NCBI GenBank assembly: GCA_016188175.1
Contig: JACPII010000099.1
Coordinates: 1-40,368, forward strand
Source: Candidatus Woesearchaeota archaeon
Lineage (GTDB): Archaea > Nanobdellota > Nanobdellia > Woesearchaeales > JACPBV01
Direction of reading: 5' to 3'
Length of the DNA: 40,368 bases
Shown here: positions 1-40,368 of the stretch, piece by piece
How positions within the stretch are numbered: position 1 is the stretch's first letter
How the letters are laid out: every line of letters starts with the position of its first letter
The notes under the pieces: model-generated
Told to the model about the DNA's origin: nothing
The model's database searches: none
What the model saw: only the letters and a program-made list of their open reading frames with translations
Translations under genes and position numbers: made by a program

Positions 1-1
1 T

Positions 2-940
2 ATGGGTTGGACGGAATCGATGGAACCAGCGGGTAAGGAATTAGTGAACATAGATCTTCCAAAAGATGTTTGGGAGGATTTTTCCCGGTACTGCGGGCAG
101 CATGGGATGGAGCCAGTACATGGCCTTACCCAGCTTTTGCAAGAAGTCCTTGAGCAGCCTTTTTCTTCAGTCGATAATGGCGAAGCCCATTCGGGCGTCA
201 GCAATGATATAATCCAACAGGATGATATTGTTCGCTCTCAAGGGGGTGGGACGGATATTTTCGGGGCAAGCGAAGATGGCGGACAACCTTGGGAACGCGA
301 AAAAGATAAAGTTCCTTTTTCCACCAAGGGTAATAATCTTAATGCTCTAAACAGTAATGGGGATGGGGTCCAGGATTCCCTGGCTCAAAGCTTCTCTCGC
401 GAGGAATCTCCCGCTTTAAGCTTGAATGATCCTGGTCCAAATTCTTTTGGCCCCGGTAATGAAGTTATTTTCCCTGGGAAAGAGGGTGAAATCAATTCCG
501 CGGGGGATATGTCGACCCAATCGTCTCTTGTTGAAAAAGAACATCAACCATCGGCAGAGGAAATCCTCCAGGAGATAGTGGAAGAGGATATCGAGGATGG
601 CTCCAGTGGCGGTGAATTTGGCAAACCCATCCTTGAGGAGAGCTCTGACCATTCCCTGTCCGATGCTGCTGGAATCAGCCCTGAAGGAAGTTTAGATCCA
701 ATCTCTCCCTATAAAGAAAAGCAATCTGAGGGGGAATCACCTGTTCTCGTGCCTTATTTTGATGAAAGGGAGAAACAGGCAGAATCAGGAATCGAGGAAA
801 TCCCCGAACATATCCGGCAGAAGGTTGCGGTGGTAGCTCCATTGACTCAAGGGAATCTTCAGAGCTCCAATCCAAAGATGATTGACCCTTTCGGGAAAGT
901 ACCTACGATCGAGCAATTGATGCTGAAAAAGAGAAGGTAG
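2..940 (+). CDS. hypothetical acidic low-complexity protein (N-terminus at or beyond window edge)
   Basis: 312-aa ORF in the track with ATG at 2-4. Glu/Ser/Gly/Pro-rich with no recognisable catalytic motif. It is the only long ORF in this stretch. Confidence 0.45.
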   Translation: MGWTESMEPAGKELVNIDLPKDVWEDFSRYCGQHGMEPVHGLTQLLQEVLEQPFSSVDNGEAHSGVSNDIIQQDDIVRSQGGGTDIFGASEDGGQPWEREKDKVPFSTKGNNLNALNSNGDGVQDSLAQSFSREESPALSLNDPGPNSFGPGNEVIFPGKEGEINSAGDMSTQSSLVEKEHQPSAEEILQEIVEEDIEDGSSGGEFGKPILEESSDHSLSDAAGISPEGSLDPISPYKEKQSEGESPVLVPYFDEREKQAESGIEEIPEHIRQKVAVVAPLTQGNLQSSNPKMIDPFGKVPTIEQLMLKKRR

Positions 941-978
941 ATGTTTCTTGCGGGAATTTTCCCGTTGTATGGAATCAT

Positions 979-1014
979 GCGCCGGGGAGGATTCCCCCAT
1001 AAGGGTTGCACTCT
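979..1014 (-). pseudogene. degenerate duplicate of the 3' half of the neighbouring tRNA gene (att-like remnant)
   Basis: gcgccggggaggattc (979-994) is identical to 1206-1221 of the tRNA gene. Similarity continues (ccccc, tgcac), but the T-loop TTCGAAT is broken and no 5' acceptor partner exists. Confidence 0.55.
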
Positions 1015-1051
1015 TATCAGCCTGCGGTGAGTGAGGTAGTATCTCCTTTTG

Positions 1052-1198
1052 GTCGATACGTATTTGATTAGCATCTTCGAAACGCCCGATGTAAGATTGG
1101 CAAGTCCTGCGTCCCCGTAAGGGACGACCCCCCGCGACGGACTCAATGTAGGCTTAAAAGCGTTTCGACCTGAGGATGCTAAACAAATACGTCGATAC
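1052..1198. mobile_element. MITE-like element, family A copy 1 (core 1060-1190, 131 bp, plus 8-bp target-site duplications)
   Basis: Terminal inverted repeats are GTATTTGATTAGCATC (1060-1075) and GATGCTAAACAAATAC (1175-1190), 15/16 complementary. They are flanked by a perfect 8-bp direct repeat GTCGATAC (1052-1059 and 1191-1198). No ORF. The element lies 6 nt past the tRNA 3' end. Confidence 0.8.
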
Positions 1199-1204
1199 TA
1201 CAAA

Positions 1205-1371
1205 CGCGCCGGGGAGGATTCGAACCCCCGACCTGCAACTAACCCTGCTTCGGTTAACTCTCAATATACCATAGTGGTACTAGCGAAAAGTTCCTCATCA
1301 GCATAGGAGGCTGCCGCTCTTTTTGGCCCGGAAAGCAAGCTTCCCGGGCATCCAAGCTGAGCTACCGGCGC
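1205..1371 (-). tRNA. intron-containing tRNA, probably tRNA-Arg(CCU); 167-nt gene with a 63-nt anticodon-loop intron and a hairpin insertion in the D-loop
   Basis: The minus strand reads GCGCCGG-TA-GCTC..GAGC-G-GCAGC-CTCCTA[63 nt]A-GTTGC-AGGTC-GGGGG-TTCGAAT-CCTCC-CCGGCGC-G. This gives a 7-bp acceptor, D stem GCTC/GAGC, anticodon stem GCAGC/GTTGC and a canonical T arm. The D loop is interrupted by the hairpin GCCCGGGAAGC-TT-GCTTTCCGGGC. CCA is not encoded. Confidence 0.7.
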
Positions 1372-1499
1372 ATTTGGCTCGAAATCCAAAATCATTTTAA
1401 ATACCTTTCTAATTGCGGTTAGGTTAGCATTGCTATAATGCCCAATTTTTTATAGAGCCACCATTGCCGGCCATACATCCATTAACCGGTAATTTTTTT

Positions 1500-2495
1500 A
1501 TGTACAAACTCAAACAAATCCCGGAAGATTTTATCGTCCGTGAGGTTCCCTTGTTTTCTGAGAAGGACCTTTCCGGCGGTGATTTTGCCTATTTTCTGCT
1601 TTCAAAGAGGAACATAACGACCAGGGATGCGATAGAGGAGCTTGCGAAATGCAACCATATCCCTGTCTCTTCGATAAACGTTTCCGGGTACAAAGACAAG
1701 GCTGCTGTGGCTTACCAGTATTTCTCTGTCCATGGCTGGAAAGATACATCCTTGAGGGCTTTATCCGGCGTTTCCGTCCAATATGCCGGTCATGGAAATA
1801 CGCCTTTATTCCTTGGGGGCTTGAGGGGAAATGAGTTTACGATAACGGTGCGGTGCATCACTGAAAAAAAATATTCCCAATTAAAGGGGCGCCTCAACAG
1901 GGCTGTTTTAATGCCCAACTATTTCGGGGAGCAGCGCTTTTCGGAAAGAAACCATCTCATCGGGAAATCAATTGTAAAAAAAGAATTCCCCAAGGCAGTT
2001 TCCCTGATCATCCAGGGGCAGGGCCCTGTCGAGGAAAAAGTCAGGGAGTTCATCTCAAGGAATCCATCCAATCCCATCGGGGCTCTTCAGTCTGTGCCGT
2101 TGAAATTGCTGCAATTCTTCATCCATGCCTACCAGTCGTCCCTTTTTAATGAGCTGCTCAGGAAATATATCGCCCGGGGCGGGAATCCCTCGGAAAAGCT
2201 CATGCTACCTCTCATCGGCTTTGGAACGGACATCGAAAGTTTGCAGGGCGCCGTAAAAGACCCTGTCCGGAAGCTCCTTGCAAAAGAACGGCTGTCTCCG
2301 AATGATTTTATAACGCGGTCATTTCCCCATCTCAGCTCAGAGGGGACGGAGCGTGAAGCGTTCTTACGGGTGAAAGGGATACGCCTGGGCGGCATTCTAG
2401 AAGATGAGCTGAACAAGGGAAAGAAAAAAGCGGCCTTATCGTTCTTCCTGCCAAAGAATACTTATGCGACGGAGCTGGTTAAATTTCTATTTTGA
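1500..2495 (+). CDS. truD: tRNA pseudouridine synthase TruD/Pus7 family
   Basis: N-terminus MYKLKQIPEDFIVREVP and the NYFGEQRF motif are typical of TruD. The track ORF opens at TTG 1464, but ATG 1500 gives the conserved N-terminus. A TATA-like TTTTTATAG lies around 1447-1455. Confidence 0.85.
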   Translation: MYKLKQIPEDFIVREVPLFSEKDLSGGDFAYFLLSKRNITTRDAIEELAKCNHIPVSSINVSGYKDKAAVAYQYFSVHGWKDTSLRALSGVSVQYAGHGNTPLFLGGLRGNEFTITVRCITEKKYSQLKGRLNRAVLMPNYFGEQRFSERNHLIGKSIVKKEFPKAVSLIIQGQGPVEEKVREFISRNPSNPIGALQSVPLKLLQFFIHAYQSSLFNELLRKYIARGGNPSEKLMLPLIGFGTDIESLQGAVKDPVRKLLAKERLSPNDFITRSFPHLSSEGTEREAFLRVKGIRLGGILEDELNKGKKKAALSFFLPKNTYATELVKFLF

Positions 2496-2639
2496 GGTAT
2501 GTGCATAGCACCCTAAGGTCAAAATTCAATTTAATGACTATTATCGACGAGCGTTGCGAGGGGAAGTCCCTTACGGGGACGCAGCTCCTTCCTGAAGCCC
2601 ATCGAGAATTTTGAAGGTGCTATGCACATACATTTTGAG
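2489..2639. mobile_element. MITE-like element, family A copy 3, inverted relative to copies 1 and 2 (core 2497-2631, 135 bp, plus TSDs)
   Basis: TIRs are GTATGTGCATAGCACC (2497-2512) and GGTGCTATGCACATAC (2616-2631), 16/16 complementary. A perfect 8-bp direct repeat ATTTTGAG lies at 2489-2496 and 2632-2639. The left TSD contains the truD stop codon. Confidence 0.85.
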
Positions 2640-2650
2640 ATGGGATATCA

Positions 2651-3280
2651 TCATGCTTCCAACGCATCGATGCAATCCTGCACAATCTTCGTTATCTCCT
2701 GCTCACCGTCAACTGCCGTCAAAAGGTCCTTTTCTTTGTAGTAGGAAATGAGCGGCTCTGTCTGCTCCCTGTAGGCAACAAGGCGTTTTTTTATCGTCTC
2801 GGGGTTGTCATCATCCCTTTGGAAGAGCTTTCCACCGCACTTGTCGCAGATCCCCTCTTTTTTGGGAGGCATATTCTTGATATGGAATATCGCATTGCAT
2901 TGGGAGCAGGTCCTTCTTCCTGTCAGTCTCGTGATGATGACCGCTTCCGAGCTCTGAAGGTTGATTACCCGGTCAATATGGGAGAACTCCTCAAGCTCAT
3001 CTGCCTGCCTCATCGTCCTTGGAAACCCATCAAGGATGTACCCTTTTGCGCAATCAGGCTTCGCAATCCTCTTTTTCAGCAGGGGAATCACCAGATCATC
3101 AGGGGCGAGCATCCCATCGTCAAGGAACGGCTTTGCCTTCCTGCCGATGTCGTCCATCTTCTTGATGGAGAGCCGTAACAAGTCTCCCGTCGATATCTGC
3201 GGGATCCCATACCTCTTGATGAGGGAATGAGAAATCGTGCCTTTGCCGGCCCCAGGCGGGCCAAAAATAATAATTCTCAT
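2651..3280 (-). CDS. adk: adenylate kinase (long form with Zn-binding lid)
   Basis: P-loop GPPGAGKGT, ISTGDLLR, GFPRT and lid cysteines CSQC..CDKC. TATA-like TTTAAAAATA lies on the minus strand about 45 nt upstream. Confidence 0.93.
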   Translation of the reverse strand: MRIIIFGPPGAGKGTISHSLIKRYGIPQISTGDLLRLSIKKMDDIGRKAKPFLDDGMLAPDDLVIPLLKKRIAKPDCAKGYILDGFPRTMRQADELEEFSHIDRVINLQSSEAVIITRLTGRRTCSQCNAIFHIKNMPPKKEGICDKCGGKLFQRDDDNPETIKKRLVAYREQTEPLISYYKEKDLLTAVDGEQEITKIVQDCIDALEA

Positions 3281-3557
3281 CGTTGTAATGAAAGTTCCTC
3301 CAATTGGCTTTCTTTGGGTTCCTCAAGTATTTTTAAAGCTTGTTGTTTGGGGAAAGATGGCCGTTGGCGAATCCAAGACTATGATAAAAAGCAAATGGAT
3401 CTTTTTTGGCATCTATTAACCCTAAGGTTTTGGGGCGTTGCAATCATCAGGGGGGCTTTGAAACAGCACACCTTGAACACAATAATTCACAGAAATGTTG
3501 AATTGACAAATATTTCTCCGGTTCCTAACTGGGTAAATTTTTGCGAAACAATGCTCC

Positions 3558-4529
3558 CTAATTCAATCCAGGCCTCTCCTCAACAGGCCCCTGCCACCTC
3601 TCAAGTCCACTCTTCCAGCTGAGATTATGGACTGGTTTTAAGATTTCAAGCGCCTTTTCCAGCGATGCACTGTCTATCGGCTTGTCGAATGCCGCAATAT
3701 TCCTTTCCACTTCCCCAATATCGTTTGTTCCCATAAGGATAGTGTGAATCCCATCAATAGAGAATGCGTACTGCATTGCCAGTTCAGCAAGGTCTTTCCC
3801 TTCAATCCCAAAATGTCCCCTTAAAGCCGCACACCTAGCCTTAATCTCTTCCGTGGCAGGATGCCATGGCCGGGGTCCGTGCGGGGTTAATAGTCCAAGG
3901 CCAGTTGGTGAGCCGCCAATTATTCCGACGCGTTGTTGATTTAGATAGGGCAATAATCCCCTGACGCTATCGTTTTGAAGAGTGTGCTGTGCATAAGTTA
4001 AGACTACACTGATTTGTTCTGTTTGGCCTAAAATAAAAGGAAAAATCTTTAAGGGAAATCCGGATATTCCGATATGGCCTATAGCTCCTGCTTTTTTTAG
4101 CTCAACAAGAGCGGGGATAGTCTCATCTAAAATCCGCTGAGGTTCGGGCTCGAACTCATAATCATGTATAAAGACAATATCCAAATAGTCAACTTTGAGC
4201 CGGCTCATGCTTTCATAAACACTCCCCCTTACCCTTTCCCCACTGAAGTCAAACCATTCATCGCCAAAACGGCCAGTCTTTGTTGAAAGAGTGAAATCTT
4301 TACGAGGGATTCCCTGAAGAGCATTTCCCAGTTCCACCTCGGCGCGTGTGGGGGGAACCCCATAATAAGGTGAAGTGTCAAAAAGGGTAACTCCTAATTC
4401 AAATGCCTTTTTTACAGCTGCACGGTTTTGCTCCCTTGAGTGGGGGCCGTATTGCCCGCCCAAAGAAACTCCACCAAAACCAATTCGTGAAACTGTCAAT
4501 CCAGTCTTGCCAAGCGTTACATATTTCAT
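3558..4529 (-). CDS. aldo/keto reductase family oxidoreductase
   Basis: MKYVTLGKTGLTVSRIGFG.. and LFDTSPYYG motifs typical of the AKR fold. Start moved to ATG 4529 (MKYVTLGK) from the track start at 4550. Confidence 0.85.
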   Translation of the reverse strand: MKYVTLGKTGLTVSRIGFGGVSLGGQYGPHSREQNRAAVKKAFELGVTLFDTSPYYGVPPTRAEVELGNALQGIPRKDFTLSTKTGRFGDEWFDFSGERVRGSVYESMSRLKVDYLDIVFIHDYEFEPEPQRILDETIPALVELKKAGAIGHIGISGFPLKIFPFILGQTEQISVVLTYAQHTLQNDSVRGLLPYLNQQRVGIIGGSPTGLGLLTPHGPRPWHPATEEIKARCAALRGHFGIEGKDLAELAMQYAFSIDGIHTILMGTNDIGEVERNIAAFDKPIDSASLEKALEILKPVHNLSWKSGLERWQGPVEERPGLN

Positions 4530-4697
4530 TTTACCTATCCAGAACAACACCGGATTGATGCTCAGTTTATAAGAATTATTGTATCCTAATGGATATATGC
4601 GACCATTAAGAGAAATCCTTGCCCTGAATGCCCCCGAGAAAAGCCGACAGGGTAATCCACTAACCGATGAGAAGGCTGTTAATAATGTGAAATCACT

Positions 4698-5234
4698 TTA
4701 GTTCGGGACCGTCGCCAATGCCTCGATCAAGATAGTCGCCCCGCAGGGAAGCTTCTTCCTGGACTTGTGGAGGGCTTTTTTCGCCTCCTCAAGCCACCTG
4801 GCCTCAATCCCGACGGTAAACAGCGGCTCCCCTTTCTGGACCTGGGCGGCCTGGCCGATCGGCTTGCCGAATGAGTGGGACATCCCTGTCGAGAAACGGT
4901 CAGCTCCTGCTCCTGCAGCAAGAGGGTTTTCCCTGAGGATGTGGAATGGATACTTCCGGACCTGGAGGAAGAAATTGGACAGCCCAACGTTGACTTCAAG
5001 GTGCCTTGTTGCGGTCTGCCTCGCGCTCTCGATGGCAGAATCACGGATCTGGAGGCTGGTCTTGGAAACGAGGTGCAGAATGAACGGGAACGTCTTTGCA
5101 GGGTTGCCGGCAACGAATCGTGCAATCTTCTTGTGAGTTGCTGTCTTGATGAATGCCTTCTTCTTATATTTCGAAATCCTCGTGTAGGGCCTTTCCAACT
5201 TTCGATAGGCTATGGATTTTCTCGCTCGCGCCAT
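4698..5234 (-). CDS. rpl10e: 50S ribosomal protein L10e (uL16, archaeal/eukaryotic type)
   Basis: AGAGADRFSTGMSHSFGKPIG matches the L10e signature AGADR..GM..(A/S)FGKP. TATA-like TTTAAAAA lies 25-30 nt upstream on the minus strand. Confidence 0.9.
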   Translation of the reverse strand: MARARKSIAYRKLERPYTRISKYKKKAFIKTATHKKIARFVAGNPAKTFPFILHLVSKTSLQIRDSAIESARQTATRHLEVNVGLSNFFLQVRKYPFHILRENPLAAGAGADRFSTGMSHSFGKPIGQAAQVQKGEPLFTVGIEARWLEEAKKALHKSRKKLPCGATILIEALATVPN

Positions 5235-5270
5235 AAGGCAAATGAACTGGGGTCTGTTTTTAAATGTTTC

Positions 5271-5452
5271 TTTTGCCGGGTTGCATTGGAAAGTTGAAGG
5301 TTGCCATCCTTTTTGCGAAGCTCAATGACAATGATTTTGAGTTGACAGGTGGATGACCCCATCGGGGATGTCAGCTTTTTTGTAACAAATTAAAGCTGAG
5401 CTTGATGGCAACCCGAGCGTTAGCGAGGACTTTTCGATGCAACCTTTTGCTG
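5271..5452. mobile_element. MITE-like element, family B (core 5279-5444, 166 bp, plus imperfect TSDs)
   Basis: TIRs are GGTTGCATTGGAAAGT (5279-5294) and ACTTTTCGATGCAACC (5429-5444), 14/16 as DNA and 16/16 allowing G-U pairs. A second perfect 10-bp inverted repeat is GGTTGCCATC/GATGGCAACC. Flanking 8-mers are TTTTGCCG and TTTTGCTG (7/8). Confidence 0.6.
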
Positions 5453-5511
5453 AAAATTACGCGGGTGTTTGCCGATGAAGCAAGGGGAGCATGGACGGTG
5501 TTCACAAAAAG

Positions 5512-5709
5512 CTAGTGCCCGCCCTTGTATTTAACCCCTTCTCCAACGACATATCCTCCGATTGCGCCAATGGCAGCTCCTCCGATACCCCCGGTCAGGG
5601 CGCCGCCAAGGACAGCTCCAATCCCCACGGCAATAGGCGTAAGATAATCGGCATTTCCCCCATGGCTCCCGTGGCCATGGCTTTCCTCGACCTTGGTGTC
5701 AATGCTCAT
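5512..5709 (-). CDS. small glycine-zipper membrane protein
   Basis: 65-aa ORF with a GxxxG-rich hydrophobic segment (AVGIGAVLGGALTGGIGGAAIGAIGGYVVG). Preferred over the overlapping plus-strand ORF 5491-5739, which has no such feature. Confidence 0.4.
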   Translation of the reverse strand: MSIDTKVEESHGHGSHGGNADYLTPIAVGIGAVLGGALTGGIGGAAIGAIGGYVVGEGVKYKGGH

Positions 5710-5866
5710 GATAGATGTGGGGAAGAACCGGGGGTTTAAAAAACTTTTCCATGCGCTCCTGCCATCAAATCCGTAAAAAACCTATTTTACCGTCGGAAAA
5801 ATTATGGTTAGCTTTTTGAATGGGGCATGGGTTATCTCTATCATCAACATCCGGGAGGTGGTTGTT

Positions 5867-7075
5867 ATGCAACATGTGGTTCCTGTCCGTTATCTCAGAA
5901 TGGGGGATGGCGCAGTTGGCTTTCGATTAAAGGTTTATTCTGCTGAATTTCCCGCAATCCGGGAAGTTGGATATGTCGAAAAAGAGGCTGGCCCATTAAG
6001 GGACGTGACGGAACACTTTGGCGGGAAGCTGTATGCGTCCGACCCTATGGCTTACAAAAAGATGAAAGAGGCAGGGAACAACCCCCTAGGCACTCTTGAA
6101 GATGCATTAAAACTTCCTTTTGATTTCATTATTGATTGTACGGACTCCCAAATATATTACAAAGAGATATTGCCAAAATTGGGAGTTACGGTGCCGATCA
6201 TCGGGCAGGGCTCTCTTGATGCTGAGAAGGGAGATGCCTTTAAAATTTCCCTCTCGAGCCTCGTAAACCTTTCGATGGTTGAGGATACGGACCTCATGGG
6301 AAAACCAGGCGGCATCCGAAAAGTTTCCTGCAATACTACTGCTGCAACGAGGGCAATCCAGGCTCTAAGGGAGGCCTATGGGCTCACCTATGGCCCCTTT
6401 ATCCACCACTATGAGATAAATTTGCTTCGAAGGACGGCAGAACAAGGGCAGAAAGGGCAGGTTGATGATGTGACATTCATCGCCGACAGCCACGCCCAGC
6501 ACCACTTTCGTGACATTGATATGGTGTTCGAAAACACAAACCACACCGGAGCAAGCCCGAAGAACCAGCCGACCTTGGGAAAATCTTATGCAATGCAAGG
6601 ATGCCACACCCGAGGGCACATCCAGGATATTCGGGTTTACCTTTCCGGCATGCCCCTTGGTGAAAATAAGCCAGAATCCAAGGCTGAAAGCAAGGAAGCC
6701 AGGGTTGCAAGGCAGGAAGCCGAGATCGCAAGGATATTTGGAGAAAGCCCGAGGATAGCCGTCATGGATGGGATCGACGGCCTTGCAAGGGCAATCAATT
6801 ATTTTTCAAACCTGGGGAGATTTAAAGGGGATTTCCCTGAGAATGTCATTGTCAGGGGAACTATCGAATACGACCCAGGAACAAACTCAGTCCGTTTTAC
6901 ACAAATCGTGGACAATGTCAGCATCGTCGTCCCTGAAAACATTGACATTATGCTGAAACTTGGGACGGGAAAACCAGCCGGGGAAGTTATTAAGATGGTT
7001 GACCAGACCCTCTCCCTCCAAGTTCTTCCCGGATTCTTCAAGCCGGGGGCAGTGTATCGCAACGATTACCGTTAA
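5867..7075 (+). CDS. divergent archaeal type-II glyceraldehyde-3-phosphate dehydrogenase-like protein
   Basis: GDGAVG fits the GxGxxG dinucleotide fold near the N-terminus. VSCNTTA matches the archaeal GAPDH active-site SCNTT. About 402 aa, longer than typical. Start set at ATG 5867, preceded by GGAGGTGG. Confidence 0.5.
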   Translation: MQHVVPVRYLRMGDGAVGFRLKVYSAEFPAIREVGYVEKEAGPLRDVTEHFGGKLYASDPMAYKKMKEAGNNPLGTLEDALKLPFDFIIDCTDSQIYYKEILPKLGVTVPIIGQGSLDAEKGDAFKISLSSLVNLSMVEDTDLMGKPGGIRKVSCNTTAATRAIQALREAYGLTYGPFIHHYEINLLRRTAEQGQKGQVDDVTFIADSHAQHHFRDIDMVFENTNHTGASPKNQPTLGKSYAMQGCHTRGHIQDIRVYLSGMPLGENKPESKAESKEARVARQEAEIARIFGESPRIAVMDGIDGLARAINYFSNLGRFKGDFPENVIVRGTIEYDPGTNSVRFTQIVDNVSIVVPENIDIMLKLGTGKPAGEVIKMVDQTLSLQVLPGFFKPGAVYRNDYR

Positions 7076-7125
7076 GATACGAACAGGTTTGGGACTGAGA
7101 ACTGGTTTGGATGGTAAACACATCT

Positions 7126-7929
7126 CTACGCCAGCTCAACAACAATCTTTGCAGCGGCTTTTGCAGTGATTCCGGACGGGTCTTTTGCCGGATTAACTTC
7201 CACAATATCCCCTGCCTTAAAGTTTTTGAGTTTTTTCAGCCTTTGGAGGAAAAAAAGGAGTTCTCTCGTCGCCAATCCTCCGGGCTCCTGATAGCCGGTT
7301 CCCGGCGCGAATGCAGGGTCCAGGGCGTCAATATCGACCGAGATATACAGCGAGCCAAAGCCTTTTGCTTTTGCCATGAGCGCTTCTGATATCTCCTGGA
7401 TCCCCTCGTTAAAAATCTCGGTCATCGAAAACCACGAGATGTGGTGCTGCCTGAGGAAACGGAGCTCATCACGGAATGAGTTCCTGATGCCGACCAGGAT
7501 GATGTTGCCCGGAGAGATGATTTTTTCTTTCACCAACGCCAGGAGAAGATCCTCATGGGTTGGCGGGCTGAAATCGCTGCAGCAGTCAGGATGGGCGTCA
7601 AAAATGATGATTCCCGGGTTCAGGGGATTGACCGAAGCAAAGGCCTTTACCAGCGAATAAGTGACGGAGTGGTCTCCGCCAAGAAAAAGAGGAACCCCTT
7701 GCTCCGGCTTTTTTTCAAAATGCTCCCTGGCGTGCGAAAAAATGTTTTCATTCGTCTTTAAAAAATCCTGAGGCTCAACGGGGATCGAATGGATCAAGAA
7801 TGAGGGCTCCCTGCCGTCTTCGGTGAGGAAAAAATCCTCGAGATTGGCTGCAATCGCATCAGGGCCCAATTCAGTTCCTTTGGTCTTTCCAAGCCCTCCG
7901 CTGCTGAACGGAATCTTAATAATGTTCAT
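7126..7929 (-). CDS. arginase/agmatinase/formiminoglutamase-family ureohydrolase
   Basis: Mn-binding motifs GGDHSVTY, FDAHPD and SVDIDALDPAFAPGTG. Confidence 0.8.
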   Translation of the reverse strand: MNIIKIPFSSGGLGKTKGTELGPDAIAANLEDFFLTEDGREPSFLIHSIPVEPQDFLKTNENIFSHAREHFEKKPEQGVPLFLGGDHSVTYSLVKAFASVNPLNPGIIIFDAHPDCCSDFSPPTHEDLLLALVKEKIISPGNIILVGIRNSFRDELRFLRQHHISWFSMTEIFNEGIQEISEALMAKAKGFGSLYISVDIDALDPAFAPGTGYQEPGGLATRELLFFLQRLKKLKNFKAGDIVEVNPAKDPSGITAKAAAKIVVELA

Positions 7930-8056
7930 GCCTTCATGGAATGCGGGTTTTCTTTTAAAGGTTCACTTATAGAATAACGCTTTATGCGGCCAATCCATCC
8001 AGTCTTTGAGGTTAGGCTCTTGACTTGTTGAAAAGAGAAATCACTTCATCCATTAT

Positions 8057-8596
8057 CTAATTTTGGAACATTCCTTTAACGTCATCAATGGTTTTCCGTA
8101 GGTTGGCAACTCCCTGCCCATCAGAAAATTGGCTGAGAAATCCAAGAGTTTGTTCCATTTCAGAAACGTATGCCTTAAAGCCCTCAGGTGTAAATATCAT
8201 ATCACCGTCTTGATAGGGATCGCCGGGATTTTTTCTGTAAAGCGGCCCTAATGTTAGTAATTGGCTGGCTGCGGCTCCTGCATGTCTATCAGCGTTACTT
8301 TGGTCCACATCTTCATAAAAAAATCTTCTGACATTCCTTCTCCCCAACATAACCTGTGTTTGACGCTCAGGTTTTTCCCCTGGCCCCCGAGCGGCATAAT
8401 GAATGTGGCTTTCCCAACTGTTGGTTGTGGAATCAATGGGGAGAAATAGAGCATTCTTGAATGGCAGGATTATTGGGTTTGCATACATTTTACGATGTAG
8501 CTCTCGTACCAAATCGTCTTCTGTTTGGGGCATTTGTTCCGCTGCTATTCCAGCATTGCCCATTTGTCCTACTCCTGCCATAGTATAGTTCCTCAA
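8057..8596 (-). CDS. hypothetical protein
   Basis: 179-aa ORF with non-repetitive composition and no motif I recognise. It fills the gap between flanking minus-strand genes. Confidence 0.5.
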   Translation of the reverse strand: MRNYTMAGVGQMGNAGIAAEQMPQTEDDLVRELHRKMYANPIILPFKNALFLPIDSTTNSWESHIHYAARGPGEKPERQTQVMLGRRNVRRFFYEDVDQSNADRHAGAAASQLLTLGPLYRKNPGDPYQDGDMIFTPEGFKAYVSEMEQTLGFLSQFSDGQGVANLRKTIDDVKGMFQN

Positions 8597-8626
8597 ACCT
8601 TTAAGAATGAAGATTTCTTTAAAAAC

Positions 8627-9688
8627 TTAACCGTCAAGCTTCTTCTGCCCGGCATACTCTTCGATGGAGTCATGCAGGACATCCAATCTTACGCCGGCCT
8701 CTTCGAACATCTCCCGCGATTCTTTTGCTGCGTGGTATCTCTTTTCACATACGACCCGCTGGATGCCCGCCGAGATGGCAAGTTTTGTGCAGTCCAAACA
8801 GGGCTCCATCTTGCAGTACAATGTCCCACCGTCGATGGAAATGCCGTATTTTGCAGCCTGGGCGATCGCGTTTGCCTCGGCGTGGACGGTCCTGATGCAG
8901 TGCTGGGTGATCTCACCATCTTCGTGGATGGTCTGCTTGAACCAATGGCCGACATCGTCGCAGTGGGCCATGTGGGGCGGGCTTCCGACGTATCCTGTCG
9001 TCATGATCCGCTTCTGCTTTACGATGACGCAGCCTGCCCTTCCCCTGCTGCAGGTCCCCCGCCTGCCCACCATCTTTGCAAGCTCAAGAAAATAATCGTC
9101 CCAGCTCGGGCGCTCATGGGCGGCTGCCTCCTCCCATCTGGGAATGAGCTGCTCAATCTTGCTGTACAATTCTTCGACGGTCCCGTTGTTGAGGACGGAA
9201 AAGTGAGCCATATCGATGCAGTCCTGGATCTGCTGGCTTGCAGCGTTGTCGGAAACCAGCTCCTTCTGCTCGGCTTCAAGAAACTTTTCATAGGTGCCGG
9301 GCTCATTTTCCTTCCTGCCCCTTGATGCCATCCGCTCGAATCTCATCTTGGGAGGAGCGTCGATAGAGATCAAGACAAAGTGGCCTGCCTGGCTCAATTC
9401 CTTGACCTCTAACGGGTTGCGGATGCTCGTGATGACGACTTTTTCCGCTTCAGCGAATTTCTTGATCGCCATCGCAGCAAGGATGTGGCTTCCTTCTTTC
9501 TCCCGAAGCTGGGTGCCTGCTTTTTGGAGGCTCTCCCGTGTGACCGGAATGCCCTGGCTGGCGGTGTGCTCCCGCAAAATGTCAGAAAGAGAAACGTGCA
9601 CAAAACCCTTTTTTGAAACTATATACTTTGCAAAGGTGTCTTTCCCCGCACAAAATGTTCCGGTAACCCCAATGCGTATCGTCATCAT
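8627..9688 (-). CDS. fusion protein: N-terminal P-loop nucleotide kinase-like domain + C-terminal dCMP deaminase (ComEB type)
   Basis: N-terminal Walker A GVTGTFCAGKDT. C-terminal zinc deaminase motifs HAEANAI and PCLDCTKLAI. Confidence 0.75.
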   Translation of the reverse strand: MMTIRIGVTGTFCAGKDTFAKYIVSKKGFVHVSLSDILREHTASQGIPVTRESLQKAGTQLREKEGSHILAAMAIKKFAEAEKVVITSIRNPLEVKELSQAGHFVLISIDAPPKMRFERMASRGRKENEPGTYEKFLEAEQKELVSDNAASQQIQDCIDMAHFSVLNNGTVEELYSKIEQLIPRWEEAAAHERPSWDDYFLELAKMVGRRGTCSRGRAGCVIVKQKRIMTTGYVGSPPHMAHCDDVGHWFKQTIHEDGEITQHCIRTVHAEANAIAQAAKYGISIDGGTLYCKMEPCLDCTKLAISAGIQRVVCEKRYHAAKESREMFEEAGVRLDVLHDSIEEYAGQKKLDG

Positions 9689-9754
9689 TCCCTCATTTGG
9701 TGGATGAGGTGCTGTTTAAAAGAGTTGCGGAGAGGAAAAATCAACCTCGAGCGG

Positions 9755-10789
9755 TCAATCCCCAAGAATAACCTGCCCATTTCCCTTCTGAACTTCCCCG
9801 ATGATTGAAGCAGAGGGGTAGGTCTCTTTTAACCGATGGATGGACTTTTCTGCGTCTGTTGCAGGAACAATCGCAATAAATCCAATCCCCATGTTAAAGA
9901 CATGGTACATCTCCTGTTCAGAGATGTTTCCGGTTCTCTGGATCAGCTTAAAGAGCGATGGAACCTTCCATGCACCCTTGTGGATTACTGCGGAAACATC
10001 CTTTGGGAGTATCCTCCCGACGTTCTTGAAAAAACTGCCGCCGGTGATGTGGGCTAAGCCGTGAAGTACTATTTTTCCTTTGTTCAACAGTTTCGTCGCA
10101 GTGAGGTAGCTGGTATGGACCCTCAGCAGCGCATCGCCAAGGTTGGAGCCTAATCCAGCAGGCCTATCGGACAATGATAGTTTTCCATCGTCCAGCAGGA
10201 CTTTAATGGCTAATGAATAGCCGTTCGTGTGGAGCCCGGAAGAAGGAAGCCCTATCAAAACATCCCCCGGGCGTATCTTCGAACCGTCGAGGACAGACGA
10301 AGGCCTGGCTTCTCCAACGATAAATCCGGCAAGGTCATATTCTCCGGGCTTGTACAGGCCGGGCAGCTCGGCTGTCTCTCCGCCGATCAATGCACAGTTA
10401 TTTTCCCTGCAGGCAGCAGCAAAGCCCTTAACGATGCTCTCAACAACATCGGGCTCCATCTTTCCAAGGCCGATATAGTCAAGAAAAAATAAAGGCTTTG
10501 CGCCCATAACAATAATATCATTCACACAATGGTTGACGAGGTCCTGGCCAACGGTGCCGTGCTTTCCCGAGAGAAATGCGAGCTTGACTTTGGTGCCGAC
10601 GCCGTCGGTGCTTGAGACGAGGATCTTATCTTTGGAAACCTGGAATAAGCCTCCGTAGGATCCAATCCCCCCGAGAACTTTTGGTGAGAAGGTCAGCTTT
10701 GCAAGATCCGAAATCCTTTTCTTGGCAGCCTTTGCAGCATCGAGGTCAACTCCTGCATCCTTATAGGTTGCTGTCCTGGCCATGCTCAC
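9755..10789 (-). CDS. purM: phosphoribosylformylglycinamidine cyclo-ligase (AIR synthetase)
   Basis: Full-length PurM pattern: TYKDAGVD, DGVGTK, DLVNHCVNDI and GGETAE. Confidence 0.95.
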   Translation of the reverse strand: MSMARTATYKDAGVDLDAAKAAKKRISDLAKLTFSPKVLGGIGSYGGLFQVSKDKILVSSTDGVGTKVKLAFLSGKHGTVGQDLVNHCVNDIIVMGAKPLFFLDYIGLGKMEPDVVESIVKGFAAACRENNCALIGGETAELPGLYKPGEYDLAGFIVGEARPSSVLDGSKIRPGDVLIGLPSSGLHTNGYSLAIKVLLDDGKLSLSDRPAGLGSNLGDALLRVHTSYLTATKLLNKGKIVLHGLAHITGGSFFKNVGRILPKDVSAVIHKGAWKVPSLFKLIQRTGNISEQEMYHVFNMGIGFIAIVPATDAEKSIHRLKETYPSASIIGEVQKGNGQVILGD

Positions 10790-10839
10790 TCTTGCCTGAG
10801 ATGCATCTTAGGTGTTTTTAAGGGTTTGCATCGATATTT

Positions 10840-11886
10840 TCAAACCCCTTTGTCTTCTTCAAAGCTGTAAACGACTCTCGCAAGATTCCTGGTCTGCCTT
10901 GCCATGAGCTTCAGCCCGTCAACGATCCTTGCTGCGGCAACACATATGCCGACGGTCTCGTCAACATCACTATGTTTCTTCTTGCCCAGAAGCCATTGGG
11001 TATAGCCCCGATAAAAAGCGTCAAGCTCACCATACACCTTATCGTTCATGATCTCTATCGAATAGCCAATCTCCTTATTTGCCGTGTAGTACGATTTCAT
11101 GGTTTCCTGAAACTTCTGGAAGACTATGGAAAAAAGAGTTGCCAAATCTTTCCTTCCCTTTTCGTCAAGGATCACATTTTGAAGGTCTTCCGAGATCCCT
11201 TTCGCCTGGTCTGCAACGGTCTCGATACGGAGAACAACCCCGTAGTCCCGGTGAAGCCTTCCCGGTGTCGTATCAATCCGGCCGGCTATGGAGGGATTCC
11301 TCAATGCGCCTTTAACGACCCTGTACGCCAAAAAGTAGAGCCGATTGACATCCTCATCGCGCTCCTTGATGTTTTGGGAAAGCCCTGCCAATTCTTTTGT
11401 CTTCTTATCGGCAAGAAGCTGAACACATTTTATCGCATCTTCAATCATCGATTGGGTGAGGATATCCATCCGCCTTATCAATGCTTTTAGAGATATCTCC
11501 TGGTCATTGAGGAGGCTTTTTGCAACAATCTTTGATGAGGTTTGCTCCAATACTTCCAGGCCCGCAAGGCTATGGATGAATCCGATAACCTCCTTGGAGA
11601 TGGAATGGAGGGAAGGGGAGATGATGAGGATGGGATCATAGTTATTGAGGTAAGCCGACACCAGTTCTGTCCGGACACGCTCAGCAGCCTTCCCTTCCGC
11701 CTGGATGGTTATGCTCCGCTCCTCGTAATGGGGTTTTGCCGGCGACAGGCTGATGGTCAACCCCCCTTTGTTTTCTTCCAGAAGGACAAGGTCTCCCTTT
11801 TTCACCTTCCGCCGCTCGACAAAATCATGGGGCAGTGTCAATACAAAAGAATTCTTTCCAAAAGCAATCACCTTACGCATCTCCAT
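10840..11886 (-). CDS. AbrB/SpoVT-domain + PhoU-domain regulator (archaeal phosphate-uptake-regulator-like)
   Basis: N-terminal swapped-hairpin-like segment MRKVIAFGKNSFVLTLPHDFVERRKVKKGDLV is followed by two helical PhoU-like repeats. Start trimmed to the internal Met at 11886. Confidence 0.7.
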   Translation of the reverse strand: MEMRKVIAFGKNSFVLTLPHDFVERRKVKKGDLVLLEENKGGLTISLSPAKPHYEERSITIQAEGKAAERVRTELVSAYLNNYDPILIISPSLHSISKEVIGFIHSLAGLEVLEQTSSKIVAKSLLNDQEISLKALIRRMDILTQSMIEDAIKCVQLLADKKTKELAGLSQNIKERDEDVNRLYFLAYRVVKGALRNPSIAGRIDTTPGRLHRDYGVVLRIETVADQAKGISEDLQNVILDEKGRKDLATLFSIVFQKFQETMKSYYTANKEIGYSIEIMNDKVYGELDAFYRGYTQWLLGKKKHSDVDETVGICVAAARIVDGLKLMARQTRNLARVVYSFEEDKGV

Positions 11887-12037
11887 GTTCCCACCCCCGA
11901 AGCATTTTCTCAATTATATAATCATTAAAAACTTTATAAAAAAGCATATATCTTGTTTTTTGTATATATACTATATTTGTTATATGGGAAGGTTATATAT
12001 AAACCTTTCTCTGATACTATCCTCAGGTAAAGGGGTG

Positions 12038-12205
12038 ATGGCGATGGAAGCAATGATGGGGGACGAACAGCTTTTGGTTACCAGGGTCAAGCCCTTGGTG
12101 TATTGCGGCGCATGCATGATTGAGATGCGCCGGCTGCATGGTGGGGTGTTTGGCTGCCCGATGTGCGGAACTGAATTTGAGCGGCAGAACGACCTCGCTG
12201 TTTGA
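12038..12205 (+). CDS. small zinc-ribbon protein
   Basis: 55 aa with CGAC..CPMC cysteine pairs. GGTGA lies just upstream of ATG 12038, and an AT-rich TATA-like region lies at 11930-12000. This is the 3' part of track ORF 11753-12205. Confidence 0.45.
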   Translation: MAMEAMMGDEQLLVTRVKPLVYCGACMIEMRRLHGGVFGCPMCGTEFERQNDLAV

Positions 12206-12621
12206 TGCGGATTTCCTGAAGGCCATTTGTCCTGAAGCCTGGTGAGGATCGGCTCATGGCCATCTGTTCTGGAACAGAGGAATGGTGAACAGGACTGCAA
12301 AAGTTAATGGTGGATTAATCAAAAAACCAAAGGTGAGGCACATGGAATTTATTATTTTTTCCCCTGAAAAGGGGAAGCGGGTCTTTGGGGGCATAGACTT
12401 TGACAGTCTCCAAGATGAGTTTTTGGGGAAGTAAGGGCATCAAAAAAATGTTTGAACACCGGAGAACAAAAGAGTAAAGCACCACAAACCCTTGCTTCCC
12501 CCCCTTTATGGGGGTCACGTGGGGAATTTTTTTCTCAATCCTTAAGCAAATAATGTTATGCTCTATTCTTCATAACTTCCGACGCGGTCACCATGAGGGT
12601 ATTAATTGCAAGCAAATAATT

Positions 12622-13050
12622 TTAGGCCCTGTTCTTCATCCCTAATCTTTTGTCTACGTCTTCTGCAACGACTGTAAGGTCATCAAGAATCCTGTTGACG
12701 TCCTTCCGTATCTCCTCTACGGCGCTTTTCAAGCTCCCTCCGCGGAGGACGATAAACCGCTTGTGGCGGTAGAGGAGCCCTGCTTCCATGAGATTCCTCA
12801 GATGGTGGTTGACCCTTGCAAGAGAAATATCGAGGTCGTTCGCCAGCCCTTCAGACAGGATGGGCCCGTTCCGGGGGTAATGGAGCAACAGGTCTTCGAC
12901 AATCTTTTCTGATACACATTCGATGTCCCGTCCTGCAACAAATCCAAAACTGTTGCAGACCCACCTGATGTCGGTGCGAAGCTTCTTTTCCCTTGGCTTC
13001 TCCAAGTTCCTGAACCGTATCTCCTGGAGCATGGGGTTCCTTGCTCGCAA
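12622..13050 (-). CDS. winged-helix (ArsR-like) transcriptional regulator, divergent from groES
   Basis: LANDLDISLARVNHHLRNLMEAGLLYRHK is a typical HTH plus wing segment. Confidence 0.65.
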   Translation of the reverse strand: MRARNPMLQEIRFRNLEKPREKKLRTDIRWVCNSFGFVAGRDIECVSEKIVEDLLLHYPRNGPILSEGLANDLDISLARVNHHLRNLMEAGLLYRHKRFIVLRGGSLKSAVEEIRKDVNRILDDLTVVAEDVDKRLGMKNRA

Positions 13051-13104
13051 GGGGTTTATAAATTTATCTCAGTCTTGTATACATCATCTCGACAAATTAA
13101 GCTT

Positions 13105-13132
13105 TTTTTTGATTTTTCAAAAAATTTAAATA
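13105..13132 (+). promoter_or_regulatory. putative groES-groEL promoter with upstream palindromic operator
   Basis: Perfect inverted repeat TTTTTTGA-N4-TCAAAAAA (13105-13124) abuts TATA-like TTTAAATA (13125-13132), about 60 nt upstream of the groES ATG. Confidence 0.45.
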
Positions 13133-13192
13133 GGGGCTGTTATTTCCCCGGCTGAGATTGCTATTTTGAAAAAAGGAACGGGGGGGATACCT

Positions 13193-13465
13193 ATGAACAT
13201 AACGCCCATCGGTGAAAGGGTCTTGATCAAGCCCATGAAGGAAGAGGAAAGGACTAAAGGCGGCATTTACATTCCCGAATCAGCCAAAGAGGAGAAGAAA
13301 GAAGGTGAAGTCATCGCTGTCGGGACTACTAAAGAAGGAAAGGAGCTGCCCTTGAAGAAAGGAGATAAGATATTGTATGGCGGCTACAGCTCTGACGATT
13401 TCAAGGTCGATGGCGAGAAATATATCATTCTTGAATTTAAAGATGTACTTGCAAAATTAGGGTGA
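13193..13465 (+). CDS. groES: co-chaperonin GroES
   Basis: MNITPIGERVLIKP..GGIYIPESAKE..GEVIAVG is the classic Cpn10 pattern. ATG 13193 is preferred over TTG 13166. Confidence 0.9.
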   Translation: MNITPIGERVLIKPMKEEERTKGGIYIPESAKEEKKEGEVIAVGTTKEGKELPLKKGDKILYGGYSSDDFKVDGEKYIILEFKDVLAKLG

Positions 13466-15085
<1,620 letters not shown>

Positions 15086-15126
15086 GGGTTTGTGGGACTG
15101 GGGTTTGCAACAAATCCTGAGTCCCG

Positions 15127-15684
15127 CTAGTACCTCTCCCACATCTCAATGACATTATCTACCATTGAGTCGAGGAAGCTCTTTCGGTAAGTGATAAGAA
15201 GGCGGATGACCTCCTGGGGGTTAATCACGAGGGAGAAATAGGTGTTCCTTCCTTTTTTGGAATGAGTAATTATTTTTTCTTCAAGCAGCTTTTTCAGGTG
15301 CCAGGAAACGGTTGAAGGGGGGCGCTGGACAAACTGGACAATCTGCTCATATGAGCAAACCCTTTGCATGGATATGCACATGAGAATTTTCCTGAGGATT
15401 CCCTGGCGCAAAAGACCGAGTAATCTTTTGTTTTCCGGCTTGAATTCACTCGGAAAATAATGCACCTTATGGCCCCTCTTTTCTTCCATTACCAATCCAT
15501 GATTTACTAAATAGCTGAGGTGATAGTGGGCTACCCCCGTGGAAAAGCCGCTCTTTCTTTCAATTTCCCTGAAATGGGAACCGGCGAAGGATTTGACAGC
15601 CTCATAAACTTTTTTCCTTGCTTCCAGTGCCAAAATCCCTTTATCCTTTTCCCACGGCAAGCCCTTGGGTCCCTGAGATGCCAT
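15127..15684 (-). CDS. transcriptional regulator with two winged-helix (ArsR-like) domains
   Basis: Two HTH-like segments: FREIERKSGFSTGVAHYHLSYLVNHGLV and YEQIVQFVQRPPSTVSWHLKKLLEEKII. Confidence 0.65.
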   Translation of the reverse strand: MASQGPKGLPWEKDKGILALEARKKVYEAVKSFAGSHFREIERKSGFSTGVAHYHLSYLVNHGLVMEEKRGHKVHYFPSEFKPENKRLLGLLRQGILRKILMCISMQRVCSYEQIVQFVQRPPSTVSWHLKKLLEEKIITHSKKGRNTYFSLVINPQEVIRLLITYRKSFLDSMVDNVIEMWERY

Positions 15685-15693
15685 CTCAAACCC

Positions 15694-16050
15694 TCACTTC
15701 TTGACCATGCCAAAAAAGAATGCAAGCATGATTCCGAAGCTCAGGACGCTGGCAATGGGGTCAACCCAGCTCCATTCGGGGAAAAAAAGCTCGTGGGAGA
15801 GGAGGAATCCCTGCAGAGCAAAGAGGGCAAAGGCCAAGACGACAAACAAAAGCCTCGTCCGTTGTGTTCGCGCAAAGGCAATTGCAGCAACGGCGCAAAG
15901 CGCTGCTGCAAGCACCGCACTTCCCAGATAGAGAAGCTTTTCGGCTTCGAGGCCAAAAAACTCAAGGTCACCATCCCCTTCCGCAAATACCGTGACGGTC
16001 AGGCTAAATAATAAAAAAAGCAAAATTCCGGTTTTTCCTCTGTTGATCAT
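15694..16050 (-). CDS. small integral membrane protein
   Basis: 118 aa with about four hydrophobic helices. The gene is tightly packed against the downstream regulator gene. Confidence 0.5.
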   Translation of the reverse strand: MINRGKTGILLFLLFSLTVTVFAEGDGDLEFFGLEAEKLLYLGSAVLAAALCAVAAIAFARTQRTRLLFVVLAFALFALQGFLLSHELFFPEWSWVDPIASVLSFGIMLAFFFGMVKK

Positions 16051-16186
16051 TGTCTTTCGCCCCTTAGGCTGCGGGTATTCAGCCGAAATGTACTTTTTGG
16101 TTGGTTAAGCGGAGAATGGGGGCGGAATATAAAAAATTATGCCGGGATTCACGGACCTGTCCAAGCGAAATATTTCCTCCTGCGGA

Positions 16187-17122
16187 TCAGTCGTCGTCAT
16201 CCTCGTCTTCCTCTTCGTCCTCCCATTCAACATTTACGATTGCTCCGGAAGACTTGTCAACGAGAACATCTGCTTCTTCCCCGTCCTTTGAGATTTCTAC
16301 CTCCCAGGCATCCTTCCCATCATATCTCTTTGATTCTATATCGGTGGCCCTTCCGCCCACCTCGCGGACAGCAATCTCCTTCGCTTGTTCCCTGGTTATT
16401 GAAGAACCGCGTGCGCTTGCTGTGCTGCTTTCAAATCCATCATCTTCTCCTGATGTATCGTCTTCCCCTTCAGCATTGCCATCATCATCATCATCATCAT
16501 CATCATCTTCGTCTTGATCATCGCCATTGTCGCCTTCCCTATCCTCCACATCGATACCCCAAACCTTCCCCGTCATCATATCTACGAGAACATCAGCCTC
16601 TTTTCCGCTTTTCTGGACCTCGACCTCATAAAAATAAGCTCCGTTGATCTTCTTATACTCAACACCTGCCGGGTTCCCCTTAAACGCCTGCAAGGCTATC
16701 TTTACCGCCTGTGGTTCGGTTATTTTTGGGTTAACCACTTCCAGCTCTTTTTTTCCAATCTCGTCTTCCTTCTCGACCTTTAGGATTTTTCCTGTTGCTG
16801 CATCAACTATCACTTCTGTTTCGCTTTCTCCGTCTTCTATCTCCACGGAGTAGATGTCAATCTTATTTTTCTTTTCGAGTGTTATTTCAGACACCTTTCC
16901 GGAGGCGACCGAAAGGGCAAGCGAAGCTGCTTTTTGCCCGCTTATCATCCCTAGAGCATTACCTGCTCCCCTTGGGGTGGAAGCCTGTTGCGAGAACAAA
17001 CCGAGGCCCGGTGCACTATCAGAGACAACTGCAGCAACGAGCAATGCTCCAAGAATGAGAACAACTACTATAAGGAACCCCAATCCAACCCTCAATGCTT
17101 TTTTTAAATTTGTTTTTTCCAT
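16187..17122 (-). CDS. membrane-anchored PepSY-repeat protein with poly-acidic linkers
   Basis: An N-terminal TM helix is followed by three PepSY-like repeats (for example ITEPQAVKIALQAF..YEVEVQKSGKEADVLVDMMTGKV). The repeats are separated by D/E runs. Confidence 0.7.
   Translation of the reverse strand: MEKTNLKKALRVGLGFLIVVVLILGALLVAAVVSDSAPGLGLFSQQASTPRGAGNALGMISGQKAASLALSVASGKVSEITLEKKNKIDIYSVEIEDGESETEVIVDAATGKILKVEKEDEIGKKELEVVNPKITEPQAVKIALQAFKGNPAGVEYKKINGAYFYEVEVQKSGKEADVLVDMMTGKVWGIDVEDREGDNGDDQDEDDDDDDDDDGNAEGEDDTSGEDDGFESSTASARGSSITREQAKEIAVREVGGRATDIESKRYDGKDAWEVEISKDGEEADVLVDKSSGAIVNVEWEDEEEDEDDDD
16481..16507. repeat. (ATC)9 trinucleotide microsatellite, read as (GAT)9 = Asp9 in the PepSY gene
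   Basis: Nine perfect ATC units at 16481-16507, in frame on the minus strand. Confidence 0.95.
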
Positions 17123-17286
17123 CTTTCTGGTTACCCCCTTTCTTTAAGGTGATGGATAGCAGCAGTTTCCATTTAAATAGTGCATAGTTCAATAATCGAA
17201 CAATCGGCGTATGAAATTCCTGGAATGCTCCCGCAATTCGTTCTTAAAACCACACCTTTTTATTGAATCGGGCATTTTTCCGGATT

Positions 17287-18396
17287 ATGGCAGAACCCTT
17301 ATGCCCCTACTTTTCCAGGTGCGGCGGCTGCAGCGCCCAGCATATTGATTATGAAATTCAAGTGGAGAATAAGAAGAAGGTAATCCAGCAGGCGCTTGGA
17401 GTTTCTGATGTCAAGGCATTTACCGGAAACCCTTACTCGTACCGCAACAGGATGGACTTCATCTTTCACTCGGGGGGCGTTGGCCTCAGAAAAAGGTCAG
17501 AGTGGCAGACCATCGTTGATATCAGGCGGTGTGTTATTTCCCATGAAAGCCTTAACGGGCTTCTTGAACAGGTGAGGTCCTTTTTTAAGGAACCCGACGC
17601 ATTTGATGTGAGGAAAAAATCAGGCACGCTCCGTTATGCCGTCATCCGGACTCCGGAGCAGAACTCTTCGGTCTCTTTTGTCCTCAATCCAAAATCAGCC
17701 CGGTGCAGTTCAGTCATTGAAAAAATAAGGGAATTTGTAAAAATTTCCACAGCAACAAATGTCATCGTGGCTTATGTCGAGCCCGATACGGAAGAGAGCG
17801 TCAGCGATGAATTTTTTGTTGTCAAAGGAAGCCCTTTGCTGTATGAAACCCTCATGGGGAAAAAATTCTGGTTTCCTGCCCAGGGGTTTTTCCAGAACAA
17901 CCACGAAATGGCTGAAACCATGCATCGGTATGTTAATGGATTGTTCGCGAATTATGATACTTCGGGTTCCCACCTCCTTGACCTTTATGGCGGTGTTGGG
18001 ACTTTTGGAATCATCAATGCAGGGATGTTCGAGTCGGTCTCGATCATTGAAAACAACAAAGGGTCTATCGATTCTGCGAACGCGAATATCAAAGAAAATC
18101 GGATTCTCAATGCTGCTGCAAAAGTGCTCGATGCGAGCAAATTAAGCCAGCTACCTTTGGAAAAGCCATTGTATGTTATCACTGACCCTCCCCGGACGGG
18201 GATGCACCCCAAGACGATCGCAGCGCTGAATTCACTATCCCCGGAAGTTATTATCTATGTCTCCTGCAACATCCAGCAGACGAAGAAAGAGCTTTTGAAA
18301 TTCCCCCGGTATTCCGTCAAAAGCGCTGCGCTGTTCGATTTCTTCCCGCAGACACCGCACTGCGAGGCGGTGGTTGAGATGGTGAAAGGGAAATAA
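17287..18396 (+). CDS. RumA/RlmD/TrmA-family RNA (uracil-5-)-methyltransferase with Fe-S cluster
   Basis: Cys cluster CPYFSRCGGCSAQH, SAM-binding LLDLYGGVGTFG, DPPRTG, and a C-terminal VSCN..FDFFPQTPHCE pattern. Start set at ATG 17287. Confidence 0.85.
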   Translation: MAEPLCPYFSRCGGCSAQHIDYEIQVENKKKVIQQALGVSDVKAFTGNPYSYRNRMDFIFHSGGVGLRKRSEWQTIVDIRRCVISHESLNGLLEQVRSFFKEPDAFDVRKKSGTLRYAVIRTPEQNSSVSFVLNPKSARCSSVIEKIREFVKISTATNVIVAYVEPDTEESVSDEFFVVKGSPLLYETLMGKKFWFPAQGFFQNNHEMAETMHRYVNGLFANYDTSGSHLLDLYGGVGTFGIINAGMFESVSIIENNKGSIDSANANIKENRILNAAAKVLDASKLSQLPLEKPLYVITDPPRTGMHPKTIAALNSLSPEVIIYVSCNIQQTKKELLKFPRYSVKSAALFDFFPQTPHCEAVVEMVKGK

Positions 18397-18495
18397 CAGC
18401 GGATATAATGCTATAAACCAATACTTGCCATTGAGGTTTGGGGTAGAATTGTTTCAACTGCACATAGGTTTAAAAAACCAGTATAGTTCTCGCCT

Positions 18496-19215
18496 ATGAT
18501 GAACAGGATCACGCGTGTTAAAATAATTCCCGGATTTGATACATACAGGGATCCAAATGCCCTTGCTATGGGTGCATTATTTGCCTCAGAAGAGGCCCAA
18601 GGTTTGGGGGGATATCCTGTTCCAGCACTGCCTGTACACACCGTTATTGACCTTGATGCCCCACTTGTAGTTATTGTTGGAAGGAATGGTTCTGGAAAAA
18701 GTACTTTGCTATCCAAACTTAGAGTTCAACAAACCTATCAACCCGCATTCCAAAGAACCGGGAGAAATTTCGATTTTATGGAAGTTGAATACTCTGGAGA
18801 AGAATCTCCTTTAGTCTTTGGTTTTGAGGCTATTGACCAACCTAGCAAAATTCACACTCTTGCCCCTTTTGGGAGAGATAAATCTCTTGTCGAAATGGCG
18901 AGGATGTCTTCAGGGCAATATCAGTGGGATTGCCTTATGAAGTGGTTTGCTTTCATAGCAGGTTATGGCCCAGATTATGTGTTAACCATGGATCAGCCAG
19001 AGCGTGATTTGGACATTCTTGCAAAACCAAAAATGATTGATTTGATTTGCAACCATATTAGGCAGCATGACCATCAACTCATTGTTGCAACACACGAGGA
19101 AAGGTTTTTAAGAGTCCATAAAACTCATGGGGTGGATGCGATTGTGGTCAGTCTTCTGGAGACTCCGGCAAAATCTTATAGGATGGCAGAATTTGACCTT
19201 GGAAAATACTTATAG
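18496..19215 (+). CDS. stand-alone ABC/SMC-like ATPase (AAA_21-like)
   Basis: Walker A GRNGSGKST, signature-like MSSGQ, Walker B VLTMDQPERDLD and H-loop VATHEE. No transporter or nuclease partner lies adjacent. Confidence 0.7.
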   Translation: MMNRITRVKIIPGFDTYRDPNALAMGALFASEEAQGLGGYPVPALPVHTVIDLDAPLVVIVGRNGSGKSTLLSKLRVQQTYQPAFQRTGRNFDFMEVEYSGEESPLVFGFEAIDQPSKIHTLAPFGRDKSLVEMARMSSGQYQWDCLMKWFAFIAGYGPDYVLTMDQPERDLDILAKPKMIDLICNHIRQHDHQLIVATHEERFLRVHKTHGVDAIVVSLLETPAKSYRMAEFDLGKYL

Positions 19216-19415
19216 CTCCGGCAGATTCTTTTCCCTGAGTATATTTACTCCCCTAGGAAAAAAGGTTTTGATAAAAGGGAACAAGCATATTTATCGTCTG
19301 CATTTACAGGAATTCATTCGCAGTGTTCATTTGACTCCCCAAGCATTTTTTGGCATTCAACCTGCATTGTTGGGTTTACCAATCTAAAAATCATGCCTAC
19401 TCTTTTTCTCTTCAC

Positions 19416-20423
19416 TCACTCAAATTCCCCCAGCGCAGCCTTCCCATACCCCTTCGCTTTTTCAAGCAGTGCGTCCTGGGCTGCTTTGATGTTGGCATCG
19501 CTGCCATTCCATGCCTTTAACGCTGCCCTCTGAAGCGCCCTCCCATAAGAAAAAGTTAATTTCCAGGGGAGCTGGCCCTTGAATTTTTTGTTCATCTCGT
19601 TGAGGTTGCTTGTTGCCGATTCATCGCTCTGGCCGCCGGAGAGGAACGCGATCCCGGGAACTTTCGGGGAGACCAACTCCTTAAAGCATGTGACGGTCAA
19701 ATCTGCAACCTTTTCCGGGGTTGCCTGGTCCGGGCAGGAAGATCCGGAGACAACCATGTTTGGCTTTAAGACCATCCCTTTCAGGTCAACTTTTAATCCT
19801 TTGAGCTCTTTGAACACCGACGCAAGCGTTTGTGCGGTGGCTTCGAGGCATTTTTCGATTGCATGGCTCCCGTCCATCAGCACCTCGGGCTCAACAATCG
19901 GGGTGATATCTGCTTCCTGGCACAATGCAGCATAGCGCGCCAATGCATGGGCGTTTGCCTTGATGCAGGCTTTTGTGGGAATAGCATCTCCGATGGCTAT
20001 CACGGCGCGCCATTTTGCGAACTTTGCGCCCAATGACCGGTACTCCTGCAATCTCTCCCGCAGGCCGTCCAATCCTTCCGTTATCGTTTCGTTGGAGAAC
20101 AGGGCAAGCGGCTTAGCGCCCTTGTCCACCTTTATGCCGGGAAGAATCCCCTGCTGCTCGAGGAGCCTTGGGAATGGAATTCCATCGGCCGTCTTTTGCC
20201 TGATGGTCTCATCAAAAAGGATTGCACCAGAAATGTAATCCCCCAACCCCGGAGCGGTTATGAGGAGCTGCCTGTATTTCCTCCTGTTCTCCTCAGTATT
20301 TTCAACACCGATTTCCTTAAAGCGCTTTTCAATCGTGCCGGTGCTTTCATCCATCGCAAGTATCCCTTTTCCGCCGGCGACCATCGCGAGCGCAGTCTTC
20401 CTGACCTCTTTTGTCATGTGCAT
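19416..20423 (-). CDS. fba: fructose-bisphosphate aldolase, class I
   Basis: GKGILAMDESTGTIEKRF N-terminal signature and full-length class I aldolase pattern (335 aa). Confidence 0.9.
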   Translation of the reverse strand: MHMTKEVRKTALAMVAGGKGILAMDESTGTIEKRFKEIGVENTEENRRKYRQLLITAPGLGDYISGAILFDETIRQKTADGIPFPRLLEQQGILPGIKVDKGAKPLALFSNETITEGLDGLRERLQEYRSLGAKFAKWRAVIAIGDAIPTKACIKANAHALARYAALCQEADITPIVEPEVLMDGSHAIEKCLEATAQTLASVFKELKGLKVDLKGMVLKPNMVVSGSSCPDQATPEKVADLTVTCFKELVSPKVPGIAFLSGGQSDESATSNLNEMNKKFKGQLPWKLTFSYGRALQRAALKAWNGSDANIKAAQDALLEKAKGYGKAALGEFE

Positions 20424-20633
20424 TCCACCCCCTGATTATGAATGATATAATCTCTGGATTGCTGAAATGCCGAGGATATTTATAGTTTGCTATCCTGTTT
20501 GAGGATGGAACTTGCAATCGAGCCTGCCTCGTGACGGCGGAGTATGTCCCGTAATGGAAGGGGGACAGACCCCACAAAATGAGTTCCAGGACAGAATCGC
20601 AACATATAAAAATCATAGGGCATCTTTCTGGTT

Positions 20634-21182
20634 ATGCCTGAGAAAGATCCTACAGACCCCGGAGAATTTTCTTCCCATCAATGCCCCGTCTGCGGAGCAA
20701 AATCCTTGCAGCTGATGGAGGCCGAGCGGGATATTCCTTATTTTGGAAAAGTGTTTCTCTTTTCGATGACCTGCTCGTCCTGCAAGTATCACAAGTCCGA
20801 CGTCGAGTGTGACTCCAAGAAGGACCCTTCACGGTACACGCTTGAAATCGGATCGGAAGCAGACCTGAAAGTCCGTGTTGTCAAATCGGCTGAGGCTACC
20901 GTGAAGATACCTTACATCACGACCATCACTCCGGGGCCTGCGTCACAGGGGTATGTCACGAACGTCGAGGGCATCCTGCAGCGCGTAAAAAACGAGATTG
21001 AGGCGGTCCGTGATACAACTGATGATGATGGGGAAAGGCAGGAGGCCAAAAACCTCATCAAAAAGCTCATCAACATCATGTGGGGGAAGCAGAAGCAAAA
21101 GGTAATCATCGAGGACCCTTCCGGGAACAGCGCGATCATCTCTGATAGAGCCATTGTGGAGAAAATGAAGGCGAGCAAATAA
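20634..21182 (+). CDS. ZPR1-type zinc-finger protein
   Basis: CPVCG..(27 aa)..CSSC zinc ribbon followed by a ZPR1 A-domain-like beta region. TATA-like CATATAAAAAT lies about 25 nt upstream of the ATG. Confidence 0.8.
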   Translation: MPEKDPTDPGEFSSHQCPVCGAKSLQLMEAERDIPYFGKVFLFSMTCSSCKYHKSDVECDSKKDPSRYTLEIGSEADLKVRVVKSAEATVKIPYITTITPGPASQGYVTNVEGILQRVKNEIEAVRDTTDDDGERQEAKNLIKKLINIMWGKQKQKVIIEDPSGNSAIISDRAIVEKMKASK

Positions 21183-21242
21183 TGCCCCCTTGTTGGGGAA
21201 AAAATATCCTTTTATGTTCTCTTTCTATTTTTTTGAGATGCG

Positions 21243-21926
21243 CTAGTGATGCCCCCCTCCATCATCGTCCGAGCTGAACATATAGATGACGAGCGTTAGA
21301 AGTATCATGGTGAAGATGATAACTCCCTGATAGGTGGAATCGGTCAGCCAGTCGGGAAGCTGCTGGAACCAGCCCCTTGCGACGCCGAAGAAATAGAGGA
21401 CGACGATAAAGGCGGCGACGGTGATCCCTCCCTGGACCATCCCCTCGATCTTTGTCCCTTTGCTGAAAAAGTTCATGATAAGCAGGACAACAGCAAGCCC
21501 GAGGAGCAGGGGGGACATATCGGGGTAGACAAAAATGACATAGATTACAGCTGCGGTTAGGACAACGCCTCCTGTTGCGTACATGGGCTTATTTGCAACC
21601 TGGCCGCCCAGGACGCCCATGATGATAAGGGCGCCAATCGCAGCGATGATGATGATAGAAATGCTGGGGATGACCTCGTTGAAGATTTCCACGGGATCCA
21701 TGTTCGCGGGGTAGAGGCCGGTGACGTGGGGTATGATGACCAGCAGGGCGACCACGAGGGCCAGGACGAGGTTGAGCTTGTCCCTGTCCTTTCCGAGAAT
21801 ATTGGTCTTGTGAAGGACTGCAAAGAAGACGACGAAAACCAGCAGGAAGGGGAGCATCACATCACGCAAGCCCCAGCTGTCGAGAATCCTTACAAATTCC
21901 TCAAGCTGAAATGCACGGGAGGCCAT
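21243..21926 (-). CDS. polytopic membrane protein, unknown function
   Basis: 227 aa with about six hydrophobic helices. Confidence 0.6.
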   Translation of the reverse strand: MASRAFQLEEFVRILDSWGLRDVMLPFLLVFVVFFAVLHKTNILGKDRDKLNLVLALVVALLVIIPHVTGLYPANMDPVEIFNEVIPSISIIIIAAIGALIIMGVLGGQVANKPMYATGGVVLTAAVIYVIFVYPDMSPLLLGLAVVLLIMNFFSKGTKIEGMVQGGITVAAFIVVLYFFGVARGWFQQLPDWLTDSTYQGVIIFTMILLTLVIYMFSSDDDGGGHH

Positions 21927-22066
21927 TACCCCGTTTTCTGCAAGAAGTGTTTATAAATCTTTTGAGGGGGAAATTGGGATTCCGCGGCTTTGGTTCAATC
22001 TTTCAATTATAGCGAGGGCCTTTAATAATCGTAACTTTGGTTACCTGCAAAAAGTCACTTGCTTAT

Positions 22067-22267
22067 TAGGAAAGGACATCACTTTAGTTTGAATAAAGAT
22101 ATTCCATCAGTTTTTAACTTATGGTGTAATCCTGCCGGAAATGTAGCGGGAATATCTTTATTCTCAGAAATCCGACCGAGCGACCGGAGGGAGCGAGCAA
22201 TCCCCCCATCTATGACGGGGGTGTCGGATTTCTGTTGAAAACATACGAAAATTAATGTCCTTTCCTA
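22067..22267 (+). ncRNA. ~200-nt multi-helix structured element of unknown class (three-way junction); strand uncertain
   Basis: Closing helix TAGGAAAGGACAT (22067-22079) / ATGTCCTTTCCTA (22255-22267). Perfect 15-bp hairpin GAATAAAGATATTCC (22091-22105) / GGAATATCTTTATTC (22149-22163). 12-bp hairpin CAGAAATCCGAC (22165-22176) / GTCGGATTTCTG (22223-22234). No ORF and no flanking direct repeat. Confidence 0.5.
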
Positions 22268-22299
22268 TAGTGTCTGGCCGGGGGGGAAGAACCAAAATA

Positions 22300-23400
22300 C
22301 TATCTTTTTTTCCACCTTCCACAGCTTACTAATAAATATGGGGGCACATCTAGATGGGATTCATTCAGCCATCCGATATATCTTTTAAGGACGTTGTGAA
22401 CAGTTTTGAGATGACATCCCAACAGATCTGCAGCTCGTGTTCTATTCCCATCACTTTCACGTAATGCCTGATCTATCAGGAGAAACTGAATTTTATTGTA
22501 ACCGACTGTCGTACAATATTCCATAAGGTTCCGAATAGCTTTTCGCCCATTTGATAAATCCCCTTCGGGAGTCCCTGCAAGAACAGGATCCGGAAGAGCA
22601 TCCGCCCTTATCGTGAAGTCTTCCCCCATCAGGATTACTGCTCGCCCAACAATGTTTTTTAGCTCCCTGACATTTCCGGGGAAGGAATAGGATTGAAGAA
22701 TTTCGAGGAATCGTTTATCTACCGTGACGGGTTTCCCATCGATATCAACCCTCGGGGATTCTTCGTAAATACCCGAAACCTTGGCGACTCCCAGGGTGGG
22801 GCGGTACTCATTGAGGAATAGCTTGACGAAATGATATACTAATGGCCTAATATCCCCGGGCCTCTCTCTCAGGGGCGGTATACTTATCCCAAATTCGTTC
22901 AAGCGATAGAAAAGGGCGTCAATGAGGGTTCCATCCTCTTTCCCACCTGGTAGATTCTTACACGTTGCAGCCACAATCCTAACATTAAATGTGGAGGATG
23001 CTGCGCTTCCCACCCTGTAAAATTCCCTCTGCTCCAGAGCCCTCAATATTTTTCGCTGGGATTCAACGTCCATGTCTCCAATTTCATCGAGAAAAATTGT
23101 GCCGTCGCCAGCCCCCTCAAATAGCCCCGCCCTATCCCTCAAGGCACCGGTATAGGCACCATGGACACTGCCAAACAATTCAGACTCTACAAGGGTGGGT
23201 TGTATGGCGGTGCAATTGACGGCAACAAACGGGCTATCTCTACGGCCGCTAAATCGGTGGATAGCTCTTGCAACAAGCTCTTTTCCTGTCCCCGTTTCAC
23301 CGGCGATAAGGACGTTCGCATCAGTTGGAGCAACCTTGCGGATATATTCAATAACATCGCCCCCCATCGTCCCAACAATCCCATCAATTGTTTCTGGCAT
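22300..23400 (-). CDS. sigma54-interaction-domain AAA+ activator (bacterial enhancer-binding-protein type) with C-terminal Fis-type HTH and no N-terminal sensor domain
   Basis: Walker A GETGTGKE, ESELFG, GAFTGA-type loop (GAYTGA), Walker B GTIFLDEIG, R-finger region QRKILRALEQREFYRVG, sensor II VRELKN, and HTH NRTRAADLLGCHLKTVHNVLKRY. Confidence 0.85.
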   Translation of the reverse strand: MPETIDGIVGTMGGDVIEYIRKVAPTDANVLIAGETGTGKELVARAIHRFSGRRDSPFVAVNCTAIQPTLVESELFGSVHGAYTGALRDRAGLFEGAGDGTIFLDEIGDMDVESQRKILRALEQREFYRVGSAASSTFNVRIVAATCKNLPGGKEDGTLIDALFYRLNEFGISIPPLRERPGDIRPLVYHFVKLFLNEYRPTLGVAKVSGIYEESPRVDIDGKPVTVDKRFLEILQSYSFPGNVRELKNIVGRAVILMGEDFTIRADALPDPVLAGTPEGDLSNGRKAIRNLMEYCTTVGYNKIQFLLIDQALRESDGNRTRAADLLGCHLKTVHNVLKRYIGWLNESHLDVPPYLLVSCGRWKKR

Positions 23401-23569
23401 CAGGGAAGGGATTTATGAAATTATTATAAGCCTTTCCATTATATTTAGGCTCGGGATAGGAAAGAACCCTTAGCGGACTTCAGTCCGCAGTAGTTTAGAA
23501 TGTTTTAGTATGTGCTTATCCATTTAGGATAATCCTTTCCCAATAACGACCAGTTCCCCTATAATTTTC

Positions 23570-23938
23570 TTAAAACAGGTAATTTCTCACAGCATTCCCG
23601 CCTTCCCGAATCAGCTCTTGGGCAAACGGGGGAAGCAGCTCAGGAGCCCATTCGCCTAGATTGTAAGCGATAAATCCCCCAATTCCTGCAACCGCTGCTC
23701 TTCCCAAACGCCCGGGAACCTGACGTAACGACCGGTTCCTGTCCATCGCAATGCTCCAAATCCCGGTTGCAAACCCCGTAAGATAGTCAAGATTGGGAAA
23801 AAGGTTACCCGATGCTGCAATAGTTGCTATGCCCCCCGCAAGGCCGGCAGCCCCCGAAAGTAAAATCCCATTCAATCCTTGTCTTGTGAGAAAACTGCCT
23901 TGAGGTTCATCTCCATCTTCATTCTGTCCATCGGCCAT
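23570..23938 (-). CDS. glycine-rich small membrane protein
   Basis: 122 aa with Gly/Ala-rich hydrophobic segments (LLSGAAGLAGGIATIAASG, AAVAGIGGFIAY). Confidence 0.45.
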   Translation of the reverse strand: MADGQNEDGDEPQGSFLTRQGLNGILLSGAAGLAGGIATIAASGNLFPNLDYLTGFATGIWSIAMDRNRSLRQVPGRLGRAAVAGIGGFIAYNLGEWAPELLPPFAQELIREGGNAVRNYLF

Positions 23939-24147
23939 ACCCGAGAGGAACCAAAATCTATTTAAAAATATAGGGGATATCGCAACGGCGCAAAGCTGGA
24001 TGCTTAGAAGAAATATATTGGCCGTAAAGCGTTTATTATCATTCTCGAGCGTTAGGATCTTTTTTTATTGTCCCACACCTGGGAATATCTCCGCAGCAAC
24101 AAGAAAGAGAATTATCTACCCCCTATATTTCTCCTGCCCCACCATCT

Positions 24148-25212
24148 CTAATTCCTATACTTCTCCTGGCTTATCATCATATCAGCCAGCACAATCGCCA
24201 TCATCGCTTCTGCAACCGGAACAGCCCTTATGGCAACACAGGGATCATGCCTCCCAAATACCCGGACCGATGTCTTTTTTCCATTAACGGTGATGGTTTC
24301 CTGCTCTTTCGTGATGGAAGATGCCGGTTTGACCGCGATTCTCACGATGATAGGCATCCCGTTGGAAATTCCGCCCAAAATGCCGCCGGCATTATTCGTC
24401 TTGGTAAGAACCTTGTTCCCTTTCTTGAAAAAGAGGTCATTGTTTTGGGAACCTTTCATCCTTGCAGCCTGGAACCCGGCCCCGATTTCGACCCCTTTGA
24501 CTGCATTGATGGTTAACATTGCCTTCCCGATGCCTGCGCTGAGCTTGTCAAATACCGGATCCCCAAACCCGGGTGGAACTCCGAGGGCAACAACCTCGAC
24601 AATCCCCCCCAGAGAGTCTCCTTCCTTCCTGACTTTCTCGATGAGCCTCTCCATTTTTTTGGCAGCAGCTTTATCCGGGCAATTGACTCGATTCCTGGTT
24701 ATTTCCTTATAATCAGCCTTCTTTGCAGCTATTCCTCCGATTTCTTTGATATATCCTATAATCTTGATCCCTTTCTTAGCGAGCATCTTCTTTGCGATTG
24801 CCCCGGCACCGACCCAATTGGCCGTTTCCCGGGCAGATTGCCTTCCGCCACCGCGGTAATCCCGAAATCCATATTTCGAAAAGAAGGTAAAGTCGGCATG
24901 CCCCGGCCGGAAGAGATTCTTGATAGATTCATAAGATTTTGATTGTGCATCGTTGTTCCGGATAAGGAGCGCGATCGGCATCCCTGTTGTCTTTCCCTCA
25001 AAAATGCCGCTGAGGATCTCTACCTGGTCTGATTCCCTTCTTGGAGAGACGAGCTTGTTCTGCCCAGGCCTCCTCCGGTCAAGCTCACGCTGGATTTCCT
25101 CCCGGGAGATGGGAAGGCCCGGCTTAACCCCGTCAATAACGGCTCCGATGGCTGGGCCATGAGATTCTCCAAATGTAGTTACCTTCAATGAGGTTCCAAA
25201 AGTGTTTCCCAT
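24148..25212 (-). CDS. aroC: chorismate synthase
   Basis: MGNTFGTSLKVTTFGESHGPAIG N-terminus, plus GRHDPC and RPGHAD motifs. Start set at ATG 25212, 1 nt after the aroK stop. Confidence 0.95.
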   Translation of the reverse strand: MGNTFGTSLKVTTFGESHGPAIGAVIDGVKPGLPISREEIQRELDRRRPGQNKLVSPRRESDQVEILSGIFEGKTTGMPIALLIRNNDAQSKSYESIKNLFRPGHADFTFFSKYGFRDYRGGGRQSARETANWVGAGAIAKKMLAKKGIKIIGYIKEIGGIAAKKADYKEITRNRVNCPDKAAAKKMERLIEKVRKEGDSLGGIVEVVALGVPPGFGDPVFDKLSAGIGKAMLTINAVKGVEIGAGFQAARMKGSQNNDLFFKKGNKVLTKTNNAGGILGGISNGMPIIVRIAVKPASSITKEQETITVNGKKTSVRVFGRHDPCVAIRAVPVAEAMMAIVLADMMISQEKYRN

Positions 25213-25213
25213 A

Positions 25214-25807
25214 TTATCTCTCCCGCCTGCAAAGCCCCTGAATGACCTTTTCAACGTTTTTTCCAAGAGGGTCGTCCTTCAAGGAAACGATAATATCTGC
25301 CAGCTGATTATATACAGCTTTCCTTTCTTTGAATAATGCTGTGAAGCTTTTGAGGGGATTCTTAGCGTCTATGATCGGCGGAATTCCGCGCTTAACCATA
25401 CGCCTGAATAGCACCCCCGGCTCAACATCGAGGAAAACGACCGTCCCGATGTTTTTGAGCTTCTGCCTGTTTTTTCTCAGCACGGGAGCCCCTCCTCCGG
25501 TCGCAAGGATAATGTTCTTATGCTTCCCCAGTTTTATTATCGCATGGTGCTCGGTGTTCCTGAAATGCCCTTTTCCGTGCTTTTGGTAAATCTCACGGAT
25601 GGATAGGTCCGTCCCTTTGAGTCTCTTATGGATCTCCCTTATGATATCATCCAGATCAATGAACTTTTTCTTGAGGAGTTTGGCGATTCCTTTCCCGATG
25701 GATGTCTTTCCCGACCCCTTGAACCCGATGAGGATGATGTTGTTTTTGGTGCCTTTCCCATCGTTATTCGGCCCATTTCCATGTTTTCTATAGGATATCT
25801 TGGACAT
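25214..25807 (-). CDS. aroK: shikimate kinase, bacterial AroK/AroL (P-loop) type
   Basis: IILIGFKGSGKTSIGKGIAKLLKKKFIDLDD and GGGAP motifs. The track ORF extends to 26005, but that extension overlaps the divergent gene, so ATG 25807 (MSKISYRK) is used. Confidence 0.85.
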   Translation of the reverse strand: MSKISYRKHGNGPNNDGKGTKNNIILIGFKGSGKTSIGKGIAKLLKKKFIDLDDIIREIHKRLKGTDLSIREIYQKHGKGHFRNTEHHAIIKLGKHKNIILATGGGAPVLRKNRQKLKNIGTVVFLDVEPGVLFRRMVKRGIPPIIDAKNPLKSFTALFKERKAVYNQLADIIVSLKDDPLGKNVEKVIQGLCRRER

Positions 25808-25897
25808 AATGAATTTTGAAGGGCGCAACAATAAAAAGGTTTTGGAATAAAAGCAAAAAACAGGAAGATATAAAAAGCTGGCAGGCTCACCCCGGCC

Positions 25898-27490
25898 ATG
25901 GCAATCGGGGGAAAAAGAGGTGCTTCGTTCGGCACCATCGTGGCCGTTTTCGGCACCGTGCTCATCGCCCTTGGCTTTGCATGGCTTATCGCCCAGAACT
26001 GGCATCAGTTCGCGAATGGGGTTAAGATTGCCATCCTTTTTGCAGTTATTGCTGTCTCCTTCCTCTCGGGAGGATTTTTTTCACGGAAAGGCCATGCAGG
26101 GATCGGGAAGTCCCTCTATGCCTTAGGTGGCTTATTCCACACCCTTACCGTGTTTCTTATCGCCCAGATCTACCATTTTGATGTTTCCATCCAAGGTATT
26201 GCGTTCTTGTTCCTCCTCTCCTGGCTTGGCGTTTTGCTGTCTGCTTATATCCTCCGCTCCTGGCCGAATCTTGTCATCGCTCTTGTTGAATTTCTTGTCT
26301 GGTTAGTTGTCCAGTTTTTGGCGTTCTCGGATTTTTACCGGATGAAGGCCGCGCCAGGTATTTTGGCGTTCTACTTCCTCTTTTCCGGGCTCCTCTTTTA
26401 CGGCCTTTACCTGATCCACAAAGCCAGGGGCCACCCTTTTTCGACGGCCTATCAGTTTTGGACGGTATTCTATATCCTCGCGTTTGGGTATTTCCTTTCT
26501 TTCCAGACCCTCCTTCCCCACTATTGGCCTGCCGATGCAGAGAGGAGCGCCCCCGCTCTTGCATTGTTATCCCTTCTTGGAGCAGCCTCCGTTATTTCTG
26601 TTGTCTTTGGAGTTCGTGCCGGTTTAACAAAAAAATTTCTTCATAAGAAAGAAATCGTTGGAGTTGTGATTACAGTTGTTGTGCTGGGATTCCTCATTGC
26701 CCTGACTGCTGCAACATCAAATAAAGTCGGGGGCTGTTCAACGAAAACCTGCTTTGGCCGGGAAAACAAACAAGAATGTGAAAATGGATTACCGCCCATT
26801 TCGGAAAATGGCTGCATATGGGAACGGCAGCGCTGCATCGATGAGAGAAGTTCCTGCTCCAGCATCGAAAACAAAACAAAATGTGAAAAAAGTGCCAGGC
26901 CAAAATGCTTTTGGATCGGTGACTACTGCCAGGCAGAAGATTGCCGGAAATACTACCAGAGCGAACAGGAATGCAACAACTCATCGTTGTCCTGTGTTTG
27001 GGAAAACGGAGGTTGCCAGGAAATGCAATGTTACCGGTTCACGACGGAAAGCGAATGCGAAAAAGACTCCAATGCCATCCGCTGCTCTTGGGAACACCAA
27101 TCCTGCGATTCGTATGACCCTTGCAGCGAATTTGACAACCAATACGGGCAGTGCAACGCAGAATCTTCCTGCCAATGGAACTCCGGATACTATCGCAGGG
27201 ATAGCAAGCCCCTCATCTTATGGGTCGTTTGGATTTTCATCAATGTGGCATTCATCGCCATCATCCTCGGGATCATCGCCTATGGGACATGGCAGAAAAC
27301 CCCGCGCATCATCAACCTCGGTATTGCCTTCTTTGCATTAGACATCGTCACCAGGTATATCGGGTTTATCGAGGACTTGTGGGGCTATACGAGCCTTGCC
27401 ATCATCTTCATCACGGGAGGAATACTCCTCGTGTTTGGCGGCTGGGGTATTGAAAAATGGAGGAGGAAGTTAGTAAAAAAAGCAGCATGA
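25898..27490 (+). CDS. DUF2157-like polytopic membrane protein with an inserted Cys-rich tandem-repeat ectodomain
   Basis: Multiple TM helices lie on both sides of a ~155-aa segment (nt 26733-27195). That segment has five ~25-30-aa repeats of the pattern C-x(6-9)-(E/Q)C-x(5-10)-C-x-W-x(4-5)-C. Confidence 0.65.
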   Translation: MAIGGKRGASFGTIVAVFGTVLIALGFAWLIAQNWHQFANGVKIAILFAVIAVSFLSGGFFSRKGHAGIGKSLYALGGLFHTLTVFLIAQIYHFDVSIQGIAFLFLLSWLGVLLSAYILRSWPNLVIALVEFLVWLVVQFLAFSDFYRMKAAPGILAFYFLFSGLLFYGLYLIHKARGHPFSTAYQFWTVFYILAFGYFLSFQTLLPHYWPADAERSAPALALLSLLGAASVISVVFGVRAGLTKKFLHKKEIVGVVITVVVLGFLIALTAATSNKVGGCSTKTCFGRENKQECENGLPPISENGCIWERQRCIDERSSCSSIENKTKCEKSARPKCFWIGDYCQAEDCRKYYQSEQECNNSSLSCVWENGGCQEMQCYRFTTESECEKDSNAIRCSWEHQSCDSYDPCSEFDNQYGQCNAESSCQWNSGYYRRDSKPLILWVVWIFINVAFIAIILGIIAYGTWQKTPRIINLGIAFFALDIVTRYIGFIEDLWGYTSLAIIFITGGILLVFGGWGIEKWRRKLVKKAA

Positions 27491-28008
27491 AAGCGCAAAA
27501 GGAACTTTTTGCTGTCGCATCTTCTTTTATCCTATTAGGCTTCCTTATCGTCTTTATGGGCTTTCCCTTATGGTTTGGTAAAACGATCATCCTTCAGACG
27601 GTTCCGGTTGACCCCTTTGATCCCTTCAGGGGGCAGTATCTGTCAATCAGGTACAACATCTCTACCATTCCCGAGATTGAAAGTTCAAAACCGGGGGATG
27701 CTATCTATCTTGTCTTGACGCCGGATAAAGATGGCGTTTATCAATATGCCCGGCATTCCCCCGAAAAGCCCGTCGTCCAGGACCAAGGTGTTGTTATCAA
27801 AGGCGAAATAGAATCCTCAGAGGATGGCCGGACAACAATCACTTATGGGATCGAGCAGTTCTTCTTTGAAAGGGGTGCGCAATTCCCGCTTACCAACCTG
27901 ACCGTTGAAGCAAAGGTCGATTCCTGGGGAAGGGCGAAAGTAGTTCAACTCCTGCACAACAAAAAGCCGATTGAGTATAAGTTTCGGGAGCCGACGTTAT
28001 TCTCTTAG
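27487..28008 (+). CDS. GDYXXLXY-domain protein (usual partner of DUF2157)
   Basis: N-terminal TM helix, then VPVDPFDPFRGQYLSIRY, a GDYxxLxY-type motif. ATGA start/stop overlap with the upstream gene at 27487-27490. Confidence 0.65.
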   Translation: MKAQKELFAVASSFILLGFLIVFMGFPLWFGKTIILQTVPVDPFDPFRGQYLSIRYNISTIPEIESSKPGDAIYLVLTPDKDGVYQYARHSPEKPVVQDQGVVIKGEIESSEDGRTTITYGIEQFFFERGAQFPLTNLTVEAKVDSWGRAKVVQLLHNKKPIEYKFREPTLFS

Positions 28009-28120
28009 CGGGAGCAGAATGGGGTATGGTCAGTAAACCTACGCTCCGAGCCAAAATAAGTTATGCCGCGTAACGGGACCAGAATGGTAATAGGTTAGCC
28101 GGCTGAAGTGACTTAACCAA

Positions 28121-28244
28121 GAAACCCGACAACAACAATGGTACTGAGAAATTCATTGGAATTTCTGGAAGTGAATAAATTATGAAATAATTTACTTCAC
28201 TAGAAAAAAGAGTTTGCTTTGCCTCGCCATTGTTGTTGGGTTTC
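28121..28244. repeat. long imperfect palindrome / nested hairpins in a 335-bp intergenic region
   Basis: GAAACC(CGA)CAACAACAATGG (28121-28141) pairs with CCATTGTTGTTGGGTTTC (28227-28244). Inner hairpins are GAAATTC-ATTG-GAATTTC and GAAGTGAATAAATTAT/ATAATTTACTTCAC. An outer pair is CTGAAGT (28103-28109) / ACTTCAG (28277-28283). Confidence 0.5.
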
Positions 28245-28343
28245 CCGACCGGATAAATAGGAATGTCAAAACCAAAACTTCAGGCTCCTGACTGATTACC
28301 CAGAATGCCATATTTTAAATAACATCCTTAACCCACCATTTTT

Positions 28344-29303
28344 ATGCCAGTCAAAAAGGTTATTTTAGCAGGCCCCCGGGGCTTCTGCGCGGGTGTAGAA
28401 AGGGCTATCAGGATAGTTGAAGACTGCCTTTCGCTGTTTGGCCGGCCGGTCTATATTAAGCATGAGATTGTCCATAACAAGCATGTTGTCGAAGACCTTG
28501 CGAAAAAAGGGGCAATAACGATTGAGAGTGTCGATGAAGCTCCCCCCCATGCAGTTGTTATCTTCTCCGCCCATGGCAGCCCGCCCGAGCAGTACCGGAT
28601 AGCAAAGGAAAAAAACATCCGGCTTATTGATGCCACCTGCCCGTTAGTCACTAAAGTCCACTTCGAGGTCCATAGGTTTGCAGGGGACGGCCACAAAATA
28701 ATCTATATCGGCCATAAAGGCCACGTTGAGGGGGTTGGCGTTCTGGGAGAATTGCCGGGCCAGATATCCCTTGTCGAGTCTGTTGGGGATGTAAAAAATC
28801 TTGATATCGGAAATCCTGAAAAACTGATCTATCTTACCCAAACAACATTGAGCATTGATGAAACAAAAGCCATCGTTGCTGAACTGAAGAAAAAATACCC
28901 CCAGATGAGGGACCCCCCAAAAGAAGACATATGCTATGCCACGACAAACCGGCAGACTGCGATTAAAAAGCTGGCTGGTGGCGTTGATGTTGTCTTTGTC
29001 GTCGGCTCGAAGAACTCCTCCAATTCTATCAGGCTCGTTGAAACAGTTCATGCCTTGGGGAAGCCTGCCTATCTGATCGACAATGTTGAAGACATCATGC
29101 CTAACTGGCATTCTGAAGCGAACGTTGTTGGGATCAGCGCCGGGGCAAGCGCGCCGGAAAACCTCGTTCAGGAGATTGCCGAATTTTTTGTTCGCCAGGG
29201 AGCAGTCAAGGAAGAGTTTTCTTTAATGAAGGAAGAGGTATATTTTATCGACCCGCTGGAGCTGAGGAATGCGAAAGCCAAGGGAAATATAAGCAGGCGA
29301 TAA
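28344..29303 (+). CDS. ispH: 4-hydroxy-3-methylbut-2-enyl diphosphate reductase (IspH/LytB)
   Basis: PRGFCAGVERAI N-terminus, three-domain LytB pattern, conserved Cys positions and SKNSSNS. Confidence 0.92.
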   Translation: MPVKKVILAGPRGFCAGVERAIRIVEDCLSLFGRPVYIKHEIVHNKHVVEDLAKKGAITIESVDEAPPHAVVIFSAHGSPPEQYRIAKEKNIRLIDATCPLVTKVHFEVHRFAGDGHKIIYIGHKGHVEGVGVLGELPGQISLVESVGDVKNLDIGNPEKLIYLTQTTLSIDETKAIVAELKKKYPQMRDPPKEDICYATTNRQTAIKKLAGGVDVVFVVGSKNSSNSIRLVETVHALGKPAYLIDNVEDIMPNWHSEANVVGISAGASAPENLVQEIAEFFVRQGAVKEEFSLMKEEVYFIDPLELRNAKAKGNISRR

Positions 29304-29390
29304 TAAAAAGGGGTTCTCAAAAATTGAACCTAACAGTGTTATGCTCTCCTTTCCTCGTGAGCCCCCTTGAAAAACAAAAGATTTAAATAG

Positions 29391-29420
29391 TATTAAATAA
29401 TCTTATTTAATATTAAATAA
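29391..29420 (+). promoter_or_regulatory. AT-rich palindromic operator/promoter of the RHH-RelE operon
   Basis: TATTAAATAA-TC-TTATTTAATA (29391-29412) overlaps the perfect palindrome TTATTTAATATTAAATAA (29403-29420), giving three half-sites. AGGTGAG lies 4 nt before ATG 29433. Confidence 0.55.
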
Positions 29421-29432
29421 CAAGGTGAGAAA

Positions 29433-29654
29433 ATGGCATTAAAAACATTTAACGTTGAAGAGATGGTATATAAAAAATTTTCAGCTTTTTGTAAAGGACA
29501 TGGAGTTAGCATGAGCAAACAAGTAGAGCTATTTATGGAGTCTATGGTGGAAGAAGAACCCGAAGCAAAACAGGAATATCTCCAAAAGCTAGATAGAATA
29601 CGGAAAGGGAAGTTTATGAGGGTAGATAATTTTGCGAATAGATACGGGGTATAA
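29433..29654 (+). CDS. ribbon-helix-helix (CopG-like) antitoxin
   Basis: 73 aa with an N-terminal beta-strand/helix pattern (KTFNVEEMVYKKFSAFCKGHGVSMSKQVELFM). It ends 2 nt before the toxin gene. Confidence 0.7.
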   Translation: MALKTFNVEEMVYKKFSAFCKGHGVSMSKQVELFMESMVEEEPEAKQEYLQKLDRIRKGKFMRVDNFANRYGV

Positions 29655-29656
29655 TC

Positions 29657-29920
29657 ATGGCTTATGATTTAGATATCCCAAAGCATCTTGATAAGATTTT
29701 TTTTAAATTATCCAAAAAAGATAAAAAACAATTAGAGATTATCCATAAAAAGGTTAATGAAATTCTAGAAAATCCGCAGCATTATAAACCTTTGCGAGGG
29801 GATATGCACGGAGCACTTAGAGTTCATATCGATAAATCTTTCGTTTTAACGTTTGAAATAGATGAACAGAACAAAGCAGTGCGACTTCTCGATTATGATC
29901 ATCACGACAACATCTATTAA
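29657..29920 (+). CDS. RelE/ParE/YafQ-superfamily toxin
   Basis: 87 aa. IPKHLDKIFFKLSKKDKKQL..ENPQHYKPLRGDMHGALRVHIDKSFVLTFEID is the typical RelE-fold pattern. Confidence 0.75.
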   Translation: MAYDLDIPKHLDKIFFKLSKKDKKQLEIIHKKVNEILENPQHYKPLRGDMHGALRVHIDKSFVLTFEIDEQNKAVRLLDYDHHDNIY

Positions 29921-29926
29921 AAGCTC

Positions 29927-30127
29927 AGCCCGTTAAAATCTCAAGTTTTCCACCAGTATGTTTCACTGGCGGTTTACCACAAGAATAATATCTTGTGGAG
30001 AATGACAACAAGAACATTGTTCTTGAGCCTATGCCGATGGCATAGAGAACAAAAAATCCGACCCGAGCGACCGGAGCGAGCATGCCGCCCCTCTATGGGG
30101 GGGCGGTCGGCGAACTTTTGACGGGCT
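29927..30127 (+). ncRNA. ~200-nt multi-hairpin structured element sharing a ~57-63-nt module with 22067-22267; strand uncertain
   Basis: Closing helix AGCCCGTTAAAA (29927-29938) / TTTTGACGGGCT (30116-30127). Serial hairpins are CCACAAGA-TAATA-TCTTGTGG, CAAGAAC-AT-GTTCTTG and CTATGCC-GA-TGGCATAG. The module AAATCCGAC-CCGAGCGACCGGAGCGAGC-..CCCC-TCTAT-GGGG..GTCGG spans 30054-30110. Confidence 0.45.
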
Positions 30128-30360
30128 TGCTCCGCGGGAGATAGCCAAACGTACCAATGATGATCCCCGCAATGTCAGTTCCCGGATTTGTTACGGCCTG
30201 GAGCAATTAAGGAAGGAGCTTTCAGGGCTTGAACCCAATTTTTTTGGATGATTATCTAACCCGGTAAATTCTCTGCCTCTCCTCGGATTTTCTATGGGTA
30301 GTTATAAAAATTCATTGATTGCATCGTTCCATCAACCGTTCATTTCCAGGTCTAGAAACT

Positions 30361-31416
30361 ATGCCCAGCTCAAAACCAATCGCTCAAGTTATCCGAAAGC
30401 TTACCGTTAAAGGTAAAAACGTCCTTGCCGCCGATGAAAGCAAAAAAACAGTTACCGAGAGGTTTGAAAGGAAAGGCATTCCTCCGACAGATGAAAACAT
30501 CAGGCTGTACCGGGAATGGATTGTAACTACTCCTGGACTTGAGAGGTACGTCAGCGGAATAATCCTTTTTAAGGAAACGTTGGAACAGGCCGGCAGCCAC
30601 GGGAAACCATTCGTTGAAACTCTCCATGAAAAGGGCATTGTCATCGGAGTAAAATCTGATGAAGGGCTTTACAAGCCCGCGGGATGGGGTGAAAATATCA
30701 CCCAGATGGAGAGCCCCAGGAAATTGTTGGAAACCCTCAAGAGATACAGGGAAACGCACGGTGTCCAGTTCACCAAATGCAGGTCATTGTTTTCCATCGG
30801 CCCAAACACCCCCTCAAACCGTGCGATTGACATCAATGGGGCGATGATGGCGCTCGACGCTCTTGTTTCCCTGGAAGCTGGGCTTTTTCCTATTGTTGAG
30901 CCGGAGGTTGAGCGTGCCGGAACCCACACCATAGACCAGTGCTCATCTTATGCCATTGCAGTATACTCGCGGCTGAATGAGAAGCTCAGGCAGTATGGTG
31001 CAGCAATTTCCGATGTTGGAATCAAAACAAATTTTACCGTCCAGGGTGCAGATTGTGGCGGTACAATACCTCCCCGTGAAGTTGCCAAAATGACGTTTCA
31101 GGCTCTTGCAAAAGGATTTGGGTTCTACGGCGTTGAATCAATCTCCATTTTCTTCATGCTGTCCGGAGGCTTGGATGACCTGCCCTCGGGCCAATATCTC
31201 CATGAATTGAACCGGTTTGTTGAAAAAGGCCCCTTTGCAAAAGAAAAAACTTTCATGGCTTCTTATTCCAGAGCAATGCTGGACAAGGCTTTGGATGTTT
31301 GGGCAGGAAACCCAAGGAATGTTGAAAAGGCCCAAAAGAAGCTGTTGGAGCGCGCCAAGGCATTCAGCGAAGCAAGGCAGGGGAGATTGGATGTTAAGGA
31401 TTATAATTGGGCTTAA
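30361..31416 (+). CDS. class I fructose-bisphosphate aldolase-like protein (divergent second copy)
   Basis: GKNVLAADESKKTVTERF signature and collinear similarity to the aldolase at 19416-20423. Start set at ATG 30361. Confidence 0.75.
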   Translation: MPSSKPIAQVIRKLTVKGKNVLAADESKKTVTERFERKGIPPTDENIRLYREWIVTTPGLERYVSGIILFKETLEQAGSHGKPFVETLHEKGIVIGVKSDEGLYKPAGWGENITQMESPRKLLETLKRYRETHGVQFTKCRSLFSIGPNTPSNRAIDINGAMMALDALVSLEAGLFPIVEPEVERAGTHTIDQCSSYAIAVYSRLNEKLRQYGAAISDVGIKTNFTVQGADCGGTIPPREVAKMTFQALAKGFGFYGVESISIFFMLSGGLDDLPSGQYLHELNRFVEKGPFAKEKTFMASYSRAMLDKALDVWAGNPRNVEKAQKKLLERAKAFSEARQGRLDVKDYNWA

Positions 31417-31600
31417 TATTTCTCGCCAAAGATGCAACAACGCCGCATTGAGGCATAGAAAGTGAATCCAGGCTAATGACGAGGGGATTCCCAAGATAGT
31501 CATCCTTCCCAACCATTACCGAACAGATTGCTTCTTTGTCGCCGAGGGTCGTGTCCTCGTCTCCATGGGAATACCTCAGCTCAGGCCTTAACAATTCCAT
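31394..31600 (-). CDS. possible small hypothetical protein
   Basis: 68-aa ORF preceded by GGAGGT 3 nt upstream of the ATG. It overlaps the 3' end of the convergent aldolase gene by 23 nt. No recognisable motif. Confidence 0.2.
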   Translation of the reverse strand: MELLRPELRYSHGDEDTTLGDKEAICSVMVGKDDYLGNPLVISLDSLSMPQCGVVASLARNIKPNYNP

Positions 31601-31681
31601 CAGACCTCCAAGTTTGCTTTTTTCAAGCTGGTGAAATGGACGATGGTCGGCAACAAGGCGCTGGATTATGAAAGGAACCCC

Positions 31682-32464
31682 CTATATATAGTTTTTTTCC
31701 ATTAAGGACCTAACTTTGGCAAGATTTTCTCCATCAAGAATTTTATTCTCAACTAAATAGCCTAGAACCATTTCTTCTGCACGTTCGATAAATGGTTTTC
31801 CTTGGCCGTTACCTGGCTCCGTACAATAAGGGAACCCGGTTTTTGGGTCCAAATACCCCTTTTCTGTCCTTACAGCAAACCCCTGGCTTATGGGAACTTT
31901 GATGTCAGTAGAAAAGCTATAATATTCGGCGGGAGTACCTGTTTTTTTATCCCTTCCGACATTAGGGTCGTATACCCAACGGACACCTGCTTCCCGGGCG
32001 GCAACATCAATATTGTTTACCCATATCTGGTCTCTCATCCACAAGCCATGGTAATGTTCAACATCAGTTTCTTCCTGCCCAAATCTTTGTGCGCAGAATG
32101 CCTGGTGGAGCCTGTTTAGGGTAAATTGAACAGCTCCTGAAACGGTTGCTTCAGGAATTCCCGAAAGAACATCTCCCCGAAAATACTTTTCAGCGAGCGC
32201 CAACAGGGCAGCGTAACTTTTTAGATTTAAGAGATTTCCCTGCATAATTTCCAAGACCTCAATCCCCGTAAGGGAGCATCCCTTGACAGGATGAAAGTTT
32301 GCGCTCACCTCCATTTTATTTTCAATGCCCCACTCCTGCCCAAACCTGTCTGTTACGGCAAAGGGCGAGATAACCACTTTGTCGGCAAAAGTAGGCAACA
32401 AGGCTTTGGCTCTTTCCCTTTCGGCCAATTCCCTTGCCTCGTAATCTTCCGATGGGCCAACCAT
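31682..32464 (-). CDS. hypothetical protein
   Basis: 260-aa ORF with globular-looking composition and no motif recognised. Confidence 0.5.
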   Translation of the reverse strand: MVGPSEDYEARELAERERAKALLPTFADKVVISPFAVTDRFGQEWGIENKMEVSANFHPVKGCSLTGIEVLEIMQGNLLNLKSYAALLALAEKYFRGDVLSGIPEATVSGAVQFTLNRLHQAFCAQRFGQEETDVEHYHGLWMRDQIWVNNIDVAAREAGVRWVYDPNVGRDKKTGTPAEYYSFSTDIKVPISQGFAVRTEKGYLDPKTGFPYCTEPGNGQGKPFIERAEEMVLGYLVENKILDGENLAKVRSLMEKNYI

Positions 32465-32608
32465 AACCTGGGGGGATATAGGCCTAAATATAAATTAAGG
32501 GTATAACCGGGTATCTCCAGAACATTCGTGCAATGATTGTTGGAAAAACCATGCCAAGATTAAGATAAACCCAATTCATATTTTCTATCATTGACGCCGA
32601 AATCTTGG

Positions 32609-33145
32609 TTATCGGGAAGTCTCATTCAAAATTCTTTTCAGGCTTTTATCTAATCTCTCAACATGATTGAATCGTTTGAGCTCACCTGGTTTAATCCACC
32701 GGTATTCGGTATGCTCCCCATTTAACCTGACTTTTGGTTTCTTGTGCAATTCGGCAACAAGGGGAAAAATAAGCCATTTCTTTCCGATCCTTTTGTCGCT
32801 GAGGAAGAACGGGGTTGCCCGCTTGACCGCTCGGATATTTCTTTTTGTTATTCCCGTCTCTTCCTTAACTTCGTCCAATGCCTTTTCATCCGGCATTTTT
32901 ACCTCATCCAGATGGCCGGCAACCGTATTCCACTTACCGCGGTAATAATGGACTTTGTCGCTTCGTCTCATCAGGAGAACTCTGCCTTTATATTTTATGA
33001 AGCAGGTAACGACGGGGACCATTGGCGCATAAGTATAATCAATCCTGCCGTCAGGAAACCTCGGGAGGGTTTTTGCATTGTCCGCCAACAGGTTCCAGAT
33101 ATCTCTTTTATTCCATTCTTTCATGGGGTTGTTTTTTCTCATCAT
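32609..33145 (-). CDS. NUDIX hydrolase
   Basis: Nudix-box-like GHLDEVKMPDEKALDEVKEETGI (G-x5-E-x7-..-EE-x-G pattern). Confidence 0.8.
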   Translation of the reverse strand: MMRKNNPMKEWNKRDIWNLLADNAKTLPRFPDGRIDYTYAPMVPVVTCFIKYKGRVLLMRRSDKVHYYRGKWNTVAGHLDEVKMPDEKALDEVKEETGITKRNIRAVKRATPFFLSDKRIGKKWLIFPLVAELHKKPKVRLNGEHTEYRWIKPGELKRFNHVERLDKSLKRILNETSR

Positions 33146-33174
33146 CCTTAACTTAGCAGAAGGGATTTAAATAA

Positions 33175-33687
33175 ATGCTTGTTCCAAGGCTGAAAATGGG
33201 AACAAGGAGAAGGATGCTCTTGAAGGAGTCTTTTTCGCAGAACGGATACTCATTTATGATTTGTGTCTATGACTCCGCTGTTATTTGGAGAGTCCAGTAT
33301 AGGGGACGTTGGGTGGATTATTCCCGGGACCTTGGGGAGCAGGTATGGGTCGAGTTAAATCCCCCGATGACCGATGCTCAATACAGAAACCAACTTAACT
33401 CTGGGCAAGAAAAAAAGCCGATTATCTTACCCTGGAGAAATCCATCGGAAAACAACATCTATTTTATCGGGCATGGAAACAATCTGTCTGCCATCAACCG
33501 GGAAGCTATGTACCGTGAATGGCATAAGACATTGCCATCAGAAATATCCCGGATAGGCCTTGAGCGGATCGTCGTGAATAATCAGCCCCAGGAGGCTATC
33601 GGGGTGAGAACCATCGGCGGTGAAATTCATTATTTAAGGATGAGCTTTGGGGACATTCTTGCTCCCGACCCGCCATCCACCTTTTGA
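33175..33687 (+). CDS. hypothetical protein
   Basis: 170-aa ORF with no motif recognised. The start is uncertain, with several in-frame Met near the N-terminus. Confidence 0.45.
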   Translation: MLVPRLKMGTRRRMLLKESFSQNGYSFMICVYDSAVIWRVQYRGRWVDYSRDLGEQVWVELNPPMTDAQYRNQLNSGQEKKPIILPWRNPSENNIYFIGHGNNLSAINREAMYREWHKTLPSEISRIGLERIVVNNQPQEAIGVRTIGGEIHYLRMSFGDILAPDPPSTF

Positions 33688-33855
33688 TATTCATCCCTAG
33701 TGTCCTGACACATTAGTTTTCATACACCCTTGCTGGCGATAGAAATGTTGCATAATTAAGCTGCCAGAGTACTTGGCAGCTTTCAGCCCATTACCCATTG
33801 CAGGTATCGATAGGGAATGCGGCCTAAGGGTTTAATGCTCCGGCCTGTCATATCC

Positions 33856-34503
33856 TTACCGGTAGAAAAACGAAAGCAGCGCATCGTGCGCCTTCCCGAT
33901 GTCTTTCTCTCTCAAAAGGATCATGAACTCGGGGAGGCAGCCGATCGTTTCCTCGATGTCGACATTATGGATGGAAAGCTCGTTGAGGATTGCAGCTCGG
34001 ATGCCCCTTACGTCCTGATACCCGTTTCCGAGGACTATATTTATCTCTCCGAGGTTTTCCACAACATCAAGGATATTGCTTTTTTCTACGAGCGAGAGTA
34101 TCTCATCCTTTTTTGACTGTTCGATCAGGATTTTGAACGACATCCTTCCCTCAGAGATCCTTAACACCTCGCCGACGCTCGGGTTGATGTGGTTGAATAT
34201 CCTGGGAAGGGACCTTGCCAGCGAATTAAAATCCCTGCGGAGGGTTATATACACCAGCCTTGATTTCGTAGAAATCTTTGATTTTGCAAGCACTTTTTCA
34301 ATGTCGCCGAACTCCTGCACTTTTTCCTCGAAATGGTACCTTCTTAACGCCGACATCACCGCATGGGTGGATGCCTTAAGGCTGTGCTGCTTTATGATCA
34401 GCTCTGCCAGTGCTTTTATGTTGATGATCCCGCTGTTGATGAGCCTGACGATGATGGGGTTTTTCTCCAGAAAACCAGCTACCGTTTGTGAGATTATTGT
34501 CAT
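33856..34503 (-). CDS. putative regulatory protein with a C-terminal ACT-like domain
   Basis: 215 aa. The C-terminal part (INIVLGNGYQDVRGIRAAILNELSIHNVDIEE) resembles an ACT ligand-binding fold. The overlapping plus-strand ORF 33817-34116 is rejected. Confidence 0.5.
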   Translation of the reverse strand: MTIISQTVAGFLEKNPIIVRLINSGIINIKALAELIIKQHSLKASTHAVMSALRRYHFEEKVQEFGDIEKVLAKSKISTKSRLVYITLRRDFNSLARSLPRIFNHINPSVGEVLRISEGRMSFKILIEQSKKDEILSLVEKSNILDVVENLGEINIVLGNGYQDVRGIRAAILNELSIHNVDIEETIGCLPEFMILLREKDIGKAHDALLSFFYR

Positions 34504-34593
34504 TTATCTAAATAAATTGGCACTATTTTTAAATTTTGTCAAAAAAGAAATAACAAAACCATTAACCTGATGGAGTTCCTTTTTTCTGTACTC

Positions 34594-35958
34594 TTATCCC
34601 CTATCAATATATTTTGAAAATCCAGAAATATTCCCCCTTGCTACCGACGCTTTCACTTCCTGCAGGATATCCGGCCGGTCGGTTATAATGCCATCAACTC
34701 CCATGCTTAACAGGCGGAACATAAAGTAGGGATTATTAACTGTCCAAACGATGACCTTGAGCCCGTCGTTATGGGCTGCATCTACCATTCCCTTGTCCAC
34801 AATGTCTAACGGGGGGAGAATCACTGAAGCGCCGGCTGATTTGGTTTTCCTGATATATCCTTGAGTTATGGCCCTATTCAGCCTGCCCCCTTCTTTCGAG
34901 AACGCCACCCTTTTAAGTTTGTAAATAACTGATTCATGAACGCTTGCGGCAAAATTCTCAAATGCAATTCCAGTGCTGTACCTCAAGTCCATCCTCTTGA
35001 TTATCTCGACGGATTCCCTGTCAAAAGAATGGATAATAAACCGGGAATGGTGGACTCTGTAACGATCAAGGGCTTCTTTGACCCCCTGGGCCAAAAGATA
35101 TTTTTCTTCCCGTCTCAGGCCAACCGCTATTTTAAGCTCAATGTCCATCTGGCACTTTCTCTCTAACAGCTCAATCACTTCTGTAAAAAGGGGGATTTTT
35201 TCACCGGGAGCATCCTTAACATTCAGCTTCCTTAATGCATCGAGCGATAGGTCAACAACCCTCCCTTTTCCAGTGGTAGTCCTGTCAACGGTATCATCAT
35301 GCATGATCACTAGTTCACCCGTTTTGCACCGCTGGACGTCAAATTCAATCATGCCAACATTAAACGTCAGGCCGAGGCGCATCGACTTCAGGGTGTTTTC
35401 AGGACACAATTCCCTGGCACCCCTATGCCCGATATTCAGGACTTTTTCAGCATTGGCTTTCAACTCGTCAGAAAATCCCCTTTCGATATCCCTTTCAATG
35501 GTTTCTAGGAATTTTTCTTCCCCCCGGACCAAAATCTCTTCTTCCTTTACGAGCCTCAAAAAGTGATGGAACTTTACTTTAAGGCCCCATTGTAATGCAT
35601 CTTTATGGAACAATGCAATTTGCCCAGAAAGGAGCTCACCAAGTTTTTGAACATTCGAGAGGAGCTCTCTTCCCTCTGCACCAAGAGCCGTTGAACCTTT
35701 TTCTTCGAGGCGAGCAGCAAGCCTTATGGTAAATTTCTTCTCAGCTTTAACCTCGCCTTTTTCCTCAGCAAGGAGATTCTTGAGCCTTTTGATGACGACC
35801 CTTAATCCCGAAATATTCTGTTCGCGCCCATGGAGCGAATATTCCCTAACCACTTCCTGCTTTTCCCTGGTTAATGCAAGAATTTTTTCAAACTCATCAA
35901 CTTCCCGGGAAAGCTCGGGGTACTTCTCATTTACCCATGGGGGGATGGTTAAGCTCAT
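34594..35958 (-). CDS. glycerophosphodiester phosphodiesterase (GDPD) with an N-terminal coiled-coil region
   Basis: GHRGA..ENT, EFDV and VIMHDDTVDRTT motifs. Start trimmed to ATG 35958 because the track N-terminus runs through the intergenic repeat copies. Confidence 0.8.
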   Translation of the reverse strand: MSLTIPPWVNEKYPELSREVDEFEKILALTREKQEVVREYSLHGREQNISGLRVVIKRLKNLLAEEKGEVKAEKKFTIRLAARLEEKGSTALGAEGRELLSNVQKLGELLSGQIALFHKDALQWGLKVKFHHFLRLVKEEEILVRGEEKFLETIERDIERGFSDELKANAEKVLNIGHRGARELCPENTLKSMRLGLTFNVGMIEFDVQRCKTGELVIMHDDTVDRTTTGKGRVVDLSLDALRKLNVKDAPGEKIPLFTEVIELLERKCQMDIELKIAVGLRREEKYLLAQGVKEALDRYRVHHSRFIIHSFDRESVEIIKRMDLRYSTGIAFENFAASVHESVIYKLKRVAFSKEGGRLNRAITQGYIRKTKSAGASVILPPLDIVDKGMVDAAHNDGLKVIVWTVNNPYFMFRLLSMGVDGIITDRPDILQEVKASVARGNISGFSKYIDRG

Positions 35959-36005
35959 AACGTTGAATTGCCGCTCCTTCCGGTTAATATACTTATGGGT
36001 GCAGG

Positions 36006-36025
36006 TCACTCGCCACTTGCCATCC
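36006..36025 (+). repeat. truncated (first 20 nt) copy of the 40-nt cassette repeat
   Basis: TCACTCGCCACTTGCCATCC is identical to 36072-36091. Identity stops exactly after ..CATCC. Confidence 0.9.
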
Positions 36026-36071
36026 TTGATGTTCGCTGCCTGCCCAACAACGAAAAGGAGAATTGAAAAGT

Positions 36072-36111
36072 TCACTCGCCACTTGCCATCCGCAGCCGGC
36101 GGGTATTTAAA
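36072..36111 (+). repeat. 40-nt cassette repeat copy 1 (ends in TATA-like TATTTAAA)
   Basis: TCACTCGCCACTTGCCATCCGCAGCCGGCGGGTATTTAAA. The next ATG is at 36147. Confidence 0.95.
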
Positions 36112-36146
36112 TCACCCGTCCGGCCCTGAGTACCTGGTCGATTTTC

Positions 36147-36434
36147 ATGGATGAGGTTTTCAGAATACTCGGCAGGCATGGAAAGGAGATTTATCTCAGC
36201 AAGGAAAGATGGGCTCATATCGTCAGCGAACATCCGGAGGTTGCTCCTTATTTCCCTGAATTTGAGCCTGCTCTCCGGAATCCTGGCGCGGTAAAACAAT
36301 TTTCAGAAGACCCATCCATCTTCTATTTTTATCGGTTTATCAAACCTAAGAGGAGGTTTTTGCTTGTCATCGTTAAATATTTAAACGGAGAAGGCTTTGT
36401 TATCACCGCCTATCTGGTGAGGCATATCCAATGA
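36147..36434 (+). CDS. small putative toxin-like protein (first gene of a two-gene module)
   Basis: 95 aa. The N-terminal pattern ..IYLSKERWAHIVSEHPEV.. is recurrent in small toxin-like proteins. ATGA overlap with the downstream DUF2283-like gene. Confidence 0.5.
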   Translation: MDEVFRILGRHGKEIYLSKERWAHIVSEHPEVAPYFPEFEPALRNPGAVKQFSEDPSIFYFYRFIKPKRRFLLVIVKYLNGEGFVITAYLVRHIQ

Positions 36435-36658
36435 AAGGACCGATGCGGCTGCATTACGACGAGAAAGGGGATTTTCTTGAGATTTCTGCAGGAAAACCTA
36501 CAGCATGTTATGCTGATGAGATAGAGCCCGGGGTGTTTCTCAGGAAAGATGAAAAGACCGACGAAGTTAAAGGGATAGGAATCTTAAATTTCAAAAAGCG
36601 CTCCAAGAATTTGAAAGACATTGACGTTAAGGTCCCCATTGAGATAACGATTGGCTAG
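36431..36658 (+). CDS. DUF2283-like small protein (putative antitoxin)
   Basis: 75 aa. MRLHYDEKGDFLEI.. and ..VKGIGILNF are typical of DUF2283 (YD..D.L.I and G.E.L patterns). Confidence 0.6.
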   Translation: MKGPMRLHYDEKGDFLEISAGKPTACYADEIEPGVFLRKDEKTDEVKGIGILNFKKRSKNLKDIDVKVPIEITIG

Positions 36659-36684
36659 TGCAAACATCCCTTTCTTCTTGTTTT

Positions 36685-36724
36685 CCACTTGCCACTTGCC
36701 ATCCGCAGCCGGCGGGTATTTAAA
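36685..36724 (+). repeat. 40-nt cassette repeat copy 2
   Basis: CCACTTGCCACTTGCCATCCGCAGCCGGCGGGTATTTAAA. It starts 26 nt after the preceding stop, and the next ATG is at 36772. Confidence 0.95.
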
Positions 36725-36771
36725 CTCCCGGGCCTATTTTTCATTAGGCAGTTTTACAAAAGGTTTCAGCC

Positions 36772-36981
36772 ATGGAGATAGTTTTTTCCGATCATGCAAG
36801 GATGCGGATGGGTCAACGCGGGATTTCCCTATGGGAAGTTAAGCACGTCTTGGAATTTCCCGATGAGACAAGGAATTCTTCCGAAGGGAGGAAAATAGCA
36901 ATCGGAATGGCAGGTACCAGGTCTCTCCGTGTTGTTTTTATTGAGGTAGAAAACTATATAAAGATTATCACCGTCCTTTAG
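36772..36981 (+). CDS. DUF4258-like small protein (putative toxin)
   Basis: 69 aa. MEIVFSDHARMRMGQRGISLWEVKHVL matches the DUF4258 N-terminal pattern (..H...RM..RGI....V). Confidence 0.65.
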   Translation: MEIVFSDHARMRMGQRGISLWEVKHVLEFPDETRNSSEGRKIAIGMAGTRSLRVVFIEVENYIKIITVL

Positions 36982-36984
36982 AAC

Positions 36985-37191
36985 ATGAAAATCACCTATG
37001 ACCCAGACGCAGATGCAGCGTACATCTACGTAAAATTCCCCATTAAAAGGGGGGAGGCAAAGAATACGGTGGCTATCAACGAAAATATCATCGTTGATTT
37101 CGATGCGAAGGGGAAGATGCTTGGAATTGAGGTTCTTTCCGCCAAGAAGATGTTGAATAAAGAAGTTTTAATGGAAGCCAAGACGCTGTAA
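36985..37191 (+). CDS. DUF2283 small protein (putative antitoxin)
   Basis: MKITYDPDADAAYIYV...GKMLGIEVLSAKK is the classic DUF2283 pattern. It starts 3 nt after the upstream gene. Confidence 0.75.
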   Translation: MKITYDPDADAAYIYVKFPIKRGEAKNTVAINENIIVDFDAKGKMLGIEVLSAKKMLNKEVLMEAKTL

Positions 37192-37195
37192 TGCC

Positions 37196-37235
37196 CCACT
37201 TGCCACTTGCCATCCGCAGCCGGCGGGTATTTAAA
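37196..37235 (+). repeat. 40-nt cassette repeat copy 3
   Basis: Identical to copy 2. It starts 4 nt after the preceding stop codon, and the next plausible ATG is at 37258. Confidence 0.95.
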
Positions 37236-37257
37236 CCAGAAACCCGGAAGCATAGGT

Positions 37258-37752
37258 ATGCTTCAGCTCAAACAGGTTGCGGGAAAGGTGACATTGCTCC
37301 GGGGCGACAGCTCAACATTGTTCACTTTGCTCATGTCAGCTGCTGCAAAGCTCCAGAACATCTCCAAGGTCCTCTTTGTGGATTCCGCAAACTGTTTTAA
37401 CCCCTATCTTTTGAAAAAGCTCTCTCCGAGGAATATACTTCCTATTCTCCGCAACATCCTCATTGCCCGGCCGTTTAACGCCTACCAGCTTAAAGAGATA
37501 GTTCTCCGGCTTGAAAAATCCATCCAGGAAACGAAAAGCAGAGCCCTTATCATCTCGTCCATCGATGTGTTCCATGACGATGTAACTAGTGAGGAAGCTC
37601 CATTCCTTTTCAGCCTTGTCCTCAATGAGATACGGTCGCTTACAAGAAAATACCGGCTGGTGACGCTTGTAGGCTCGACCAAGTCAGAGAAAGCCGCTCA
37701 ACAGGTGGCCACGCTGGTGCACAAGAAGATTGATCAGTCGTATGTGGTGTGA
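37258..37752 (+). CDS. RecA/RadB-superfamily-like protein lacking a Walker A lysine motif
   Basis: Layout like RadB/KaiC: VTLLRGDSSTLFTLLM where GxxxxGK[ST] is expected, then VLFVDSANCFNPY, ILIARPFNAYQ, and ALIISSID as a Walker B-like strand. Start moved to ATG 37258 because the track start at 37207 lies inside the repeat. Confidence 0.5.
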   Translation: MLQLKQVAGKVTLLRGDSSTLFTLLMSAAAKLQNISKVLFVDSANCFNPYLLKKLSPRNILPILRNILIARPFNAYQLKEIVLRLEKSIQETKSRALIISSIDVFHDDVTSEEAPFLFSLVLNEIRSLTRKYRLVTLVGSTKSEKAAQQVATLVHKKIDQSYVV

Positions 37753-37847
37753 ATTATCCTGGGTAGCAAATTCCCTCAGAAAACGGGGATAAAGATATAT
37801 TCTTCAGTATAGAAACATTTATATAAAACTTATAAAATTACTTAAGT

Positions 37848-38474
37848 ATGGTGCTGGATGCCTCGGGTGGCGGGGGTAATTATTCTGGGCCGTCAAATCA
37901 GGCTGACGATAGGATTGATTTCTTGAATAAACAAGCGCTTCGCCACGTTGAAGGTATCCGGGGGGTTATGCCTGTTCCTTCCGTAGAAGAGCTTGAACAG
38001 ATGGTTGAAACAAGAAGGACCAGCCAAAATCCTTTTCCCGAAAAAGTTGTCGTTGTTGAAGCAAAGGCTGAGGCGCTTAGAGATTACCTGGCAGGGCCTG
38101 GTTCAAGGAGGAATATGGTTATTGTTCCCACCTTAAGGATTTACCAGCTTGCGAGAGTGCGTGGTGACGATATACCTCCCATCGAAAGAGGCGAATTTCA
38201 TTTAAAGGGGTATGATCCCCACAACGGGCATGTTGTCAATGGGCACTTTGCAAGGGTTGAGTTCTTATTCGTCCAGCCTGAAAACCACTTTGTCCCTTTT
38301 CATTCATCCCTTGTTCCCCTTAGGCCAACAAAAAATGATTTAGGATATGACCCCTTTGCCACCATTCAGCTGAGTGATGACATTTTAACGTCGGGAAGGT
38401 TTTTACGTTTCCGGCCCGACAGCTATGAGCCTCAACTTCTGGAAATGCTTTTTGGGCATCCGGTTAAGAATTGA
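37848..38474 (+). CDS. hypothetical protein
   Basis: 208-aa ORF with its own TATA-like TTTATATAAA about 25 nt upstream. No motif recognised. Confidence 0.5.
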   Translation: MVLDASGGGGNYSGPSNQADDRIDFLNKQALRHVEGIRGVMPVPSVEELEQMVETRRTSQNPFPEKVVVVEAKAEALRDYLAGPGSRRNMVIVPTLRIYQLARVRGDDIPPIERGEFHLKGYDPHNGHVVNGHFARVEFLFVQPENHFVPFHSSLVPLRPTKNDLGYDPFATIQLSDDILTSGRFLRFRPDSYEPQLLEMLFGHPVKN

Positions 38475-38736
38475 CTATCCTGTATTTGGTTAGCACCTTC
38501 GAAATCCTAGACGATACACCGCAGGCGCTGCGTCCCCGGATGGGTGAGCGTAGTGTTCCGGTGCCTCCGAAGCGGTAGAGAGCGAGACACAAAAAACATA
38601 CGTTTTTTAGTGCCTTCGGCACGGAGGAGAATCTAGCGTTCCTGCCTTGCAGGAGGAGGGCGACCCCCCGCAACGCGCCAGCCGTCGGTAGTTGAAAGTA
38701 TTTCGACTTTGGGGTGCTAAACAAATACGCTATCCT
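38474..38736. mobile_element. MITE-like element, family A copy 2, enlarged (core 38482-38728, 247 bp, plus TSDs)
   Basis: TIRs are GTATTTGGTTAGCACC (38482-38497) and GGTGCTAAACAAATAC (38713-38728), 15/16. Flanking 8-mers are ACTATCCT and GCTATCCT (7/8). The left TSD starts with the last base of the upstream stop codon. Confidence 0.8.
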
Positions 38737-38743
38737 CAGAATT

Positions 38744-40006
38744 TTATCGGACATAAATCTGCGCCCGTTCAGAAAATCCGTTTACCTCATCAGCCGTCTT
38801 TCCGGGAAACGCCTCAAATTTCAGCTTCCTGTCTTCAAGGAGCTGAACCAACGCAACGCCTTGAACAAAGTCATCATTTTTTGCCTTTAGGCCTTTTGCA
38901 AGATTCCGATAATCAAATTCTTTGCTGCCATCATAAAGCTTGTATTCCACAAGCTCATATTTTACTAATCCTGTTTCCTTTCCCACGGTGGAAGGCTCAG
39001 GAGCATTTCCCTTGACTCCAAACTGCCTTGCAATGCCATTGAATGTTCCGATCGACAGGATAAAATGCTCGGGGTCGATGTTGTTCGGCACGACTGCGAG
39101 ATGGTCAGCCCAATATCTCTCCTGCTTTAATCCCCCCCATCCCTTCGTGCCCTCCTTGAACCATGTTCCGGTGAGCGCCCCATCAATGTCATAATCGATA
39201 GTGCCTCCTTCCGGCTTTGCCGTCCTCAGGCTTTTTGACATAAGCTTGGTTTTCAGCGGCTCGTCATAATAATAGAAAGGGTCCTGGATATGCGCCCGAT
39301 TGGGGTCTTTCTCATAACTTTCTGGGTTGATGAACCGTATTGAAAACTCTTTATCGACGGCATTAAAGTCAACATTGCTGTCAAACCACCCGATCACTTC
39401 GCCTGCCTTGACGGGAACATTGACGCTTGTATACTCGCCGGGCTTCGGGGCGACTGCTTTAATCCTGTCAGAGAGCCTGTCAATGTGGATGAAGATGGTT
39501 GATATCGTGCAGGTATGCTCGATGACGATGCGATAGTCGTCAAAAGGCTCACGCTGCTGGTCCCCCCGGAAAGAGCCCATATGCTGGATGTCGGTGACGA
39601 TGCCATCTGCCGGTGCGTAAACCTCGATGTTTGCTTCTTTGTTGAAGAAGTTCTGGTAGTACTGGTGGTCAATGGGAGCAACATGCTCTCCCGCCAGCCC
39701 GCCCATCGGAATGATGTAGGTTATCTTGTCAAGATTTACGGGAGGATAAGAAAGCTTGATAAATTTTCCTGAGCATCGGGGAAAAGGTGAACCCCCATCA
39801 AAGTTTCTCCCAATATCCTCTTGGCCCCTTGAAGCGGCAGGAATGCTGGTTTCTGGCTCATGGAGGTTTGATTCATTAGGTTTTTCGGCATTTTCCTGAA
39901 CTCTTTCCGGAACAATGCTTGTTTCCTGTTTAAGCCCGCGGGGCTGGCACCCAATAATGAATATAGCGAGAACGATTAAACAAATCAGCCGGAATGAGTT
40001 TCTCAT
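38744..40006 (-). CDS. secreted lipoprotein, possibly M23/LytM-like peptidase fold
   Basis: Signal peptide with lipobox-like LAIFIIGC. Weak M23-like features are HVAPIDH, ADGIVTDI and IEHTCTISTIFIHID. Start trimmed to ATG 40006 (MRNSFRL). Confidence 0.5.
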   Translation of the reverse strand: MRNSFRLICLIVLAIFIIGCQPRGLKQETSIVPERVQENAEKPNESNLHEPETSIPAASRGQEDIGRNFDGGSPFPRCSGKFIKLSYPPVNLDKITYIIPMGGLAGEHVAPIDHQYYQNFFNKEANIEVYAPADGIVTDIQHMGSFRGDQQREPFDDYRIVIEHTCTISTIFIHIDRLSDRIKAVAPKPGEYTSVNVPVKAGEVIGWFDSNVDFNAVDKEFSIRFINPESYEKDPNRAHIQDPFYYYDEPLKTKLMSKSLRTAKPEGGTIDYDIDGALTGTWFKEGTKGWGGLKQERYWADHLAVVPNNIDPEHFILSIGTFNGIARQFGVKGNAPEPSTVGKETGLVKYELVEYKLYDGSKEFDYRNLAKGLKAKNDDFVQGVALVQLLEDRKLKFEAFPGKTADEVNGFSERAQIYVR

Positions 40007-40095
40007 AACTGTATGCCTTGATGCTGGTAGTATTAAAATGTTTGTTGGTATGCGGCACAGGTCTGCCGTCCATGCTCCCTTGGCAATATTTATTG

Positions 40096-40135
40096 CCACT
40101 CGCCACTTGCCATCCGCAGCCGGCGGGTATTTAAA
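40096..40135 (+). repeat. 40-nt cassette repeat copy 4
   Basis: CCACTCGCCACTTGCCATCCGCAGCCGGCGGGTATTTAAA, preceded by the palindrome GGCAATA-TT-TATTGCC. The next ATG is at 40224. Confidence 0.95.
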
Positions 40136-40223
40136 TGCAGGTTCTTATATTCTCTATGGTGAAGGCCAAGTGCATTGCAGCATCGAAAACCTTAAATAAG
40201 TAAAGGTACTTAGTCTACCTAAA

Positions 40224-40367
40224 ATGACTAATATGACCCTGGCAATTCCGGAAGAGCTCCACAAGCTCATGAAAGAGCATTCTGACATTAAGTGGAGTGA
40301 AGTTGCGAGAAAAGCAATCTGGGAGCATGCAAAAAGGCAGGAGCAGCTAAAAATCATGGACGGGCTG
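40224..40367 (+). CDS. ribbon-helix-helix antitoxin-like protein, 3'-truncated by window end
   Basis: Hand translation gives MTNMTLAIPEELHKLMKEHSDIKWSEVARKAIWEHAKRQEQLKIMDGL. This is the typical archaeal VapB/CopG-like pattern (..I.IPEEL...L......WSEV.R.AI). It is absent from the track because no stop codon falls inside the window. Confidence 0.55.
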   Translation, partial: MTNMTLAIPEELHKLMKEHSDIKWSEVARKAIWEHAKRQEQLKIMDGL

Positions 40368-40368
40368 C

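Follow-up and report, generated by a model that had tools for sequence, protein, structure and literature searches.

A MITE family of DPANN archaea with a covarying, probably triplex-tipped core

The window analyzed here, a stretch of 40,368 nt assigned to a Candidatus Woesearchaeota archaeon (GCA_016188175.1, JACPII010000099.1:1-40368), carries four short non-coding elements in its 40 kb, i.e. one per 10 kb. Comparison with homologues of its TruD protein likewise puts the source organism within the Woesearchaeota. Three of these are copies of one main family, namely copy 1 (1060-1190, + strand, 131 nt), copy 3 (2497-2631, − strand, 135 nt), and copy 2 (38482-38728, + strand), a long variant of 247 nt. 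The fourth, at 5279-5443 on the − strand (165 nt), belongs to a sister family designated here family ii. A preliminary description of this DNA had placed the three main-family copies at these same coordinates, with 16-bp inverted ends and 8-bp flanking duplications, and our analysis recovered all of these features. It had also stated that the window encodes no transposase, and indeed none was found in Pfam scans of the 44 window ORFs; these scans likewise revealed no tyrosine or HUH enzyme, IntI, or gene cassette beside the elements. The tRNA gene that it reported next to copy 1 can be recognized by eye at 1205-1375 (− strand), its 3′ end lying 6 nt from the right duplication, and by eye this putative gene appears to be broken by two insertions. 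On the unedited sequence, neither ARAGORN nor Rfam called a tRNA in the window, while many brute-force spliced versions of 1205-1375 were recognized as tRNAs by ARAGORN, with tRNA-Arg(CCU) the commonest among the 15 printed.

Copy 1 is bounded by a left end GTATTTGATTAGCATC (1060-1075) and a right end GATGCTAAACAAATAC (1175-1190; reverse complement GTATTTGTTTAGCATC), which pair at 15/16 positions with a single A·A opposition at position 8. The 8-bp target-site duplication GTCGATAC is identical on both sides (1052-1059 and 1191-1198; 8/8). Inside the ends, a second helix pairs 1077-1085 with 1160-1168 and is followed on its 3′ side by the bulge CCTGAG (1169-1174). The core, as delimited by alignment and covariation, spans 1104-1142 on the + strand and consists of the helices P3 (GTCC/GGAC) and P4 (TGCG/CGCG, with an AC bulge), an apical hairpin TCCC-CGTAA-GGGA (1112-1124), and a C-rich third strand (1129-1132).

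The two other main-family copies follow the same plan. Copy 3 presents GTATGTGCATAGCACC on each arm, paired at all 16 positions, with its core at 2549-2587 (− strand) and the duplication ATTTTGAG at 2489-2496 and 2632-2639 (8/8). The stop codon TGA of the TruD gene (2493-2495) is contained within the left one of these two 8-mers. The ends of copy 2, GTATTTGGTTAGCACC and, as reverse complement, GTATTTGTTTAGCACC, pair at 15/16 positions, and its duplication matches at 7/8 (ACTATCCT, 38474-38481; GCTATCCT, 38729-38736); the left one covers the final base of the stop codon of the upstream gene. Copy 2 carries an extra domain of ~116 nt, which follows its apical hairpin (from 38533) and precedes its C-rich strand (38664-38669), and the same insertion type is present in four other loci (L018, L066, L067, and L068). 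The previously described 16/16 pairing of the ends holds for copy 3 only. The 19-mer CTGCGTCCCCGTAAGGGAC reported as common to copies 1 and 3 was confirmed, and a repeat finder identified a 33-nt core in these same two copies. The internal helix does covary among copies as had been claimed, but the supposedly constant unpaired TTC and GAC around it turned out to be mostly paired, UC with GA, which lengthens helix 2. The only unpaired conserved features near the P1/P2 junction are U17 and a 6-nt bulge on the 3′ side, CCUUAK.

In the fourth element (5279-5443, −), the covariance model built from the main family, presented below, matches positions 5293-5414 with 26.9 bits. Its outer ends GGTTGCATCGAAAAGT and GGTTGCATTGGAAAGT pair at 14/16 positions and enclose a 13-nt spacer CTCGCTAACGCTC, an inner helix GGTTGCCATC/GATGGCAACC, and the core GCTGACATCCCCGATGGGGTCATCCACCTGTCA. 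The flanking duplications CAGCAAAA (5444-5451) and CGGCAAAA (5271-5278) agree at 7/8.

The main family extends well beyond this window. A scan of 596 Gb, covering one reference genome per species, with the 23-mer pattern GTATNTGNNTAGCANCTTCNAAA matched at least 102 loci, against ~17 matches calculated by chance for the same 596 Gb. Among the loci listed, nearly all hosts were Woesearchaeota or Nanoarchaeota MAGs, and several MAGs gave six to eight of these listed loci each. There are thus many additional copies, and it is common for one DPANN MAG to contain several. Some listed loci carry the label "uncultured Methanosarcinales". Three matches in bacterial genomes (L021, L029, and L050) seem to be due to chance. 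The one in L058, located on a contig of 1.8 kb that had been binned to a Gammaproteobacteria MAG, is the end of a true element.

From the listed loci and the window we assembled a set of 86 complete elements, mostly 128-138 nt long, in most of which the 16-bp ends are perfect. Direct repeats of 8 bp flank most copies: among the 84 elements with both flanks, the duplication was perfect in 46 and had one mismatch in 13. The ninth flanking base agreed in only 9 of the 46 perfect cases, which is chance level, and shifted registers yielded almost no matches, indicating that the duplication is exactly 8 bp. Target sites were A/T-rich and intergenic, in every kind of intergenic context, and elements were inserted in both orientations with no bias relative to neighboring genes (20 in the same and 14 in the opposite direction in tandem contexts), which gives no hint of selection acting on an RNA. 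Insertion sites were almost never common to different species, and orthologous copies were essentially non-existent. At the locus of copy 3, a relative with an 86% identical TruD (L106) has the TruD and adenylate kinase genes converging on a 33-nt spacer without the element, while the sole other contig with an identical TruD ends inside repeats on both sides. The empty site anticipated by the preliminary description therefore exists as a relative lacking the element, although its flanks are too diverged to show a single 8-mer exactly. Truncated, mismatched, and nested copies were also observed, i.e. elements decay.

Inverted ends, a fixed-length duplication of variable sequence, small, dispersed, non-coding copies, and presence/absence polymorphism are the marks of a MITE family, and we consider this identification very probable. 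The observations that the preliminary description had set against its own proposal of a non-autonomous transposon family, namely an absence of further copies, relatives with an ancestral sequence and no empty site, or copies lacking direct repeats, are the reverse of what we found, which again argues for a MITE family. The strongly conserved, covarying structure of the elements and their very wide distribution inside one archaeal group could also be expected from a multi-copy host non-coding RNA gene, with the inverted ends acting as its closing stem and no transposon involved. We regard this as highly improbable: most copies have 8-bp flanking duplications of variable sequence, their positions are not conserved between species and are empty in a close relative, copies decay by truncation, mismatch, and nesting, and they occur in both orientations in all types of intergenic context. 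Each copy is bounded by its 16-bp inverted ends and was inserted by an enzyme cutting with an 8-bp stagger, which we infer to be a DDE-type transposase supplied in trans.

The ends themselves fall into two classes. At positions 5, 8, and 9, 31 sequences have T,T,T and 32 have G,C,A, the two arms invariably being in the same state, and there are only a few intermediates, each with a single transition. A single genome can hold both classes, and three elements with nearly identical interiors (L075, L090, and L102) differ in end class. This paired switching, together with the exchange of classes on near-identical interiors, fits two transposase specificities combined with recombination between elements. 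The transposase probably recognizes the outer half of each end (positions 1-9), which exists in the two specificities TTTGTT and TGTGCA, while the inner half (TAGCAYC) is part of the conserved structured core. The preliminary description had offered two explanations for the conservation of the elements, selection on a fold or co-evolution of the ends with a transposase, and each seems to be true in part: the switch of positions 5, 8, and 9 on both arms fits transposase co-evolution, whereas the extensive compensatory change in the interior indicates selection on a fold.

This interior fold was derived from an alignment of 64 distinct copies (A2), with helices identified by RNAalifold and mutual information. 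These include P1, formed by the ends (columns 1-16 with 126-141; 98.7% paired), P2 (columns 18-26 with 110-118), P3 (columns 47-50 with 85-88), P4 (columns 51-54 with 76-82; the commoner class has an AC bulge here), and the apical hairpin (columns 56-59 with 63-66). Standard pairs account for 95.9% of cells, compared to 31-45% when the 3′ partner is slid by 1-3 columns, changes on both sides were found in 18 of 37 pairs, and neither the pairing nor the covariation observed was reached in any of 500 shuffles. When these helices are imposed as constraints, the two variable segments form pairs with one another in 54 of the 64 copies, and the element as a whole is thus a rod-like imperfect palindrome with a few conserved asymmetric features. 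Predicted fold energies were −51.5 kcal/mol for copy 1 (z = −6.8) and −59.2 kcal/mol for copy 3 (z = −7.5), while the longer copy 2 had a z-score of −3.9. A covariance model built from A2 scored true copies at 110-139 bits (copy 1, 124; copy 3, 129) and their reverse strands at 30-55 bits, and also found extra diverged copies. In long variants (160-260 nt), the additional sequence lies at or next to the apex, or else directly inward of the left end, and itself consists of small hairpins that covary. Rfam 15 had no match in the window at the gathering threshold, and nothing meaningful was found for four elements at E ≤ 10.

The strand as aligned would therewith fold into a rod made of P1, a 1 × 6 bulge (U opposite CCUUAK), P2, a variable paired segment, P3, P4, and the hairpin, and this fold is probably under selection. 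Two known motifs were considered for the rod and set aside. A K-turn or C/D-box at the P1/P2 loop would need tandem G·A positions, which by eye are not conserved. An archaeal intron with a bulge-helix-bulge motif has, at its boundaries, a 4-bp helix lying between two 3-nt bulges; here, the boundaries form a continuous 16-bp helix, the first irregularity inward being the 1 × 6 loop after P1, and the flanks are direct repeats rather than complementary sequences.

The same core was found in MITEs with different ends. A metagenome scan for the left junction of family ii returned 46 loci, including ~25 true elements, which repeat the architecture of the element at 5279-5443 with GG..CTGT..AAA-type ends, and in two further loci (L096 and L017) the core lies within yet other ends. 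Family ii duplications are mostly 9 bp. Conserved across these families are the bulge CCUUAK, the AC bulge, and a 9-nt unit made of a linker and the third strand. The presence of the core inside MITEs with other ends and duplication lengths indicates that it is a module of several transposon lineages, rather than a by-product of the binding site of one transposase.

Family ii ends (GGCTCTGTCCTGAAT, GGCTTTGTTGAAAAT, GGCACCGTTCAAAAT, and others) share a GG tip with cTGTt and aaa motifs, which is the end signature of the IS6 family (PMC7986276). Members of this IS6/IS26 family typically produce 8-bp duplications and have inverted ends of 15-20 bp, while MITEs are rare among them (PMC7986276). The main family resembles this group in its 8-bp duplication and 16-bp ends, and family ii in its end motifs. 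However, the main-family end begins with GTAT instead of GG and has TGTT at positions 6-9 in class 1 only, family ii duplications are mostly 9 bp long, and the IS6-type insertion sequences of DPANN have other ends, so that assignment to the IS6 family would be tentative. The latter came to light through a weak tblastn match leading to an IS6-type (PF13610) transposase located 17 nt from a MITE in L040. This transposase family is abundant in DPANN metagenomes (587 matches), with six identical copies present on a single contig, and comparison of copies delineated an insertion sequence of ~1.0 kb with ends GATAAAGTC...CGTCATCT, i.e. GAT(A/T)AAGTC...CGTCATCT, and 9-bp duplications. Since both its ends and its duplication length differ from those of the main-family MITE, the transposase in L040 was rejected as the partner. 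No MITE ends were found flanking these DPANN insertion sequences, nor did they share the main-family ends. A cognate autonomous element with these ends, which the preliminary description had proposed as a check, was not found in the window, in ~700 kb of flanking DPANN DNA, or in viral contigs. Across the ~700 kb, a systematic search for inverted repeats with 8-bp duplications placed 150-5000 bp apart recovered only MITEs. A 1.5-kb "element" in L074 merely encloses the gene for the PolD small subunit, and two viral matches are chance matches within coding DNA. Separately, an IS66-type gene is present on the contig of the P0165 copies.

A further pattern of covariation was observed at the apex of the rod. 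Here, three strands change in concert, namely the 5′ pyrimidine strand of the hairpin, its purine strand, and the C-rich strand 4-5 nt downstream. In the first layer, a C-G pair is accompanied by a third C in 71 sequences and a T-A pair by a third T in nine; in the second layer, CGC and TAT combinations were found in 56 and 19 sequences, respectively, along with seven cases of C-G with a third T. T-A-T cases occur 28 times in register, compared to 0 at offsets of ±1, −2, and −3, nine at +2, and one at +3. Treated as parallel "pairs", the purine and third strands show 22 double-change cells vs. 0-11 in slid controls, although the three positions lie within ~20 nt, so that recombination could spread a few events and the independent three-way events may number as few as four or five. 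The third strand mirrors the 5′ strand in four configurations across all families (GGGAG/CCCTC, GGAG/CCTC, GGGA/CCCT, and GGGGA/CCCCT). Copy 3 obeys this triple rule (GGGA with CCCT), and in copy 1 the last triple is a C·A-T mismatch. By eye, L152 displays GGAA with CCTT. Of 22 informative distinct cores drawn from all families, a full match was obtained for 18 in the parallel and for two in the antiparallel orientation. An alternative hairpin with antiparallel pairing, which we considered as the source of the three-way covariation, would moreover require class-dependent registers, and was rejected.

Parallel strand orientation with U·A-U and C+·G-C triples is characteristic of pyrimidine-motif triplexes (PMC7583470). 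Judging from the covariation pattern, we lean slightly towards the apex forming a parallel pyrimidine-purine-pyrimidine triple helix. The purine strand of the hairpin would then be contacted by the downstream, parallel C-rich strand through four to five C·G-C or U·A-U triples. The third strand continues directly into the 3′ strand of P4, hence P4 and the triplex could stack coaxially. A run of three to four C+·G-C triples in succession should nevertheless be unstable at neutral pH (PMC7583470).

The pattern of apparent covariation could also arise without any function of the fold, if palindrome correction acted on the DNA of a MITE through template switching or gene conversion between arms and copies. 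Several features are compatible with such a process. The whole element is an imperfect palindrome, its pairs are almost purely Watson-Crick, the copies show no orientation bias relative to genes, and end classes and cores seem to have been reshuffled among copies, i.e. recombination is active. In particular, the alignment contains 56 G·U and 58 A·C cells. G·U pairs thus do not outnumber A·C mismatches, and the usual signature of RNA is missing except at two conserved wobble positions, a T·G in P4 (26 sequences, vs. 30 with T-A) and another at the hairpin base (50 sequences). Both G·U and A·C oppositions may instead reflect neutral decay after insertion. Correction between arms should however erase asymmetry, yet the bulges CCUUAK and AC, as well as the 9 nt made up of linker and third strand, have been maintained from one family to the next. 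Likewise, the third strand mirrors one arm rather than complementing it, an outcome that template switching cannot yield, and the core is conserved among MITEs that differ in both ends and duplication lengths. We therefore consider a functionless fold unlikely, and retain selection as the better account of the core.

A selected fold could act as RNA or as DNA. In the latter case, it would be read as single-stranded DNA by the transposition machinery or an accessory protein, as are IS200/IS605 ends or attC sites, and the triplex may correspond to the purine motif (G·G-C, A·A-T), which does not depend on pH and would be formed by the complementary strand. The strict preference for Watson-Crick pairs without an excess of G·U suits DNA, and the mirror covariation would be explained equally well if the opposite strand formed an antiparallel triplex of this purine motif, which would itself point to DNA. 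This would also sidestep the poor stability of C-rich pyrimidine-motif triplexes at neutral pH (PMC7583470). In addition, the apex tolerates insertions of 30-120 nt, similar to the variable terminal structure of attC. Conversely, the core persists with different ends and is thus not tied to one enzyme, and the conserved T·G wobbles in P4 and at the hairpin base favor the strand as aligned. The fixed 8- or 9-bp duplications and inverted ends also speak against it, as their combination is a signature of double-strand DDE transposition. To our knowledge, neither single-strand transposons of the IS200/IS605 type nor attC recombination leave such duplications. Overall, a fold read as single-stranded DNA by the transposition machinery seems to us rather unlikely, while on the broader question of whether the acting form would be RNA or DNA, the sequence evidence is evenly balanced.

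Under our preferred reading of a selected core, this core would act as a single strand whose fold allows the element to be tolerated or to succeed. Its likeliest form would be a compact, nuclease-resistant RNA derived from read-through of neighboring genes, comparable to REP/ERIC-type or triple-helix stability elements, and the alternative would be a DNA strand folded during transposition. More tentatively, the core may represent a new type of module, i.e. a natural C-rich parallel triplex capping a rod, which several unrelated DPANN transposase lineages have kept for a function. Candidate functions for such a module would include blocking exonucleases, insulating read-through transcripts, or serving as a transposition cofactor or recognition element. 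Taken together, we estimate a probability of roughly 70% for the overall best explanation, a DPANN-specific MITE with a selected, probably triplex-tipped core.

Several known systems share parts of this organization. MITEs that fold into hairpins have been described in other prokaryotes, including bcr1 of Bacillus cereus, the Correia elements of Neisseria, ERIC, and RUP (PMC3184786). Like these, the elements described here are 100-250 bp long, intergenic, and multi-copy, lack an ORF, have inverted ends and a fixed-length duplication, and are predicted to form a stable stem-loop when transcribed. Unlike them, they have one core distributed among at least three unrelated kinds of ends with both 8- and 9-bp duplications, mirror covariation at the apex, and DPANN hosts, and no partner insertion sequence was found here. 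REP/REPIN sequences with their RAYT, IS200/IS605 ends, and attC sites likewise form imperfect palindromes in which extrahelical bases are conserved, the arms covary, and the apex is variable, but do not combine inverted ends with a fixed duplication as this MITE family does.

For the apex, the closest parallels are major-groove RNA triple helices, known from MALAT1, PAN, and transposon-RNA ENEs, telomerase RNA, and the SAM-II and preQ1-II riboswitches (PMC7583470, PMC12501189), such that triple helices in transposon RNAs have a precedent (PMC12501189). As in these structures, the predicted third strand consists of pyrimidines and has the same direction as the purine strand of the hairpin, and changes from C·G-C to U·A-U are isosteric. 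In contrast to these known examples, the triplex predicted here is C-rich, with three to four consecutive C·G-C triples, and internal, with no 3′ A-tail clamp. It also differs from known RNA triplexes in that it involves no pseudoknot, only a hairpin, a 4-5 nt linker, and a third strand leading directly into P4. A bulk census had previously counted ~105 MITEs per Mb in a Woesearchaeal genome without characterizing them (PMC11602168). Thus, hairpin MITEs, triplexes in transposon RNAs, and a high MITE density in Woesearchaeota were already known. What is new, and goes beyond the preliminary description, is the conserved, covarying core inside MITEs that vary in their ends and in duplication length, the mirror-like covariation of three strands at its apex, and the restriction to DPANN.

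These findings have both practical and biological implications. The elements break metagenome assemblies, and are usable for marking strains. In combination with their transposase, they might be developed into a genetic tool for organisms in which such tools are lacking. Should the triplex prove real, it would add an unusual, C·G-C-rich case to those found in nature, detected from covariation alone and, at ~45 nt, well suited to direct biophysics. DPANN archaeal genomes are only ~1 Mb in size, yet this window holds one element per 10 kb, a MITE load that so reduced a genome would have to tolerate or use. Finally, the core fold has outlasted changes in both the ends and the duplication length of the elements that carry it, which points to a function independent of any single transposase.

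Adjacent to MITE copy 1, on the minus strand of the window (1205-1375), lies an intron-containing tRNA gene that was recognised by eye; neither ARAGORN nor Rfam returned a call on the unspliced sequence. Two insertions interrupt the gene: one lies in the D-loop, and the other, ~66 nt long, splits the anticodon stem within its 3' strand. When spliced versions were generated by brute force, tRNA-Arg(CCU) was the commonest ARAGORN call among 15 listed. Within the longer insertion, GCUGAUGAGG bears a weak resemblance to a C box (sR47 of Rfam, E = 6). The 3' end of this tRNA recurs in degenerate form at 980-1000 (GCGCCGGGGAGGATTCCCCC); this second copy has a shortened T-loop and lies ~205 nt away from the genuine end, with MITE copy 1 between them. 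This degenerate end might be the relic of an ancient event at the tRNA gene, either an integration or a duplication.

Elsewhere, at locus L045 (404-426), an exact 23-nt MITE left end, GTATGTGCATAGCACCTTCAAAA, was observed inside a tRNA gene, where it separates the 5' and 3' strands of the anticodon stem. No right end is present, and the L045 end looks like a truncated insertion tolerated in a tRNA intron.

Several elements outside the window contain a ~40-nt conserved module (..CCTGTTGC..CATTAGGAGACCGCAGTCGACTTTAC..) that interrupts the C-rich third strand, the strand downstream of the apical hairpin of the MITE core (L014 547-715 and 1985-2153, L040 6723-6896, L060 356-528, and L102 4177-4347). 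The module may be a mini-element in its own right, nested within these elements, or else an extra domain. At a further locus (L074 6264-7834), the PolD small-subunit gene has a left MITE end on one side and, on the other, a right end that is duplicated; these ends are either leftovers of two elements or a rearrangement. This arrangement was considered as an autonomous element and rejected, as the ends merely enclose the PolD gene.

The window itself holds other repeats. A 41-nt unit, CCACTTGCCACTTGCCATCCGCAGCCGGCGGGTATTTAAAC, occurs in four to five copies (36003-36112, 36685-36725, 37196-37236, and 40096-40136) and terminates in a TATA-like TTTAAA, surrounded by small ORFs that include a PBECR2-like nuclease and a DUF2283 protein; these repeats may be promoter-bearing. 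A 58-nt repeat, present twice (22181-22238 and 30064-30121), contains an internal hairpin that covaries between copies (CCCCCCATCTATGACGGGGGTG vs GCCGCCCCTCTATGGGGGGGCGG), and may constitute a second structured repeat family. This archaeal window additionally carries bacterial-type genes, namely a GroES/GroEL pair (13193-15085), a sigma-54-interaction-domain AAA+ regulator (22300-23400), and two paralogous class I fructose-bisphosphate aldolases (19416-20423 and 30361-31416).

Finally, the scans of genomes and metagenomes yielded a ~1.0 kb DPANN insertion sequence (L129-L134, L117-L128, L181-L186, and L040 5710-6713), in which a zinc-ribbon ORF is followed by an IS6-type DDE domain. Its ends read GAT(A/T)AAGTC-N7-CGTCATCT, and its target duplication is 9 bp. 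In one lineage (L117-L122), a convergent reverse-transcriptase gene (RVT_1) overlaps the 3' end of the insertion sequence. Six identical copies are found on one 78-kb contig, and this insertion sequence is abundant, yet previously uncharacterised, in DPANN archaea.

Follow-up and report, generated by a model that had tools for sequence, protein, structure and literature searches.

What defines bacterial enhancer-binding proteins (bEBPs) is that they depend on sigma54, which is itself bacterial, and we asked what such a protein might do when an archaeon encodes it. The gene in question lies in a 40,368-nucleotide stretch of DNA (the window), which is contig C14 of a Woesearchaeales bin (1.64 Mb, 75% complete, 0.22% contaminated). 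An earlier reading made from the DNA letters alone (the sequence-only reading) had described a complete bEBP central domain without a sensor in an archaeal host, and had explained it as a recent bacterial import or as a protein re-purposed, for example, for RtcR-like control of RNA repair.

A sigma54 activator without an input domain

In Pfam profile searches, the protein matched the bEBP family PF00158 over residues 15-172 (E 1.6e-58), AAA_lid_14 over residues 222-280 and HTH_8 over residues 308-341, the last of which bears out the Fis-type helix-turn-helix (HTH) that had been read from the sequence (Table 1). An AlphaFold model (mean pLDDT 80) had structural matches to FleQ, NtrX, ZraR and NtrC1. 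Thus, the Sigma54_activat AAA+ domain and fold expected of a sigma54 activator are present, as are Walker A, Walker B and sensor II. The protein shows no apparent signal peptide or membrane segment. The L1 loop, which contacts both sigma54 and the promoter (PMC7175178), is full length and carries GAYTGA in place of GAFTGA, a variant also seen in 5 of 127 bacterial relatives; PspF F85Y still binds sigma54 region I fragments, in a different manner (PMC3467059).

Since Walker A begins at residue 34, after 33 residues, and an in-frame stop lies 4 codons upstream of the ATG, no input or sensor domain is possible, in agreement with the earlier estimate of a start about 30 residues before Walker A. 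We considered that a sensor might have been separated from the gene by a frameshift and rejected this idea: the 122-aa ORF upstream has no family match, and the intergenic DNA contains the TATA box and a repeat. The insertion before sensor II, previously put at about 40 residues, is smaller, as the lid spacing of 65 compared to a median of 44 (119 database matches) leaves about 21 residues. It was modelled as three short strands, and similar insertions occur in several archaeal relatives.

The description of the central domain as complete held for Walker A, Walker B, ESELFG, the GAYTGA loop and sensor II, but not for the arginine finger. In the RxDxxxR motif, R166 alone is left (R160 is Ile and D162 is Ala), and the residue after the sensor-I Thr, normally Asn (N147), is Cys. 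Bacterial relatives share 62 positions at an invariance of 90% or more, of which the window copy retains 56; R160, D162, N147, F159 and W240, each conserved in 90% or more of the bacterial relatives, are lost. The RxDxxxR motif is intact in 65 of 65 bacterial and 28 of 32 archaeal copies, and the damage is therefore a property of the window copy. In PspF, this motif comprises R162 and D164 (with R168), and substitutions drastically reduce ATPase activity and give constitutive hexamers, with R162A retaining a reduced, unproductive interaction with sigma54 (PMC3419264). Because the equivalents of R162 and D164 are lost, we predict that the ATPase of the window bEBP is weak. A compensated frameshift behind the damage was not evident in the DNA, and the matching Logan contig, which may share the same reads, is identical.

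Table 1. Features of the bEBP locus (window positions) and loci of mini-sigma54 proteins (positions within each locus)
Feature	Position	Strand	Remarks
Sensor-less sigma54-activator (bEBP) gene, 366 aa	22300..23400	-	ORF, domains, fold; identical 1230-bp Logan contig
Archaeal TATA box CTTATAA	23424..23430	-	Starts 30 nt before ATG; preceded by purine-rich BRE-like stretch
Walker A, residues 34-41	23278..23301	-	Intact
ESELFG and L1 loop GAYTGA (sigma54-contact loop), residues 72-86	23143..23187	-	Phe-to-Tyr variant
Walker B, residues 103-106	23083..23094	-	Intact
Degenerate RxDxxxR 'R-hand', residues 160-166	22903..22923	-	R160I and D162A; R166 kept
Lid insertion of ~21 aa, approx. residues 204-227	22720..22791	-
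Sensor II, residues 242-246	22663..22677	-	Intact
Fis-type helix-turn-helix, residues 308-341	22378..22479	-	PF02954, E 2.5e-7, above cut-off
Structured dispersed repeat (putatively MITE/REP-like)	22067..22267	.	53 loci in genome
Second dispersed repeat, 55-bp palindrome	23444..23498	.	Upstream of promoter
Mini-sigma54, L071	1498-2280	-	Archaeal contig
Mini-sigma54, L090	1513-2325	-	Archaeal contig
Mini-sigma54, L091	41-742	-	Archaeal contig
Mini-sigma54, L051	1048-1995	+	Archaeal contig

A native gene with an archaeal promoter

The archaeal host argued earlier from the neighbouring genes was upheld by L10e-family and ZPR1 genes on the window contig and by a TBP gene in the bin. Candidatus Woesearchaeota is the label on a protein encoded by a genome from this bin's family. 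The intron-containing tRNA cited alongside them was not recovered; neither ARAGORN (default settings) nor Rfam reported a tRNA in the window, and a multi-intron tRNA could escape such searches. TATA-like motifs in this genome peak at -30 (67 of 466 upstream regions), which is the position of the bEBP TATA box. Codon use of the gene is low yet within range (9th percentile), and the tetranucleotide profile of C14, proposed earlier as a check for chimerism, is among those closest to the bin mean. A Logan contig carries the same 1230 bp, with both ends inside the flanking repeats. We conclude that the bEBP gene is a native gene of the archaeon with an archaeal promoter and that chimerism is unlikely.

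The element downstream of the gene at 22067-22267 had been noted as structured and possibly related to the bEBP. It does fold strongly (z -5.7) and has no Rfam match, but it recurs at 53 loci across the genome; as a genome-wide repeat it is not a dedicated partner of the bEBP, and its many copies tie the bEBP gene to the bin. This repeat is modular, some copies having inserted or tandem hairpin modules (e.g., C72:10006-10500). The palindromic repeat upstream of the promoter has 16 further matches on 12 other contigs; we take it to resemble the end hairpins of IS200/IS605-type elements.

An archaeal family of bEBPs

With a threshold of E below 1e-15, a search of 400 genomes from the order yielded 21 with a bEBP relative, and a search of 400 high-quality genomes from the phylum yielded 26 (5-7%, or about 1 in 16-20), seven of the latter carriers belonging to another order of the class. 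We excluded, as possible contaminants, five copies whose contigs are short or look foreign, including the sole receiver and GAF copies, which lie on contigs of 1.7-4.5 kb and have no neighbours like those of the window bin. None of 40 archaeal bEBP loci contains an internal stop. Most of the genes are flanked by archaeal core genes, some on contigs of 0.7-1.5 Mb, and they sit as single insertions between unrelated core genes; around them we found no conserved neighbour, linked partner regulator or target operon.

Two properties mark the archaeal copies. First, at most 90 in-frame residues precede Walker A in 26 of 32 archaeal copies compared to 2 of 65 bacterial loci (Fisher P = 1e-15, a value that overstates the contrast because kin are not independent), and six archaeal copies with longer N-termini have no Pfam sensor family. 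Second, the [F/Y]T of the L1 loop is kept in 30 of 36 archaeal copies, and its Thr in 94%, despite a mean pairwise identity of 39%; the loop has drifted in 6 of 36, which form one clade. Retention of invariant residues is 87% in the archaeal copies compared to a median of 98% in bacteria. Viral contigs, too, are richer in sensor-less copies, which make up 9 of 42 IMG/VR bEBPs (versus the 2 of 65 bacterial loci). The nine (L207, L209, L216, L218, L223, L229, L239, L249 and L261) could be viral or flanking host DNA. In the GenBank phage collection, the top matches have the look of cellular genes.

The named relatives of the window bEBP come from Woesearchaeota and Nanoarchaeota, and it clusters with two proteins, P0185 and P0206 (SH-aLRT 95). 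P0185 is 42% identical and has the same C-terminal tail as the window copy, together with most of the insertion; its neighbouring genes have homologues in the window bin, most of them 41-59% identical. The P0206 gene adjoins genes for tRNA intron endonuclease and FEN1, and its cluster mate is labelled Nanoarchaeia. Comparisons of orthologues gave dN of 0.3-0.65 with dS above 1 or saturated, and by this measure the family is shown to be under purifying selection; one close allele pair (L032/L269), with just 2 differences, added nothing to this. A recent bacterial import is thus contradicted by archaeal nearest relatives with the same C-terminal tail, by saturated synonymous sites and by the archaeal promoter. 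Synteny in related genomes, which the sequence-only reading had recommended examining, points the same way: the genes have archaeal core-gene neighbours, and the order trm61-bEBP-GNAT recurs in at least four genomes, two of them from different families, which shows that this subfamily is inherited vertically. In the window bin, the trm61/GNAT slot is occupied by other genes.

Outside the archaeal family, the best database matches are 40-51% identical, which likewise speaks against a recent import; the best bacterial matches, at 36-51% identity, are scattered over many phyla and point to no one donor. In quick trees, the archaeal copies fall in scattered positions (6-15 changes) on long branches, but a single archaeal clade is not rejected by an AU test (p-AU 0.98, with the constrained tree better by 57 lnL), a result to which attraction of long branches may contribute; we claim neither one origin nor several. 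Control of RNA repair in the manner of RtcR does not fit either, since the window bEBP shares the AAA+ core alone with RtcR, has no CARF domain and no rtcAB or other rtc genes nearby, and scores 238 with the RtcR model (cut-off 650).

Several variants were seen within the family. In one clade (L021, L024, L028, L029 and L080), the Fis HTH has been lost or exchanged; three members have a C-terminal region of ~200 aa in its place, and the member searched (L021) gave no Pfam match. The clade with the drifted L1 loop (L036, L082-L085, L088, L089 and L078) belongs mostly to family f95; it includes three paralogues in one genome (G589), and four of its copies adjoin a similar Asn/Asp-tRNA-synthetase-like gene. 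Another genome (G172) has tandem bEBP genes (L054:3-608, cut by the contig end, and 662-1750).

Sigma factors in carrier genomes

We found no rpoN domain (PF04552, PF04963 or PF00309) in the 75%-complete bin, as the sequence-only reading had expected of an archaeon, and the -24/-12 promoters that were to be sought with it are at chance level in the genome (2 and 26 motifs observed; 0-2 and 18-23 simulated). Similarly, the sigma54 DNA-binding domain was not found in 33 of 36 carrier genomes. The other three encode proteins of 233-315 aa, which we call mini-sigma54, with a sigma54 DNA-binding domain but no Pfam core-binding match; of the four listed in Table 1, three have an RpoN-box-like end, and a region-I-like start can be made out by eye. 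Such proteins occur in 5 of 401 genomes of the order (one probably on a bacterial contig), with further matches in L115 and L116, and none was found in the 75%-complete window bin. One mini-sigma54 gene lies 7.5 kb from a bEBP gene (G477, contig C15), and one relative is annotated as a hypothetical protein at NCBI. Genes for sigma70 are common, and their coupling to bEBPs was not significant (23 of 36 versus 20 of 44, P = 0.12).

Discussion

PspF of E. coli and HrpR/HrpS of Pseudomonas syringae likewise have an AAA+ domain, a C-terminal HTH and no input domain, with the L1 loop and the same fold; they coexist with sigma54 and are held down by PspA and HrpV, respectively. The window bEBP differs from them in its archaeal host and in its 21-aa insertion and degenerate R-hand, and we found no rpoN or linked partner for it; the PspF model scores 215 on it (cut-off 444). 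It is a PspF-like bEBP by fold and architecture, with a degenerate RxDxxxR motif and no cognate sigma54 found in the 75%-complete bin. Two further precedents bear on its function. Removal of the sensor from DctD yields DctD250, which is constitutively active and, acting from solution, turns on foreign sigma54 promoters (PMC3844500); unlike the window bEBP, DctD250 is engineered, has no HTH, is catalytically intact and acts inside a bacterium. Conversely, the bEBP fold is used without sigma54 by Caulobacter and Rhodobacter NtrC, VpsR and NtrX, and in such sigma54-independent proteins the GAFTGA loop tends to be deleted or shortened while the receiver domain is retained (10.1101/2023.06.06.543975). 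The archaeal bEBPs show the reverse pattern, with the loop kept and the sensor lost.

Bacterial initiation factors are not new in these archaea. Castelle et al. (2021; PMC8204110) describe sigma-70 genes of DPANN (fam00359) as orphans with unknown function in Woesearchaeota, and the window bin has one too; the passages searched make no mention of sigma54 or enhancer-binding proteins ("enhancer" and "Fis", 0 occurrences). NCBI automatically annotates bEBP-type proteins in Woesearchaeota, and the titles and abstracts of the open literature, which exclude subscription papers, yielded no paper treating archaeal bEBPs. The present analysis contributes figures for how prevalent the family is, the contrast in sensor loss, evidence on synteny and selection, the defect in the R-hand, and the mini-sigma54 proteins.

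The best reading, to which we give a probability of roughly 0.38, is that the protein is putatively an always-on activator or a decoy aimed at the sigma54 of a bacterial host. The window bEBP is encoded by the archaeon itself behind an archaeal promoter and belongs to a DPANN family without input domains, and by analogy with DctD250 such an AAA+ ring would be always on and promiscuous. Because most carriers lack a detectable sigma54 and yet the contact loop is kept, the most likely substrate would be sigma54-RNA polymerase in a bacterial cell, host or prey, reached on contact. Most family members would then switch on host sigma54 promoters; the window copy, judging from the PspF mutants, would form rings, touch sigma54 and hydrolyse ATP poorly, and might serve as a decoy or damper, or else be at the onset of decay. 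Some Woesearchaeota are proposed to be episymbionts of bacteria and carry unexplained sigma70 genes (PMC8204110), and we also count the frequency of sensor-less copies on viral contigs in favour. Against action on a host, we count the damaged ATPase motif of this copy, the lack of an apparent signal peptide or membrane segment, the non-significant sigma70 coupling and the retention of a Fis HTH that action from solution, which needs no host enhancer, would not require. Loop drift in 6 of 36 copies and the weaker retention of invariant residues fit relaxed selection. We identified neither a delivery system nor a bacterial host, and no lytic transglycosylase was found in the 75%-complete bin; moreover, all cultivated DPANN have archaeal hosts (10.1101/2023.02.24.529834). 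More doubtful is the extension that sensor-less activators, damped decoys, mini-sigma54 and sigma70 make up a DPANN kit that reprogrammes the transcription of bacterial hosts. If so, it would amount to cross-domain transcriptional hijacking and to sequence evidence for sigma54-bearing bacterial hosts.

We considered, as the strongest of the alternatives but less probable than the best reading, that the protein has a sigma54-independent role at home, either as a nucleotide-dependent scaffold whose Fis HTH binds the archaeon's own DNA and represses or activates TBP/TFB promoters, or as a ring that remodels another protein. Such a role would suit the archaeal promoter and the HTH above the Pfam cut-off, would make delivery unnecessary and would lessen the cost of R-hand loss in the window copy; its bacterial precedents work on sigma70 promoters, and some of them do so without hydrolysis (10.1101/2023.06.06.543975). 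These precedents, however, delete the L1 loop and keep the sensor, the opposite of what the archaeal bEBPs do, and the single insertions between unrelated core genes, with no conserved neighbour or operator, as well as the replacement of the HTH in one clade, argue against it.

Less likely still is that the window copy, or the whole family, is slowly decaying cargo, acquired horizontally and without current function. Patchy presence (5-7%), long branches, the five lost residues and codon use at the 9th percentile are consistent with decay, but each of the 40 loci is an open frame, the window copy keeps its promoter and 56 of 62 invariant positions, orthologues show purifying selection, and the trm61-bEBP-GNAT position is held in at least four genomes. 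That the bEBP forms a self-contained module with an archaeal mini-sigma54, whose gene would lie in the quarter of the genome left unassembled, is improbable: three of 36 carriers do have such a protein, once 7.5 kb from the bEBP, but it was not found in the bin or in 33 of 36 carriers, many of them near complete (e.g., G468, 2 contigs, 96%), several mini-sigma54 genomes have no bEBP, there is no excess of -24/-12 motifs, and the proteins have no Pfam core-binding or activator-interaction match. An assembly chimera or bacterial contaminant is by far the least probable explanation, for while the Logan contig ends within both repeats, so that the joins to the flanking genes are without separate confirmation, both repeats are multi-copy in the bin, the TATA box is at -30, contamination is 0.22%, the nearest relatives are in archaeal contexts, and C14 is close to the bin mean in tetranucleotides.

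A selected family of bEBPs in some 30 archaeal genomes, mostly without sigma54, would be either a tool for manipulating hosts, as we favour, or a new use of an AAA+ ring. The family makes testable both the hosts of uncultured Woesearchaeota and the role of their bacterial-type sigma genes. Unlike sigma70 homologues, bEBPs can be put to an unambiguous yes/no test with a sigma54 reporter in E. coli, for which intact, R-hand-deficient (the window copy) and loop-drifted members provide natural controls.

Other bacterial-type genes in the bin

The window contig carries two class I fructose-bisphosphate aldolase genes (19416-20423 and 30319-31416) and further bacterial-type genes, namely IspH (28344-29303), AroK/AroC and a likely GroES/GroEL pair; imports of such bacterial-type genes are reported for Woesearchaeota (PMC8204110). 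The bin's sigma70-like gene (L073:296-1099 and 1150-2316; C49) is split into a 267-aa frame with region 1.2 and a 388-aa frame with regions 2-4. Since Logan contains a 667-aa protein from the same 90% cluster, this split is a frameshift or an assembly error.

Follow-up and report, generated by a model that had tools for sequence, protein, structure and literature searches.

In the bacterial LexA/SOS regulon, one type of operator precedes a recombinase-family gene and several toxin–antitoxin (TA) modules. SIRV2 and other archaeal viruses carry small, unrelated early and anti-defence genes that are preceded by near-identical regulatory sequences (PMC11065993; Bhoobalan-Chitty et al. 2024), whose consensus pairs a strong BRE/TATA core promoter with flanking bases that presumably bind a repressor (PMC11065993). 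The RHH protein omega of plasmid pSM19035 recognises 7-bp heptads arranged contiguously in several promoters, among them the promoter of the omega-epsilon-zeta TA operon, whose antitoxin does not itself bind DNA (PMC4627068). Integron cassette arrays and CALINs, including archaeal ones, are rich in TA genes (PMC9668308).

Here we describe a 40-nt repeat, the 40-mer, in a 40,368-nt contig of a Candidatus Woesearchaeota archaeon, the whole of which we call the window. From its sequence and setting, we consider it probable that the 40-mer serves as a modular archaeal promoter, with an operator attached, that is common to TA operons and a RadA-like gene. A shared promoter with a regulator-binding site, rather than an integron-like recombination site, appears to be the most likely reading.

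As in the archaeal viruses, conservation would lie in the promoter and not in the genes downstream of it. However, the element here lies on a cellular archaeal chromosome and precedes TA operons and a RadA paralogue; its pre-TATA segment is GC-rich rather than A-rich, and it bears three direct heptads where the viral sequences bear inverted repeats. With the omega operators it shares contiguous, unspaced 7-bp repeats (at least two) at promoters, and here, too, the element has RHH genes associated with it. Yet omega is bacterial, its heptad (WATCACW) differs in sequence from ours, and an omega site holds 6–10 heptads as against three, such that the resemblance would point to a possible mode of action and not to membership. 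Like integrons and CALINs, the locus is a repeat-punctuated series of small, TA-rich units, but it lacks attC sequence or structure, and IntI was not found in the window (CALINs lack IntI too). Moreover, the repeat stands at the 5′ end of the unit with a TATA box, the units are not repeat-bounded on both sides, and strain variation lies mostly away from the repeat. One element type before a RadA-family gene and TA modules also recalls LexA/SOS, although here LexA is missing, the operator is unrelated and the promoter architecture is archaeal. A link to DNA damage, drawn from the RadA-fold gene alone, is speculation.

Copies of the 40-mer and the genes behind them

The 40-mer (CCACTYGCCACTTGCCATCCGCAGCCGGCGGGTATTTAAA) has four matches in the window at zero or one mismatch, all on the plus strand: R1 (36072..36111), R2 (36685..36724), R3 (37196..37235) and R4 (40096..40135). 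R1 accounts for the one mismatch, a T as first base. Chance matches numbered zero in 100 dinucleotide-preserving shuffles (0 expected). Aligned with their flanks, the copies have sharp edges on both sides and vary at positions 1 and 6 only, so that pattern match, shuffles and alignment bear out the first-pass annotation, which had reported four near-identical, same-strand repeats with sharp boundaries and two variable positions. Start-to-start spacings are 613, 511 and 2900 nt with genes in between, which rules out a CRISPR array, whose 25–50 nt repeats alternate with similarly short spacers. The end of a MITE or insertion sequence was also rejected, as the 40-mer has neither an inverted partner nor a flanking duplication.

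All copies are intergenic, and every full copy, comprising R1–R4, the copy at the paralogous locus L010 and the orthologues in L008, L015–L023, L028 and L029, faces the same way as the next gene. Only six distinct loci with the 40-mer are known, and no copy was found ahead of any other window gene, of which there are roughly 30.

R1, which comprises the heptads, a GC-rich segment and TATTTAAA, ends 35 nt before the ATG of a toxin-like gene (36147..36434, plus strand; 95 aa) with a weak PBECR2 (Barnase-EndoU-ColicinE5/D-RelE) match; a DUF2283 protein (36431..36658, plus; 75 aa; E 3.7e-5) is its presumed antitoxin partner. R2, 47 nt before the ATG, heads a DUF4258/BrnT-like toxin (36772..36981, plus; 69 aa; E 1.5e-10) and another DUF2283 protein (36985..37191, plus; 68 aa; E 3e-17). 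R3 begins 4 nt past the preceding stop codon and ends 22 nt before the ATG of a short RadA/Rad51-fold paralogue (37258..37752, plus; 164 aa), a conserved chromosomal gene of the lineage in which the P-loop is replaced by GDSSTLFT. Its conserved neighbour, an unknown 208-aa protein (37848..38474, plus), has its own TTTATATA box. Beyond it lies a MITE insertion (38482..38729, strand not assigned) with inverted ends GTATTTGGTTAGCACC and GGTGCTAAACAAATAC and a flanking CTATCCT duplication, which is missing from relatives and lies outside the promoter system. A lipoprotein gene with lipobox IIGC (38744..40006, minus) has its own promoter and is divergent from R4.

R4 ends 88 nt before the start codon of a VapB-like RHH antitoxin gene (40224..40368, plus), which is cut by the contig end and has a 78-aa orthologue. 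The RHH assignment draws on a hit to RHH_12 in precomputed Pfam data, a weak match to NCBIfam VapB and predicted secondary structure. In the orthologous locus, the RHH gene is followed by a PIN_2 toxin (E 1.6e-16) and then PolB; a second RHH gene, at L010, is followed by PemK/MazF (E 1.2e-15). A type II TA layout, with two small adjacent or overlapping genes of which one has a toxin-family domain, is seen behind the copies, with the first pair weaker than the others (PBECR2 E 2.6e-4, below the Pfam cut-off). The gene content of the cassettes and the tight placement of R3 are as the first-pass annotation described.

Putative promoter and upstream parts of the 40-mer

The contig is archaeal by gene content (thermosome, L10e, TruD, ZPR1 and an HVO_0163-type HTH protein), and most window genes have a TTTAAA/TTTATA box ending 21–27 nt before the ATG. 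The last 8 bases of the 40-mer, TATTTAAA, match this box and would be its TATA box. At R3, the 22 nt from box to ATG, a leaderless spacing, are the same in lineages L015 and L028, and the distances at R1 and R2 imply short leaders. R4 and L010 differ in that their RHH genes have a TATA-like box of their own about 24–26 nt before the ATG; behind R4 this second, proximal box (CCTTAAATAAG; 40190..40200, plus) lies about 24 nt upstream and is kept in the orthologue (L008/L015) and at L010. At these two loci, the 40-mer could be no more than a second promoter, distal to the gene, or a control element upstream of it.

Ahead of the putative TATA box, a GC-rich segment of 11–12 bases stands where BRE would be contacted by TFB. 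It is unlike the A-rich sequence before the window's other TATA boxes and is not a typical purine/A-rich BRE, which counts against the promoter reading. The same segment, invariant and placed exactly at BRE, could instead mark a class of promoters recognised by a paralogue of TFB or TBP, acting as an alternative general transcription factor, in place of a classical repressor or activator, as an archaeal counterpart of an alternative sigma-factor regulon; the conserved stretch also spans what a TBP/TFB complex with upstream contacts would cover. We consider this very unlikely: in one lineage the two bases adjoining the TATA box change from GG to CC while the element is kept, a partial copy has heptads without the TATA-adjacent segment, and TFB contacts normally stop short of the 30–40 bases upstream of the TATA box.

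Positions 1–21 of the 40-mer form three unspaced heptads, YCACTYG CCACTTG CCATCCG, and the triple CCACTYG-CCACTTG-CCATCCG is more repetitive than the shuffled 40-mer (p about 1e-4). We also found a partial fifth copy, missed earlier, 66 nt upstream of R1: TCACTCGCCACTTGCCATCC (36006..36025, plus) has the first 20 bases only (TCACTCG CCACTTG CCATCC). As it duplicates exactly the three-heptad part, the heptads constitute a separable unit. Read on the opposite strand, a divergent GDPD gene has its TATA-like box about 15 nt downstream of this copy. Of the internal features proposed in the first pass, the tandem heptads stand, whereas the small GC hairpin dissolves against shuffles (minimum free energy −4.5 kcal/mol, z = 0.01, on the top strand and −5.1 kcal/mol, z = −0.04, on the other); its stem is 4 bp, one pair of which is broken by the GG-to-CC lineage variant.

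Recombination, duplication and conservation

The first-pass annotation had likened the locus to an integron or recombination-based cassette array, noting that the repeat lacks RYYYAAC/GTTRRRY cores. A pair search agrees on the cores but speaks against the array. No attC core pairs (RYYYAAC...GTTRRRY, 40–130 nt apart) occur in 35900–40368, and the whole window has four attC-like pairs, fewer than the shuffle mean of 10. A recombinase, which the earlier annotation proposed to seek at an array end, was found neither among the approximately 40 ORFs of the 40-kb contig nor in relatives' contigs. As to whether the series continues past position 40368, which the first-pass annotation proposed to check, orthology indicates that it stops after the fourth cassette, where VapB-like and PIN genes are followed by PolB.

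A related possibility is that the 40-mer is an att-like site, such that a recombinase encoded elsewhere would insert, excise or shuffle small cassettes with a 5′ copy. This would in effect be an integron-like system whose site is short, lacks structure and carries a promoter. Sharp boundaries, near-identical copies, three compact units in tandem with R3 so close to a stop codon, and a TA-rich content like that of integron arrays (PMC9668308) would all suit such a site, and the partial copy beside R1 could be a recombination scar. Yet we judge it quite unlikely, given the lack of core pairs in 35900–40368 and of recombinase domains in the window and relatives' contigs, folding that equals that of shuffles, and the single loci L010 and R4/L008, each of which has a lone copy, with none following the cassette. 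Additionally, what follows R3 is no mobile cassette but a RadA paralogue that the lineage conserves on its chromosome.

Strain variation bears on this question from both sides. Close strains, compared through short metagenome assemblies, differ in the DNA upstream of R3, where the TA pair has degenerated in relatives, in contrast to R3 and the RadA paralogue, which are kept. However, two of the three close-strain breakpoints lie off the repeat, inside the DUF2283 gene: variants A (L015–18) and B (L019–22) retain 3′ remnants of 146 nt and 43 nt, which indicates ordinary deletion or insertion and not precise excision. In the third strain variant, L023, homology stops exactly at the repeat's 5′ edge, with a CCACTTG start like that of R2. 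Although this is what a recombination site would give, the junction could also stem from homologous recombination between 40-nt repeats or from chimeric assembly of a metagenome contig at low coverage. It is also highly improbable, in our view, that the 40-mer doubles as promoter and attachment site in an undescribed, non-attC cassette system in uncultivated archaea; TA units with one copy would then be inserted beside existing copies by a recombinase encoded elsewhere, which would explain the tandem series, the L023 junction and a half-site scar beside R1.

Comparison with relatives points instead to selection on the element. Before the RadA-like gene, the 40-mer is kept in three lineages with 1–3 changes per 40 bases, as against 25–43% at neighbouring near-neutral sites. 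At R3, the window differs from L028 at 1 of 40 bases but at 73 of 186 spacer and third codon positions (Fisher p = 6e-7), and L015 differs from L028 at 2 of 40 and 80 of 186, respectively (p = 1e-6). R4 is identical at 40 of 40 bases between genomes whose surrounding genes are 85% identical. Purifying selection therefore acts over nearly all 40 bases. Further, copies within one lineage differ stably, with L015 having ..GGCGCC.. in R3 and ..GGCGGG.. in R4 and L010, such that conservation reflects selection on each copy rather than homogenisation.

These comparisons also weigh on the idea that the copies are mere leftovers of one promoter region that was recently duplicated or gene-converted, with no shared regulator, such that a strong core promoter was copied and its upstream half is without a separate role. 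The very high identity among copies fits, and the units behind R1 and R2, both a toxin with DUF2283, could stem from a tandem duplication. Nevertheless, coding sequences behind different copies have no detectable mutual DNA similarity, which makes any duplication old, although the 40-mer is invariant; orthologous copies differ at only 1–2 of 40 bases, heptads included, at about 40% near-neutral change; private differences persist among the copies of one genome, contrary to ongoing conversion; and the heptad part stands alone at 36006–36025. We regard this explanation as unlikely.

A candidate regulon and its regulator

Returning to a shared promoter-operator, the observations behind it are position, orientation, the genome's TATA consensus, the kept leaderless spacing and purifying selection. 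The co-orientation, TATA match and constant 22-nt distance, together with that selection, support the earlier suggestion that the repeat brings its own promoter or is a promoter-operator module common to several loci. One feature counts against an operator: near-total invariance over 40 bases exceeds what a regulator site usually shows.

The first 21 bases, with the three heptads, would be the binding site of a trans-acting regulator. The module would drive at least four TA operons (PBECR2-like/DUF2283, DUF4258/DUF2283, VapB-PIN and RHH-MazF) as well as the conserved, P-loop-less RadA paralogue, and this common placement suggests one regulon, in which stress or addiction modules would share their control with the RadA paralogue. 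We infer that the regulator binds the heptads cooperatively beside BRE/TATA and so controls access of TFB and TBP. The preferred candidate is the VapB-like RHH domain, which is common to the two RHH antitoxins encoded behind 40-mer copies (43% identity) and may act as omega does on unspaced heptads in several promoters. Under stress, loss of a labile regulator would turn on all module promoters together. The module's spread to unrelated genes could have occurred by duplication followed by gene replacement, or by ordinary recombination between copies.

The 40-mer does not represent a novel class of genetic element, and it carries a caution: shared promoters before serial TA genes can mimic integron arrays. 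Little is known of how archaeal TA operons are regulated, or of transcription control in such lineages, and a regulon defined at the sequence level is useful here. The exact motif offers a means of cataloguing the complete regulon in the source genome and a bait for the regulator. If true, our reading would provide a testable case of co-regulation in an uncultivated groundwater archaeon, in which one 40-bp promoter-operator ties TA modules to a RadA-family gene.

The element and its copies

A 40-base element (CCACTYGCCACTTGCCATCCGCAGCCGGCGGGTATTTAAA) occurs on the forward strand at 36072, 36685, 37196 and 40096 with 0-1 mismatch, and 100 dinucleotide-preserving shuffles contained no match to it. 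When the copies are aligned with their flanks, the sequence outside the 40-mer is immediately unrelated at both ends. These are the four copies reported in the first-pass annotation, whose account of the cassette gene content also proved correct, but a fifth, partial copy had been overlooked. This sequence (TCACTCGCCACTTGCCATCC), at 36006-36025 and 66 nt upstream of copy 1, is exactly bases 1-20 of the 40-mer. The other 36 kb of the window holds no additional copies, even if the 19-base left half is allowed three mismatches. Within the 40-mer, the repetitiveness of the three heptads exceeds that of shuffled versions of the element (p about 1e-4). The small GC hairpin described earlier is not significant (z = 0), and one of its base pairs is disrupted by a GG-to-CC variant.

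The neighbouring GDPD gene (34594-36075, minus strand) is entered in the collection as P0001, a 493-aa product with a GTG start at 36075, a call that extends through the partial copy into copy 1. Its homologues have 439-457 aa, and about 25 nt 5' of an ATG at 35958 there is a TATA-like box; the real product probably has 454 aa. Elsewhere in the window, a small HTH gene has at its 3' end a 30-nt direct repeat (12544-12573 and 12610-12639; 87% identical, 66 nt apart), its spacing equal to that between copy 1 and the partial copy. A GC-rich direct repeat of 34 nt (CCGAGCGACCGGAG...; 22176-22209 and 30063-30096) is 76% identical, with both copies intergenic and about 7.9 kb apart.

Related loci and selection on the element

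A central 22-mer scanned against species-representative genomes gave chance matches only, in high-GC Actinobacteria, and a 23-mer scan of JGI metagenomes returned two chance matches and two true ones, both true relatives coming from one JGI sample. In viral contigs the right half of the 40-mer was unmatched and the left half found one family of chance 19-mer matches; plasmid and phage collections yielded no match, and Rfam none at gathering scores or at E up to 5. PADLOC gave no relevant result, all-frame peptides of the repeat, searched to detect any ORFs called across the copies, matched no protein, and neither the small cassette proteins nor the lipoprotein had an exact record. The GDPD neighbour, sought as a route to orthologous loci, has nearest relatives just 39% identical in a different gene context.

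The two true metagenome relatives, L008 and L010, both contain RHH genes. L008, a metagenome locus orthologous to copy 4, carries a lipoprotein gene, the 40-mer, a 78-aa RHH protein, a PIN_2 toxin and DNA polymerase B. As the polymerase gene follows RHH/PIN_2 there with no further 40-mer, the series, whose continuation beyond 40368 had been left open, ends by orthology after cassette 4. In L010, a new locus, the 40-mer precedes a second RHH gene, 43% identical to that of copy 4 in the N-terminal domain, and then a PemK/MazF toxin.

Further loci came from the gene behind copy 3 (37258-37752). The core fold of its 164-aa product is that of RAD51/DMC1/RadA (TMq 0.75, E 1e-7), with a degenerate P-loop. 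The protein is a member of a small family, for which a profile search recovered 363 cluster representatives at E up to 0.001, or 49 when E is limited to 1e-10, the best matches including many of 135-190 aa that grade into proteins of 200-340 aa. Its homologues gave access to 13 contigs from a lineage with 90% protein identity (10 of the 13, L015-L024, were read), to two contigs of an 81-85% lineage (L028 and L029) and to a 54% marine lineage (L025-27). In each of the three close lineages the 40-mer precedes the RadA-like gene at an unchanged 22-nt spacing; it is absent in the marine lineage.

The element is unusual in its near-total invariance across 40 bases. Between the window and L028 it differs at 1 of 40 positions, against 73 of 186 in the 22-nt spacer and third codon positions (Fisher p = 6e-7), and between L015 and L028 at 2 of 40 against 80 of 186 (p = 1e-6). 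Copy 4 is identical between genomes with 85% identity in adjoining genes. Among ten distinct copies, only positions 1 and 6, in the first heptad, and 31-32 vary. The last is a GG-to-CC change just 5' of the TATA box. Samples from many sites show it to be fixed in copy 3 of the L015 lineage; this lineage retains GGCGGG in L010 and in its own copy 4, and carries the GGCGCC variant in copy 3. Since different bases are kept in different copies, the copies are not homogenised and each is held by selection.

Recombination as an alternative

The first-pass annotation had raised an integron-like array of cassettes as one of two readings, and the tests did not bear it out. The cassette region contains no attC core pairs, the 40-mer has no folding signal or Rfam match, and a recombinase domain was found neither among the contig's ORFs (about 40) nor on relatives' contigs. 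Single loci (L008 and L010) have just one 40-mer each. Archaeal members of the integron family are defined by attC sites and IntI (PMC9668308), and the 40-mer series is not one of them.

The DNA 5' of copy 3 does vary between strains. The window carries the DUF4258/DUF2283 pair; found there in L015-18 are GatB and aminotransferase pseudogene fragments joined to the last 146 nt of DUF2283 (in L015, at 1839-2521, aminotransferase-like fragments lie in frame with the 3' part of DUF2283, replacing the toxin-antitoxin pair); and in L019-22 there is an unrelated gene, with a hairpin-rich stretch of 170 nt abutting the last 43 nt of DUF2283. In L019 this stretch (540-710) contains three perfect 12-14-nt hairpins and is possibly another small mobile element or RNA. 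In L028 and L029 an AsnC/Lrp gene lies 92 nt upstream of the 40-mer that precedes the RadA-like gene (in L029, from the Hainich groundwater lineage, the regulator gene is at 276-779). Two of the three close-strain breakpoints fall inside the DUF2283 gene, leaving the element and the RadA-like gene intact, and are thus ordinary deletions or insertions. Only L023, in which unrelated AT-rich DNA reaches the repeat edge, fits a repeat-to-repeat event, but its junction is equally explicable by homologous recombination between 40-nt repeats or by an assembly chimera, and the RadA-like gene is a member of a chromosomal family rather than a mobile cassette. We consider a recombination role for the 40-mer improbable.

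Other candidate identities were rejected: a CRISPR array, as the spacings are wrong; a MITE end, as the 40-mer lacks an inverted repeat; an ORB box of a replication origin, as there is no dyad, the copies are all direct and each stands before a gene, and no orc1/cdc6 was seen; a small ORF behind copy 4, as L008 lacks the ATG and the changes are non-synonymous; and a structured RNA, as there is no fold signal. The window does contain a 248-nt MITE at 38482-38729, between a 208-aa gene and the lipoprotein gene, with inverted ends GTATTTGGTTAGCACC and GGTGCTAAACAAATAC and CTATCCT on both flanks (38475-38481 and 38730-38736). It is missing at the orthologous sites of L008 and L015, and its edge is where Logan contigs break. 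The truD gene lies between two shorter relatives (1062-1191 and 2497-2632) in inverted orientation.

A probable chromosomal promoter and operator

The window is an entire NCBI contig of 40368 bases. The contig is archaeal, as marked by a thermosome, ribosomal protein L10e, TruD, ZPR1 and an HVO_0163-type regulator, and its GC profile gives no island signal. Bacterial-type genes also occur on it, at 22300-23400 (-), 28344-29303 (+), 19416-20423 (-) and 30319-31416 (+), with products comprising a sigma-54-interaction AAA+ activator with a Fis-type HTH, IspH/LytB and two class-I (PF00274) fructose-bisphosphate aldolases. In a survey of the 90 bases upstream of each of 37 window genes, a TTTAAA/TTTATA box ended 21-27 nt 5' of the ATG in most, which is the pattern of leaderless archaeal genes. 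The 40-mer terminates in a box of this kind (TATTTAAA), and its end lies 35, 47, 22 and 88 nt before the ATG for copies 1 to 4, the 22 nt being that of the RadA-like gene. The RHH gene after copy 4 has an additional box of its own (CCTTAAATAAG) about 24 nt 5' of its ATG, kept in the orthologue and in the paralogous locus.

The promoter/operator alternative raised in the first-pass annotation is probably correct, given the TATA-type box, the 22-nt spacing in three close lineages and the purifying selection. The element would combine a promoter, with its terminal TATA box and a GC-rich segment in the BRE position, and an operator, the three unspaced heptads being a putative regulator site. The partial copy repeats exactly the heptad part, which supports the idea that the heptads form a separable unit; read on the opposite strand, it is placed about 15 nt upstream of the TATA-like box that belongs to the divergent GDPD gene.

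We know of no DNA-binding domain in the DUF2283 partners here, and the candidate heptad binder we favour is the VapB-like RHH domain encoded after two of the copies. Omega, for example, is an RHH protein that binds contiguous 7-bp heptads at several promoters, one of which drives a toxin-antitoxin operon whose antitoxin lacks DNA binding (PMC4627068). An alternative TFB may instead act on the element, as may a different regulator, for instance the AsnC/Lrp protein adjoining it in L029.

The closest described phenomenon is found in archaeal viruses, where a near-identical strong BRE/TATA promoter with a repressor site precedes many unrelated small early genes (PMC11065993). In contrast to those early-gene sequences, the element here is chromosomal and stands before toxin-antitoxin modules and a RadA paralogue. 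Judged from sequence comparison, the 40-mer is best read as a chromosomal counterpart of the viral regulatory sequence that would control these modules and the paralogue, a modest novelty in that it adds a new instance of a kind of element already known.
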